DNA from: Trichosphaerium sp. ATCC 40318
Lineage: Eukaryota > Protista > Tubulinea
Direction: 5' to 3'
Assembly (NCBI GenBank): GCA_038496445.1
Contig: JALMLS010000100.1
Coordinates: forward strand, 1 to 64,000
Length of the DNA: 64,000 bases
Below, piece after piece: positions 1-64,000 of the stretch (position 1 is its first letter; every line of letters begins with the position of its first letter). The translations under genes were made by a program, and so were the position numbers. The notes beneath the pieces were generated by a model. It was not told the origin of the DNA. It did not search any database and saw nothing but the letters and a program-made list of their open reading frames with translations.

Positions 1-1721
1 AGAGTGTGTGCGTAAGGACTCTTGAATTTTTTAATAGGGAGCCATTTGTCGAATTGTTTGATCCATCTTTTAGAATTTAAAGAGTCAGTAACTATAATAA
101 TAGGTAACTCTTTGGGTGTGATACGAGCTGCCATTTCTATAGCTTCTAGTTCGGCCCCATTTGAGTCGTCATGAAATAAAGTATGAAATTTCAACCATTT
201 GTTTTTGTTGATTGACAACGCTATGCCACTGTATGCAACTCCATCTATAACGCTACCATTCGTTGCAATAATTGACGTACCATTGACTTTTGTAGTAATG
301 CTATTAAAAGTTGGCACACTCATGGGTTTTGCTAGTAAAGACGTTTTACGAATCAAACCTATGTATTTAATATTGTAGTTAGTATTATTAAGGAGCCTTT
401 TACACGTTTTAAAGTCTGAGGCTACTGATTCACTACCTATTGCACCTTCTTTACAGTTGAGATTATCTTTGAGAGCTGTCTTTACAAATGCCTGTGTTTG
501 AGTATTCTTTAATGATAAGAGACCAAAACCTACGTTGCTTGATTGAACTCTCTCATTATGTGCATTTGTTTGTATTTTAACTTTACGCTTTATAATTCTT
601 GTTGCTAAGTTATCCCATTTTTTTAGCCATACTTTAGGGATGTTAATGACGCTTTGTGTAAATCTAACTTTAGCTATTGTTACTTGATTAATAATCCTGA
701 CTTTTTGGGCTGTAGTAAAGTAATTAGTGTTAACTAAATTAATTACCATCTTAAATGAGCTTCCTAATTTGGTAAAATGTTCCTTAAAGTCTAGATTCAT
801 GTTAATTAGTATACCAAGGTATTTATACGTTTCATTTGGTTTTCCTATTGGGATTTGACTACCTTTCCAGTGCAATGGTTTATGGTAGATTTCTTCAGCT
901 AATTCTTCTTTGTTAGTGAGCAACGATGATTTCTCTGTGTTAATATTAATGTCATAAAAGGAGCAAAAAGAAAGAAGTAGGTCATATAGTTTATGTAAAT
1001 CCTCTAAGTTCTCCGCTAAAATCACTAAGTCGTCTGCGTAAGCAATTACTGTAACAATTTTACCATCAGCGCATTTGAAACCTAACTTACTTTCTTCCAT
1101 TTTAAGAACAAGCGAGTTAATAAAGAAATCCCAAATCATTGGTGATATGATATCTCCTTGTCTAGTACCTCTATTAATTCTAATTTCTGCTTCACTCACC
1201 TGAGTTTTAATCGTTGTCTTGATTTCTTTAAAAAGCGATACCAACACTTTTCTTATACTTTTACTGAAACCATGCCATTTGAAGATATTGTCAATAGCCC
1301 AATGTGGAATTGAATCGTACGCCTTTCTTAAATCTATAAATAACGCATATAGATCCTTACCTTTATGATTAGCTTCTCTTACCGCCGAGATAAATTTCTT
1401 ATGTGCCATATGAATTGATTTACCTTTAACAAAACCGTATTGGTTTTTACTTAACAGATTGTTATTTTTATTAGCTGATTCTAATACGTCCGTAAGTATT
1501 CTAGAATAAATTTTATACAATGAGTTGAGTAGTGATATTGGTCTAAAATTTAACGCATCTGTTGGATCACCGTTTTTTACTAGCATTATAGTGGTACTGT
1601 TTTTCCATTTCTCAGGAATAAAAGACATTTTAAAGCAATATTTCATAAGGTTAGTGAGCATGGTGATTGCTTCATTAGGAAGCGTTTTATATATTTTAGC
1701 GTCAATTTTGGAGAACCCTGG

Positions 1722-2752
1722 CAGTAGTAAAATAGAAATGGGAATTTTTAAGTAATCCACCCTGTTTTCCTATGGGAAAAGTAGACGGAAAAACTCTTCC
1801 TTAATTCCCATTGAATTTATATGAAATTCTGTAAGTATTACTCATAGAATTCTTAGAGTATTACTTTTGGAATTGCGTATGTATTTTATATAGAATTCTC
1901 TATGTATTCTTTATAGCATTTCTTAATGTATTTTTTGTAGATTTCAATAAAAAATACTTTATAAATTACACAAAATATTATTCGATACTTTGGTTCAGAT
2001 TTAATGCAAAGTCATTTTATTTATTGATCATTACAAAATACAAACATCCTAAATAATACGTACAAGTTAAATACATCGTGTCTTCATAAACGAAAGAAGT
2101 AATTTGATCACATTTGGTTTTGAGAGCCTGAACAATAATTAATGCATTTGTAAACGCTAAATTAAGAACGCGTAGGGTTTTTTGATAAATTAAGTGGAAA
2201 TAAGCTTTAAAAACAACGTACTTGGAGTTAATGCTTTAAATACATTCTTTAATGGTGTAATAAGGCTGTTGCAATGCTTTAATCATCCTAAAACAGATAA
2301 GTAAGAGATATTTATGTTTAAGTGATTTTCCAAACCACCTAAAACGCGTTTTCCATTACTTTTTGGATTAATGCACTTTAACCTGTACCATTGGTTTTTT
2401 CACCTTTAATAATAGCATGTGGATATTGTTTGCTAGAAAAACCTATGTACCTAAGGTGTCGATGGTTTTTTGCAAATATAAAACTAAACCCTAACCCTAA
2501 CTTAATTTGTACTTTCATAAACCTCAACCTAGCCCTAACCCTAACCCTAACTAAATTAGTACATTATTTGGTGGATTTTGTACAATAATTCTGAAAATTC
2601 CGTATTTAAGGGAATATTATGGTAATTCTATCAAAAATCCTGCAATAAAAAAAAATAAAAATAAGAATTCTTCACAAATTACCTTAAAAATCCCTAAAAC
2701 AAAGGAATTTAGTGGGATTTATATCCAAAATCCCGTTTTCATTTTACCACTG
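1722..2752. mobile_element. Non-autonomous TIR element A (1031 bp), 2-bp TSD GG
   Basis: Left end CAGTAGTAAAATAGAAATGGGAATTTT; right end reverse complement CAGTGGTAAAATGAAAACGGGATTTT. Flanked by GG/GG. GAATT/AATTC-rich subterminal regions. Confidence 0.9.
2480..2553 (+). repeat. Short degenerate (CCCTAA)n telomere-like tracts inside element A
   Basis: aaccctaaccctaac and gccctaaccctaaccctaac. Confidence 0.7.
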
Positions 2753-3224
2753 GGTGCTTTAAATGAAGCTATTCGTTTGGCAGCGTTTTTGAAAGTATGT
2801 TCATCAATTGCGTCTATGTCAAATTCTTTGTTGTTAGTTTTAGGTTCCATGTCAAAAGGTATAAGTTCTTCTGCGTTTTGTACCTCGCTATCTTTAAAAA
2901 CCGTACCCCATTTATGTTTAATTTCTTCATTCATTTCTTCATTTGATGCGACTTCTGTACTATCTTCTCTAGTGAATGATTGAGGGAAATCGTTAGTTTT
3001 GAGGTTTCTGAGTTTTTTGTATCTGCGAAAGAGAGATCTTGATTTACTATTGACTATTTTTTCGATCATGTTGTCAACGTGTTTGTTTCTTATTTCCTTC
3101 CTAATTTGATCTTTGACCACTTTCAGTTTTTTCATTGCTTCATTTGCGAAATCTATATATTCTTTGTTGCTTAGAGGTATAGTATCTTCAAAGCCTTTAA
3201 GTATTTTATTGACTTTGTGAAGTA

Positions 3225-4284
3225 CAGGTCTAAAAATTAAAGTGGTATATACCAGTTTTTTTATGGTATATACCACTTTTTTCAACAAAATAGTATATGA
3301 ACTGGTATATACCATTTTGAAATACCACTTTTTTTAGAAATTAAGTGAATAAAAAAGTGGTATATGGAAGTGGTATATACCACTTTTCATTCACATAATG
3401 AGACCTTCTAAAAATGGTATATAAAGTGGTATATACCACTTTTTTATGGTATGTGGTATATACCACCTTTTTATTGGTATATACCACTTTTATGGTATGC
3501 TTCAAGAAGGTCATTAAGGAGCTTTTTGGTAATGGGTTTTCTTGTTGAACGATCATAGACGTCATACATTGAACGGTGCGTAGGGACCTTAGTATATCAT
3601 AGAATCTAACCAAACCAAGCTCATTCAAACCGCAGGACCTGATTCCAGTACCAATATTAAGGAAACTATATTGCAGGTATTATACAGACGTTCGTGGGTA
3701 CCAGACAAAGTGTTATTTTATTTTCGTTTGATATACATTAACCGACCTCCGTAGGCCTTAGTAATTGATAGATTCGGGTGGGACCACTTTCATTAGGTGC
3801 GCAGCATGTTTTTACAGTAGGTACAGCAAGCTCATGGAGATGGACGAATTTTCCAGACGCCCATAGTAATGTAACTGTAGTGGACATTGTCCAAAACTTG
3901 TAACTCACAAACTGTGTATTAAATAAAGTGTATTTTCTGGAATTGCAGGTGTACCATAAGTAGGCATAAAGTGGTATATAAGAGTGGTATATACCATGAA
4001 AAACTGGTATAAAAAAGTGGTATATAACTGGTATATACCTAAAAAAAGTGGTATAAAAAAGTGGTATATTTTTTTTTTTCTGGTGAAAAAAAGTGGTATA
4101 TTTTCTGTTTTTATACCTGTTTTTTTTGGTATATTTTTGGTATATTTTGTCAATATACCTCTTTTTTTGGTATATTTCAGTCAAAATATACCACTTTTTT
4201 TGGTATATACCATGAAAAACTGGTATAAAAAAGTGGTATAAAAGTGGTATATACCAAAAAAACTGGTATATTTTTTTAGACCTG
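3225..4284. mobile_element. Non-autonomous TIR element B (1060 bp), 2-bp TSD TA
   Basis: TIR CAGGTCTAAAAA / TTTTTAGACCTG. Arrays of AAGTGGTATATACCAC-type motifs at both ends. Confidence 0.92.
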
Positions 4285-4623
4285 TAGCGCATTCTCTAAT
4301 ATCTTTTTTCCTTGTGTAATGTTGATTTTTGAACTAATAAGATACCTACCATGTTTAATTATGTTAAATAACGTTTTAGCATTGTTTAGAGAAAAGTTTT
4401 TGATGATTTTTTCTGTTAGGTTTACTCTAAGCTTGGATTTATGTCCTATTTTAGATTCGAGGTAAGTATAAAGTTTACTGGTAAATTTTTCTAAAAATAA
4501 ATTCCAATAAATATCCGCAATTTCATCGTATCCTTTGTTTAATGCTTTGTGATATATATCTATAACCTCAGGTCCGATGTGCTCCTTTAAGTTATTTCAG
4601 ACAAGTAGTTTTTTGAGGTATTT

Positions 4624-5553
4624 CAGGGCTGAAACTAAATAAGGCTTTTTTTGCAAAAGCCTTTTTTTTTGCCACCAAATACAGTCTTATTTTTCACCAA
4701 ATTGCCTTGTTTTTGCCAAAAAAAATGAGCAAATATGAGGCATTGCCTTGTAATTTTGGGCTTTGGAGCCTCATATTTGGGCCAAATAGCAAGCAACTGG
4801 TTCACTAATTAGCCTTAAAATAGCCTGCATTGTTGGTTCAATAATGCCTCATTTTTAGTGCAACAATAAGGCATTTTTGCCCTCAATTTTTGGGCATAAC
4901 CCAGGCACCATATACTCATAAAACAAGGCTTTATATAGGCATACAATAGTGATTCATTTATTAAAGTACAGTACACAAAACACAAAAAACTTCAATGTCC
5001 TCCATGTGAAAAAAAACCTTTAGCTAGAAAAAAAAATTAACAAATTATTGGTATAATTTTCGCGGACTGGAAAAATGGTTTAAAGTACCTATACTCCTGT
5101 TGTAGGTGCATTTGGGTGCTGCGGTTCGAATGGCGGTGGTTTCGTTAGAATCCATAAAATACTAAGCGAGTGGTGACGTCGTCTATATAAAACGTCAGTA
5201 GTAAATGAAAAAAAATGTTTAGGAAGTGTTGGTGTGGTGGAAACTTACCTTAAACCAATGTATCCTTAATGTACAATGTGTACACAACCAATGCCTAATT
5301 GGTGCCTGTAAATTTAAGGCTGGCAATGCATAAAAAAACTAGGGCAGGCATTGCCTAAAAAAAACAAGGCATTGCAATAATTAAGGCATTGCCCAACAAA
5401 GCCTTATTTCAATGCCTGATTTTTGCCTTTTTTGCCATTGCCTTTGCAAAATCAGGCATTGCCATTTTTGCATGCCTGATTTTTGCCATCAATGCCTGAT
5501 TTTAAAAAAATGCCTTCATATTTAAGGCAAAGCCTTGTTTAGTTTCAGCCCTG
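4624..5553. mobile_element. Non-autonomous TIR element C (930 bp), 2-bp TSD TT
   Basis: TIR CAGGGCTGAAACTAAAtAAGGC / GCCTTgTTTAGTTTCAGCCCTG. AAGGCA/TGCCT motif arrays. Confidence 0.93.
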
Positions 5554-7962
5554 TTGTTACTTACATTTCTGAGGTACAACCTTTCTATTTTGACTTCGTA
5601 TCTTTTTTCAGGTGTAAAATTATTGATTGGTACCTTTAAGTTTAGAGCTATCCGTTTATGGTCCGACTTGAGAGGTTTTTCTTCTAATATTCTAGATGAT
5701 ATCGTCTCAAATTTCATTTCTTTTCCAACCAAAAAAAAATCTATTCTAGATTTATGCTTTGTTGCTGAGTGAGTATGAGTATATTGGGGGACTGTGGATC
5801 TAAAAGGATCGAAAAGGTTTAGTTCGTCACAAAAATTTTCCAGCATTTCAGTAGACCTTGGGATATTACCTTCAGTATCTGCAACACTAGGAGGAGTGTT
5901 CCAATCACCACCCATTATTACATTGTCGTAAGGTATACCAAATCTGTCACACCAGTCAGGTATTTTGTCAGCTAAAAACTCAAAATTTTCTTGTCTTGTA
6001 ATACCGTCTTTAGGACTAATATACGTGTTTATAACTAAATAGCGCTTACCTATTTCTTCTTCTAAACCTATTGCGATTGGGAGAGCACACATTTTTGAAC
6101 AATTAATTTTTTTAATTTTTTTACTTATGGTTTTTTTAACAAAAGTTATTATTCCGCGCATAGAGATTGTTTTCCTAGATATGTCTTTCCACGTACTTGC
6201 TAATTCAGTGTCGTTCATTTTTAGTAAGTTTGACGCAAAAGAAAAATCCTCACCCCTTACCTTTTTGTATTCTGATTCTTTTCTAACTATTGTAGACAAA
6301 AGAACTTTATGGCGACTTTGTAAGTTGTCGAAAATAAAATAATTTGGTAAAATTTTTTGTAGGTCATTTTTAACGTACTTGAAGTCTTTTGTTGTTATAT
6401 GCGCTTCCTGTACAAAAAAAAAATCTGGATTATTTTCTGAGATAATTTCTATAATCTGTTTTATTTTGTTAGTAATGCAACCCGAGTACAAGTTTTGTGA
6501 GAAAAAGAAAAGGGGTTTTTTATTGACGTTATCCATCATCTTGGAAGAAATTGTAGCACGTAATCAGTGTTCGGCATAATGACTCCTAGATCTAAGGCTC
6601 TGTCCTTATCCTCAGTGGTTGCGAAAGTGACAAAAGCAAGATTTCCAAAGGCCTTGGTATCCTTGTTATGATATTTTTCAACTGTTATTACATTGAGATT
6701 CATACGTCTTCGAAGATAAGCGATAAACTTAAAAGCTCTAAAGGTAGCGAGTTGGTTGTTAATGAAACCTTTGAGAACACAGAAGTAATCTGGATCTTTG
6801 ATTCTGGTAATGGAGAATTGGTTTGCGTTACTCCAAATGAGACCATTTGTGATCGCCTTCATAAATCTACAGCTTTCTTGATAATTTGGTACCACGAGCT
6901 TTCCGTAAAGAGGTCTTCTATCTTGTTGTCTTTCTGATATGTACAATGTGTCCATAGTCATCTCTCCGGCTAGTGGATAGCACATAGTAATACCTTCACG
7001 GACGCTTTTCGCTGTTGCACCTTCTCTGATACTTCCAATCCAGAACTTACAATGTGTCGATTTAGCGTCTATATCTATACCTGCTTGTTTATCCATCTCG
7101 GCTAGTGTGGTTTTCATAACGTAAACTGGTTCGTTTGCGATCTTTCTCACAAAATTGTATGTTTCTTCATTGGCAACAGAGAAGAACAAGTTGTCACCGA
7201 TCCATTGAATAGATCCTTCGTTAATCATCGACGTAAACCAAAATCTTTGACTGTGTGGGAGGTTGCTACGTTCTTCTAGAGTGGATGGACCAGGGTGATC
7301 AAGTTTTTTGTTGAGACCTTTGTATGGATCGAAAAGCTCATTTACCCAATTTGAGCGGTCTGCATGTGGTCCAATGCCATTGTGACGAACCCAAATACAA
7401 TTCAATTCATTTTCTGAAAGTTCATCTTCGCCGTTTGAAAAATCGATTTTTTCTACCATTGCTTTAAACTTTGGGTCCTTGCGGAGCTTAATCAAGGAGA
7501 TAGATTGTACTCTGCGTCTTCTAATCTCTTCTTCTGATATTTCGTTTGTAAGTTTTCCGCTGTTAACTTTTGTAAACCAATCACTAAGCCATTCTTTCGC
7601 TTGCAATTCATGGTCTTAAAGCGCATCTTCTGGTGTAGGGGGTATACCTCTAGTGACATCAAATGGGTTTTGAATTGGAGGAGCCGTGTTCGCAGGAGGT
7701 GCTGGAGGGACAACTGGAGGGTTTTGTATCATTTGAGCAGGGGGTGCTTGGGTAGGTGTTCTTGGTAGTTGAGTTCAGGTCTGAAAATTATCATGGTATA
7801 ATACCATATTTTATGGTATAATCACCTTTTATGGTACAAGCTCAGTATAATCCATAATTATACCATATAATTATACCATAAAATATGGTATTATACCATG
7901 TTTTTTGGACAAATGGTATAACAGCCATTATACCATGTTTATACCATATCTCGATTTATAGA

Positions 7963-8253
7963 ATATAATTATACCATAAAACATGGTATTATACCATGGT
8001 ATTATACTGCATTTTAAAGTATATTATACCATGCATTATACCATATAATTATACCATAAAACATGGTACTATACCATGGTATTATACTGCATTTTACAGT
8101 ATATTATACCATGCATTATACCATATAATTATACCATAAAACACAGTATTATACCATGGTATTATACTGTATTTTAAAGTATTGTATACCGTGCATTATA
8201 CCATATAATTATACCATAAAATGTGGTATTATACCGTGGTATTATACCATATA
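7963..8253 (+). repeat. 80-bp tandem repeat (~3.6 copies) in the left arm of element D
   Basis: ATATAATTATACCATAAA recurs at 7963, 8043, 8123 and 8203. Confidence 0.9.
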
Positions 8254-8409
8254 AGTATAAGTTAGTCAAAGCTCACTTGGTCTGCACTTGATTTAATAGC
8301 ATATGGACCTATGCAAACGCCATACCACACAATGCTTTGACAGTAGCCGCTATTGAACATAATTGGCATATAAATGTGTGAAAAACAGTTTTAAGAGAGA
8401 AATCTGGTA

Positions 8410-8860
8410 ACGTGCCCCAATTACGGGCGTTTTAGGGATAAATTGGCCAACTTTCTCCAATTGATGGTATTTGAGGAAGAAACCACTCTGCATACCCCAT
8501 GTTAGAACGCTACAGTGGTAGACACACCAAAAACGCGTTTAGCGCTCGAAAAATGCCCATTCGCAAAAAACCTCCAATTGGAGGTTTTTTTCTCTGGCTC
8601 TCATTTTTTTCTCCCCTCCATAGGCATTTTTACACTCAATCAATGCCATACAGCCTCATTTACCAAATCAGGAGCAAAATTATTTATTTTTTTTTGACAT
8701 TCTTGATATATGCCCCAATATGTGTTAAACCGTGCAATTAGTGTTATAAGGCAAAGTTGTTTCAGAGCCTACCCATTTTTCGAGTTTTTTGGTTTTTTTT
8801 GGATTTTTTTGGATTTTTTTGGTTTTTTTCCTACTAAACGCCCGCATTTGCTGGAACAGA
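8410..8860. mobile_element. Possible small inverted-repeat element nested in D (TA-flanked)
   Basis: Inverted CGGGCGTTT/AAACGCCCG near both ends, internal inverted CTCGAAAAATG/CATTTTTCGAG, TA on both sides. The termini match poorly. Confidence 0.4.
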
Positions 8861-9883
8861 TAGCATTTAGGCTCTTCACCCATGCGTTGACCTTACGAGT
8901 GATATTGTAAACCAATTGGCTAAGCCAGGGCATAAAACTAAGTCTTGACCAGTTTATCGCCCGCACAACACAAGGTATGCTAGAAAGTAGTTGTTTTAAA
9001 GCTGTTTGCCACAGGTTTTACAGGCTTAATAGGTGATATAAAAAAAACAAAACGTGTTAGCCGCCCAACCAGGTACTATTCCGCTAGAACTCGTTTCCGA
9101 TGAGGTTGGTAGCTATTTTCATTTCTTTGTTTTAGTCTTGGTTTGGCTTCACTGTGCAGGTCATTTGTTACTCTCAGTGTTGCCATCACAACAAAACAGC
9201 AATTTTTGTACGACTATTTATTTTGTGTACAAGAAACCAAGCCGGCGCTAACTCTTCTTTTAGGTTTCATGCTATATCCATTCAATGCACTTACAACAAG
9301 TATGATCTGTTCTTTTAAGGTTATTTGATGTGTCACTGCAAAAAAGGACATGGGCAAAACTAAAGGTCACGGATGTAAACAAAAAAAAAATGTATTAATA
9401 AATGTGTTTTTATTTTTAGAACAGTTTTTACACGGTATAATACACCTGGTTTATGTGGTATAATCTACCAAGTTTTAAGGTATAATATACCAGGCTTTAT
9501 GGTATTATACTGTGCTTTATACCATGTTTTATGGTAGAATTATACCATATAATGCATTTTTTCAGGTGAAAAAATATGGTATAAATTCGCACTTTCTACT
9601 GTATATTTATGGTATAATTTGGCTGTTTCATGGTATAAATCCTTTGATTTATGGTATATTATACTGGAATTTGTGGTATAAAATTGGAATCAATGGTATA
9701 ATTATACCACAAATTCATGGTATCTACCATAAAAACAGCTCAAGAATTTTAGACCTGTTTGCGTCGTTTTTGTTTGAGCATGGGTTGGGTTGTTAGGGTT
9801 AACATTCGCTTTTAGTATGTAAGAAGAGAGACAACTACAGGATATATAATGTGAGTTTAGTGTACTTTGTTTTGAAGTTTCAT

Positions 9884-10734
9884 CAGGGCTGAAACTCAAC
9901 AAGGCATTTTTGGACAATGCCTAGGCATTTTCATCAAATAATGCCTTATTTTTTACAAAAATGCCTAGTTTTTGCCTCATTCAAAAAGGCAAATACAGGG
10001 CAATGCCTTATTTTTTGCTCCAAAAATGCCTCATATTTGATGAAAAATGCTTGCATCTGGTACACAAGATTGCAATGGTTTTGCCTGCATATTTTTAGAA
10101 ATTATGCCCTTCAAATTAGGGCATAACTCATGCATCAATGCCTTATTTTGAAGGCAAAAAGGAAGCATTATCATAGTTTACAGTGCCTAATAAACCAGGG
10201 CATTTTCAGGTAATAACACAACTTTTTATTTTATAATACAGTACACATACAATACACAAAACTTCTAAGTCCACATTTGAAAAAACCTTAAAGAAAATAT
10301 GAGATGGTGTAGAAAAAAAAAAAAAAAAACTTACCTTGTAGTGTTAGAATTCCGCGGTCCTGGAAATATAGCGGAGTTCACTCCTACTACTGTTGTAGGT
10401 GAAATAGGGTGCTGCGGTTCGTTTGGCAGTGGTTTCGTCTAATTTCATGAATTACTAAGAGCGCTAGGTGCCTATCTATATAAAACGTCAGTAGGTGATG
10501 TGAAAAAAAAAGTGTAAAAGTTGTTTGACTGTTACTTACCTTAAACCACTTCCTTAATGTGATCAGTCCCTATGATATAGTATAGGCAATGCCTTATATA
10601 TGAATTAAAATACAAGGCATACATTGCTTAAAAAAATAAGGCATAATAAAGGCATAAAATACTTGCAATACAGAAATACAAGGCAATACAAGGATTACCT
10701 GATTTTATGCAATGCCAAAAGATGTAAAAATGCC
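9884..10734. mobile_element. Element E, diverged relative of C, right TIR missing
   Basis: Left end CAGGGCTGAAACTcAAcAAGGC, AAGGCA/TGCC arrays, core collinear with C. No right TIR before the AGX1-like sequence. Confidence 0.85.
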
Positions 10735-11533
10735 CGCTAGTACTCCTTTACTGGTATCAACATGGGTTATCGTAACGCCACGATACTTCTTACTCGATAG
10801 AGCTTTCTATTTACAGTGTTAGGTTGTTTTTACCTAATGATCACTTGAACAATTAAAACAACTCGTACCTTTATATCTTCCATTGATGGAAAAGTTCCAG
10901 CAGGTCCTTGGACTATATCTGCATTTACATTGTATGATTTGAACCTAACGATATACTTTGTTGGCACAAAACAACAAACGTGATTATACGTTCACGCACG
11001 TGTTCAAAAATCGGTCACCGAACTATTTTGTAACTGTCAGTACAACAAAAAAACCGCTTTAAAAAAGGTCACGTACGTATCCTGAGCTAATGATAAGAGC
11101 GTCGCTGTCCTTTTTGGAAAGAAAAAGTTACAAACACTTTTTGGTAAAATAGCTAAATACATACTTGTTCAAACAAGTTAACTACAGTTGCATCCCATCC
11201 TAAGGTGCCTATTCGTTTATTAGCCGATGTTTACTGAGTTTTTAATGTACCTGAGGCTGAAATTACAAACGGTTGCCCTTTTTTACAGCAAAATACCTTT
11301 CTATACATCATAAGCTACAGTCAGCGTAAACTACCAGTACCTTAGGTTTATTAACACTTCAGAGAAGATTTTAATGAATACAGGCGATACGTGGCTCTCT
11401 GGGCGCCTTCCTAGGCGACTTGTCATTTGTTTTTTAGTGAAAATGACATAAACGTACCTAGCGCTTCGAGAACTTGTGGATCGACCTCGATTGGTCCTGG
11501 TATCATTAAAATAGGGCTTGAAGATGCGCTCAT
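10735..11533 (-). pseudogene. AGX1: Alanine-glyoxylate/serine-pyruvate aminotransferase (class V), 5' half only
   Basis: Spliced exons encode LMIPGP, SHVSPVF, QPFVISASGTLGWD, LIISSGYFGDRF and VTITHVDTSKGVL. The sequence stops at element E. Confidence 0.85.
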
Positions 11534-11784
11534 GATTGTTTAGAATGGATGAAAAGTCAAAAGATAGTTCAAAAGAATAAAACACTTCGAAATCACAAAC
11601 ATTTTAATGACTTATTCTCTGTCAAGTTAAGGCATATTTCTCGTACGCAATAAGTCGGAAACTGTCAAAAGACTATATTTTAGAGTAGCTCAGAAGGTTA
11701 CTAACAATTTTTTTGCTGTGGTCAGCGCGTCATGCAACGAAAAAGTTGTTTTAAAAATTTAGGTAAATAAAGTTTATTAAGTGT

Positions 11785-13042
11785 TTAGTATGAGTCATCG
11801 TCATCAGTTTCGTAAGATTCACTGTCACTATCATCATCATCTTGATCACCTGTTGATAACATCATACCGCGTCCAGGTAAATTCTCCATGCCAGCATATA
11901 AGTTCCTCATGTCTCCAATGATAGCTATTGTCTTTCCAAAATAAATTGTTTGTAATTGTTGCCGTAATTTTTCTTCCATATCCTCAATAAGACGGCCATA
12001 AACTCCAATATCAACTTTAGATACAGGACATGTTTTTGCGCTCTTGTCAAGTGAGTAACAAGGCTACTTCAAAATTCTGCTCACCTGTCTAGTTAGTCCT
12101 CCTGCGAGAGATATGTCACCACTTATTTCTGTTTTGGTAGCCAACTCTACCTAAATCATTTGTTGTTAGTACATGTACTGATCGTCTACAACTAAAAGTA
12201 CCATAACAGTTGTTGTTAGTTTCATTGTGACGTTGTCACCTTCATGAATGGCTTCAACAACATGCATTGATTGCCAACGTCCTCTCATAGGCCTCTCTAG
12301 ATACTAATTAATCACGTGGGGTAAACAAACAAGTGATAATTTACCTCTTTTTGTTACATTCTGTTGTTTTACGAATGTAACACAGAAAGCGTAATCGTTT
12401 CCTTCTGTGAGCCAGCAATACGCGGAAGACACACCTCCTTCGTAGTATAACTTTAAATAACTCAGCGCGTATGTCATTCATGCGTACAAAATACAAAAGC
12501 GCGAAGACGTACCTCTCTGTAGATGTCAAACGCCTCGTTTAATTCTTGTTCCAACTTTCGCATTTTATCACATGGTTTGAATCCATCAGCTAGGCAAAAA
12601 AGCAAAGCGTTAGTACTTTTTCCACGTGACACTAGTTCACCTCACGTACAAAGGGGAGGAAAATAACTATTTGACCACGGTGAGCGATATGAGTCCTAGT
12701 GTAGAGTATTTAGACAACTACCACGTGTTTGGATGTACCCCATCTCTGTTATAGTCGCACAGAATATAATCTCTAAATTTAAAGTCAGAGGTCCGCGACT
12801 TTGTTGAAGACCTCATACCGTTGAGCGCTGCTATCAAAAGCGATCAGTAGGGGTATTTCCACTTGCTCTAATAACTCTTCGCATAAATCAGGACACAAGT
12901 CTAACACACCTTCTAGGTGGCGCTACGGCATTATTAGGTAGGACAGGTTGTACGTGGGTTGTACCTTGATGTGTTGAGGAGGCATACGCCTGAGAAGGTT
13001 TAACGCTGCAGTTAGGTTGGCATCGAACTCGGCGTCTTGCAT
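11785..13042 (-). CDS. CAPZB: F-actin capping protein beta subunit-like (multi-exon, acidic tail)
   Basis: LLRRMPPQ, LCDYNRDGDSYRSPWSN, YYEGGVSSAY, GRLIEDMEEKLRQQLQTIYFGKT. Confidence 0.88.
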
Positions 13043-13400
13043 GTTGCAGTACTGTTTCACTGGCTAGCTGGCCGACTACTAAATCACATGGTCCATAGAA
13101 GTCGTTGCAGTAAGCACGTGCAGGTACCGACAGTACATCAACTCTGCCCAAGGAAACGTCAGTCTACCACAGCTTCTGTTTGGAGGAGGTGTAGTTCCAG
13201 CTATTTGGTTTACAACAGCTTTGTTGTACCATTTGTCCAATTAGCCATATGTATGCGCATGCTCGTACGCTAAATACACTAAACGTATGTTAGCGTAATG
13301 CGTAGACCAAAAAGGTACAAACTGGGTTGCGATTGGATGATGTCATAGTTGATACGCTTTGACCATACGTTTACGTATTTGGTACGCGTACATCTGCACA

Positions 13401-15845
13401 ATGGACGAAGAAACGAAGTCTAAAAAGTCCAGTAAAAAGGATAAGGCTGAAAAGCACGAAAAGCGTAAATCGCGATCTGTGCTCTCGCTCTTGCGCTCCC
13501 ACTCTAAAAAGGACCTTAAATCGGAGTCAGCAAAGAGTCCAAGATCCAGAGCTACTGGAGATGATGATGAAGTGCAAGAAAAGCAACGAAGGGATAGTAG
13601 TTCGTCTAGAGAGTCCAGCGAGGAACGTTCAGGCCGTAAAAAGTCCAAAAAAACTAAATCCCCTCGAACACGCTCTTCAGACATCAATTTAGACTTAAAC
13701 TTGAAGGAATCGAGCAAGAAAACCAAAAGATCGCACTCAAGATCGCACTCAACAAATGACGAAGGTTTACAATCTCCGAAAGAACCTACGGCACAAGACA
13801 TACCTCTGGTAATAGACGACGTACCAGAAGAACCACCTAAAACGCGTGTACCGAAAAAGAAAGAACGGAAAGCACCAGCGGCGCCTGCAACTGCGGCTAT
13901 GAAAGCGCGTTCTACAGCGCGAACAGTTGTTAAAGTACTCGATAAGGTTGAAGGCGTTGGTCATTTACTCGTGGCATTGTTTTTCGCATATCTAATGGGT
14001 AACTGGGGCTTTCATTGGGTTTTCTTATTACTTCTATTCGTATACATGTTCGTAAAATAACCTTTTTTGTATTTTGTACTAACTCAGCAAAAAGGCATAA
14101 TATGGAATTACGTGTACGCAGAAAGTTCTTTAGAGCAGAAAAACGTAAAATACAGAAAAAACAGCAAGCACTTGAAGGCGTACGAAAACTTCCTATTCTA
14201 CAAACATCCATTTACACGTAATATAGCAGCGCCTTGATGCTGAGACAGTCGAATGGCTGAATTTCTTTGTTGCAAAAGCGTGGCCAGGTAACAGCCTACT
14301 TTTTTTTTTCACCTTTTCTCTTTATTTACGCGGCGTAGCGTTTTCTACCTTCTTGGCAAGAACTTTGAAGGAACAGCTCACTTCAACTTTTGAACGTGTA
14401 CTAAAGGAACATCAACCGCCAGCAGTGGTACGTGTAGAAATAATAATCAGTCTACAAAAAAAAAAAAGAAACGGCTAATGTATTTATTGCAGGAATCCTT
14501 TATTGTTTCTCGTGTTGAATTTGGTCCTACTCCACCTCAACTAAAGCGTGTCATGCACCGCGACTGCTCCCGTTGGGATCCTGACCTATTCGTACGTAGC
14601 CCAAATGCAACGAGAATGTACTTACTGTATTTTCTAGCGAATGGATTTCGATGTTTTCTACGATTCTGAATTTTTGATGGAATTCAAGATTAAAGCGCTC
14701 AAAATGAACTTACCCCTAGTAATTTCTAACATTGAGTTGCAAGGAAGAGTACGAGAAAAAATGTAAAGCGTATTTTGTTAATTCATTTTTAGATGCGCCT
14801 CGATATGTGGTTTGTTGATGAGGCTTACTTGATACGTTATGTAAAGGCTGCGTTTAAAACAATGCCAATGATTGGTATGTCAATCAAGCCACTCAAAGCT
14901 ATTGATATTATGGACTTCCCATTCATCCAGGTAAAGAATTCAGAACTATTCAGTTTTCTCGACTTCTTTTTGTGTGTACCCTCGTATATTAATTTATGTT
15001 TACCAGGAATGGCTCACTGATACTATTGAAATGGCTTTACGTGGTATTATGGTTCTTCCACGCTATTTCGAACTCGACATTGATGGTATGTTGAGCAAGG
15101 CGAAGAGAGCAGCACAGCTCATAAAACAAGTACCTAATGAGGGGTAAGCAGTTTTTATTTCTGTGTTTGAACCGACATGTTTCCTAATACGTATGTTTCA
15201 TTAGTCTCGCAAAAATGAAGGCTGAGGAAGAAGCAGAAAAACAAAGGTTCGTTTAAACGCAAAAAAAAAAAAACCCAAAAGGTGTCTTTGTTTTTATCTT
15301 TCTCACTTTGTTTCTAGGAAGAAAGCAAAGAGCAGATTCCAAATAGGTGAAACAGTAGAACCTGAACTTGTTCTTGGTATTGTCAAGATACGCATGAAGG
15401 AGGCTAAAGATCTCATTCCTACTGATAAGAGTTCGTCATTTGCTACAACTTTTTTTTTCATTGGTTTTTGAACATATTGATTAATTTCGTTAAAATAGAT
15501 GGTTTGAGTGATCCATATTTCTCTCTTACAAGAACGATTAAAGGAGGAAAAACTCAACAATGGAAATCTCAACAATACCCAAATACATTGCACGTTATCT
15601 TTGATGAAACAAGGGAAGTTCCTGCTGAGTTTATGATCATGAAAGATAATCCTTCATGCATTATTAAACTCGTAGGTAAAGATTACGATGGAAGATTTGG
15701 TACTTCAGATTCTCTTGGTAAGGCTACAATAGATCTTACAAAGGATATTGAGAGTGGTAAAGAGTTTGTTGATACCCGTGTCGTACCACTTGAAGGTGTT
15801 GCACATGGTGCTGTAGAGATGACAATCTCCTTCATTCGTTTCTAA
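13401..15845 (+). CDS. Extended-synaptotagmin/tricalbin-like SMP + C2 domain membrane protein
   Basis: Basic low-complexity N-terminus, hydrophobic hairpin, ETVEWLNF (SMP start), C2 domain (DGLSDPY...DYDGRFGTSDSLG). Confidence 0.85.
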
Positions 15846-16417
15846 GCGATAACTCTATAATCTTTGCCCTTCAACGGGCTTTTTTTTTGTACCACAAACG
15901 TAATAAAGGTATCAAATTTGTAAACCGCACATAAATGCTTAGTGGGAATAGTACAGAAGGTGTTGAGGTATTCAGGTTTTTACAATTCATAACAAGGTTT
16001 CCCCGTGAAATGATTAATCGTTTAATATTGTTGTTAAATCACAGGCTATTTTGGAGCTCCAAGTTTCCACGTGAATTATATACAATACTAGTGAAGCAAC
16101 TATAGCTAAAGAAGGCAAAGATAATAGCATGAAGAAAAACTTTTTGAGCTTGGAGGAACACTTATTGTTTGGTTCGCAGATAGTACCACAGTTGTTGGTG
16201 TTCCTGTAAAGAGGTACGTACCTGGCCAGGATTCTCTTTACTTGTTAAATAATAAACGTTGTAACTCTTGTTTGAGGTTTAAAGTATGTTTATTAAGTTT
16301 ATTCAAGTTACAAGCTTTATGTTCACCCGGGCCGCAAAGGCCGCAAGTTCACCTGGGCTGCAAGGGCCGCAGGGCGGAGGGTCTTGATGACGTGATCATC
16401 ATCAAGGACAGTAAGGT

Positions 16418-17830
16418 TCACTGAAGTGACCTCCTTACATTCCAGTTGTTGGAACCGCTGGCAAAGTTGGGTGAGATTGATGTTAAATAAATAAACTTAA
16501 CCTGTTCACATTTAGGGCGCTCAGGACTGTCATAGCGTTGTTCAACAGCATGTAGACCTTCTAATGATAGAATGGCTTCATCTGTTATTTGACCACAATT
16601 GTTTAGACCAATTGTATGAACGCCCGATAACATTTTGACACCTTTATCTGTTACTGAAGTGCTGTCGAGGTTACTGCCAGTGCTTTGATACCTTCGTCGT
16701 CACTGAAGTATGTCCAAGATCAATGGTATGAACGCCTGCAAGTGCTTTGATACTTTCATCTGTTACTGAAGTACGTCCAAGGTGAATAGTATGAACCCCT
16801 GCAAGTGCTTTGACGTTTTTGTCAGTAACTGAAGTACCATCCAGATATGGTATGAACACCTTTCAATGCTTCAACACCTTTATCTGTAACTACCATTTCA
16901 GTAAGTCGAATGGTATGAACTCCTGCAAGTTCCTTAATACCTTCATCTGTAGCTGAAGTACGATAAAGGTTAATAGCATGAACACCTCGTAGTGACTGCA
17001 TTCCTTCATTAGTTATATTGGTGCGCCACGTAAGGTCAATTGTATGAACACCTGCAAGTCCATCATCTGTAACATTGCAATGTGCAATATCAATTGTATG
17101 TACGCCTTTAATTCTTTGATACCTTCGTCTGTCAGTGAAGTACAACGATACAAACAAATAGAATGTACTCCAGCAAGTGCTTTCAGATCGTGATCTTTAA
17201 TAACACCAGTTTTCCCATGTTCAGTTGAACTTCTTTTGAATGAAGTATCAATGTATCGACATCCAGATAGCAATGAAAACACAGTATTGGTTTCAACATT
17301 CATTGTAATAATAGTGTTGTTCATCACGCCTTTATATTGTCTGATCTGTAAAATATCTGCATATAAACTCTTTCGTATCCAACAACATCATGGATGATAT
17401 CAGCCATCAGATGGCATGATTGAGCAACAGCAAATCTTGTTTTCGCTTCTGTATGACTTAAAATCGTGGATACTACTTCTGGTGGGAAGTTGATGATGTT
17501 CGCTACTTTGTATGTACTCGTTTGTCTCCTTGTTTAACATTTAATTGTAAGAAATAGAAGCTGAAGACGTACTGTATTGTTTGTTGTGTTTCGGTTACTC
17601 ACCGTCCTTAGAGTGTACTACGAGCTGTTTGGTTGTCACTGGTTGTACGTGTGCTTTTAAAGAGATGTTGGTGTTTTTGTCGTAGCAGGGTTGTATTTGC
17701 TGCGTTTAAGATGCTTTCAAGTTGGTTTATGAACACTTCACGTTCTTTTGCAACGATTGAGCTGAACTCTTCCCTGTGGTTATTGCAATAGTACGTGATG
17801 ACTTGTTCTACTGAAACGCCAGGTGCACTC
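16418..17830 (-). pseudogene. Leucine-rich-repeat protein with (L)xGVHTIxL repeats, frameshifted
   Basis: About a dozen 21-23 aa repeats (VTDxxVKALAGVHTIxL) spread over four ORFs in different frames with no evident introns between them. Confidence 0.75.
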
Positions 17831-18145
17831 ATTGTTTGATACGACTGGCTAAGAAATACAAATTTAGAAGTCAAGCTCAAGTCAACATAAGTACAGCTGT
17901 ACAGTTACAACTAGGCAGTTTCTTGCAACAAAGTAAACACAAGGGATAGTACTAAGTTTTTATGAATTTACAAAGGTGATTAATTAGCCCACACTATTGC
18001 TTAATTCCTTTTTTCTTTCAAAAAAGCAATAATGTTTCAGGGCTCTAGACTTTCTACTTTAACACAAAAACAATGTGTACACATTGTTCGGTTTTACACT
18101 ATACATTTGTGTTAATTTATGTGGTTTTTCAACTAGTATACTAGT

Positions 18146-21100
18146 CTAGTAGTTGTAAGTAGTAGGAGGTGCAGGTGGATCTTCACTAGGCTTTGTAGGT
18201 GAAAGCTTTGCTGATCCTGATTGCTCATCCATTATCTAGAATAGAAACTTAGTAAACAACACAAAAAAGTAAAATAAAAAGAAAGCTGTGACGCACTAGT
18301 TTATTATTTAGTAGCGACAATGAACGTCTGTGATCATTATTACTAGTTCGATTCTTTGTCTAAAAACAACAAGGTTTAACACAAGCTAGGTACGAATAGA
18401 CAATACCTCACGAACAATAGATTTATCCGCAATTACACGCCTTGACCCCGAATCGCGAGATCTAGAACGCCTTTGTTTGTGGCTTTTTTCTTTGCAAGAG
18501 ATTAGCGTTGCAAAAAGCTATCAAGAAAAACTTACTTCTACTACTTCGGCCACGAGACTCTCTTTCCGGGTATTGTGCAATAGGTGCTGGTATAGGTGCA
18601 TTGTTCATATTGTTATTAGGTAGTGAACGCAACCCGTGATCTGATGTAGACTTTGATCGCTTAAATCCAGACTTTAACAATGTCAAATGGAGCTCAAAAA
18701 ACTCGCAGAACAAACGGTTGTTTTGTTTGAGTTTTGTTTAAAAAAACAGTACATACCTCCTTTTGTGCTTTGAAATGTGCTTGCACAGTATCTTTATAGA
18801 ATATCAAAGAACTGCGCTTATTCTTCCTTGGTACAAAATCATCTGATGTTGACGAAATGTTACGTTTGTGTTTATCCTTTGCCCTTCTTCTTTTTTTCTT
18901 ACTGCTTGCACTTTCCTTCTTTTCAAAGGTAGGTTTACTACTAGTGTCTACAAAAAACAAACATGAGATTGTACAAGTGATACAAACGAAAAAAGACTCA
19001 CGAAAAGTTCTTGGGTCATCTGAAAGGTTATATCTGAGGGTTTCAGTCAGTCTTGATGTAGACTTTGATAGTGGTAAAGACAGGGACGACTTTCTAGGTG
19101 GTGTTTCAGCTGAAATACTCTCTCGCCGAGCTGCAGACTGTTGCTTCTGCTCAGCTATGATTTCGTCAACTACTGAATCAGCTAAAGAGGGAGGCAATAG
19201 TTAGTTTAAAACACATTGTCAGTTTTGTAGCAACGTACTTATATTAAGCTGCTCCTCAAGACTTTTAGCATAGTTCGCTAATCTTTTTATTGTTCGGAGC
19301 ATAGTTTTTTTATCGGAAGCATTCTGTTTGTTTTCGACTTCCAGCTTAAACATTTCTTGAAATGCTTTAACAGGTATACTTATTGTCTCAATTATTTCCA
19401 CTGGCGAAAGAAGAGGAGAATCTGAACCCCTACAAAAAGATCATTAGTGACTAAATCGGATACTGGTAAAAAGAGAAAAAAACAACTTCATTCACGTACT
19501 TGAGTGAATCGCCTTTTTGTCGTGGAGAGGAAGTGTTACGATCACCAGGCTTTTTTTCATGATCTCTACTAAAGTGATTCTTTACACGCTTGAGAGGCAG
19601 CCGCAAGCCAGTTTTTGATTTTGGCGCAATAACAGAAGGCAAATCAAAATCGCCTCTTAACATCAAATAAGTGAAACTTGTCCATGTAGTTGGTACGTAC
19701 GCTGCAAGTTTCGCATTTATAAAGTTAAAGTGAGGCTTCGTGTCAGTCAATATATTAGACAGCTTTAAAAGCGTTTTAAAATCTTCATCAGTCATTATTG
19801 GTGCCGGCTCGTTCTTTAATTGCAAGATTCGTTCATAACTAGAAATAAATATTTTGCAAATGTTGTGCCGAGCAGTTTCTTTCTTCTGATCTATAAGGGA
19901 ATGAAGCTCAGAAAACCGATTTGCAATATGTATATCAGATAGTGGTTGCATCTACATAAATAAATAAGAAGACAGAACAAAAACTACAAATAAAAGAAAC
20001 ACGCAATGTGTCACTTTCAAAAAAAAAAATGTCAACTTATCAGTGAAAACAAAAGAAACAATTCCAATTCGCGTTGGGCCATCTCGGTTCGTACAAGTGT
20101 TTGCATGACCTCATTTATAATTCTTTGATTATCGGTAATAAAATTATTAAGATTGAGCATATAAGACTCAGTAAAGGCTGTATTGTTTGCAAGATTTTGT
20201 ATCATCTTTCCAAGCAAAACTAAAACTCTCCTTGTTTCCTTAGTGATAGATTTTTCTATATAGCTCCATTAGACCAGCCACACTTATACCTTCATAGTAC
20301 TATGAGTAAATGGCGTACCTCTGACTAAGTTGTAACGTTCTGGAGTCGTTAAGGCAGGACATATAAAACGCAGAAAGAAAAAAGCGCATACGGCCTGTCT
20401 ACCTTGTTGTGGAAACATAACATTAGATAGTGCGTAAATCTCATGAAACAAGAGATAAAATGGCCTAGTACGCGTCAGAAAATTATTATAAAAAAGCCAC
20501 AGCTGAACAAACAATCGCAAGTGCCCTGTGTTTCCACCGCGCATGTTTGTTAACATACCTTGGTAATATTGACAAGACGTTCTGCAACAGTTCTAAAAAC
20601 ATGTTTGCAAGAGTTTCGAGGTATGCTTGCAAGGCTAGAATGTCATCTTGGTCTTCTTGGGAGTTGAGCCGATCAACGTTATATTTTTTGCTGGTATTAC
20701 TGACTTTTTTAATGATTGGAGATAGTAATGCGTGTAAGAATGGTCCGCCGTATAGTTGCAGAAAATCGGATAGCATTCTTGTTGGTATAGAACGTCCTCT
20801 AAACAGCTGATCTTGTGAACCTAGCGACGGTATGAGAGTTTGGTGACTATCATAGTTTTATTACTTGTTTTTGCAATTTCTTTCGTGATCAAGCTAGAAT
20901 TGATGAGGAACAGTTTTTGCACGCTGTTCGTACCGTATTAAAAGGTCGTGAAGGTGATAGAAGCCATCTGCCCGAGAGGCAAACAAAATTAGAATTGAGC
21001 GTGCTAGCGTATCAATTGACGCAGATTTTAAGCAAAGACCGCATATAACAACGCATGAGGGTACGTTGTCTACAAAAAACTGCTCTTTGTTATTATCTGT

Positions 21101-21149
21101 AAAACGGATTTATACTTACTTCAAGCAATGGGCGTATTGTTTGTTCCAT
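18146..21149 (-). CDS. RasGAP domain protein (multi-exon)
   Basis: LFRGRS, FFFLRFICPALTTPE, LLGKMIQNLAN. Confidence 0.85.
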
Positions 21150-21459
21150 CGTGAACCGGACTGCACCTATTCACCTGATTCCACTTTGAAGCCAAAGTCC
21201 GTTACAAAATCATACGTGCGATAAGTGGTCTTGTAAGTTAATTAACTGCCATTTAATTAAATTCTGTTCCGGAAAGATTTTCCGAAATACTTCGCTTAAC
21301 CTCCCAAAAAATAAACTGCCCTAATCACTTAGAGTATGGTTTTAGTAACAATCGTTCTGAAACTTAAACGGATTGCAAAATAACGCCAAACCGCGCCAAA
21401 ACGCCTTGCTTCACCGTCGAATCCTTCCCAAGCTCTGTTTTTATTAAATCAAAAGCATC

Positions 21460-23889
21460 ATGGAGCCTACACGTCGAAGTAATAAATTGTGTTAAACTTG
21501 ACGCGTACCTATAACGCGCCTAGGTACCAGACAGCGTAAACCGCCAATGCGGTTCGAAGAAGAACAGCAATTTACACCAGTACAAAAAAAACCAGCGAAA
21601 AGGTCGAAAAAGCGCTATAAACAACCACCAAAGCATAAAAACGCCAAACGCGCAACTGTAAGAAAAGCGCCAAAAAAGAACCCGGTAAAGCCGCGTAAGC
21701 AGCGTCAGTCACATTACAACGCACCTGCAAACCCTCTCAGCGATGAACTATGCGATTTACTATCGGCTATGACAATAAACGACATGACGGGCACACCACA
21801 AGTAAGCAGCTGCCTCAACTGTAATAATAGTTAACAAAAATTACCTTAGTTCGAGTTGGCACTTCATCTTGAAGCTTCAGTTGGTATTGTACGCAAGGGC
21901 CATTGGTGCGTCGTGAAAGGTCATGATACGCATGGATTCATAATAGATGTTATTGTAACGACGCCATTTCAAAGGTAACAGACACGTTCAAAACCGTTCA
22001 TCCATTCAACCAACGCCAAATTAGATACATCTTTAATGACCTTCGTATTTTATGGTGTGATTTCCCCAAGGCACTTACAACAGTAAATATCTACTATCTC
22101 TTCTCACAGTATGAAAGGAAGTACTGGGATGGCCTATAGATAAGAGAGTGGCGTTATCGCAACAACGTGTTCCTGTCAGTAGTGAATTTCGAGGTAAATT
22201 ATATAAAATATTGCAGCTTTTTTCACTGATGCTTTATCATTAGTTGTTATTCACAGCCTTGAACGAGAAGGTATTAGAGTAGTACCATCCAAGCACGTAA
22301 TATGAAATACGTGTAAATCTTATAAATCGTAGATATGCTTCACCTGTAATACCGATACAAAGTGATACATTGCTGGAATCAAAATGTAAGCTCAAAACAA
22401 ACTTTTACAGATTATTTACTTTTGTTTCCTCTTCAGCATGTTGCCCGTATAAGTACTTAATTGTGATTGACTTTGAAGCCACATGTGATTATGGACCTGC
22501 ACCAAAGGTAATTTTTTTCAATAACGTGATACCAACACGTGACATAACACTTTTTAGGTTTCTTTAGACACAGCAGAGATAATAGAATTTCCTTGGGTAT
22601 TTTTTTGTTTCCATTGACTATAGAAATGTTGTCTCATCGCTCTTAAGGTTGTAATCGATACTGAAACGTTAGATATTATACACGAACAACAGATTATGGT
22701 TAAACCGGACTATATGGATGGTGTAACTTACTACTGTCAAAAACTAACAGGTGCAACCCTTTTACATTGTTGAAGGAAGCTTACACTTTACTAGCAATAA
22801 CACCTAGTCAGCTAGAACATCAGGGAAATCTATCATCAGCTATAGAAAAGGTTTGATCATTAATTATTCCTCTTGGGTCTCATTTATATGCTAGTTTTAT
22901 GAGTATACAAGTGGGTTACCTGAAGGTTCATTCAAGGTAGGAAGATAACCTTGACAAAAAATATGAAGAATTGAGCTCAACCCTTGCATTAGGTCGTTAC
23001 TGATGGTATATGGGATTTACAGATTCAATTACGTACTGAGTGCGAACGCAAAGGAATGTCATGTAGTACGTCTTGTGGGCAAATTGTGATAATAAAATAA
23101 ACTACTACTAACGTTGCTACCTAGAAATAGATAAGCTTTCAGAGTACTTCAACCTCAAAGAAGGTATGTAACATTTTTGTTTTCTTTTTTTTGCTACTTT
23201 TTCTCTTCATATATTTATTCCTCGTGTAGAGTTTTTAAAGTACTATCCTTGGTTCGCTATAGACTATGTTATCCCACTCAAAACAATGCTAAAAGGTAAA
23301 AACAAGAAATTATATGAAGTGTCACGCTCACGTGAATTAGCTTTACATTTGGAAATTGTTGGTCAACATCACTCTGGCATAGATGATTGTAGGACAATTG
23401 CACAGATCGTAAAAAAATTACTCTCTCGTGGTCATGCCTTTGATAACCCTAAAGTTATACCAGAAAACTATGATAGAGAAACAGATATGCACTTTAGAGA
23501 TTTTGGCTCAAAGTAAACTTACAACATCAAAAACAAAACTCACTCGTCCTCTAGGTGCGAGCCACAAGCTTGGAAATGCGAAATTGAAACCTGTGGCGTA
23601 TGGAATAGGTACAACACTAATTTTTACAAAGTATTGATGACTTAAAAATCGCACGTGAAAGTCACGTGCAATTTTTTTAAAATTTTGTTGGAAATACCTG
23701 ACTCTCGTCACTAGACCGTGGATGCACGTATGCAGGTTTTGTACATATGCAATGCCAAGAGACCCAAGTTTAGTTAAACGGGCAATTGATTTTGAAGCTC
23801 AACCCAATGTCACTTTACACAATTTCTTTCCATCCTTGAGTAACGGCACCAAAAAAGAGATTCCAAACAAAAAACAAGATGTAGAATAG
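21460..23889 (+). CDS. ERI1/ERI3-type DEDDh 3'-5' exoribonuclease with a C-terminal RanBP2-type zinc ribbon
   Basis: IVIDFEATC, EIIEFP, VTDGIWDL, HHSGIDDCRTIA; WKC...CGVWN...CRFC. Confidence 0.85.
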
Positions 23890-23902
23890 ATTTTTAATTA
23901 TG

Positions 23903-25910
23903 TTACTGCTGTCTTTTATTTCTTCCTTTTTTGCCATTCGTGAGGTGTTCAATTGTCACTGTGTGACTTTTCTACTCGCGTCTTGCTATGGCTTGATGTC
24001 TCTTTGTGCGATTGCAAAGTAAACCTAAACTCTCGTACTTTTGCAGTCTGTACCGCTGCAATTAATGGACGCACAAACTTGCTGTGTTAACAGTTTCGAA
24101 CTCGTGTTATGAAGCGTTTGATGGCTGTTCAAATTGAATGATGTGGTAAGTCAACCAATACTAAGCCAAACTTGAAATTTTAAACATGAACTCCGTGTTG
24201 TGGCGCCATCATATCAAGCCTCGATAGTGCACCAACAGCTTGAAACAATAATTAGAAAAAAAAAACCTGGAAATTTAACAACAATTTGCAGCGTACCTTC
24301 ACCTCCATCTGCTAATGTACCCAAAGGAGATTTAGGATGTGTGTGATGTTCTCTACTTCCAAAACTTGCAAACTTAAATTGTGGTGCATGATGACTAATA
24401 TGCAAAACTAAACTTTCAGGTTGGCCATCCCACCAAAACGGTACTGGCACAAGCGCAATACCTACAACGCTTTTAGAAAAAATAAACTTTCTCGAAAAAA
24501 AGACTTTTTAGAATGTCGCAACTGCGTCTACAACAACTGTGTAGCACGTGCAATCGAAAAAAATAAAACCAATAGAAAATATTACAAGAGAGCGTGTACC
24601 ATATCTAGCACATGCTAGAGCCTTTAAAGCGTCTTTCTTCATGAACATAGAAGAAGGTTGAGAATGGTTATAAACTTCTTGGTAGTGATGTTCTCCTTGA
24701 TACTCAAACGCTAAATTGTAACGAGGTACGAATACATCAACGGACATGAGCTCCTCTGTTGGATCCGAAGGACCTATGAAGTGCTCTTCAGTAACAGAGA
24801 CATCGCCCACTATAAGTTTGACCATCCTGATGAGCAATCTTTACAAAAAAAAAGTGAGCTCAAGTAAATCTGACAGAAATTATGTAATATTTTTAGTTTT
24901 GCTTTTATACCTTTGCCTGCTTTTACGGTGTATAGTTGAAAACTGTGACCAATACCACTTTACATTCGGATATATTGATTTAAGTATATTGGGATAACCT
25001 GAAAACCCGTGAAAGCCTTCAGCTACCAAATCAGTACATGACACGCGATACCTTTTGTTCGGTTAGAACTTTTTTCAAAAAACCGAGAAGTCTCTCACTT
25101 ACCACCCACCAGGATCTTTAATATTTAATCTCTTCTCCATTTTTCGTAAGTACTGTACTTGGTTTCTACGCTCCAGCCAAAAGCCACGCGGTCTACGCCT
25201 TTGTAGAAGTGTCAGATGCTGCACACGAAAAATTTTCAAAAAAGAGGTTTGTTTTTATTACCTGAAATCTTCTGGGTTCCATATGTAGTTTGGATATACA
25301 GCTTTAAATGTACTTATTAACGAATTGGAAAATCTATAATACAAAACAAAGTGTCAGGACAAGAAAAACGAAATGTCACAATACCTACCGCTCCAACAAA
25401 GAAGCGCCACCTGATTTCCTAATACTGTCTACACTGTACTTTGGCCAGTCGCTGAGGTGCTTTACGCCAAGATTACGTCCTACTCTGTCAAACATTGTGA
25501 CTTGGTTATCACTACTATTCCAGTGGCGCGACGGTACGCTGGGGCAATTAATACACTAAATATAACAAATGCGAACCTCATAAACTGGTAAATATCCCAC
25601 GGGTGGTTGGGATATATAGAACATATTGTTTTAGAGTAGCTGTAGTGGTATCTGAGGCATTTAATTAATTTTTGAAATAGTAAGCGTTCACCAACGTACT
25701 TATGCATCGCTGGTTGCCCTCCCGCCGCAAGAAACTCATCATGCGTTATTGTGTACCAATCACTTACCACTTGAACGCCTAGGCGCTTCCCGATCTTATT
25801 TAATAACGACTGGTCATAATTTACATCTTACTACAATAAGTAACGTTTGACAGTTCGGCTGTACGTTTTGAGGTTAAAAGCTTCGTATGACGCCCTCTGA
25901 ATCGTCTCAT
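23903..25910 (-). CDS. Repeat protein (PxxxW/P(R)GFW units) with a C-terminal PD-(D/E)xK-like nuclease
   Basis: DVFVPRYNLAFEYQGEHHY...D..K..AC, VPFWWDG, repeated YPxHxW / WY units. Start and end approximate. Confidence 0.7.
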
Positions 25911-26174
25911 AGTTATTCGACGCTACAAAGCGACAGTACAATGGTGTAAGTACATAATATGTACAGCCGAATTTTTTTCTAGGCTTGCAATTCTCCACAT
26001 TTTCTTTACGAAAGTAAAAAAAAGTCAATACAACAGTGCGAATCTGACTTTCCTAACCCAACAAGCTTTTAGCTCTCTAGTTTTTCACAACCGGTACATA
26101 TACGAGAATTACTCGAAGATACGTCGCTAACGCAGCTTTCCAGACACAACCCGTGATCAAGAAAAAAATACAAA

Positions 26175-26892
26175 ATGGTAAGAACAAGCGTTGTTGGAGA
26201 TGCTCTCAAAGCAATTACTACTGCCGAACGATTGGGTAGACGCCAAGTTTTGGTTAGACCTGTCTCAAAGGTCCTTATAAAGTTCTTGCAAATCATGCAA
26301 AGACATGGTACGCATTCTAGACTCAGATACACGAGAAATGCGCTTGTTAAGCTGATTTTCTTCACATCTGTTTTGTGCTCGCATTTGGCATTGTCCTTGC
26401 CACAAACGCGCAATGACCGCTAACGCCGTACTTTTGTCGGCGTTAAATGCAATTTAAACTCAAAGATCTTTACAACGCACCAAAAATGTATCTATCAGCA
26501 TTTCTAATCGTCAAACAAGGTTACATTGGCGATTTCGAAGTCATTGATGATCATCGTTCTGGTAAAGCTGTCATAAACCTCACTGGTAGAATTAATAAGG
26601 CCGCCGTTATCTCTCCACGTTTTGATGTTCGTAAATGTCTTATTAAACGTACATTAATCGTCCTTGCAGGTGAAATATAGCGATTTGGAAAAATGGGAAG
26701 CAAATGTATTGCCATCCCGACTTTACGGAAGTCTCGTCCTCACAACTTCATCTGGCATTTTGGATAATGTTCAGTGCAGAGAAAAGAGGATTGGAGGAAA
26801 GGTAAACAATCAAGTTTTTTTTTGTTATTTTTTCTTTCGCTGTTACTTGTCTTGTAACTGACACGTTGTAGATCATCGGCTTCTTTTTTTAA
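26175..26892 (+). CDS. RPS15A: 40S ribosomal protein S15a (uS8)
   Basis: MVRTSV...[39 protein letters not shown]. Confidence 0.97.
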
Positions 26893-27409
26893 AAATGACC
26901 CTGTCATCAGTCTTTCTGTATAAATACTTCGCAGCGATAGCGATGACCCCAATAAACTGACGGTTTGAAAAAAAACCTGTCTCAATTTTTTTGTGATATC
27001 GATTCGGTTGACACTTGAGAAGGAATTGGATGAAAAAAGAAAAAAATGAGTGGACTGCCGCGACTAGAGCTTTTGCTCAACGCTTGCAACATGTTGCAAG
27101 GCCAGGTAGCTCTTTGAAAAATCGCGCGTTGTTATTTTTTTTTTGCGGTTAAAAATTTGTTTTCCAAATTAGTGAATTCAACAATTTGCACGCTCAACAA
27201 CCCTTTTGCAGTACAAATCGGAAAAGAAAGTAAAGAATTTGAACGATTCGAAATGCCAAATTGGTTACACGGTACTTGTTTTGACCTCTAAATACGCTGT
27301 TTGTAATCTATGTGCGAATGCGCATACAAACGCGTTGCTGTGCGCGTTTTGGTCGGAAATACTACTGAACTTACACAAAGGTATGTATCACAAAATCAAA
27401 TTTATTTAT

Positions 27410-28489
27410 TTAAGCGTGTTTTTTAATAAAAGCAACAGTATCGGCCATAGCTTCATCAGCTTTAGCTTTGAGCGTCTCATTTTTGTCGTAGTCTCCGCGT
27501 ACAACAAATCCGTGGTACATGCCTACCAATAAAATTAAATTTGACACTTGAGAATAAATGTATTTTTTGAAACACGTACCATCGCCAAAAACTTTGACAT
27601 CTCCTCCTTTACCGTGTCCGTCTTTGTACGCTTGGAGAATGTCCTTTTGTGTTTTTTCGTTGAAGTAAGCATCACCTGTAGAGATATTAAATAATGCCAA
27701 TCTTCGGAAAAAAGTAATAACGCACCAGCAACTGTAATGTAGAATACTGGGCACTTAGCCTTCTTGACAGCTTCGACTCCATCGCCTACACCATGTAGGG
27801 ATACAGCAGAGGCAAAAAGACCGCTGGCAGCAAGAGCAGATGAACAGCATAAGCCACCTTAGAAATAAAATGTCAGTTTACAAAGTTTTTTGGTTATTAA
27901 TTCAGTGCTTGTAATCGTTAAAGTGCGTACCCCAGCAGAATCCAATACAAGCGACTTTATCGTAACCTTTTTCTTTTATGTAGTTAACGACGCTCTACAC
28001 ACTTTTAGCTCCATTGACAAATGTAATGTACTGAAAACACGTACAGTGGCGTCTTTGTTAACGAGGTTCTCCCAAAAGGCTGGTGTCGTAATGGAACCAA
28101 ACCACTTGCCAAAATCGTCGCCTGAGAGAGCCTTCTCTGCTGGCCAGGCTTTACCATTGTGGTAGAAATCTTTAACAACTGTCAAAAGTTTTTAGTTTCA
28201 AAGGTAACGAACCTGGCATTACAGCATAGAATCCTTTGCCAGCGAGGTAATCAACAATGTATTTACAATTTGGGATGCCTGTGCACAGTTTAGAAAAATT
28301 TTCAGACATTTCTCTGCGTTAGAGCGGCGTACCATAACCGAAAATATCGTGAGCTACTAATACAGCTACTTTTTGCTTTGTTTCTGTGGTTGGCTCGCAA
28401 TAATAGATTGGTAAGTCTCCAAGCTTTTCTTCTTTGCCTTTAAGTTTATCAGCAGATCTAACGACTCCTACACAGCAAGGCTTGTCCAT
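27410..28489 (-). CDS. Dienelactone hydrolase family protein
   Basis: HDIFGY, AVMPDFY, GFCWGG, HGFVVRGD. Confidence 0.88.
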
Positions 28490-29330
28490 TTGTTGTTACT
28501 TTGATTTTAGCTTTTGATTTTGAAGCACAGTGTGGTCACTTTACTTCAACGGAAGGCCTAATTTGGCATTCCAAGGAAAACCACTTTTAGAAAAAGGCCC
28601 GAGGGCTTCACACGAAAGACTCACGTACGTATTGTGCGGTGTAGTTAAAGTTATACCACGTGTTGTAGTGCTATAGTGGTGAACGTCCTGTGAGAAAAAG
28701 ACAATCTCGTTTACGTTTTTTTTTCGAAAACAATTAGTTACAATAAAAGATAATTGCAACCGCGGAACAATTTTGTCCTCCAGTTTCATATGTTACAGCA
28801 ACGATTTGAAATGGTGACAAGACCAAGTCCATTCACTACTTTCGCATTCACTGTGGTCTACAACGAAGAGTATGCATTTACAATTGGCTGTGCCTAGGTG
28901 GATTGAATATGACCAAATTCACTTGTGTTGGGAACAGAACTGCTATTAGTGGTGTACGCAAACCATTTGATAACATCGCGCAGATGTTGATACAATGAAC
29001 TACAATCAGCTGTTGACGATTTTAAAGTGACACCTGTAAAATGTTTTGCCAAACGCGAAGGTATTTGTAGCCAGTCTTTCAGCCAACGGCTCTCAATAAT
29101 ACCCCTTATGTTGCGCATGGTGCCAGCACAGCAACGCGATACTTCGAGGAGTGGTTCCTCCAATACTGCGGTCACCTATTCAAATAGAAGTTATCGAATA
29201 CTTCTAAAATATTTTATTACACAAGACATCGGTGACGTCGCCGCACGTGGCGTAATTGGGGCGCGCATACACGAGTTACTTACACGCAATTCGCTCACCA
29301 AGCCTTAGACTTTGACCTAAAGCGACAAAA

Positions 29331-30463
29331 TCAACAATAACACATGTCGTCTTCTGTTTGGTGTTGTTGTTCTACTTGTATTTTTTTCGAGCGCCTTGGC
29401 GTGTTCCAAACGCCTGGTGTTTGTAGGATCTATTATAAGTATTACCATTGGGGCACAAAAGCGCAAAAAGTCACAAAAAAATAATTTTGGGTAGAACAAT
29501 TTTTTACCTTTCTTGTCAACATATCAACTGCGTTCTTAACACCAGTACCAGTCTTGGAGCTTGTTTCGATAAATAGTAATCCTTTTTCATCGGCATATTG
29601 TTTACCAGCCTCTGTTGATATCTCACGTCCTTCCATATCGATCTTGTTACCAATAAGAACTTTGACAATATCTTTATCTAAAAAAGTTTTTGTTTAGCTT
29701 CCACAAGTCTACAAAAAAAGTGTCTAGCGTAAAACAAAGGATGTAGTACTTGTGGCAAATAGATCTGCCTCTTCCAACCAACTATCTAAGTTTTGGAATG
29801 ACTCTTCTCTTGTAACGTCATAAACTATTTGAAATTAGTTTTTAGCTGTCATTTAGTTTGCTGGATGGAGGTCATTGGACCTGGTAGATACGAGATCACT
29901 CAGTTTGCCCTTAAAAGGCGATCTACGACCGAAACGGTTTTTTTATTGAATAGCGTTCTCAAAAAACACGGAGAACGTTTGCGTACCTAATATGATTCCT
30001 TGGGTTCCTCTGTAGTATGATTCTGTGAGGCTTCTGAATTTCTCTTGTCCTGCCTGATTTTTTTTTAATTTATTTGACGAATAGGTACGCTACAACGTAC
30101 TGTATCCCAAACTAGATGATGTCAGAGCGTTTGAAAAAAAAAATATGGTACCTGTAAGCCCAACTTCTTTACCGTCAATTGTTTGGTTATATACTTGAAA
30201 ATCAACACCTATTGTGGCCGGTTGTTCAGCAATAAATTCATCAGACACCAAACGCAACCTAACGTTGTCGGTTATGCACACTTAGACTTGTTACGCGTAC
30301 AGCATGCTCGTTTTGCCAACCCTACTCATGTTAGTTCTGTTTGAAATATTTATTGGTAATTTGGCTTACCCTGAGTCACCTAAGAGGTTGTTAGGTCTAA
30401 TAAAGCGTAAAAGTCTGACGCACCAATAAAAAGTACTTTAAATATATGCTGTGGTTGTTCCAT
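29331..30463 (-). CDS. RAB18: Rab18-like small GTPase
   Basis: GDSGVGKT, TIGVDF, WDTAGQEKFRSLT, NKID, ETSSK, ILQTPGVW, C-terminal CYC. Contains 10-, 21- and 11-nt exons. Confidence 0.88.
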
Positions 30464-30811
30464 GATTGTTTTGATGCACACGTAAGCAAAATTTACTCGT
30501 TGACGATCGTCAAATAGAAAATCGTTGCTTTGGGTCACATTTGGTCAACAATCAATTTCATTGGGCGAAAGTTGTTTTTTGCTATTAATTCTTGATTACT
30601 TGTTCACCGTTTAGGAATACTAGCGTCTGCTAATAATAGTGAGGACTCTATTACTTAGTATTACCCAGCTTTATTGTTAGTACACTATCTTTAGTTGCGC
30701 AGTTTTTAGGTTAAATACTGCGCAATAGTACGGTTAAAAAGCACTCATAGTACATCATATTGTACGTTGCCATATATTTCTCATGTTCATACTACATGAA
30801 AAAACAGAATT

Positions 30812-32144
30812 CTAATTTTGTAAGATTTGTACGGCCGCAGACGGAGGTTTAAAACGATAATGTTGTCTTTAAAAGTACTTTATATTACAGTTACTACATT
30901 GTTTGTACAAAAAACACAATATGTACATTGTTTTTCTTTTAATCAGTTGGCGCAACTCAGACAGAATTTGATACATAACCCTCACCAGAGATAATTTTGT
31001 CATATCGTCTTTTGCATTGAGTATCTGTGCGGCCAACCAGTACACGAGAAACTCGACTCCAGCTTTCATTAAATTCTGAAAACAGCTTGACGAGTAGGGC
31101 GTCCTCTGCCGGAGTCCAAGGACCCTTATTGATGCTAGGTTTACATACGCGGTGCCAGTGTTGTGCTAGAAAATGAGTCAATAAACTGAATGTGACAGAT
31201 GAGGAAAGCTAAAAAAAGAAAGAACTGAAAAAAATACGTACAACATTGAGAAGCGTTCTTTTCAAAGCCTGTCTTTGCGTTGAGGCGCTTTGCAATCTTG
31301 TTCCAGCCTTTAGGCTTTTCCATTTCGCCGACGAGTTCCATCAATAAGTACGATTCCTCCGGAGTCCAAAAGTTTGCTGGGCGACGTTGGCGTATTTCTT
31401 CTTTTTTTCGTCTCTTTGTGATTCGTTGCGCGGTGTCTTTGGCGGAGGATTTACGTTTCATTGTTCGTTCACCACTATTGGTACGCCACTCTTTTTTCTG
31501 AACGTAGCCATCATTGTACCGATGTTGTGTACCGGAGGTTCTGGTTATGTTTCCGTGTTGCATAGTGCCAGGTAACAATCGTAGCAAAGGAGGAGTTTTT
31601 ACGTCTATAAACAGAATTAGAGGCATTTTCGTATATTACAACGTTGGAATTGTTTTCTGATATTGTGTACGTACATCGCCCGTCAGGTTGTCGCACTAGA
31701 CAGGTGGCTTGAGTATTACCAGGGACAAGCTGTGGCGAGTTTGTTTGGTGTTCGCCACCTGCTGCTGGGATATTTCGTTGTACTGAGTGAAAGCCAGCGT
31801 GCATGCGTCCATCACGAGGTCTGTGTGCATTTTGGAGCTGTTTATTGTAGTTTGGGCGCATAGATAAGAATTGCGCTGTTTGTCCACCCATTTGCGTGCT
31901 TGGGTTGTACTGTACCGGCTAAAAGTCAGTAAATTACAAAGTACGAAGCAAGAAACCTGCGCACCTTTTGAGGCTGATTTTCTGATATGCTTAATTTACT
32001 GAGAGTAGCCAAGGGAGGGTTGATTGTTGATATATGAGGCAAACGGACACCTTTCTTTGGTCTTATTGCAATTGGGCGCGTGACTTTTTTGAAGGCGCTG
32101 TATACTGATCCAAATGACGTTCTTGTTTCGTTTTGCTTAAACAT
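30812..32144 (-). CDS. Myb-repeat transcription factor
   Basis: FWTPEE...WNKIA...QC..HW, KGPWTPAEDALL...WSRVS..LVGRTDTQCKRRY. The 5' end is uncertain. Confidence 0.85.
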
Positions 32145-34125
32145 TCTACAAGTACGATTAATTGAGAGTTTTTATTGGGTGTATACCAAAAATAACGCGG
32201 TACAACAAAATGTTTTCAGGATTTTGAAAAATGTGATATACAGTGTAGTTTTCATAGTTTGTTGTTGCAAGCGTGTTTGGGTAAATGACGGACTTTTTCT
32301 CTTTTTTTTTGTTTGTGATAGTTTTTTTGTTTGTGATAGTTACGTACCTTGTGTTTTGTTGTACTGGCTAGTTTCGCTTGTTGACGTGATTCTAACTAGT
32401 AGAAGTTTAGATGACAGCAGATATTCATTTCGGAGTTATTATGTAATTTTACACTAATTCAGCGCATGAAAAGTATCAAGCGCGGTTTTGAGGTTTGGAA
32501 TTGAGAAAACTTCGATACGGTAAAATTATTATGTTGCCGGTAGTTTTCTTCATAGCGCGAAAAGCAAATGTGGGCGTAAACGCTATCAACAGGTTGTAGA
32601 GAACGTTTGTGCAGAATTGAGGCGATATACTATTCGTTAGGCTGCACAAGACCTCTAAACATGCACCGCGCATTCTAGTACTGTGCGTTGAGTAGTTTTA
32701 TAGAGTCTAGGCAGAAGGCGCGAGTAGAAATTGCTCAATGCAACTACAATTTGCAAAGAAGGGAGAAAAGGTGTAATGTGGTGTGAGGGATATGTACCTT
32801 GGTTTTTTTGTACAGGCGATGTGTACGTAAGCTGTTCTTAGGAAAAATGATTTTGCCAAGCGAGAAATTTCATCATTTTTCGTATCAAACCAAACGCTAT
32901 GTATATTTAGGTTCGGGCTATCTACCACTTTTACTCTTTTTTGCATTGTCACTAGTACACATAAGCATTTTTAGCAGGAGTGTTGGCAATGAACTAAAAA
33001 AGGCACATTTGATCCCCGACAAAAAAATTTGTTTTTTGTGCTTCGTTTTTATTTTTGTTTTGAAAAAACCATTGTACAATATTTGCGTGGTACGTTTGTT
33101 TCGTTTACAACGGTTTTTTTTTGTATCGACTTGACTACCGTTTCGGTTTGATTAGTTTTTATTTGTTATTTATGTATAACTTTTCACAACGAATCAATTG
33201 TAACGAGAAGGTTACCATATTTATTTATACATTGAATTATGGCGAAATCAAGGGTTTTTTGGTTTGTTGCAGAAAAGGTTAAAAAAAGAAAGGAAGTTTG
33301 TTTACATTTTGGGCATTTATCATTATCTGGTGACAATTATTGCTGTACTTTATTCTACATAGCGCATGATAACGTAATACTACATGTGCAGGTATCTTAT
33401 GTTGCGAGTGTACTATGCAGTTGTCGGGAATCCTCCCGTACATCTATTAGAGAGATATAGGACCCTCATACGCGAAACGGCATATTTTTATCTTTTTTAG
33501 AAATAGTTTCTTGTGCTTACCTTTTATGCACTACTGGAAATGATGCTCAAATACTATCTATACTAAGATAGACTGCGCCCCAATTTCTCCGTTAACTTGT
33601 TTATACAAAACGACTATTTTACAAACTACACAAAACGATACGTTTTTTTTTAAAACGAACCACGTGAAATTGGTGTACAGGCGAAAAGGAGGTGAGGAAG
33701 GGAGTAGATGGAATTAGAGTTTTTAGGTACAACTTGGCAATACAGAATACGTTGTGTACTATTTACAGACGTACTTACTTTCACTATCAATTTTTAGTAA
33801 TATGAGCGCCTGAAGTTTATGTAGCGTAGGTTTACGTTTTGAACAACATTTTGCAACTTGGGTAGTTTTAACTGTTTAAAAACACTATATTCGGTTGTAG
33901 TCTCAAAACGCGGGAGGTAACCACAATACTTTGTAACTTTACAATAAACGCAAAAAAAAAAAAACAAAACAAAAAAAACATCGTTAAAAATACAACGTGA
34001 CGCCATGGCGCGCGTAAATATATCTGAGAAGGCTTTATTGAGAATATTCTCATACCTTGGACAAAATTTGACTTGGGGAAATTATTTTACAACGTTCGTA
34101 CCCAGCTTTTGAACCGTTTAGCTGT

Positions 34126-37100
34126 ATGGCTACACCAGAAGTTAGCAAACCTATCGAACCACCGTCCCCAACTCTGTGCCATGCACAATTGGGTTCTAGT
34201 CCTCCGCCATCAGATGTACGTCATTTACGTCACTAAATTATCTTATTGAGCCAGTGGAACGATGTATTTGCTGTAAATGAGCAATTTCACCAACATACGG
34301 AACAAGCACCTGAGGGCAACGTGAAGAGCGTTAATTATCCTGGAGAAGTGAATACGCTCGTTTTAGACGCTGTTATCACTTTTCCTGCTTTGAACCTGGC
34401 AGCAACAGAGAGCGTTCTTACTCTATCAAACTACAGGATTAGAGCCACCAAAAAAAATCAGGTACGTTTTAAAACAATGCATAAATACGCAAAAATTATG
34501 TATAAAAATACTCTGCACGCATTCTACGTTGTTACCTTGAAGCCTCAAATTCCAAATGAATGAATTCCACTTAATGGTCGTTTTAGTCCAGAGATGCAGA
34601 GGAACTGCCTGGTACCACCATCGACTTACCGTATTGCACCATAGCAAATGTTAACAACGCGGCTGCACAATCGAACAACGGAAACACCTGGAATGCATCG
34701 TTTTTTGACGGCGGAAGTAGCGCGTTTGTTATTGCTATAAAGACAAAGGTACATATAAAACCTTTATGGTTCCTATTTTGCAAATCTACAAGGTCCTCAT
34801 CACGCAGCGTCAACCATCGTACAGTACAGGTGGCCTGCTTTTAACGGGTTTTTTAAAACATTTTTGTTTACTAATCTCTGTAGGACATGCGGCGCTTCAC
34901 TATTCGCCTAAACTCTTGGGATGAATGTGATAGAGTGGATAAGGAAATTCAGACCCATGCGTTTTTTGGTTCAAACGTTAACTGCGTTTTTGCGTATCGT
35001 TACTTCAGGTACGTAAAAAGATGAATGGTTTGTGAATGAATCACAATGTCCTTCATGGCTGGCCTAATGGCTATTTTCTTCCTACCCTGTCATGCTTATA
35101 AGTTATCAGAGCTATTCACGAAAAGCAGGCGCCTCAAAATCGCCGGTGGTGCTTCGACGTGGACAAAGAGTTTCAACGGTTGAAATTTCCGTACGTTCGA
35201 AGTTTAAACGTTGGCCTTGTTTTCATTAATTTATGTTTTCACAGGAAGTCTATTTTTCGCGTTAGTGAAGCGAATAAAAAGTATAGGTTATGTTCAACAT
35301 ATCCTAGTAAGATTATAACTGTAACAGGCGCTAGTGATAGCCGTACGTGTAGAGCTAAACCTCACAATTTGTCTCGTAAAATTTTTCGGCTGGTTTTTTT
35401 TCTAATTTTTTGTGCTTAGAGTTGCGCGAAAGTGCTAGTTTTAGATCATCACGACGATTACCAGCGAGTAAGCTAGCGTTATAACTATAGATACCTAATT
35501 GTATTTAGTTTGTTGGGTACACAAAAATGGTGCTACACTATCTAGGTGCTCTCAACCGAAGGTATGGTTTTAGTGTATTACAAAAATAACTGACAATACT
35601 TGTGGTAGGTTGGTATTTACCGTGCGAAATCAGCACATGACGAGAAGTATATCTCGTGTATTTTTCGTTCAAATAAACACTACAATAATAAGAACATGGC
35701 AATATTCGACTGTAGATCTCAAATGGCGGCGAATGCGAACCTTTTCAAAGGTAACTGATTAAAAAACTTTTGTTATCCACTCGAATCTTACTTTTCGATA
35801 CCCAGGTGGTGGCACAGAGACAATGGATAATTATACGGGTGTGAAAATGCACCACTTGAATATAGACAACATCCATGGTAAATTCGATTTTCTCGTTAAC
35901 GGGTTCACTAACACATAAATAGCAATGCGCAGTAGTTACTCTTCTCTTGCGAATTTATATGGTAGCACAGCTGTTCCTGAAATGAGTTCTATCAGTGGTA
36001 CTCGATGGCTTAGTCATGTAAGAGGAGTGTTGAGTGGTGCTAAACGTGTCGCTGAAGCACTAGAACGTGATGAATTGTCTGTTCTTGTGCATTGTTCGGA
36101 TGGCTGGGATAGGACTACACAGGTTAGGATTGTTTTGATTATTTTTTATTTTTCGAAATAACATTTTTGTTTTAGATTACTTCAATGGTTCAAATGTTAT
36201 TGGATCCTTACTTCCGTACGCTGGAAGGGTTTTGTATGTTAATTCAAAAAGAGTGGCTTTCGTTTGGTCATAAATTTTCTGAACGGATTGGTCATGGGTT
36301 GCGTGATGACAAGTCAAATGAAATTTCACCAATTTTTCAACAGTGGCTAGGTTAGTCTTTTTTTTCCCCTGCTTTTTTAGTTTCTAACGTTGTTGCTCTA
36401 GATTGTGTATACCAAGTTTTATATCAGTATCCGAATTGGTTTGAATTTAATGAAACATTTTTAATTACTATAATGGATGAGGTTCGCTATCTTTTGTTTT
36501 TTGGTTTTTTTTGATGGTGTCATTTTATCGTTTCTTCAACTTATTCTTGCTTAAGTTGTATGCTTGTCGATTTGGAACCTTTTTATATAATTGCGAGAGG
36601 CAACGAAAACAACATAATCTTGCTGTTCGCACACTGGACCTCTGGACTTATATTGCGAATGATCAAAAATTGTACAAGTAAGTCACAGCTTTTCTTTTGC
36701 ATTTTTCTTGGTTTTCCTAACTCTTTCGTTTTCTCTTAGAAACGCCTCATTTATTCCTTTGAATGCGGCGATCTATCCCGATGTATCTTCAAGTCGATTA
36801 CAAGTTTGGGCTGCATATTATGCGCGTTATAATGCTGTTATGCATCAACATCATCTACATAATGTACTTTCTCTGAAGTCACGTCGCTCTGAGATGCTGA
36901 TGGACAAAGGTACTTACTTTGTTTGTGTAGTACGTACTAAAACCAAACTATAGAAGTGGGTGGACTGAAGGAAAAGCTAGTAGAAGCCGAAAAAAAGAAC
37001 AAAGTGTATGAAGCTTTATTACAGCAACAGATTCTTGAACACCCAGAAACTTCTCAGGAAATTTTGGACTTGGTTAGTAAAAGACCAGATATTTCTGATT

Positions 37101-37552
37101 GGGTACGTTAAACAAATAATGCGCAAAAAGATTATTACTGACACTTGGTGAACCTCTAGACTGTTCAGTTTGAAGTTGTTGAAGGACAAATGCCGAAATT
37201 CAAGTTGGTGCAAAAAAAAGAAACAAAAGTATCAAAACATTTCACTGGTCGTCTTGCACAATTACAAATAGATGATTATACTCAATCAACTTATCGTATG
37301 GAAGATAGTGTATTACAAGAACCAGAAACAAGACGAAAAGAGGTCGAGGAGATCTTGAGTGAATTTGTTTTTGCGGAAGGTGGAAAGCCTGAAGTTGCTG
37401 AACTTTTAAATGACACTTCATTGCATGAAGATATTGATAATGCTAATGATAGTCGATGGGACTTAAGCCAAAGCACGTCTCAGTATGTAACACTAAGCTT
37501 GTCCAAGTTATTGGGATGGTTGGGGTATAGCACAACTGATACGACATTGTAA
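34126..37552 (+). CDS. Myotubularin-related phosphoinositide phosphatase (active type)
   Basis: [47 protein letters not shown]. Confidence 0.92.
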
Positions 37553-37758
37553 ATAATAGGAAAAAAAAAGAAAATTACAGTAAAACATGAAACCTCAACT
37601 ATTCGGTTTTCTATTTTTGTTGTCTTGTACAAGATTTGGGTACCATAAGCGAATGAAGTCAACTATGTTAAGTAAGTAACAATTTTCTTTGCGCTAGTTT
37701 AAAGCGTGCACGCGCAGTCAAGTGGTTGACGTTACGATACACGTGGTGTCTGCAAAAA

Positions 37759-39263
37759 ATGGAAATTAGTACGTGCGCAAGCGCTGTAGATATAAATCGC
37801 TTGTTTAGTGGGTTTTTTTTGGACATCCCTAACGGATTATAGGTACTAACACTACCGCTCCAACCACGGCACCAGGGCATACCCAAATTACAAATTTCAT
37901 AGTCGGTTCTGCTCTTGTTATTGCAGGTCGAGTACAACACTTCTTAATTAGGAGATATTGACTGTAACTGCCTAGGTGGTGCATTGAATGGATCTTTTGC
38001 TGCGCCTATGGTCATAGCAAGGAAAGAGTGGACTTTTGAAATCGTGTGGATGGTATACTCTTTGTTTGGCATTTTACTTTTCCCCTGGGCTACAAACTTT
38101 GCAGTTAATCCTCGTGTCTTTACAGAGGTATATGAACTACAATGTGTTATCCCTAATGTATAATAAGGTTTATATGCATATAGACTTGCCTACTGTCCTT
38201 GCAGTAATATTTTTATGTGTGCCTTGGGCACTTGGAAGGTTCGTTGGATTTTTACTGTTAGTGTAATATGCTTGTTTGACTTTGGAGTTTGTAGTGTCGC
38301 TTTGGGTTATGGTATCACTATGATAGGCCAATCTCTTTCATTTGCTATTATAGTTGGTTTAACTTCATCTATTGGTACACTTGTGCCTTTGTTAATTTTC
38401 CATACTGAAGAGGCGAAAAAGATTGAAGGAATTCTCATTTTTATCTCACTTGTGTTCGTCGCTGGTTCTCTAACATTCTTGGCCTGGGCCGGGAATATTA
38501 AAGAAAAGGAACAGAAAAATAGTAAAGAATCAGAAGCTAACGAAAAACTCATAAACGACAGAAATCCAGACGACATTGAAGTCGTAGAAAAAAAGGAAGC
38601 GCATTTCTAGGATTGCTACTGTGTATTGCTTCGGGTGTACTATCACCAGGACTAAATGTGAGCATCTCTTATGCCAACAAAATAGTAGAGAGGTCGAATG
38701 ATGTAGGCATAAACAAATACGTACAGAGTGTAGCAGGTCTTACACTGGGGATAGCAAATCTTGGTTTTATGTTCAATTTCTTTATTCCTCTGATTTTTGC
38801 TGTTGTAAAAGGTGACTTGCACCGTCTTTTTAAGTCATCAGGAAAAGCACGTGCAGTTCATTTTTCATTAGAATTTACAAAATAGTTTAGGTTAAACTGG
38901 TGTATTGCTACCTTTGTGCTATTGGAATGGGTTTAGCTTGGTGGTTGTCCTTCTTGATCTATGGAACTGGAACTATTTTTATCGGAAAATTAGGCACTTC
39001 TGTTGGTACTTCCTCAACCGTTCTATATTTTATCTGTCCCTTATTGGTTTAAGGATGGGCTATGTTTATGATAGCTGCAATTGTATCAAGTTCAAGTTGG
39101 GGTGTAATATGTGGAGAGTGGAAAGGATCACGATTAAAGTCGAGATTACTAATGTCTTTTGGTACATTTTTAGCAGCACAATGAAACACTTATAGTTTTA
39201 GGGTTACTGTTACTATTTATCGCTGCTGTTTTCATAACTGTAAGTGGTGTTCTAAGTGTATAG
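37759..39263 (+). CDS. RhaT-like (L-rhamnose/H+ symporter, DMT superfamily) multi-TM transporter
   Basis: GGALNGSFAAPM...WTFEIVW, IGQSLSFAIIVGLTSSIGTLVP, WGVICGEWKG. Start approximate. Confidence 0.75.
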
Positions 39264-39492
39264 CGCCTTGAGAATGATTGATGTCTTGTCACACTGAACA
39301 AATACATTTTTTAAGTGGTAATATTGCGAGTTTATGTTGAAGATTCTTTGATTGAATAGCGACAGTAGTATTTAAATCTTGGTGACAAAGAGATGCGTTG
39401 TAAACTGTGCATTAAGTCGGTTCCTTAAGTGACCAAATTAGTTTATAGTGACACGTGAACGAACAGAGTGACTACCAACAGTACAGGAACTT

Positions 39493-40926
39493 ATGTACTG
39501 GATTATTGCGTTAGCTACTGTATGCTTCCTATACTGGCTATTTAATGTATCTCGCAGTTTAAAAAGCACTAAGAGAGGTAAATACCTTTCACTGCATCAA
39601 AATTAATATAAGTGGAAGTTAAACAAGGTGTTGCCGTTGTGACGGGCGCCAACGGCGGCATTGGCTGGTCTACAACCCTTCATTTGCTTGAGCACGGGTA
39701 TACAGTGTTTGCTTGCGATATTAACGTTTCTCGACTTGAGGAAACCTACAAAGAGCACGAACGTGTATACATAGTACAGTAATACTATAAAGTAACATTG
39801 GTAACAATAGCACTAAACTTGATTTGCAGGATGGACGTGACAAAAATGGGAGACGTTGAAAAACTGAAACAACAAGTGAGTAGTTCCTCATGTGTCAGGA
39901 ACTAAAGTACATCAGGTATTTGCGCACAATAAAGGGGTTGACGCTTTGGTCCACGTGGCTGGTATTGGAGGCACGTTTTGATTAATATTAATATTGGGTT
40001 TTTTTTACATTGACTTGTAGGTAAGCCAGGTCCACTTATGATGCAGGCACGTTAAACATGATCTGTTTTAGTTAATGTTAGCATTGCATAGGAAAGTAAG
40101 GAGATGCATAAAGTATTATCTGTGAATACCTATAGCGTCCACATGCTCACAAGAGCACTTTGGCCTAAAGTAAGAATAACAAATGTTAATAGTTTGTACT
40201 TAATTTGGGCATAGTTGCTAGAGAGTAAAGGAAGGATAATAGTGTTGACATCCTTGCTCTCACGCATGGCTGTGCCTTTCTTGGGTTTTTATTGCACAAG
40301 TAAAAGCGCTTTGGAAGCTTATTGTGATACACTAAGAAGAGAAGTTTCCAGACTAGGTGTAAAAGTGTGACAACAAAACCTTTGTTTAAAAACACTAAAG
40401 CAAACCCTAGGTGGTAGTTATTCAGCCAAACAACGTAAAGGTAAGTATTCTTCTATGACGTGACAATGTAACTACTGTCTTAACATTCCTGGCTTGCAGA
40501 CAGATATGCCTGCAGATGCTAGTCGCAACTTTGCTTCTTGGATTGAACAAAATCCAGATACACCATGGTCAAAGCATGTTATTGGCTTGTACAACAGAAT
40601 GCTAAAGAACAATCAAAAAAGGGCCATACCAGCACAAAGCGTTGCAGAATGTATACACTATTCAATATCAACAGTACACAAACAACAAACCGTTAACAAG
40701 AATTTATTTCATAACAAAACTTGTTTAGGACAACCCCAAACCACGATATTTTGTAGGAAGATTTGCAGCATTGTATGCAATCGTAAAACAAGTTCCAGAT
40801 TATGTAATTGATATTGTTTTCAACTTCATCACAAGATAACACTTGGAAGAAAAGCTCCATTGGTACCAAAGCCAACAGAAGCATCCAATCATATTTTACC
40901 ATGATTTCTTGTCTCAAGTATTCTAA
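39493..40926 (+). CDS. Short-chain dehydrogenase/reductase with an N-terminal hydrophobic anchor
   Basis: VVTGANGGIG, MDVT, HVAG, YCTSK. Confidence 0.88.
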
Positions 40927-40938
40927 AGGTAGTTAAGG

Positions 40939-43900
40939 CTATGGCAATAAATTAAACTGTACTTTGAGTACTATGATGTATTTTGGAAGCGCTTGCATCT
41001 CTTGAAAGACAACTAATTCATCAGCAGTCTCACCTTTAAAATTTTCTGGTGCTGGTTCTCTTATGCATCCACGTGCTGCTTTTACCTTAACATAATGGCT
41101 TTGGTAACCACTAATACATGGTTTACCGAGAAGGGAGTCAGTGGACTTAGGACACTCCACCACAGGATAAATATTACCGGGAACAACAGCGCTAAAAGGC
41201 GATTTAAAATTTTAGACTAAATTCAAAAACAAGTACCATAGCATCACGTGAACACAGCCTTCTGCATCAGACTTAGCGTACTGTTTAGTGTACTAGGGTG
41301 AATAAACTAAAGGTACAGAGTTGAACAAGGTACCTTTATAGACGTTGAAAAGTACATTCCTTTTCCTAGGTGAAGGTTACAAAAGACTAGCTCCAATAGA
41401 TATTATATACCGAACCAGCCACCATCTACAGTTGCCATTGTAGCGAATCCAGTTTGTACTATTTTCCAGGCGGATTCCTTGGTAGTACCATGTGCCATAG
41501 GTAAAACAGGAACCTGGAGAAAAGGTTAACAGTTGTTAGGGTAAAGATCGTACAGCATTTTTTAGGTTGTATTCGTAGCTCTTGATGTTTTCCACAAAGG
41601 AATCAAACACTTTTTGTCGTAGATTAGGCTGAGACTTATTTCTCCAGTCAGTTTTGGAAAACTTTTCAGGTGAAGTCCGCCATTGAAGTTTGAGTTTCTC
41701 TTGGCCCATTTTAGCAAATAAAAGACAAAAGTATGTTTACCTCTGTAGAACTCAAAGGCCGACTTATGAAGTTCGTTAACAACAGCATATGCCCCAACAA
41801 TATGGTTTGTATCTCCACCAAGCTTAGTAAACCATTCTAGCATACGGGCGTACTCTTAAAGTGATAAGTAAAGAATCTCTTTGTACTTCCCTACGAACCT
41901 TCAGTTGCTGGTTGTATCTTAAACGATGAGTAAGGTATTGTATCGCTTCCAAGTATTTTCCACCCTGCTGTAGCGAGAAACTTTGTAGAAAACTCCCAAG
42001 GCCTTCTTGGCCTATTGTCGAGTCTTTCAGACGAATGAATAACATTCTGTACTGTCGAATCAACTAAACAAAAATAAGAAAATAATACCGATTGTCAGTC
42101 TTACCTTTTGGCTTTGCAATTACACGTGCAACAGATTCTGTCTTTTTTCGTAGTTTTATACATAGCTTTGGCTTACTTGGGAGGCTAAGTAAAATACATT
42201 AAAATTGCCTAAATAAAAGCAACTAAAGCAAAGCGTACTCATCCAAGGTATCAAAAGAATAGTATTCCAAGAAATCCCTTGCCCAACAAAATAAGTCAAA
42301 ATCCTCATCCAATCCATATTTGTTAGCAATCTGACGTTTGAGGTCGTCAATATCTACTACCTCGAGAGACAGTCTCCGTTTCTTGCCGTTGAACTCTATT
42401 AACGCAGTGAATGACTTTGGCGCTCGTTTTGGGGTAAATATTGTTGTTTCAAGAGTGTCTTGGTTGACTTTGTAGTACTTGTCTTTGTACTCGAACACTG
42501 TTCCATTATTTGCCAAATACTCTGTGAAAGTATTCCATTCTCCTTTCATTTCTTTATCTTTATAATAAAAAGTACCAGTGATGTCATCACCAATATACTT
42601 GTTTCCGTTATCACCGCAAATGATAGTATGTTTTCTTGATTTATTCAATAAATCATCTTTCCAATCACCCTGTTTTACAGAGCCATCCGCAGACGTGAAT
42701 TTACCGATACCATGTTTAGCACCGTATAACCAATGCCCTACAAAAGAATCGCCATTTGCATATATCATTGTACCTTGTCCATCAGGTACAAAAAAAGAAA
42801 CACTCCCAGAGTAAACATCTCCAGTACCAAAAGTAATTTGTCCAAAACGGAACATGTCATTCTCCCATTCGCCAATATAACATGCTCCTTTTTTCTTCCA
42901 TAGTTTTCCCATGCCCTCTCGTTTATCTTTAACCCAAGAACCATCATAAACGCTTCCATCAGCGTAAGTCATTACACCTAGGAACAAACAAAAAAATAAG
43001 AAATACAACCTTAACAAAACAAGAGCAAAACAAGTACCTGTTCCAATTCGTTGAGGATCAACACCACGAACTTTGTCAATATCAGAAGGTTTTTCAACAA
43101 GCTTCCACCCATCTCTGAATCTCATATACTTCTTGTACTTAGCAAACTTCCATGTGCCTTTAAAAACAGATCCATCAGGATAAGTTATTTGTGTGCCAAT
43201 ACATTCACAAGGTGTCAAGAAGAAATGTCCGCTCTTTGCTTGCCCCCAAAGACCTTCACATTTTTTACCATCATTATAGTACATCACACCTCCACCAATC
43301 GCCCTAGATGTCTCAAATCTACCCTTGAATTTCTCTCTTGTTTCACCTTTAACAGGTTCAAAGTACTTTGTTCCGGTTCCTGCATTAGGATTGGCAAGAG
43401 TGTATTCTCCAGTACACACTGTACCCCAACTAGCCATAACTTCCCCTTTTCTGAATTGTCCTTCACTCCATAATCCTTTATACTTCCAACCTGTTGTGTT
43501 CTCCATAAAAAGTTGTGGTTCAATAGAATTGTTGATAAAAAGCCTTTGTAATAACGCTTTATGTTCTACAGCAACTTTTTTACTGTACCCTTCTGTATCA
43601 TAGAAAACTCCAGGACGTTTTTCAAAATAAATCTGACATGGTTTGGTATAGCCTTTACCATGTAAAAGACCATTCTTAAAGTTACCTAAAAATCACGTGA
43701 TTACGAGAAAAATTATTTTAAAGTTACAGTTAAAATCGAACCTCTTTGTTTTTGTTTGTTGAAATACTTTGTTCCTGTCCCATTTGGTTTAAACCCCTGT
43801 ATGTCGCCATAATATATAAATACGATTTCATTTGAATCCTTATCAACTTTTTTAATGAGCCCTCGAGGCAAATCACCAGAAACGAACTTTCCTTCCCATA

Positions 43901-44047
43901 TAGTAATGTATCCACCCTTTGTGACAGTGTAGCGACCCTTTCCGTTGGGAGCTGCCAAAGCTATTTCACCTTCGTAAGTGCCATCTTTCCAAGCACTATC
44001 GTACAAGTTAAAATACGTAGGCAACGCAAAGCGCACGTGTTGCCCAT
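40939..44047 (-). CDS. MORN-repeat protein with a C-terminal PARP-like ADP-ribosyltransferase domain
   Basis: YxGxW MORN repeats; HGTT, GWFGKGMYFST, DELVVFQEMQALPKYII. Confidence 0.82.
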
Positions 44048-44275
44048 ATTGGTAGCTTAGATGAGTTTGTTTTATTATTTTCTTGAAGAATATTCACTAA
44101 GTCGCGACAGTTGCGTGATATGGTACAGTGTTTGTTGCCGTCACTCGTAAATGTGGCCCACAATTTATAAGAAAATAGTGCGATGTTACGGTTCAATAGT
44201 ACCAATGTAAGAGTAGACCAATGTTAAAGCAAGAAAAAGGACTACATGCAGTTATTCAGAGAACTTGATTCTCCT

Positions 44276-45903
44276 TTATTTTGCATCTTTGGAGGAGCGC
44301 ATTCGCACTGCTGCGTCAAGCAATCTGCCTGCCGCAATGACAATGTCTTCTTTACATAAATGACCAAAACATAACCTTACCCAACTATCTAAACCACTTC
44401 CCGTACACGTACACGTGTTACCAGTATAATAGATAACTTTAGAAGCTCTACAATGCTTTAAAAATTCATCCGCTGTGATATCATTTGGGAGCTTCACCCA
44501 CAAGAACATACCACCTGAAAAACCTCTCAGCATGTTTAAACATAAAAATCGTTGGGTTTACCTTTTGGTTTTGTGTATGTTAAAGGGAAATCAGACTCGG
44601 CGCCAAACTTGTTATCCAACACTGTACATAATGCGTTAAGGTTTTGCGTGAACGCAGTTATTATTTTATCAATGTGTGGCACAAGTAATCCAAGAGAAAT
44701 CATGCTATCAACTTTAAGGGTAAACTTATATTTAGGGCTATATACCTATTTACTAACTGAGGAGCATAGTTTTGATTACCGCCGCTCGAAAGTTCACCAC
44801 ACGTATCTATTTTATTTCTAGTTGTATAAGAACGATACTGTTTTGTATAAGATACGTACAATAGCCGATGATTTGTGATGTGATACCAACCAAGACGCAT
44901 TCCAGGGCTGAGGATTTTCGAAAAAGAGTGTAATGATACAACTCCTCCAGTATCTGATGATGTATCAATAGATGCTAGTGGAGGTGGTGGAATGTATCCG
45001 CCAAATGATAAGAGTTGGTATACTTCATCAGAAAGAATCTAATACTTTCCATTAATGGCATTCATGTCACGTGTTTAATTGTACTATAAAATTATATTTA
45101 ATTGACATGTCTACTAGCTTTTTCCGCCTCTCGACTGATAACGTAATACCAGATGGATTCTGATGAACTGGTATAGTATACAATAAGCTAGGCTAAAGAA
45201 GGTTACGATACTACAACAAAATCGAAAACTGCTACCTTATGCTTGATGCACAGAGCTTCAAAGCTATCATCAACGATAATACCTACATAACAAGTGAATA
45301 TAAAGCTTTTAGACAATAACTTGACCTTCCTCGTCCATCGGCATGGGTACCACATCCATACCCAAGTCTTTTGAGAAAATATCTAGACGACTTTGAGAAA
45401 ACTATCAAGGTAATACTCAATGTACCTGACGCAAGAAAATACGTTGGTTGCTCAACGAACACAACTCCGTTAGGCTTTCCAAAAAGCCTGGCAGCTTGCG
45501 CTACGCCCTGTACAAAAGTGAGAAGCCGAAACAAAGTTTAACGTTGTGCATGTTTGTTTACATTTGAATTGCCACTAGTGAGGATAATTGAGTGACCCTT
45601 CACTGGGTTGTTCTTGTATGAAGGTTGAGCGCTTAAAAACGTAGCCAGATTTTCGCGAAAATGATCATTACCAGCGTTTGAAGAATAATTCAAAAATCTG
45701 GCGCCATCTTGTTCCAAAGCGTGCTACGATGCGTCAAAATGAATAAGGTACGAATTTGTACTAAACGTTACAAAATATGAAAAACCATACCTGCGTTGCC
45801 TTCAAAAACAAGTCTTTTGGGAGTAAACTGTCATTTGGTTGGCCTACAAAACGTTTAGTATCTTACACCAATTCAAGCGTGTACCATTTGCAAAAGATAA
45901 CAT
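44276..45903 (-). CDS. PLP-dependent aminotransferase class I/II (ARO8/MocR-like)
   Basis: VEQPTYF, YTIPVHQNPSG, SDEVY, SFSKILSPGMRLGW, GGMFLW, RLCF. Confidence 0.9.
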
Positions 45904-46027
45904 CAGCAGAATGTTACTATTACTTTTACACAGAAACGACAATTAAATAATCAAAAGAATAGAAAAGAAGCAACAGCTGTCAAACGAATTCTCGTTTTTT
46001 CCGTTTTCCCAAATATAACTCTTCACC

Positions 46028-47319
46028 ATGGAAGAAACTTTCCGTACTCTCCATTGGGTATTTAAGATTGGCAGTTTGAGTACGTAAAGCGGACAAATAC
46101 ACGGTAGATAACATCCCGTAGAAAAGTCTTTCGATTTTTTTACTGAGACCTTGGGCATGCGAGTTCTACGCCACGAAGAGTTCTCTGCTGGTACGAACCA
46201 CAAGAGATGTAAGTGTAACAATTTATAATTGCGAACAGGTTGCGAGGCTACATGCAATGGTCCATACGCTCGCCCATGGAGTAAAACAATGATTGGACAC
46301 GGTCCAGAGCTCACCCATTTCGTAAGTAAAATACAGCCATCTAACCTAACGTCTACGCATAGGTGTTCGAGCTCACATACAATTATGGTATTAAGGGTTA
46401 TGATAAAGGCAACGACTTGAGGTTTGTACACTTTGCTTGTACCAGTGTTTTAACATTTCTAGACACATTGCTATTACCAAGGGATGCCTCCAAAAGCAAC
46501 AAGACGCTAAAGAAGTAACTGTAAGACAAAATTAAGTGTCTAACATATTTCTAACCACTCCAGGACCCTGACGGCGTAAAATGGATTGTACAAGACGTAC
46601 CTAAGAGAGACAACCCTATCTTATGGGTACAGTAACAGTATTAGTCATCTTTACTTAATTGACGCTTGTAGGTCTCAATCTCCGTGTCAAACCTAGAAAA
46701 GTCAAAAGACTACTACACCAACATCGCAAAAATGACAGTTTTCAAGACTGGCAAAACAGAAAAAGGAGAAAACTTTATTCGCGTGCGTAGAAATATTTAC
46801 AAGAATAAAATGGCCTCCGACGTCTTATCAAGAATTACTAGGTTGGTTATGATGAATCCAAAACATGTCTTGAACTTGTTGAAATAGGAAAACCAATCGA
46901 GCATGCTGATGCATTTGGTAGAGTAGCAATCGCTTGTAAAACTGTAAAACCAGTTGAAGCTCGCTGTAAAAAAACAGGTTCGGTTTTTGGTTACTACAAT
47001 CCAAATATTTGTTTTGTAACGCAATTGACAGGAGACAAAATTCAACATGGCCCTATAGTCTTGGATACACCTGGTAAAGCATCTTGTGAGGTAGTAATTG
47101 TACAAGACAGGCACGTTCCGATACTGGTGAGGTAATTAATTAACTTGATTTGTAGAGATTCACATGAAATATGCTTTGTAGAAGAGGTAGGTTTTAACGC
47201 ACTGAGCGCTCCTGTTGATGGTGCTGATAAGGTACGCTTTACCATACAACATACCATCATAAGCAACTTATCATTCATCGAAGATTCCTTGGGAACAACA
47301 TATGATATATGCTAAGTAA
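46028..47319 (+). CDS. GLOD4: Glyoxalase domain-containing protein 4
   Basis: [38 protein letters not shown]. Confidence 0.92.
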
Positions 47320-47446
47320 TGTTGAAATAATGAATAAAAAGAACAACAATTTACAAATTGCAGTGTAAAACAAAAACGAAAACCAAGGCAAATATTTCCC
47401 AACACGTTTTATTTGGCCGGACACATAATTAGTAGCAATGAACTTT

Positions 47447-48761
47447 CTACCACCCAGGTACATCACCAGGCTTCTTTGCCATCTTGTAATACGTGCCAGT
47501 TGGCCTACCAGACTCCTAAAAATAAACAATCAATTTTTTGAAAAAACAACAGTATTGCTATTTACCTTATTGTACGGCCTACCGTAATTTTGCAAGTGCT
47601 TTTTATCCTTCGCTGGGATATCTGATGCCTTGACATCCGGTTGAGGTACGTACTTTCCATCCACAACTTTGTAGTACATATTGTTCACAACAACACCCTC
47701 AAAATCTTTGACATCCCAACAAGCAAGCTCAGTGTGGCGTTGTCCATACTCAGCATAAAGCTGCTCGTGCATTACGTCATAATCAACACCCTTTGCTTTG
47801 AAAAAGGCCATGATTTCTTGAATTGGTGTGTCATCCTTTACAGGGTACGGCGAGTCAAGATCAGTTGCAGCGTCGAGAACCTTGATAATGTACTGCATTG
47901 GAAAGAAACGACCAGGTGTAAAGTGAACACCGTTAAGGTACTGGAGGTGTTGGAAAGGTAGGAGAGGGAGGAGCATAAATTGAAGATGGAGCTGGTATTG
48001 AGAAGGTGGGTAATTCATACCAGTAGCAATGTAAGGTCGCAATTGCTCAACATCCGTAATTTTAGGGTTGTTGACAAACTTTGCACGCCAAGCCTTGTTC
48101 GGCCAGAATTGCTCCTTGACTACCTTGAAACAGAGCTCATACATACGAAGTAGTATTGCTTTGCCCTCTTTCGGATTTTTCAAGAGGAATCTCCAATCTG
48201 GGATGTACCTAGAGCGCAATGAGACTGTAGTTGGTGGAAAGAGGCTGCTGGTATTATAGCGTACTTGGAAGTAGGTATGACGTTCAAATGACAGGGCGTT
48301 AGTGCGAGCAAATCGTCGAACACAATGAAATCAGCATCCTGGTGGCGCAAAGAGATGGTAAAAGGGAATGGGCCCTTTTGAACACCATAAATAAAGCCAG
48401 AAAAAATGTTGTTGGTGTACGAAATCTCGGTCGGTAAGGAAGCACCACAGGCATTACTAGTAGCGTGTTAAGGATTTGTGTATGATCTATTTCTGTACCA
48501 GTTCAGCAATGTAAACGCGTTCGGTTTACCACAAGAAGTACACTTCTTCACCTTATTGCGCACTTGTCGAAGGAAACCAGCGTTATCTTTGTGTTTTTCA
48601 ACAAGCTCCGACATTTTACCTGCGAATGCAGGTTCTGACTTCTCGCAAGGGAAATCAACGTGTGGTTGCTCAGTGATCGCATTAGCTAAATAACCAGTTG
48701 TGGTAACGTTAAAAGCGCCACCATTAACGCCAACAGCTACTGGGAATTGTGGCAATGACAT
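47447..48761 (-). CDS. Uncharacterised protein with an N-terminal CxxC zinc motif and a HIT/DcpS-like motif
   Basis: CTSCGKPNA...CNACG; YIPDWRFL; NYPPSQYQLHLQF. Confidence 0.7.
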
Positions 48762-49022
48762 TAGTTTTGTTGTTAAATGATGGTTTAGCGCTTCACTTAA
48801 GCAACACTTCCAATGTACAACAAACGGTACAATAACGAGTAGTACGCAAGCTCACAGTGTCGCCATGCAAATTGGCACTCTCCCAGCGCGTCATAAATTA
48901 TTTTGTCAAAACTGATAGGAAATGTGGCTACAGTCACAAAAGTGCTGAGACAAGCCGTTTACTTTACAAAATTGGTCGCTTACAAGACAAGTAGCGATGT
49001 TGGTTGGTCAAAAACTGTGATT

Positions 49023-49281
49023 CTACGCTCCCACGATAATATTATTGATAGGAATGTGAATAAGCTTTACAAAGAAGCCAATGAAACCCATAATTGCAAA
49101 GCCGATTAAAGTAGCGAGTGCGATCTTAGAGAACTCTACAATTGCTAATTAGACATGTGGTAAGCGTAACAATTTATTTCGTACCTTTCCAGTCTGGTTT
49201 AGAACATCTGTTGACGAGGCGTCTGCTGTCTTGGAAAAACTCTGAAAGAGGTTGAATAACTTGCTTTAGTGCTCTCTCCAT
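49023..49281 (-). CDS. SEC61G: Sec61 gamma subunit (2 exons; not in the ORF track)
   Basis: [10 protein letters not shown]...[25 protein letters not shown]. Confidence 0.97.
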
Positions 49282-49487
49282 TGTGTTGATTTGTACGTGG
49301 CGACTTCAAACAACCAGCGTTGACTTGGGGAAGTCAAATGTTTGGTTAAGTGTGTCGCGACAAATTTTTCAAGTCGGTCAAAAACGGTTGTAATTGGAGA
49401 TTCTTTTCTGGCAGTGACTGCTCGGTTATTTATTAAGCACAACAAAGTAGTTGCCACGGTGTTGGCAAAAAACAATGGTATTCACCC

Positions 49488-52257
49488 ATGTCCAAGCCCC
49501 GTGTTAATGGTAAAAAGGGTTACAGGTTTCCACCTATTCACAGAGCCGCGCGATTGGGACAACTCGACAAATTACACCTTTTGTTGGACCAAAATCCTGA
49601 CAGCCTGTACACCACAGACGCGAAATCCAGATCAACGCCACTGCATCTGGCAATAAAGTATTCGCAATTGGAGGCTAGCAAGCTCTTAATAGAGCGCGGA
49701 GCAGATGTTAACGCCAGAGATGCTCAAGGAAAGAGCCCAATCCACTGGGCGGCTACTAGAACGACCAAAGATTATATTGAGCTATTTATTGGCGATAAAA
49801 GAGCGGACCTACTGTCTACTGATGTCAAAGGACGGACAGTTTTGCATGTAGCGGTTCTGTATGGTTGCGTAGCTACTATAACCCGCCTGCTGGACTTATT
49901 ACCGTCATCTTCCGCCAATTTGAAGACCAAAGAGACGCGTACTCCGTTGTTATTAACGATTCGGTACGGCAAAAAAGAAGCCGAGCAAGCACTTCTTCAA
50001 AGCGATAAAGTTAATGTTGGTACGTCGCTCTGTTTTTTTTGCGTCATTTTACCTTGTTTTTTTTGAGTTGACAGAATATCGTGAACCTTCTTTTTTGGCT
50101 CGCTGTGGCAAATGAACGACTTTATTTGGGTAAATTACTCAAATTAACTTTCTTTTTTTTTGCAGACATTGTAGACAAAAAGAAGCGCTCTCCACTACAC
50201 CACGCAGCGAAGGCGGGTTTGGTTGATACCCGTACGTTGAATAATTTGTAAGCCAAAGGCAATCAGTTGTTTATTTCTTCAGTGAACAGACTCCTTGCGC
50301 GAAACCCAAACCTGGAGTTGCGTGACATGCATGGGCGCACTGCCTTACATTACGTACGTAGCTATGCTAGTCAATTTTATGTTTTTAACACGCCCAAAAG
50401 GCTGCAGAATTAGGTAGTAGTCCATGTACACTTGCTTTACTTCGAGCAAAAGCTAGAGTTGATGCTATTGATAATGGTGTGTACTGATTTATTTTCTGTT
50501 GTTGTGAAATTTGTATTTTGTTTTTACGTCATTTAGTTGGGCATACTGCATTGCATTTAGCTGCGCAACGCGGGCATGATGCTGTTTGTCATTCTCTTGA
50601 AAGTAATGGGGCTGATGTATCCGCTCGATATGACCCACAGTACGAATGACATAATGTTGTCGCCATTCTCATTAATTGTTAGAATTCTTGCAGAGCGCAA
50701 AAAGGCTGCATTGGACAAGAGGCGAATGATGAGAGATCGCATGGATGAAGGTATGACTTTTTTCTTCTTGTTTAATTTTTCATTTCTTACAATTGTAGTG
50801 AGCGAGAGCGAACGGTCTGGAGAAGATCAAAGTTATCTAACCACAGAAACAGTTGCAGACGATAGTATCGAGATTGTATCGCAGTTGGATCGCTACGGAT
50901 TTGTTAAGAAGGAGGGGTATAAACAAATCATTTTAATAATTGCTTATTGACTTTTTTTGCGTTAGTGTCAATAATGACAACCCACCTGGAAAGAGAAATG
51001 GTAAAGATATTAAAAAGCAACAAAAAAAAGAAGTCAAAGCAGCAGATAAGTGGGTGAAGATTTTGAAGAGATTAAAAGATTTGAAACACGCTGATAAAAT
51101 CGCAAAAGAGATTCACAAGGATGATTCTGTACGCTAGAATGCCGCAAACAATCTTGCTATTCGAAGTTGACTTACTTTCTTCTTCCTTCATAGATTCGTG
51201 ATAAAATATGGAGAGGTATACCACTACCTGTGAAGGGACAGGCTTGGCGCTTGCTAAGTGGAACCAATGAAATGGTACAAAAATACGGAAGTGATTTGTA
51301 CGAGGTAAGATTTTCAACAACTCGAACTTGAGGTTTTTTTTATATTTATCCTTAAAGCATTAACCTCAGCTACAATTTTAGGAATGTTTAAAGGCTAAAG
51401 GTAATACGAAAGTGACCAATCAAATTGATTTGGACATTCAGCGCTCTGCGCGATCTCATATTCAGTTCCGCGAGCGATATGGACAAGGGTGAGTTCCTTT
51501 GTATGTATTCTACGGATTTCTGTTGACATTTTATTTTTAGCCAAGTGTCATTGTTCAATGTATTGAAAGCGTACTCTGTTTTTGACCAAGATGTTGCATA
51601 CTGCCAGGGTATGGCAGATATTGTGGCGTTTTTCTTGATGCACGTTGACGAGAATGTACGTTTTGGGTTGTTGCCAGCGTTTTCTAAGCTCGCCCTATTA
51701 GGCTGCGTTTTGGCTTTTAATTTCTTTGTGCAAAAACCCAAAATTTGAAATGGATAATCGGTTCGTTGCTGGTTTTCCTGGCTTACGAAAGTCCTTCCAC
51801 GTGCTAAAACAAGTACTGACTCACTGGGATGCCTCCGTAATGAGACATTTGGTGCGTTTTGAAGCTTTTAGTTTAAATAAGTGTTAACTCTTCTTATTAG
51901 GAGGAAGTTGGCATAACAATGTCTCTGTTTGTCGTAAAGTGGTTTTTAAAAGTTTTTCTCGATTGTTTTCAAGACGTTGAAGTCAATATGCGCCTCTGGG
52001 ATATTTTCATGTGGGAGGGTTACGATCTTCTCTATTCGATTTCTTTGGCCATTTTCCGCTTGAACAAACACAAACTTTTGGAAAGCGATTTAGGTGGATG
52101 TATGACTCTACTCTCTCAACCTCTTGTATGCAACACAGAGGAATTTATAAAAGAAGTGAAGATTTGCAAGGTTAAGTCGTCACATCTTAGAAAATATGAA
52201 AGAGAATACAGAGCGGTACAAGATGCAGAGCTTATGAAAGGACAATCCAGCGTGTAA
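49488..52257 (+). CDS. Ankyrin-repeat + TBC (Rab-GAP) protein
   Basis: TPLHLA/SPIHWA repeats; DRYGF, QIDLDIQRS, YCQGM, LWDIF. Confidence 0.9.
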
Positions 52258-52436
52258 GATAAAAAAATTAAAAACAAATAAAGGTGTATTGTAATTCTAC
52301 TAAGCTTGTAAGTGAGATGGTGATGTGTATTGATTTTGTGGCTGTGAGTTTAGGATCCTCTTTTTTCAACAAAAACGTGAGTTCGGCGTTGAAAATAGAT
52401 GATTTATCAGTTATAAAAGAACACTAAAAACGAACC

Positions 52437-55400
52437 ATGCTGTTACGGTGTGGATATTTATCAGCTCATGTTGCGTGTGCGTATACTCCAAAAGTAGTTG
52501 CACGGGTACAGCGTAAGAGATACACCACAGTGCGTGTCAAACAGAATAGAAGTTGTTTGATTGGTAAAGGAAGATCGTTTAGTACGTTATTTGATAACTA
52601 TTAGGAGCTAACTGTTTTTTTTTAAGCGTCCGTCAAAACAAACAATCTAAAGGTATCCAAGTGGCTTAACGCTTCTAAATTATCGCGTGGGCGTCGATTC
52701 TTTAGAACAGCTCCTATATTTCGTTATGCAGCCTCAAATGACACTACGATCGTTGGAAGCGGCCTAATTCCGTTAGTCAACAGGGTATTTACACCACTGA
52801 ACAGCTTTGTATTTAACTAATGAATTTTAAGCTACAAGAGATTTTTCAGCTCGCGAAGGTAGATGCTGCGCTAGATTTACCTCAAATTGTAGTTATTGGA
52901 GGGTAAGTTAACTGTTTTTTTTTGTAATTGTTTTGCGAGTCGTTTTATTACTTTACAACGCTAACAACACATCAGGCAAAGCGGAGGGTACGCATAAAAA
53001 AGGAAACCTTCAATAATATCTAATGTCCACCAGAAAAAGTTCAGTTCTTGAGAACTTGGTTGGTAGAGACTTTCTTCCGCGTGGTAGAGGTATTGTAACG
53101 CGAAGGCATGTTATTACATCTTCACAACCTTGCCGTTAACAGTTTTTAAGACCTCTCATATTACAACTTCATCGTAGCCCCTCTGGTGCGTCTTGGTAAT
53201 AGAATACTATGTTTGTTTACTTTAAATCAGATAGTGAAGAGTGGGGCGAGTTTGCTCACAAACAAGGGCAGAGATTTACAGATTTTCAACAAATTAAGTC
53301 TGAGATTGCGCTAGAAACTGATCGTATTGGTACGCTTTTTTTAAATCACTCTCACAATGTTCTTGCTCATGAATGATCAAAGCTGGTGGGAATAAAAACA
53401 TCTCAAATGACCCAATCATACTGAAGATACATTCACCAAAAGTTTTGGATCTAACTTTGATCGACACTCCCGGGATTGCTAGGGTATGATTTTGAACAAC
53501 TGACTTTTTCTTTTATTAAACACAGCTGCTAGAATCCAGTCGGAGATCAACCGGCAGATATTGAAATACAAGTAAGTTATACTGGTATTTTTTTCACAAC
53601 TGACTTTTTTGTAGATAAAGCAAATGGTAAATTGAAGACTTGTTAACCAATTGACGCCTAACAATTGCGTATAGGTCAAGTCATACATCAGCAAGCCAAA
53701 CACAATCATCTTAGCTGTTCATCCTGCTAATCAAGGTACATTATACTACAATTATGATTGAGCTTATAAGTCTTGAGATGTGGCTACTTCTGATTCTTTA
53801 CATCTTGCACGTGAGGTCGACCCTGATGGCAAACGAACGGTTGGTGTACTAACTAAAGTTGATCTTATGGATAAGGTTCGACATGATTTCTTTGTTGACC
53901 CTACTAATGTCAAAAAGGGCGTTGATGCTTTACCTATACTCATGGGTGAACATATGCCGCTATTACACGGTTGGATCGCTGTTGTAAACAGAGGACAGAC
54001 AGACATAGAACTCAACAAGCCTATCACGAGTTCTTTAGCTGCTGAGGGAGAATACTTCATGAGACATCCTAGTTACACACCTATTGCTTCAAGATGTGGT
54101 TCTGAGTTTTTAGCCAAAAAATGCAGCAATGTATGTAGTTAAATACTGTTTGTTACACTAAATTACTACCAATAGATGCTCAGTGATCATATTCGAGGGT
54201 GGTTACCATCATTAAAGGACCTCATACATAAACAAAGGAAAAAGAAGCAAAAACAACTAGATCAATATGGTACTCCTCTAGAAGGTATCACAGATTCGCA
54301 AGCTGGTAGAGTACGTCTTATATAGCTTATATTGTGCTCAAAAATGCTTTAGGGATGGCTTGTGCTTCAGCTCTTGGATAAATTCTGCGCGGATTTCAGA
54401 CATGCCATTGAAGGCACTTCAATGGATAGTGACTCTCAAGTATTGTGCGGTCACCTCTCTTATAAGTGCATCGTTGTACTCACCACCTCGTAGAAATGGA
54501 GGAGCTAGAATAAGACACATCTTTAACGAGGCATTTACTAAGCGTATAGAATCCATATCCGCTGTTCAAGGTCTAAAGGTGTCCGACATTAGAACGGCAA
54601 TTAAAAACGCTGCTGTACGTGATCACTATATCCCAGTTGATCGTATTAACAAGCACCACATAGGGGCCAAAACCAGCTCTTTTTGTTCCAGACGCTGCTT
54701 TCGAGACTCTAGGTATAGTTATAGCTTGCTATCTTGTCTCTTTGTTTCTTATTGTTGTACTAGTTAAACGTCAGATAAATTTACTTCGGGAACCGGCTAT
54801 TGAATGTGCTGAGAGCGTATTTGATGAACTTTTACGTATTGTTGCCGAAATAGACAACAAGGTGAGAGTTCTTGTTTACTTGAATATTTTTGGTTAACTC
54901 ATTTTTTTTTTCTCTTTAGGATATGAAACGTTTCATGCATTTACGTGATGAAGTATTAAATGTAGCTAATACAATCCTACGGAAATGCCTTGGAAAGACA
55001 AACAAGATGATCAAAAAATTGATTGACTTGGAGCTATCTTATGTGCGTTTTTTTCTCTACTTTTTTTTTTGTATTTACTTTTTGTTCTTCAGATAAACAC
55101 AAGCCACCCTGATTTCATTGGTGTGCAATTATTGTTAAAGAAAGAGAGTACGTAGTTGTGATGTCAAACATACTTGCCATATTGTTGTTGTTTATGTTGT
55201 GTTTAGTGCTTGAAACTAGTCCAGCTAATGAAGAAGATTTGGAAGGAGCTTTGAGAGCTGAAAGCAAGCCTGTTGCATTCCCTTTCAGTTTATTCTCTCG
55301 TGGTACTTCACATTCTAGTTCAAGCGAATCAGTACGTCATGGTTGTGTAACTGTTTATTGATGATATATTTAGGCACCAGCTCATAAGCCTATTAAACTC

Positions 55401-55762
55401 AGCGATAGAGAAAAACTCCAAATCAAGCTACTCAGTATGTTTAGTTATTTCCGTCAATCTTTTTTTTGTACTAACCTAAAATCTCACTCACAGAGGCTCT
55501 TTTGGAATCATATTTTAATATTTCACGAAAAACAATCTCAGACTTGGTTGTGAAATCTGTAATGATGGAATTGGTTAATGGTATGAAAGATAAGCTTCAA
55601 CCTGAACTTGTTGCGGAGCTTTACCGAGAAGACTTGTTTGAAAGTTTACTTCAAGAAACAAGCGGTCTTGCTGCAAAAAGAACAGCAGTTAAAAAAGAGG
55701 TTGATGCGCTACTTGAAGCCGAAAACTTATTACAAATGTCTGAAGTACGCGATATTCATTAA
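52437..55762 (+). CDS. Dynamin-related protein (DRP1/Vps1 type) with an N-terminal extension
   Basis: [42 protein letters not shown]-terminal GED. Confidence 0.92.
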
Positions 55763-56044
55763 ATAAACATAGATACCCTTTTTTTTGTACAAACTAAACA
55801 AACAAAAAAGAAACACAAAGAATAAAATAGAAATTTCTTGTTTTCAGTGTCTAGAATTTACCGGACTTAGTCAAATAGTCATCAACGTGATACAAGGTGT
55901 TAGAATTTTAAGTTGAAAAGACTTGGGTACCAAGTACTCGCTTGAAAGAATTGTTGATGTGATTATACCCACTTCCAGATTAGGACAAGAAATGTGTTGA
56001 CGAGGTAACCAAATTACCGAAAACGAATAACAACACACATCAAA

Positions 56045-57243
56045 ATGGGCCAAGGAAAACTATCAAAACTCCTCGATAATCCAGCTACTTCAAAGTCTTT
56101 CACAAACGCGTTTGAAAAATACGACAAGTCCGGTGTACGTTTGCTTTGCAACTATTATTGATGAAGACGCTTATTTTTGCGTTGTAGGATGGTTACTTGG
56201 ACAAAACTGAAGCAAAGAAGTTTTTTAACCATTTTATGGACTTGGTAGACAAAGAAAAGCTTATTGAGAACCCTCCTTGGAATGATATGCCTAAAGAAGG
56301 TAAGTAGAGCAATGTTCGTTTTAAGGAAACTGAATTATTGCCTCTAGAGTTTATTGACCAACAATACGCCAAAATGGACGCTAATAATGATGGCACAGTC
56401 ACTTGTGATGAGTTTAAAGCTTTTATTAGAAGTACGTGTTTGATTGCCGTAGCTACGGTACACAAATGCTTTAACTAACCTCTTTAATAGATGAGGTTTG
56501 GAAGTCGTACACCTTTAATTGGTTTTCTGCAACTAGTGCAATTTCTTGGACTGTTGATGACGCAGATTCTGTAGTTTCCTTTATGGCGCCTAGAATGGCA
56601 AAAAAGCTAGTAAAACTTGACAAGTACTAGAACCATTTTTTTATTGTCAAAATACGTTCTTGAAACTAACATTAACCTTAGAGTTGTCATTTCGAAGCTT
56701 AAAAAGCACCACGCAGAATCTTTTGTTGCAGCTTATACTAAAGACTTATCAAATGTTGTAATGACTAAAGAATGTTCTCAGCTAAAAGCAAGAGTAGGCG
56801 GTACGCAAAACAAAAAAAATCTATTTAAGCCAATAGCTATTGTTTGCTGACTTATTCATTTTTTTGTAGACCTTGACACCTACATGTTCAACCTTACGTA
56901 CACACTTGACAAATCTAATGTTGAAGCTAGCGTATGTTACATGATGGGAGAACATCATTCGTACTCATTAGAGTACCTCACCGTAGCAAGTAATAAAACG
57001 AAGCACAATAACGTATTCGATAAATTCATGCGTACATTTGCTCTTGCAAGTGGTAAGAAGCCAGAAAAGAGCGATAGCAAGTCAATGAAGAAAGCAGAAA
57101 AGAGCGATAGTAAGTCACTGAAGAAAGCAGAAAAGAGCGACAGTAAGTCACTGAAGAAAGCAGAAAAGAGTGATAGTAAGTCACTGAAGAAGGCTAAAAG
57201 TAAAAAAGTAGAAAAGAAGGTCAAGAAAGACGATAAGAATTAA
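56045..57243 (+). CDS. EF-hand protein with a Lys/Ser-rich repeat tail
   Basis: DKSGDGYLDKTE and DANNDGTVTCDE loops; N-terminal MG. Confidence 0.75.
57055..57195 (+). repeat. 33-bp coding tandem repeat (KKAEKSDSKSL, ~4 copies)
   Basis: AAGAAAGCAGAAAAGAGCGATAGTAAGTCACTG repeated. Confidence 0.92.
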
Positions 57244-57517
57244 TGATATAATTTATCTGTTTGGATCAATGTGCTTACGTAGAAGCTATGATCCTCATAA
57301 TTAGTTGTAATTGCATTTTGTAGAAAAAAAAAAAGGAAAAAAAAAGAATAAAGAAATCAGTTAAAAAAAATGACGTTGATCATAGCGGCCAAGTCTGACT
57401 TCTCCTCAAAAAATGTATGAACCTTTCACCGTCGCTTTTTGGAAACAAAGAGTGGAACGACATCAAACTGCATTGCTTACTTGTACGTAATTTTATAAAA
57501 AATTGTTTGACCTTTTG

Positions 57518-60030
57518 TTATTTTAAAAAGTCGGTGTTGTTAGCTACTTTTCTTTGGTGCAGCTGCTTCTTGTATTTCTTTCTCGATGTTTTTTAACTCA
57601 CTGTTTGTTTCATTATTAGGAGCTCTCACATTTGTGAGTGTCTACAGAGAAAAAGTTAGTATTCCAGAGACGACTTTGCGGAAAAGTCTTTTTCAAAAAA
57701 GATGAAACTTAAGAATTTTTTGTTGGTTTTCCTGAACAGAAAGGTTGGTTTTGAGATTGTTGATATCATAATGAAAGTAACCACTTATACTTATTACGAT
57801 ATTAAAAAGGTTTTTGATGGGTTTTTTGAAAAGACAAAGGTAAAAAAGATGCAACAACTTTTTTGTTTCAAAAAAAACATCACAAAAAACTAGAATTGTT
57901 TGCGTACCCAAGTACGCTTATTTGAGCTTGGTAAACCTGTCAATATACCACCAAAGTATAGAGTAGCCCAGAACGCATCAACGTGTTGATCATATGTAAT
58001 TGTCTTTGGTATTTCGATTGTAACATTTTCGTCTTTGAGTATAGATATAAGTTTTGTATTGACAATTTCTTTTTCTTCTTCTTTCAGTTTGTTAAAAACC
58101 TTCATTGCAGATGGATGTTTATTATGTGTAAGCCAAAAATTTTCAATTTTTCTACGTTTCATACATATAACAAGTGATCTAGGATTAATTATAGGAACTT
58201 GTTGGTTTGGAGCAATAAAACCACCGCAATGATCTAATGCAACATAGCGAGATTTAAAACGTCTTTCTATAAATTTAATAGCTTCTTTATACTCTGTTGG
58301 TATACCAAATCTATTAGCGAACCTATAGAATAATAAAAAGTCAGACAAGAATAGATAAAAGACAAACAGTAGGAACAAGAAAAAAAATTGGAAAAACGGA
58401 AAAAATCGAATTATTCTTCGTGTCCGTACAGGGTGTCAGCAAAAGTGAACATTTCTACGTCAGGTACTTCACCAAATAATGCGTTGGCTGCGAAAGGTAA
58501 TTGACCCATAAAAAGTGCTTTATGGAGGAATCTATAGAAGAAAGTTAAGAATAATTATTTGGATAAAACAGAAAATTATTTCAATAAAAGGTTATTCAGA
58601 AGAAAAGACCTCAAAGCCTCGGGGATACTGCCAAATAAATTATTTTATAACCCATAATTTAAGAGAGTATTCACGCAATTATTGAGGCAACAAAACAGCG
58701 AAAAGGGCGTAGCAATAAGCCCATTCTATTTTATCAAAATAATAAGAAATCTCAAAAAAACTGCGTACTTGTTGTCTTTAAGTACCATTGAAAACATATC
58801 CTTTAATTCCCGAAGTGCTTCTTCATAGAACCCTTTTTCTTTTGCAATATTAAGAGGAGCATCATATTCATCTACTAATAATATAACCTTTTTATGATCA
58901 TTTATACGAGAAACAAGAGATGTCAAAGTCTTTAAGGAAGTTTCAATGTTTGCTTTTCTATCGTATACAGCACTGAAAGCCTTTGTTTCTTGAATAGTAA
59001 GCTTTGAGTTTTTGAATAGATTAAAATAAGGTTTAAACGATGCTTTAAGCGCGTGACATAGATTTATCCTCATAACTTCCCAAGTATCACCAACAATCCT
59101 TGACATATTAAACCTTATTGTAGGCGTACTATTCATATGTCTTTTGCAGAATTCGGGATCAACTCTGTTTAATCTAGAATTGTCAAAACAAAGCGCAGCT
59201 TCTTGGTGAAGTTTTGGGTTGTAAAATACGTGTATCATTGATAAATTTATTGACTTTCCAAAGCCATGTGGTCGAAGAATTACACCAACCTATTTTTTTT
59301 AAAAGTTCGTTAAAATTTGATGCTAAACACAACTGACATTACAAACCTTTGGTTTCATGTCGTGAAACTCTTTAACCATAAGCGTTTTATCATGATGAAA
59401 TAGGTCCTTGTCAATTACAACGAAGAAATTTGTTTCTGTAATGCTAAGTGGTCTTGTTGGTCTTATTTCCTCCCTACGAGGTCTGGCTACGGCAAATACT
59501 GGTATTTCTCCTCGCAATTCAGGCGCTCTGATCGCTCTTGATAGTAGCTAAGCACATTAGCATTAATTGCGACAAAACATTGTACTTTCTCTGCGTCACC
59601 ACGTTTTAGTGTTGCAAAGCCGTAGCGAGCTGATTTTCCCAGACTGTCAAATGCAATCCTTTGTTTTATGCTCACAATGCCTAAATCCTCAAAATAACGC
59701 GCCAGTTGCTTATCTGTTACTTGTTGTGTGAGGTTTTTGACACATAGTTCTACTGTGGCCTAGTAGAGTTAGTGGTAACGAAATCAGGCTTATTGTGTAC
59801 ATTTTGGCTGTACGAGCGAACTGAGGAGCCAGTAAGAATATTATTAACGCTGGAGCTCTAAACGTGTTTTTAGCTGTTAAAACGCTGTGATAAATTTAAT
59901 TTCGTACAGCTACGTGATTTTGGTCCTGTTTGCGAAAACCTGTGTTGTTTGTCACTTAATACAGTTGTAAACGCACGAACCTGTGGTAGTAGTACAATGC
60001 CGCGACGTATGGGCCCTCCAAAGCCTCATT
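57518..60030 (-). CDS. RRM + AAA-ATPase_like (PF09820-type) protein
   Basis: LCVKNL...YGFATL (RRM); DKT, RPHGFGKSINLSM (Walker A), LLVDEYDAP (Walker B), LYFGGILT. The 5' end is uncertain. Confidence 0.72.
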
Positions 60031-60388
60031 GCCCGTTTTGCTTAAAATCCGTACAACTAATGGTTAAGACTTCGGAAAAAAGTCTTTATGGGTCAATCTC
60101 ATATGCATTTGTATGGTGTCGCAGGTACTCTGAACAATGGACAGGATTCCAATTATAACTACTTGCTATGCATTTTCTGTGCACCCAAGCGTGAGCTAAA
60201 CATCTCGCACTAGCAGAGTGCTTTTCTTTTTTCTTTTTTTTTTCTGGTTCTGAAAACAGTTACGAATATTGTTGTTGCACGTGTGAGACTATTTGGTACA
60301 TTGAAAAAAAAGGTCATACGGAAGTACAAGAAAACTGACACAGGTAGATTTAATACACGTTGTATTTACAGGGCAACCAAGGTACTTT

Positions 60389-62261
60389 TCATGAAGTAGC
60401 AACTTTTAAGCCAGAATTTTGCAACACACGCTTTCTGTGCATTCGCATACGATGCAAGTTTGTTTTTTGTTTTATAGCTTCCATCTTACTACTTTTAGCG
60501 TCATTAGCAAGCTTAAGTTTGTTTCTTTGCATTTCCCTAATTGAAGTAAGACAACGAGAAAAAAAAAGAAAAAAGAATGTAATTTACCTTTTAATAAAAT
60601 CGGGTGTGACTGGTGTTGTTAGTCTAGGCTTTGGTTTATATTCTTTGACTTGTGTTCTATTCAAAGTAGTGTTTGTCACCGCCGCCAAAGGCTTTCTGTG
60701 TCTAAATGATTTCATAGGACTTCCAGAGGCTTGTGGCTTTGAACGCGCTTGTGTCCGCCTAGCATGACTAGGTGCTGCTTTTGTAGCACGTTTACGGTAC
60801 AAAGCTGATGCATTCATGCGGAGGTAACCTGGTACTTGTCGTCGAGAAGACGACGCCTGGAGGAAAAAAATGAGACGGAAATAATCAAAGAGAAACAAAA
60901 AAACAAAACCAAACTTACTCTTACAGCAGTTCTAGATTTTGTTGCTGGATTGCGGCGCGTTTGAGACGTCATATTTGTAGGAGTGATACTAGTGCGTGCT
61001 GTGGAATCTCGTAGGGCTGTCATTGAGAAGTTACGTGCTCTGTTAGGGAATGTCTTGACTGGTTTTGGTTTACTCAATGGCTAAAACCAATTAGACAACC
61101 AACAAAAAAAAGAAGCTAACCTTTGTTCGTTCGCTACGGTTTGGTAGTGGGGCAGACGAAACGCGTGCTGACTGTGCCTTAGATGTGCGCACTGGTGGTC
61201 GTCTTGCAGTTGGCCTAGTTGCCGGCACAGATGGCTTCACTGGTCGCGGTGGTTTTGCACTTGTAATGTGTGGTTTAGGTGCCGGTGGGCGAGTTGTAGC
61301 GATAGATGATCTTAATGAAGGGCGTGCTTTGGTCTTGGCTTGGGGTTGTTGCTTTCGCTTTGGTCGCTCGGTAGTTGTAGTACGTACAGGCTTAACTGTG
61401 TTCCTGTTTAAGAACGCCTGAAACGAAGAGCGCACCCTAGCATGTCTGGCACCAGCAGCTTCTCTAATGGTAGGTTTTTGACGCATCGAAGGAGATGGCT
61501 GCACTTGCATAGAATAAGGTCGCTTGCTGCGTTGCCGATCTGCTGCGTTGAGCGGTTGTGTAGACCGAGATGGACGCGTTGCATCTAGATTTGTCTGATT
61601 AACAGACATTCTTTTTATCGGTTTTGGTGCGGGGTGTGAGGTGGATGGCGAAAATTGAGGTTTTGGTTTCTCGTTACGCTGTGTTGTTGGTTTCGCAGAC
61701 TCCACAACGCGTGATGGCGGGGTAATTATGTTTTTCTTTGTTGTATCGAGAATTTTCTTCTCTTCGGGTGGTGTTGTGGTGATCTTAGGTCTTCGTTTGG
61801 CCTGCAGCGGGTGTGAGCGCAAGGTAAGCAATTTGGTTAGCACGTACGCGTGATCGTAAAGGAGTAAGTAACACGTTGTTCTTTGGAGTGCTTGGTGCAT
61901 CCACGGGAGTAGTACCAACAAGGTGATCTAGAAGATGTCAGTATGTAACGGCTTTTTGAGGTTTTACTTGTAGGCTTCTTAAAAGAGTCTAAGCTTGTTG
62001 GATTTGATAGTAATTTGAGTTTCATAAACGCTCGTTGATCGTCTTCTTCGCTTCGAAACTCTAGACGTCCTTTTAGCAAAAACCTCCGTTTAAATCGCAT
62101 ACCAAACCACTCATCACAATAAGCGTCTTCCGAGTCTTGTGTCGAAAAGTCACACCACTGAGGAGCATTAAATTCATATCTGGGGTCTACATACACATCC
62201 CCGTGCGCTGTATTGACACGATTAGTAATCAAAGAGGTGGTAGGCGCGTACAGTCGCTCAT
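60389..62261 (-). CDS. TPX2-like microtubule-associated protein
   Basis: N-terminal YEFNAPQWCDF...EWF (Aurora-binding-like), basic P/T/R-rich middle, LTTPVTPDF. Confidence 0.6.
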
Positions 62262-62794
62262 GTTCGCAATTGTACCAATAATGGCGCTATGAGTAGTTTT
62301 AAAACGAAAAGGGTGTATTTGGCACGCTTGAGGGGCGCTGGTAACGGTAAAATAGTCGGCGGGAAATTACAAAAATTTTAAACAGTGAGACCAAGTGACT
62401 GGTTTTTTCGCGTATCACGTCAAAGAACACAAAGTCGGTTTGCACTATACAAAACCGCGTTTAAACTTTGGTTTGCATTACTGTTTCAAGGTCACGTGCT
62501 TTTGAGCTTACGCAGTCACGCTATTTATACTCACGTTAACTGTACCGAAGTTGTTTGACAAACAGGTAAATCGGATATTCAGTTTATTAGGCTTAGTCGC
62601 ATGCACCTGTAGTTGGCTTGTTGAATTTTACGCAACTGGTGAGTTGTACCGACTCTTGCTTGCTTACAAAATGTGTAGCTTGCTCTTGTCCTTAGACTGA
62701 CAGTGGTATTTCCTTATTTTACTAGATTGCAAGGAAATTTTTTGTTGGCTTAGTTGTGCTAAGTCACCGTTAGAGACTGACGTAAACTGTTACA

Positions 62795-64000
62795 ATGTCG
62801 AACCAAACTCCTGAAGATCTTGGAGAGCACATCCGCAACTTCGTTTTTATATTTCACGAAGGGGTAAAAACCAAGAATCTCTCATCCTTGACCACTGTAT
62901 ATCGCGAGACATGGAATAAAGTATCAGACGCTTATTTCAAGCAAAGTGAATGGCCTTCAATTGAGCAGATATCGCCACTTGTATCAGACGATGGTATGTT
63001 GAGAAACCAGAGCCATAAACCCAACAGGCGCCTCAAAGGCAATTGTTAGGCGTTAATTTCAAATTAATAGTTAATATTTACTAAATCTTCGATTAGAGCC
63101 AAGTAAAACATTATTCTTGCACCTCTACGCTGAGTTGTACTTTCGTCACTTGTATTCGCGATTACACAACCAACTCTCAACGGATCACCGCTTCAACGCT
63201 TGGAACAATTACAAGGCACTCTTCGACTTTATTCTAGGTCCGTACATAGCGTCACAAAAATATTAAGTGTCATTAGACCCTCAAAACGAATCTATACTCC
63301 CAGAACTTCCTACTTTGTGGCTCTGGAGCATGGTAACGCTAAAATTGGCCATTTAAATACTAATAACCGGATTGTGAAGGTTGACGAGTTTATTTACCAA
63401 TTCCAAGAGTTCTGCCAACACAGATACCAAGCCAAGAACGCTGAGGATATTAAAAAACTGCGTGACAACACTGAGGTAAGCCAAATAAAAACTGTAACAT
63501 TAAAAACGCAAATGTAACGCTTTAACTCATCAAATTTTAGCCATGGAATGTTCAAGCTGTTCTAACATACCTACAATCATTCGTTACAATTGGTAAAGTT
63601 GGCCCTTGGCTATCTGGAGGCACAAAACCGTAAGTTTAAAACGATCAATTTTTTATTTTTTTTTTGTTTTGGTACAGTGAATGCTGAGAAAACTTTCATA
63701 CGAAGCTCCTAAGAGTGTAATGTAGAACTTGTTTGATATCTGACACATTAATTTTTTTCTCCAAAAATTATCAGCTGATTGCATAGCAGTGCGTTTTATT
63801 AATTTATTATTTAAGTGAAGGTATTCCACAAGTTCAGATGTACCTTGGTTTCTTTAGTGTTGTTGGTCAACTACGTATTCACTGTCTATTGGGTGACTAC
63901 TACATGGCACTCAAATCTGTTGAAGATTTAGATTTGAATAAGAGAGTAAGCGCACAAGAGAGTTGTTGTTTTAATCGCTTATTTTTTTTTACAAGAGCTT
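62795..64000 (+). CDS. EIF3L: Translation initiation factor 3 subunit L (partial, runs off the window)
   Basis: LYAELYFRHLY, RFNAWNNY, LELP..WLW, DEFIYQFQEFC, GFFSVVGQLRIHCLLGDY. Confidence 0.95.

Follow-up and report, generated by a model that had tools for sequence, protein, structure and literature searches.

In this study, we followed up five related DNA elements, A to E, from a 64,000-nucleotide window of the Trichosphaerium sp. ATCC 40318 genome (contig JALMLS010000100.1), and our analysis indicates that they are very probably non-autonomous, MITE-like cut-and-paste elements moved in trans by the DDE transposases of large, intron-rich elements of the CMC type. The superfamily assignment is based on short motifs, each read within an individual exon, and on terminal features, and on these grounds we classify the elements as a divergent lineage of the known CMC-Transib ("CMCT") group and as no new kind of mobile element. 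This group, which includes EnSpm/CACTA, Mirage, Chapaev, Transib and Plavaka as well as ESTA and Lanisha, is described as having a D, D, C(2)C, H(3-4)H, E transposase, 5'-CA..TG-3' ends and target site duplications (TSDs) of 2-5 bp (Kojima 2025, PMC12730594). Our data agree with this description in that (i) the arrangement D/D/C(2)C/H(3)H/E is present, at the motif level, in a 17.7-kb partner element and three paralogs; (ii) the termini are of the 5'-CA..TG-3' form, with a CAG start in 12 of 12; and (iii) most of the TSDs tabulated over 61 insertions fall in the 2-5 bp class. The preliminary description had offered an unclassified or a CMC-related superfamily; the signature in the partner of D, together with the ends and TSDs, favors the CMC-related reading; the unclassified one is not supported. 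A repeat design of CAG tips and subterminal arrays is in this way tied to a known transposon group with no need for a new class, and in this protist, MITE families that are both young and abundant can be seen side by side with their giant autonomous partners.

The window holds four complete elements with TIRs and one 3'-truncated element, as first described, all on the forward strand: A (1722..2752; 1,031 bp; TIR CAGTAGTAAAAT / CAGTGGTAAAAT; TSD GG), B (3225..4284; 1,060 bp; TIR CAGGTCTAAAAA, matching at 12/12; TSD TA), C (4624..5553; 930 bp; TIR CAGGGCTGAAACTAAA...; TSD TT) and D (7776..9757; 1,982 bp; TIR CAGGTCTGAAAA / CAGGTCTAAAAT; TSD TT), each non-autonomous, and E (9884..10734), which comprises the 5' 851 bp of a family whose full length of 1,036 bp and TSD (TG) were read from another copy, and which breaks off at ~10734 without a 3' TIR. 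All five are small and without coding capacity, and they represent four related families, E being sister to C (66% identity over ~650 bp). These families are young and abundant. For C, no fewer than 40 copies are full-length, with identities of 96-100% and a pairwise mean of 97.9%; the 851-bp E query gave 40 matches at 93-100% identity, most spanning the whole query; further A copies are 96-99% identical and B copies 94-100%. Genome-wide, the A TIR pattern has 138 matches (17 for the control) and the B/D pattern 249 (26 for the control). One consensus, CAG-NNN-T-N-AAA, fits all termini, with C1, A2, G3, T7 and A9-11 common to the 12 compared and with CAGGGCTGAAAC, CAGGTCTAAAAA and CAGTRGTAAAAT representing the families, and this common terminus pattern assigns all families, as far as end sequences can tell, to one lineage. 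When metagenome and viral collections were scanned for exact matches to the C/E and B/D ends, none appeared.

The TSDs can be read independently in the host sequence of the first three elements. All five elements lie in one non-LTR retrotransposon (LINE) on the reverse strand, which A, B and C interrupt (1..7775). An APE endonuclease domain and a match to RVT_1 (E 2.9e-37) identify it as such; the RT occupies 3-1769, the endonuclease 5505-6563 and an ORF1-like frame 6539-7615. Deleting the elements plus exactly 2 bp each regains an 833-aa ORF spanning the three sites, and deletion with 0, 1 or 3 bp does not. The preliminary description had taken this frame restoration as proof of the TSDs in general, which holds for A, B and C; for D, which lies just upstream of the ORF1-like frame and outside the LINE ORFs, the TSD is therefore read from other copies. 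No paralogous empty site for the LINE occurred among the loci examined, where the sole other LINE copy (C107) is a 99-100% duplicate with B and C already inside.

Across the genome, 42-43 of the 61 insertions have a 2-bp TSD (permutation mean 7.5, maximum 18). The sequences are varied, as the first account of variable 2-bp duplications had it, and A/T-biased, but the length is not strictly 2 bp, with 3-4 bp in 9 of 61: 3-bp TSDs occur in 6 insertions and 4-bp TSDs in 2-3, one of the latter (TATA) being compatible with 2 bp as well. Ten insertions show a duplication of 0-1 bp, and none of the 61 has a TSD longer than 4 bp. Membership in EnSpm/CACTA sensu stricto, defined by CAC(TA) tips and a 3-bp TSD, was rejected given the CAG tips and the few 3-bp cases. 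The same tabulation, called for in the preliminary description, bears on a possible Tc1/mariner/pogo-like, or Dictyostelium DDT-like, nature with a relaxed TA requirement. Tc1/mariner/pogo elements are defined by an obligate TA target duplication and an IS630/Tc1-type DDE/D transposase. The Tc1/pogo pattern combines CAGT/CAGG tips with a duplication of 2 bp, and TA is the commonest single TSD, at 10 of the 42 two-bp cases, yet the other 32 are not TA, so that a TA-only outcome was not obtained, and 3-4 bp TSDs exist; since, in addition, the partner exons show no DDE_1, DDE_3 or mariner domain and size, intron load and motifs are unlike those of Tc1, we regard such an origin, judged on these Tc1-type features, as highly improbable. 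We give equally little credence to atypical hAT elements with a shortened TSD, as the 8-bp TSD is absent from all 61 insertions and the partner with identical ends has, instead of a match to a hAT, BED or dimerization domain, the C(2)C/H(3)H signature; this holds despite the resemblance to Ac/Ds of the CAG(G/T) tips and of the short repeats that lie subterminally in both orientations, and despite CAGGGCTGAAA, which we take to be similar to hAT-type tips.

As initially proposed, each family has its own subterminal motif in both orientations. The B palindrome GGTATATACC is present in 11 copies (0.00 in shuffles), all of them between element positions 20 and 256 or 762 and 1022 and so no farther than 256 bp from the 5' end or 299 bp from the 3' end; the D arms contain 37 copies of ATGGTAT/ATACCAT (0.38 in shuffles); and the C/E half-sites AGGCA/TGCCT, found in both arms of C, number 20-21. 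The array of A is the weakest, with 6 copies of an AGAATTC-type motif, its AGAATTC and GGAATT-type motifs lying at element positions 20-173 and 866-1008. Short TIRs combined with arrays of a transposase-binding motif in both orientations within the subterminal few hundred base pairs are a feature of maize En/Spm (CACTA) and of Ac/Ds, whose non-autonomous derivatives keep the ends alone. The architecture described here is alike, although En/Spm differs in its CACTA tips and 3-bp TSD, against CAG tips and a mostly 2-bp TSD here, and Ac/Ds, with its 8-bp TSD, belongs to hAT.

The preliminary description had suggested a search for long copies with the same ends that encode a transposase, and one was found for D: a TA-flanked element of 17,725 bp (G000:C26:143749-161473), which carries the D TIRs and a predicted transposase gene. 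The last 279 bp of D are 97% identical to its 3' end, and its own first 188 bp are 80% identical to D. Six further large, mostly partial copies are homologous to it, the homology starting exactly at base 1 in four (C351, C445, C352 and C380) and stopping exactly at the last base in two (C188 and C470). The partner found for A carries a second transposase lineage (L021); its end is 81% identical to the last 158 bp of A, with an identical tip. Among the loci examined, no long partner was found for B or C/E.

The candidate transposase gene of the 17.7-kb element is split into many small exons, and a profile of one exon gave 26 matches at ~24 loci. Exons are conserved in four paralogs (the 17.7-kb element plus three others), with 45-80% identity in the best exon, and these share the motifs DDF..NLP, YLRL.KILGD.PG, PCR[IV]C, CPFHN, FHV..H and STY.CESKH. 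Read exon by exon, they give the signature D / D / C(2)C / H(3)H / E; its order and rough spacing agree with those given for CMC, Transib and RAG1 (PMC12730594), spacings across introns being approximate because each motif was read from a single exon. C(2)C follows the second D by ~20 residues, and E follows H(3)H by ~21 residues; in RAG1 the corresponding distances are ~19-21 and ~20 residues. Transib and RAG1 thus have the same catalytic-plus-zinc motif order and similar spacings, whereas Transib differs from the elements here in its 5-bp TSDs and CACAATG-type ends. A comparison of two lineages over 479 codons gave a dN/dS of 0.15, that is, purifying selection. Alternatively, this conserved gene with its many exons could be cargo of a mobile 17.7-kb unit, the transposase being another gene of the element or acting from elsewhere. 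The element contains several other conserved ORF pieces (e.g., at ~15.1-16.8 kb), and the transposase role of the analyzed gene is predicted from sequence; this gene, however, has the complete DDE-plus-zinc signature, is under purifying selection and is the component common to lineages with different ends, which makes a cargo role quite unlikely.

With single-exon queries, no named transposase family was matched at statistical significance. Pfam searches with 48 ORF pieces, taken from the 17.7-kb element and from its paralogs, returned chance-level matches or, in one lineage, a sub-threshold C2H2 finger; six-frame genome scans with PF02992 (Transposase_21) and PF18759 (Plavaka) gave no match but are uninformative, the controls being blank as well; three exon profiles compared with PDB sequences, including the RAG1 and Transib structures, gave nothing relevant; and a scan of the viral collection with the transposase exon gave no match. 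A HMMER search of 1.84 billion proteins with the best-exon profile produced five matches, of which three are real, short and unannotated and two are repeat noise. These blank profile searches are weak evidence because exon-sized queries are too short for remote detection. In a protein-language-model search, the Plavaka, RAG1_RNase_H and Transposase_21 clusters were among the five nearest named clusters, all at 0.86, a sub-threshold score that we treat as a lead only; a second query gave no usable match. Automated TE annotation should take note that standard domain scans miss this transposase, owing to its strong divergence and its many introns. The absence of Pfam, PDB or large-database matches to known transposase families, the CAG instead of CAC ends and the TSD length of 2 to 4 bp could also suggest a truly new cut-and-paste superfamily, in which the likeness to CMC/Transib would be a matter of a few convergent short motifs. 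We consider this unlikely: five motifs are kept in canonical order and spacing across paralogs that are 45-49% identical in the best-conserved exon, the CA..TG ends and 2-5 bp TSDs match the CMCT description, and Plavaka, RAG1_RNase_H and Transposase_21 are among the nearest language-model clusters.

Within the CMCT group, the nearest parallels are Mirage and the 2-bp-TSD CACTA/EnSpm elements (ENS1_Cis and the CMC-NA MITEs, PMC6004678), for which CACTA-type MITEs with 2-bp TSDs have already been published (PMC6004678). These are alike in their short TIRs starting with CA, 2-bp TSD, MITE derivatives and D, D, C(2)C, H(3-4)H, E transposase; they differ in having CAC...GTG tips where ours have CAG...CTG, and the elements here occasionally have 3-4 bp TSDs and autonomous copies of ~17.7 kb with many small exons and no exon-level Transposase_21 similarity. 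Assignment to Mirage would require that the transposase group with Mirage in a phylogeny, for which the 2-bp TSD seen here does not suffice. The fungal Plavaka elements, PlavakaB in particular, share the large size, extra genes, CA..TG ends, C(2)C and H(3-4)H, and a TSD that can be either 2 or 3 bp in a single lineage (PMC12730594), but PlavakaB has CATCA..TGATG tips and a fungal host, whereas the elements here have CAG tips, a protist host and a blank six-frame PF18759 scan.

From these data we infer that the gene product is the transposase that moves A to E, that it binds the subterminal motifs and that its chemistry produces the stagger. The transposase would recognize family-specific half-sites, GGTAT in B and D, AGGCA in C and E, and GAATT/GGAAT in A, which are often set as palindromic pairs; GGTATATACC, GGTATWATACC, AGGCATTGCCT and AGAATTCT are candidate binding motifs for its N-terminal part. 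It would then pair both ends and cut at the conserved CAG...CTG tips (CAG-NNN-T-N-AAA), and integration would proceed via a staggered cut, usually of 2 bp and sometimes of 3-4 bp, with a preference for A/T-rich dinucleotides. The autonomous elements, ~17.7 kb long and rich in introns, would carry the same termini as A to E. The D and A end types each go with a different one of two paralogous transposase lineages, and divergence is faster in the N-terminal exons than in the catalytic exons. Given these two observations and the ~24 paralogous loci, a diversified DNA-binding specificity, as envisaged in the preliminary description, is plausible, with binding to the motifs as its presumed basis. 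If confirmed experimentally, the mixed 2-4 bp TSDs, palindromic half-sites and many paralogous lineages may inform work on CMC-, Transib- and RAG-type enzymes. More tentatively, and with some doubt, we speculate that the elements form a deep, unsampled branch outside EnSpm, Mirage, Chapaev, Transib and Plavaka, with a loose 2-4 bp stagger and many orthogonal transposase/end pairs in one genome, each with its own half-sites (GGTAT, AGGCA, GAATT) acquired through fast evolution of N-terminal DNA binding. Were this so, the genome would provide a natural system for the study of how transposase specificity diversifies and cross-mobilization is avoided.

Some further features deserve mention. A 5.4-kb sequence with D ends (C1:1224231-1229652) was considered as an autonomous copy and rejected, since it lacks a matching TSD and derives from D, with two A copies nested inside. 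Likewise, an A-type tip at C188:10950 was discarded as the close of a transposase-bearing element, since the C188 element ends at 10517 with a D-type end. A tRNA scan of the region found no tRNA, and an Rfam scan returned solely chance miRNA-like hairpins arising from the palindromic arrays. The core of A contains CCCTAA telomere-like runs.

We read the five small non-coding elements A to E, with the large partners of D and A, as a divergent lineage of a known, CACTA/Mirage-like group and not as a new class, the preliminary description having considered an unclassified or a CMC/DDT-related superfamily (CMC, CACTA/Mirage/Chapaev). All five lie in or beside a non-LTR retrotransposon on the minus strand (positions 1-7775; reverse transcriptase RVT_1 at 3-1769, E = 2.9e-37; APE-type endonuclease at 5505-6563), in A/T-rich eukaryotic DNA of 32-44% GC, with exact limits set from the sequence: A at 1722-2752, B at 3225-4284, C at 4624-5553, D at 7776-9757, and E at 9884-10734. 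Excision of A to D with exactly 2 bp per site yields an 833-aa open frame across the A, B, and C sites, preceded by a 344-aa frame with one stop between the two; with 0, 1, or 3 bp, the 833-aa frame is not recovered. The earlier argument from restoration of the retrotransposon frame thus holds for A, B, and C but does not cover D, which lies outside the ORFs, so that its target site duplication (TSD) must be judged from other copies. A second copy of this retrotransposon segment, with both B and C in place, is present at 99-100% identity on contig C107 (G000:C107:1-2559, locus L002), either as a haplotig or as a very recent segmental duplication, and copy counts are therefore partly redundant.

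The A-E families are abundant and young. In the assembly searched (70.3 Mb, 642 contigs), 40 or more full-length copies of C are 96-100% identical (mean pairwise, 97.9%), about 30 of the 40 candidates scored for D match over the full length at 89-98% (mean pairwise, 95.4%), and E has 40 matches at 93-100%, the majority spanning the entire 851-bp query; the tip pattern of A has 138 occurrences (17 for its control) and that of B/D 249 (26 for its control). We tabulated TSDs for 61 distinct insertions from the retrieved genome loci. An exact 2-bp duplication is present in 42 of them, and one further (TATA) reads as 2 or 4 bp, compared to an average of 7.5 (at most 18) 2-bp matches when left and right flanks were permuted in 2,000 trials. 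Duplications of 3 bp that allow no 2-bp reading occur in six insertions (permutation mean, 1.3), those of 4 bp in two or three (0.47), and those of 0-1 bp in ten, at least one of which is a duplicate contig of another locus. With 42 to 43 of 61 insertions at 2 bp and some at 3-4 bp, the integration stagger is mainly 2 bp, yet not rigid. The proposed 2-bp TSD of varied sequence is thus borne out in its variety, with ten dinucleotides (TA 10, AT 8, TT 7, AA 5, TG 3, AG 3, CA 3, GG 1, CC 1, and AC 1), but not in a strict length. The duplicated dinucleotide shows a clear A/T preference in a weakly palindromic context (A/C at −1, T/G at +1). These data exclude two known identities: hAT, because its 8-bp TSD is absent among the 61 insertions, and Tc1/mariner, because TA, as the preliminary description anticipated, is not fixed and accounts for just a quarter of the 2-bp duplications (10 of 42).

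The four families (A, B, C/E, and D) are relatives, as judged from their tips: C1, A2, G3, T7, and A9-A11 (CAG-NNN-T-N-AAA) are common to 12 of 12 termini compared (each end of A to D, E at its 5′ end, the two ends of the large D-type element, and one A-type autonomous element at its 3′ end). Behind these tips, each family indeed uses its own short motif, enriched within a few hundred bp of either end and lacking in the core. In B this is the 10-bp palindrome GGTATATACC (11 copies versus 0.00 expected); in D, ATGGTAT/ATACCAT (37 versus 0.38), in part arranged as GGTATWATACC; in C and E, AGGCA/TGCCT (about 20 copies), in part arranged as AGGCANTGCCT; and in A, AGAATTC/GGAATT-type words in a weaker array. 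B and D have the half-site GGTAT in common and space it differently. As sister families, C and E share 66% identity across some 650 bp; the E of the window is a truncated copy, and a complete family member elsewhere in the genome measures 1,036 bp, has a TIR at either end, and is flanked by a TG duplication. In the B core, some 52 nt (3587-3639, reverse orientation) match the C core (5115-5167) and the E core (10385-10560) with a local score of 28-30 versus a shuffle maximum of 13-19, and around it the C and E cores are 77% identical over about 180 nt, which exceeds the identity of their arms. Families with unrelated arms thus retain a common internal module, which matches no tRNA or Rfam family. 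The A core contains CCCTAA runs, a telomere-type repeat (2479-2565); since other copies of A match it from end to end at 96-99% identity, these runs probably belong to the family sequence and are not a local accident.

The search for long copies with the same ends and a transposase gene, which the preliminary description had proposed, gave a candidate for D. In a genome-wide listing of D-type tips, two lie 17,725 bp apart (G000:C26:143749-161473), bounding a TA-flanked unit with both TIRs of D, whose first 188 bp are 80% and last 279 bp 97% identical to D, and which carries a gene with the CMCT motif signature (CMC plus the Transib group, as defined in PMC12730594), a putative transposase. Because homology to this unit starts precisely at its base 1 in C351, C445, C352, and C380 and stops precisely at its last base in C188 (90% identity across the whole 3′ half) and C470, it behaves as a single mobile unit; about 35 D copies among the matches listed align to its final 279 bp only. 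At about 2800-3860 of the unit (L063) lies a low-complexity, coding-like stretch of VVGAS-type repeats, open in several frames; the genome has about 50 further matches to it (64-76% identity), many in tandem, and this repeat may have been captured or derive from the host. Another candidate with D-type ends, of 5.4 kb (G000:C1:1224231-1229652, L061), was set aside as a rearranged D derivative, with an internal region unlike the D core, two nested A copies, and no matching TSD.

The 17.7-kb unit contains coding-like ORF pieces, mostly on one strand, separated by short, stop-containing spacers. The pieces recur in a second lineage (C176, L064) at 42-77% and in a third (C445 and C5; L021, L020, and L044) at 29-52% amino acid identity, and the spacers differ among lineages. 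Over six catalytic-region exons (479 codons), the first two lineages differ by a pN of 0.18 and a pS of 0.64; the resulting dN/dS of about 0.15 argues for a functional gene that is predicted to be spliced. A one-exon profile found 26 genomic matches, distributed over about 24 loci; almost all have open frames. Read exon by exon, six motifs are kept in four paralogs, in this order: the first D (..DDFTYDKKDS.GP.Y...N.PN..), the second D on a micro-exon (YLRL.KILGD.PG....LC), C(2)C (..S..PCR[IV]C..), a CPFHN motif (..SP.CPFHNI.LG..K.VL), H(3)H (..NFHV..H.E...FG..KH.R), and E (STY.CESKH..IK.W). Roughly 20 residues separate the second D from C(2)C and roughly 21 separate H(3)H from E, both counts being approximate as they cross an intron. 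An additional ORF piece in the second lineage (L064:1340-1591), of which no counterpart was seen in the D-type element, carries a motif resembling a C2H2 zinc finger (zf-C2H2_2, E = 0.001, under the cut-off).

CMCT lineages are defined by D, D, C(2)C, H(3)H, and E in this arrangement, and mostly have 5′-CA..TG-3′ ends and TSDs of 2-5 bp (2 or 3 bp in PlavakaB) (PMC12730594), and CACTA-type MITEs with 2-bp TSDs have been published (PMC6004678). All three descriptive CMC/CMCT features are found in the elements here, and membership is well backed by the motif signature and the termini, as distinct from proof by profile statistics or phylogeny. Pfam gave nothing on any exon searched singly, PDB profile searches with single exons were blank, and six-frame genome scans with CACTA and Plavaka models were blank, as were their controls. 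When a profile of four exon sequences was run with HMMER against the full set of 1.84 billion representative proteins, only three relatives came back, short and unannotated. A language-model search with this exon placed Plavaka, RAG1_RNase_H, and Transposase_21 clusters among the five nearest named ones, each at 0.86, below the level of more than a lead, and the search with a second exon was blank. Viral and metagenome collections, scanned for exact matches to the C/E and B/D ends, contained none of them, and viral collections contained no relative of the transposase exon. The elements are predicted, from sequence, to operate in the manner of CACTA/Mirage-type transposons and their MITE derivatives. 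Compared to textbook CACTA, however, their tips are CAG instead of CAC, the duplication is 2 bp and occasionally 3-4 bp, autonomous copies are very large, and the putative transposase is split into many small exons and so strongly diverged that domain scans miss it.

The third lineage of the putative transposase is tied to family A. About 200 bp past the last coding piece, the C445 element has a terminal stretch 81% identical to the last 158 bp of A, including the identical tip ...CATTTTACCACTG, and in C5 an A-type tip lies 238 bp beyond the gene of this lineage. No long partner was found for B or C/E among the genome loci retrieved. In C445 (G000:C445:263-7256), two A-type transposase gene copies (L021 and L020) are arranged tail to tail in opposite orientations, and both carry a C insertion at the identical position, 106 bp past one exon and 98 bp ahead of the next; either the composite was duplicated once the MITE had inserted, or an assembly artefact created the join.

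Follow-up and report, generated by a model that had tools for sequence, protein, structure and literature searches.

A short core with predicted splice signals shared by non-autonomous CACTA/CMC-like elements of Trichosphaerium sp.

Why should small DNA transposons carry a related stretch of sequence in their middle? The usual view is that a mini DNA transposon requires nothing but its ends. In the 64,000-nt stretch of Trichosphaerium sp. ATCC 40318 DNA analysed here (the window), three small elements, B, C and E, share such an internal stretch, which we call the core. The original prediction took the core for a retained small transcript, spliced and polyadenylated, possibly a functional non-coding RNA or micropeptide, common to families with unrelated arms; its plain alternative was the leftover ends of a deleted transposase gene.

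Five elements starting with CAG are clustered in the window (Table 1). A, B, C and D have CAG..CTG termini with TIRs, and E has one such end. The TSDs of A to D are all 2 bp long. Arrays of short subterminal motifs occur in both orientations, built on TGGTAT in B and D and on AGGCAT in C and E. Members of the CMCT clade have 5'-CA..TG-3' termini with TIRs and TSDs of 2-5 bp (PMC12730594). The DDE transposase that belongs to the clade carries C(2)C and H(3-4)H motifs. Placed by termini, TSD size and subterminal arrays alone, the five elements fit the CACTA/CMC group (CMCT clade) as non-autonomous members, and no transposase was found within the 64-kb window. A and D are intact insertions without any trace of the core, so the core is dispensable for mobility. 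They also carry AATAAA just inside one arm, at the end.

Table 1. Positions of the elements, core copies, predicted splice features and neighbouring genes in the window.
Feature	Position	Strand	Description
Element A	1722-2752	-	CAGT(A/G)GT ends; TSD GG; own arm motif; core absent; internal control
Element B	3225-4284	+	Non-autonomous TIR element; CAGGTCT ends; TSD TA; arm motif TGGTAT; core present twice, in tandem
Element C	4624-5553	-	Ends CAGGGCTG (TIR match 24/25); TSD TT; arm motif AGGCAT
Element D	7776-9757	+	Ends and arm motif B-type; TSD TT; core absent; internal control
Element E	9884-10735	-	C family; single TIR, at 9884; second end missing near 10735 (approximate)
Core copy B1	3513-3656	+	ATTAAGGA at 3513; weak intron candidate 3529-3583; block 3588-3637
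Core copy B2	3656-3927	+	ATTAAGGA to AATAAA; no second intron
B2 gap-free module	3757-3881	+	125 nt; block 3757-3806; TTTCCAG 3850-3856
C intron 1	5183-5248	-	66 nt; AAG/GTAAGT donor; CTGAC branch 13 nt before TAG; predicted
C exon 2	5042-5182	-	141 nt; module 5042-5166; block 5117-5166; 36-codon ORF 5048-5155 without coding signal
C intron 2 remnant and last exon	4957-5041	-	Remnant 24 nt, donor lost; AATAAA 4957-4962
E intron 1	10476-10539	-	64 nt; predicted
E exon 2	10335-10475	-	141 nt; module 10335-10459; block 10410-10459; 34-codon ORF 10347-10448
E intron 2	10287-10334	-	48 nt; top-scoring donor and acceptor; predicted
E last exon	10225-10286	-	TGTA-rich stretch; AATAAA 10225-10230
Near-intact LINE	1-7606	-	Target; A, B and C inserted in it
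LINE ORF1	6536-7606	-	
LINE ORF2	from 6539	-	APE endonuclease domain, PF14529
Dynamin-like host gene	52820-55762		Removal of 20 introns gives a 651-codon frame with a terminal stop only

When A, B and C were excised together with one TSD copy each, the interrupted LINE regained a frame of 1170 codons with a single stop. These three elements thus inserted recently, and the differences among elements built up within mobile lineages. A protein search with LINE ORF1 gave no match. The host is intron-dense, with about one intron per 150 nt as judged from the dynamin-like gene (20 introns in 2.9 kb), so introns are to be expected in any gene remnant. For one host gene, the nearest protein relative was 50% identical.

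The 50-nt blocks lie where they had been placed in B, C and E, and the hand count of 34/50 identical positions between B and C was reproduced; B vs E gave 32/50 and C vs E 40/50. In 200 trials with shuffled cores, the best gap-free 50-nt match reached 25-32, and a profile built from any three copies recovered the fourth with 32-56 bits, compared with at most 15 bits elsewhere in the window. The similarity is therefore beyond chance. The fourth copy, B1, had been missed earlier; it stands in tandem inside B, its block 169 nt before that of B2. B1 is truncated, its similarity fading about 20 nt past the block, where the ATTAAGGA of B2 starts. Its block matches that of C at 39/50 positions and that of B2 at 30/50.

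Gap-free alignment of B2, C and E extends over 125 columns, where the first reading had 50, and contains five invariant islands, CTTAGTA, ACCAC, CGCAGCA, ACAG.A and TTTCCAG, the last in exact register at columns 94-100. Past the block, B2 in register (shift 0) matches 23 of the 45 columns in which C and E agree, as against 7-16 when it is shifted, so the register is real beyond the block. CTTAGTA was considered as an initiator and rejected, TTAGT lying upstream of only 2 of 10 rough host starts. Scans with core patterns found zero related sequences in metagenome or viral contigs, and the C/E TIR had no match in viral contigs. A single prokaryote match to the core pattern was put down to chance, with 10-15 of 51 positions identical beyond the pattern.

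Splice sites were scored with a model trained on 19 host GT-AG introns of 42-73 nt. The introns proposed for C and E held up as predictions. Their donors are in the top 0.4% of GT sites and the acceptor of E intron 2 in the top 0.1%; their lengths (48-66 nt) are host-like, and in C and E the CTGAC branch is placed 13 nt ahead of the end of the acceptor, much as in host introns (11-15 nt). AG/GTAAGT occurs six times in 128 kb (both strands), and three of these sites fall within the cores of C and E, all on the same strand. The order of landmarks claimed for all three copies held for ATTAAGGA, TTTCCAG, GGAC and AATAAA and failed for the splice sites of B: the donor at 3677 scores 1.2, while the lowest of the 19 host donors scores 2.5, and the last two letters of the GTTTxATATA(G/C) site are AC, so that it is no acceptor there. 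The best host-like candidate in B2 (3698-3754, 57 nt) has a weak donor in the top 15%. Past the module end, E has an intact intron, C a 24-nt remnant and B2 no intron. With a crude intron finder, neither A nor D could be told apart from the intronless LINE. In C and E, then, the core is organised like a small transcription unit with introns and a poly(A) signal. To that extent the original prediction is supported, for a putative transcript whose signals are conserved in C and E; in B the sites are weak, and in C the second intron is destroyed.

C and E were then compared with each other, taking their arms and intron interior (60.6% identity) as background. The donor region is identical at 15/15 positions, the branch-acceptor region at 19/19 and exon 1 at 11/12. 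The block has 40/50 identical positions and the 25 nt that follow it 21/25, which makes 61/75 over the first 75 module positions. Spacers inside exon 2 are only 25-50% identical, yet there is no gap in 141 nt. Conservation of 25/25 consensus splice positions has P ~4e-6 against the 61% background and that of the first 75 module positions P ~1e-4, both being post hoc tests on one pair. Gaplessness between C and E alone gives P ~0.09 and is strengthened by B2. Since donor, branch-acceptor and block are far better kept than the 61% arms, the core has been under selection and is more than neutral debris. Divergence at the neutral rate, the outcome that would have spoken against a retained core, was not what the comparison gave. 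What is conserved in these copies is letters and spacing, not protein or fold.

The arms bear on how far the core is shared. C and E form one family, collinear end to end, with arms 59-61% identical. The arms of B do not align with those of C (z ~0 to 3) and do align with those of D (z 10-16), an alignment that is due in part to their common motif. The claim of unrelated arms therefore holds for B vs C/E and not for C vs E, and the sharing of the core across families rests on B. The arms of B and C/E are related, not foreign to each other: CAGG.CT.AAA is common to the TIRs, and a single base separates the motif GGTAT from GGCAT.

At a probability of about one half, we favour the reading that the core is the 5' leader of a parent transposon, joined to its poly(A) end and kept for its letters and spacing. 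B, C and E would be internally deleted derivatives of CACTA/CMC-type DNA transposons, in which the start of the parent transcription unit (a short first exon, an intron and a second exon of fixed length) presumably became fused to the final exon of the parent with its poly(A) signal. Judging from their anatomy and from established CACTA biology, the parent transposase would move them in trans, reading the TIRs and subterminal arrays. Transcription would enter the core from the shorter arm and extend to AATAAA; C and E would yield a sterile spliced RNA of ~250-270 nt, a product with no role of its own. The splice signals, the five islands and their spacing would be kept in cis as promoter-proximal DNA or pre-mRNA signals, and selection would mostly have acted while the sequence served the autonomous parent. 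Faster turnover of the arms would leave families whose arms do not align and which still share the core.

Several observations argue for this origin. Elements of this kind (KP, dSpm) usually arise by internal deletion, and the structures of B2, C and E differ exactly between the module end and the last exon, where a deletion junction would lie. Signals have decayed in B and in the second intron of C. No coding signal or fold was detected, yet letters and spacing are kept. The insertions are clean and young, and their CAG..CTG ends and 2-bp TSDs have the CMCT terminal pattern; the core is dispensable, and A and D likewise end in AATAAA inside one arm. Subterminal motifs diverge fast between CACTA subfamilies (PMC2613891), and here the motifs differ by one base while the TIRs are alike. 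On the other side, D has B-type arms yet no leader beside either arm. Independent deletions in two parents would need nearly equal start and end points to give the collinear C and E, and a single old deletion would place selection inside the mini-elements. Leftover ends of a parent gene, the plain alternative at the outset, are accordingly the likelier origin; the core is nevertheless more than neutral debris, its signals and block being kept well above the element background.

The main rival, which we judge less probable, is an independent mini-gene that was selected within the non-autonomous lineages and swapped between arm families. Its effect would be in cis, through transcription and splicing or through proteins bound to the islands, and would keep a copy either open or unsilenced, making it more often mobilised. 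The C-E figures given above (25/25 splice positions and 61/75 in the module start against a 61% background, with no gap in the 141-nt exon) fit this explanation as well. It accounts for the end-to-end collinearity of C and E and for the mismatch of core and arms in B and D, the arms of B being D-type and its core C/E-type. B1 has more in common with C than with B2, as a chimera predicts; this hints at a chimeric origin, with a difference within about two standard errors. When the machinery is shared, only cis effects are readily selectable, according to a public-goods argument (PMC13558583), and introns shield foreign DNA from silencing by HUSH in human cells (PMC8770142), which serves as an analogy only. 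Against a mini-gene speak the weak splice sites of B, the destroyed second intron of C, the truncation of B1 and the mobility of A and D without the core; the gaplessness of C-E alone is not significant, and the conservation tests are post hoc on one pair.

A trans-acting non-coding RNA, serving as guide, decoy or scaffold, with islands that pair with nucleic acid or bind protein, is improbable. Conservation at the nucleotide level, the fixed spacing in a predicted exon and the poly(A) signal would suit it. We found no conserved fold with three to four sequences, a comparison of low power: z-scores were -1.2 to +1.9 and the structure conservation index at most 0.34, and column shuffles folded equally well in 20-100% of trials. 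Across B2, C and E, again at low power, no helix had two-sided change, and no core matched an Rfam covariance model, those of 5S RNA, tRNA, snRNA, snoRNA and ribozymes included. As a structured RNA, the functional non-coding RNA originally envisaged thus found no backing. Viral, metagenome and prokaryote collections held no related sequence, and a benefit in trans would be open to free riders. Readings of the core as tRNA-like, 5S-like, hammerhead, H/ACA or spliced leader were dropped, as neither ARAGORN nor Rfam supported them and conserved stems were absent.

Slightly less probable still is a micropeptide of 34-36 residues whose translation would begin at the first ATG after splicing, or an N-terminal coding exon that evolves fast. 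Contrary to the earlier statement that no frame is open in all three elements, one frame is open in every copy (32-36 codons in B2, C and E; 51 in B1), and it begins at the first ATG of both spliced models (36 codons in C, 34 in E). The frame stops at codons 33-37 in three copies, and the exon is gap-free, its 141 nt being a multiple of three. On the other hand, the start codon is ATA in B1 and B2, leaving no ATG in B. Within it, pN/pS was 1.27 for C-E, 0.90 and 0.82 for the B2 pairs and 2.07 for B1-C; over six frames and three full-length pairs it ranged from 0.74 to 2.4, with a synonymous excess in none. An open frame of this kind arose in 9.5% of column shuffles, and its composition is unlike that of host codons. 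In searches made exon by exon, the peptide matched nothing in Pfam, and it had neither a homologue in a set of 1.84 billion proteins nor an exact record; a conserved micropeptide is not supported by these copies. An opposite-strand frame with a C-G/C..G..R..L pattern was also rejected, having a stop in E, pN/pS of 0.74-1.5 and a composition score that 11% of shuffles also attained.

Pack-type capture is known, for example in soybean Tgm-Express1, and a captured host gene fragment spread between elements would explain the host-like introns, yet it is the least probable explanation, as the window holds no source gene, the core has no coding signature and captured pieces should decay evenly, without kept islands and spacing.

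Descent of the core from a parent leader can be set beside known systems. Wheat SNAC elements reportedly have an internal stretch better conserved than the remainder. Like other non-autonomous CACTA/CMC elements, those described here have CA..TG ends, short TIRs, 2-bp TSDs, no transposase and asymmetric arrays of subterminal motifs that differ between subfamilies (PMC12730594, PMC2613891, PMC9033089). They differ in their ends, CAG here vs CACTA/CAC, TGT or CATCA, in having a protist host, and in an internal stretch that does not derive from 5S RNA (no Rfam match) and forms part of a fixed-length exon predicted to be spliced. The P elements KP and D50, which have lost internal sequence, are likewise non-autonomous, keep the start and end of the transcript and are expressible (PMC12393704), a property that is predicted for the elements here. 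In contrast, KP acts through a retained DNA-binding protein, whereas no such protein or coding signal was found here, and P elements have 8-bp TSDs. If the core is a parent leader, it shows where the conserved regulatory start lies in a CMC lineage of protists that has been little studied, a useful and ordinary result.

A limited literature search found no report of a spliced core shared across MITE families. The nearest resemblance is to the central domains of SINEs (CORE, V, Deu and Meta), which are internal domains of 45-120 nt of unknown function, are shared at 61-86% identity by families with different ends and occur in inter-family chimeras (PMC4824008). Here the carriers are cut-and-paste DNA elements with TIRs and 2-bp TSDs, needing no RNA intermediate; they have no Pol III head, LINE tail, tRNA match or 5S match, and the domain comes so far from one genome. 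It is conceivable, though on present evidence doubtful, that the core is the DNA-transposon counterpart of the SINE CORE domain: a fixed-length domain in a tiny spliced gene, selected within mini-elements, swapped between arm families and acting in cis against silencing or for mobilisation. If selection did act inside the mini-elements, transcription or splicing would bring a cis advantage to a mobile element that moves independently of RNA, and the core would offer a small, testable system for the retention of central domains. The resemblance to SINE central domains in design is one of analogy, not of membership.

Elements A and D lack the conserved core, yet in each the AATAAA lies directly inside one arm, and their layout of intron-like stretches with AATAAA by the arm is the same as in B, C and E. 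A telomere-like CCCTAA run occurs in A (2489-2550), and the interior of D holds a perfect 26-nt palindrome (8565-8590). The tandem array in D shows that its arm has grown by duplication.

CpG was nearly absent from the arms of B, C and E (observed/expected 1/10, 0/20 and 0/14), compared with ratios of 0.9 for the window, 0.85 for the LINE and 0.6-1.4 for the cores. This scarcity could reflect methylation avoidance at putative protein-binding arrays.

Among the five invariant words (islands) of the core, four contain an AG acceptor-like triplet. The TTTCCAG island, which is CTGGAAA on the opposite strand, is similar to the terminal inverted repeat word CTGAAA and is possibly an internal site for transposase binding. 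On the opposite strand of the branch-acceptor (predicted 3' end of intron 1) conserved between C and E, TATATAAAA is a perfect TATA box match adjoined by a TGACGT word; this TATA box is not present in B.

Features of the elements and of other genes in the window
Feature	Position	Strand	Details
B, C and E, arms	3225-3500, 3960-4284, 4624-4950, 5290-5553, 9884-10200, 10580-10735		CpG nearly absent
TTTCCAG island	3850-3856, 5067-5073, 10360-10366		opposite strand CTGGAAA
C/E branch-acceptor, opposite-strand reading	5185-5193, 10478-10486	+	TATATAAAA
A, intron-like stretches and AATAAA	1960-2480	-	AATAAA at 2025/2021
D, intron-like stretches and AATAAA	8250-9430	+	AATAAA at 9397
D, left arm, 80-nt tandem array	7956-8247		3.7 copies, 91%
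LINE, near-intact	1-7606	-	ORF1 and ORF2
63-nt tandem coding repeats	16600-17200	-
Two-part gene, unnamed eukaryotic family	47572-48761	-	about 380 aa
AAA-ATPase-like fragment	57890-59238	-	PF09820

The LINE, into which three different CAG elements are inserted, is near-intact and a local hotspot for such insertions; this marks the CAG elements as young. Its ORF2 has 1170 codons with a single stop, and no homologues of its ORF1 (356 aa) were found.

Elsewhere, the 63-nt repeats probably belong to a leucine-rich-repeat gene. The best relative of the two-part gene reached 50%, and some relatives carry PF11969. The AAA-ATPase-like fragment sits in a low-GC stretch, and its family is known mostly from bacteria.
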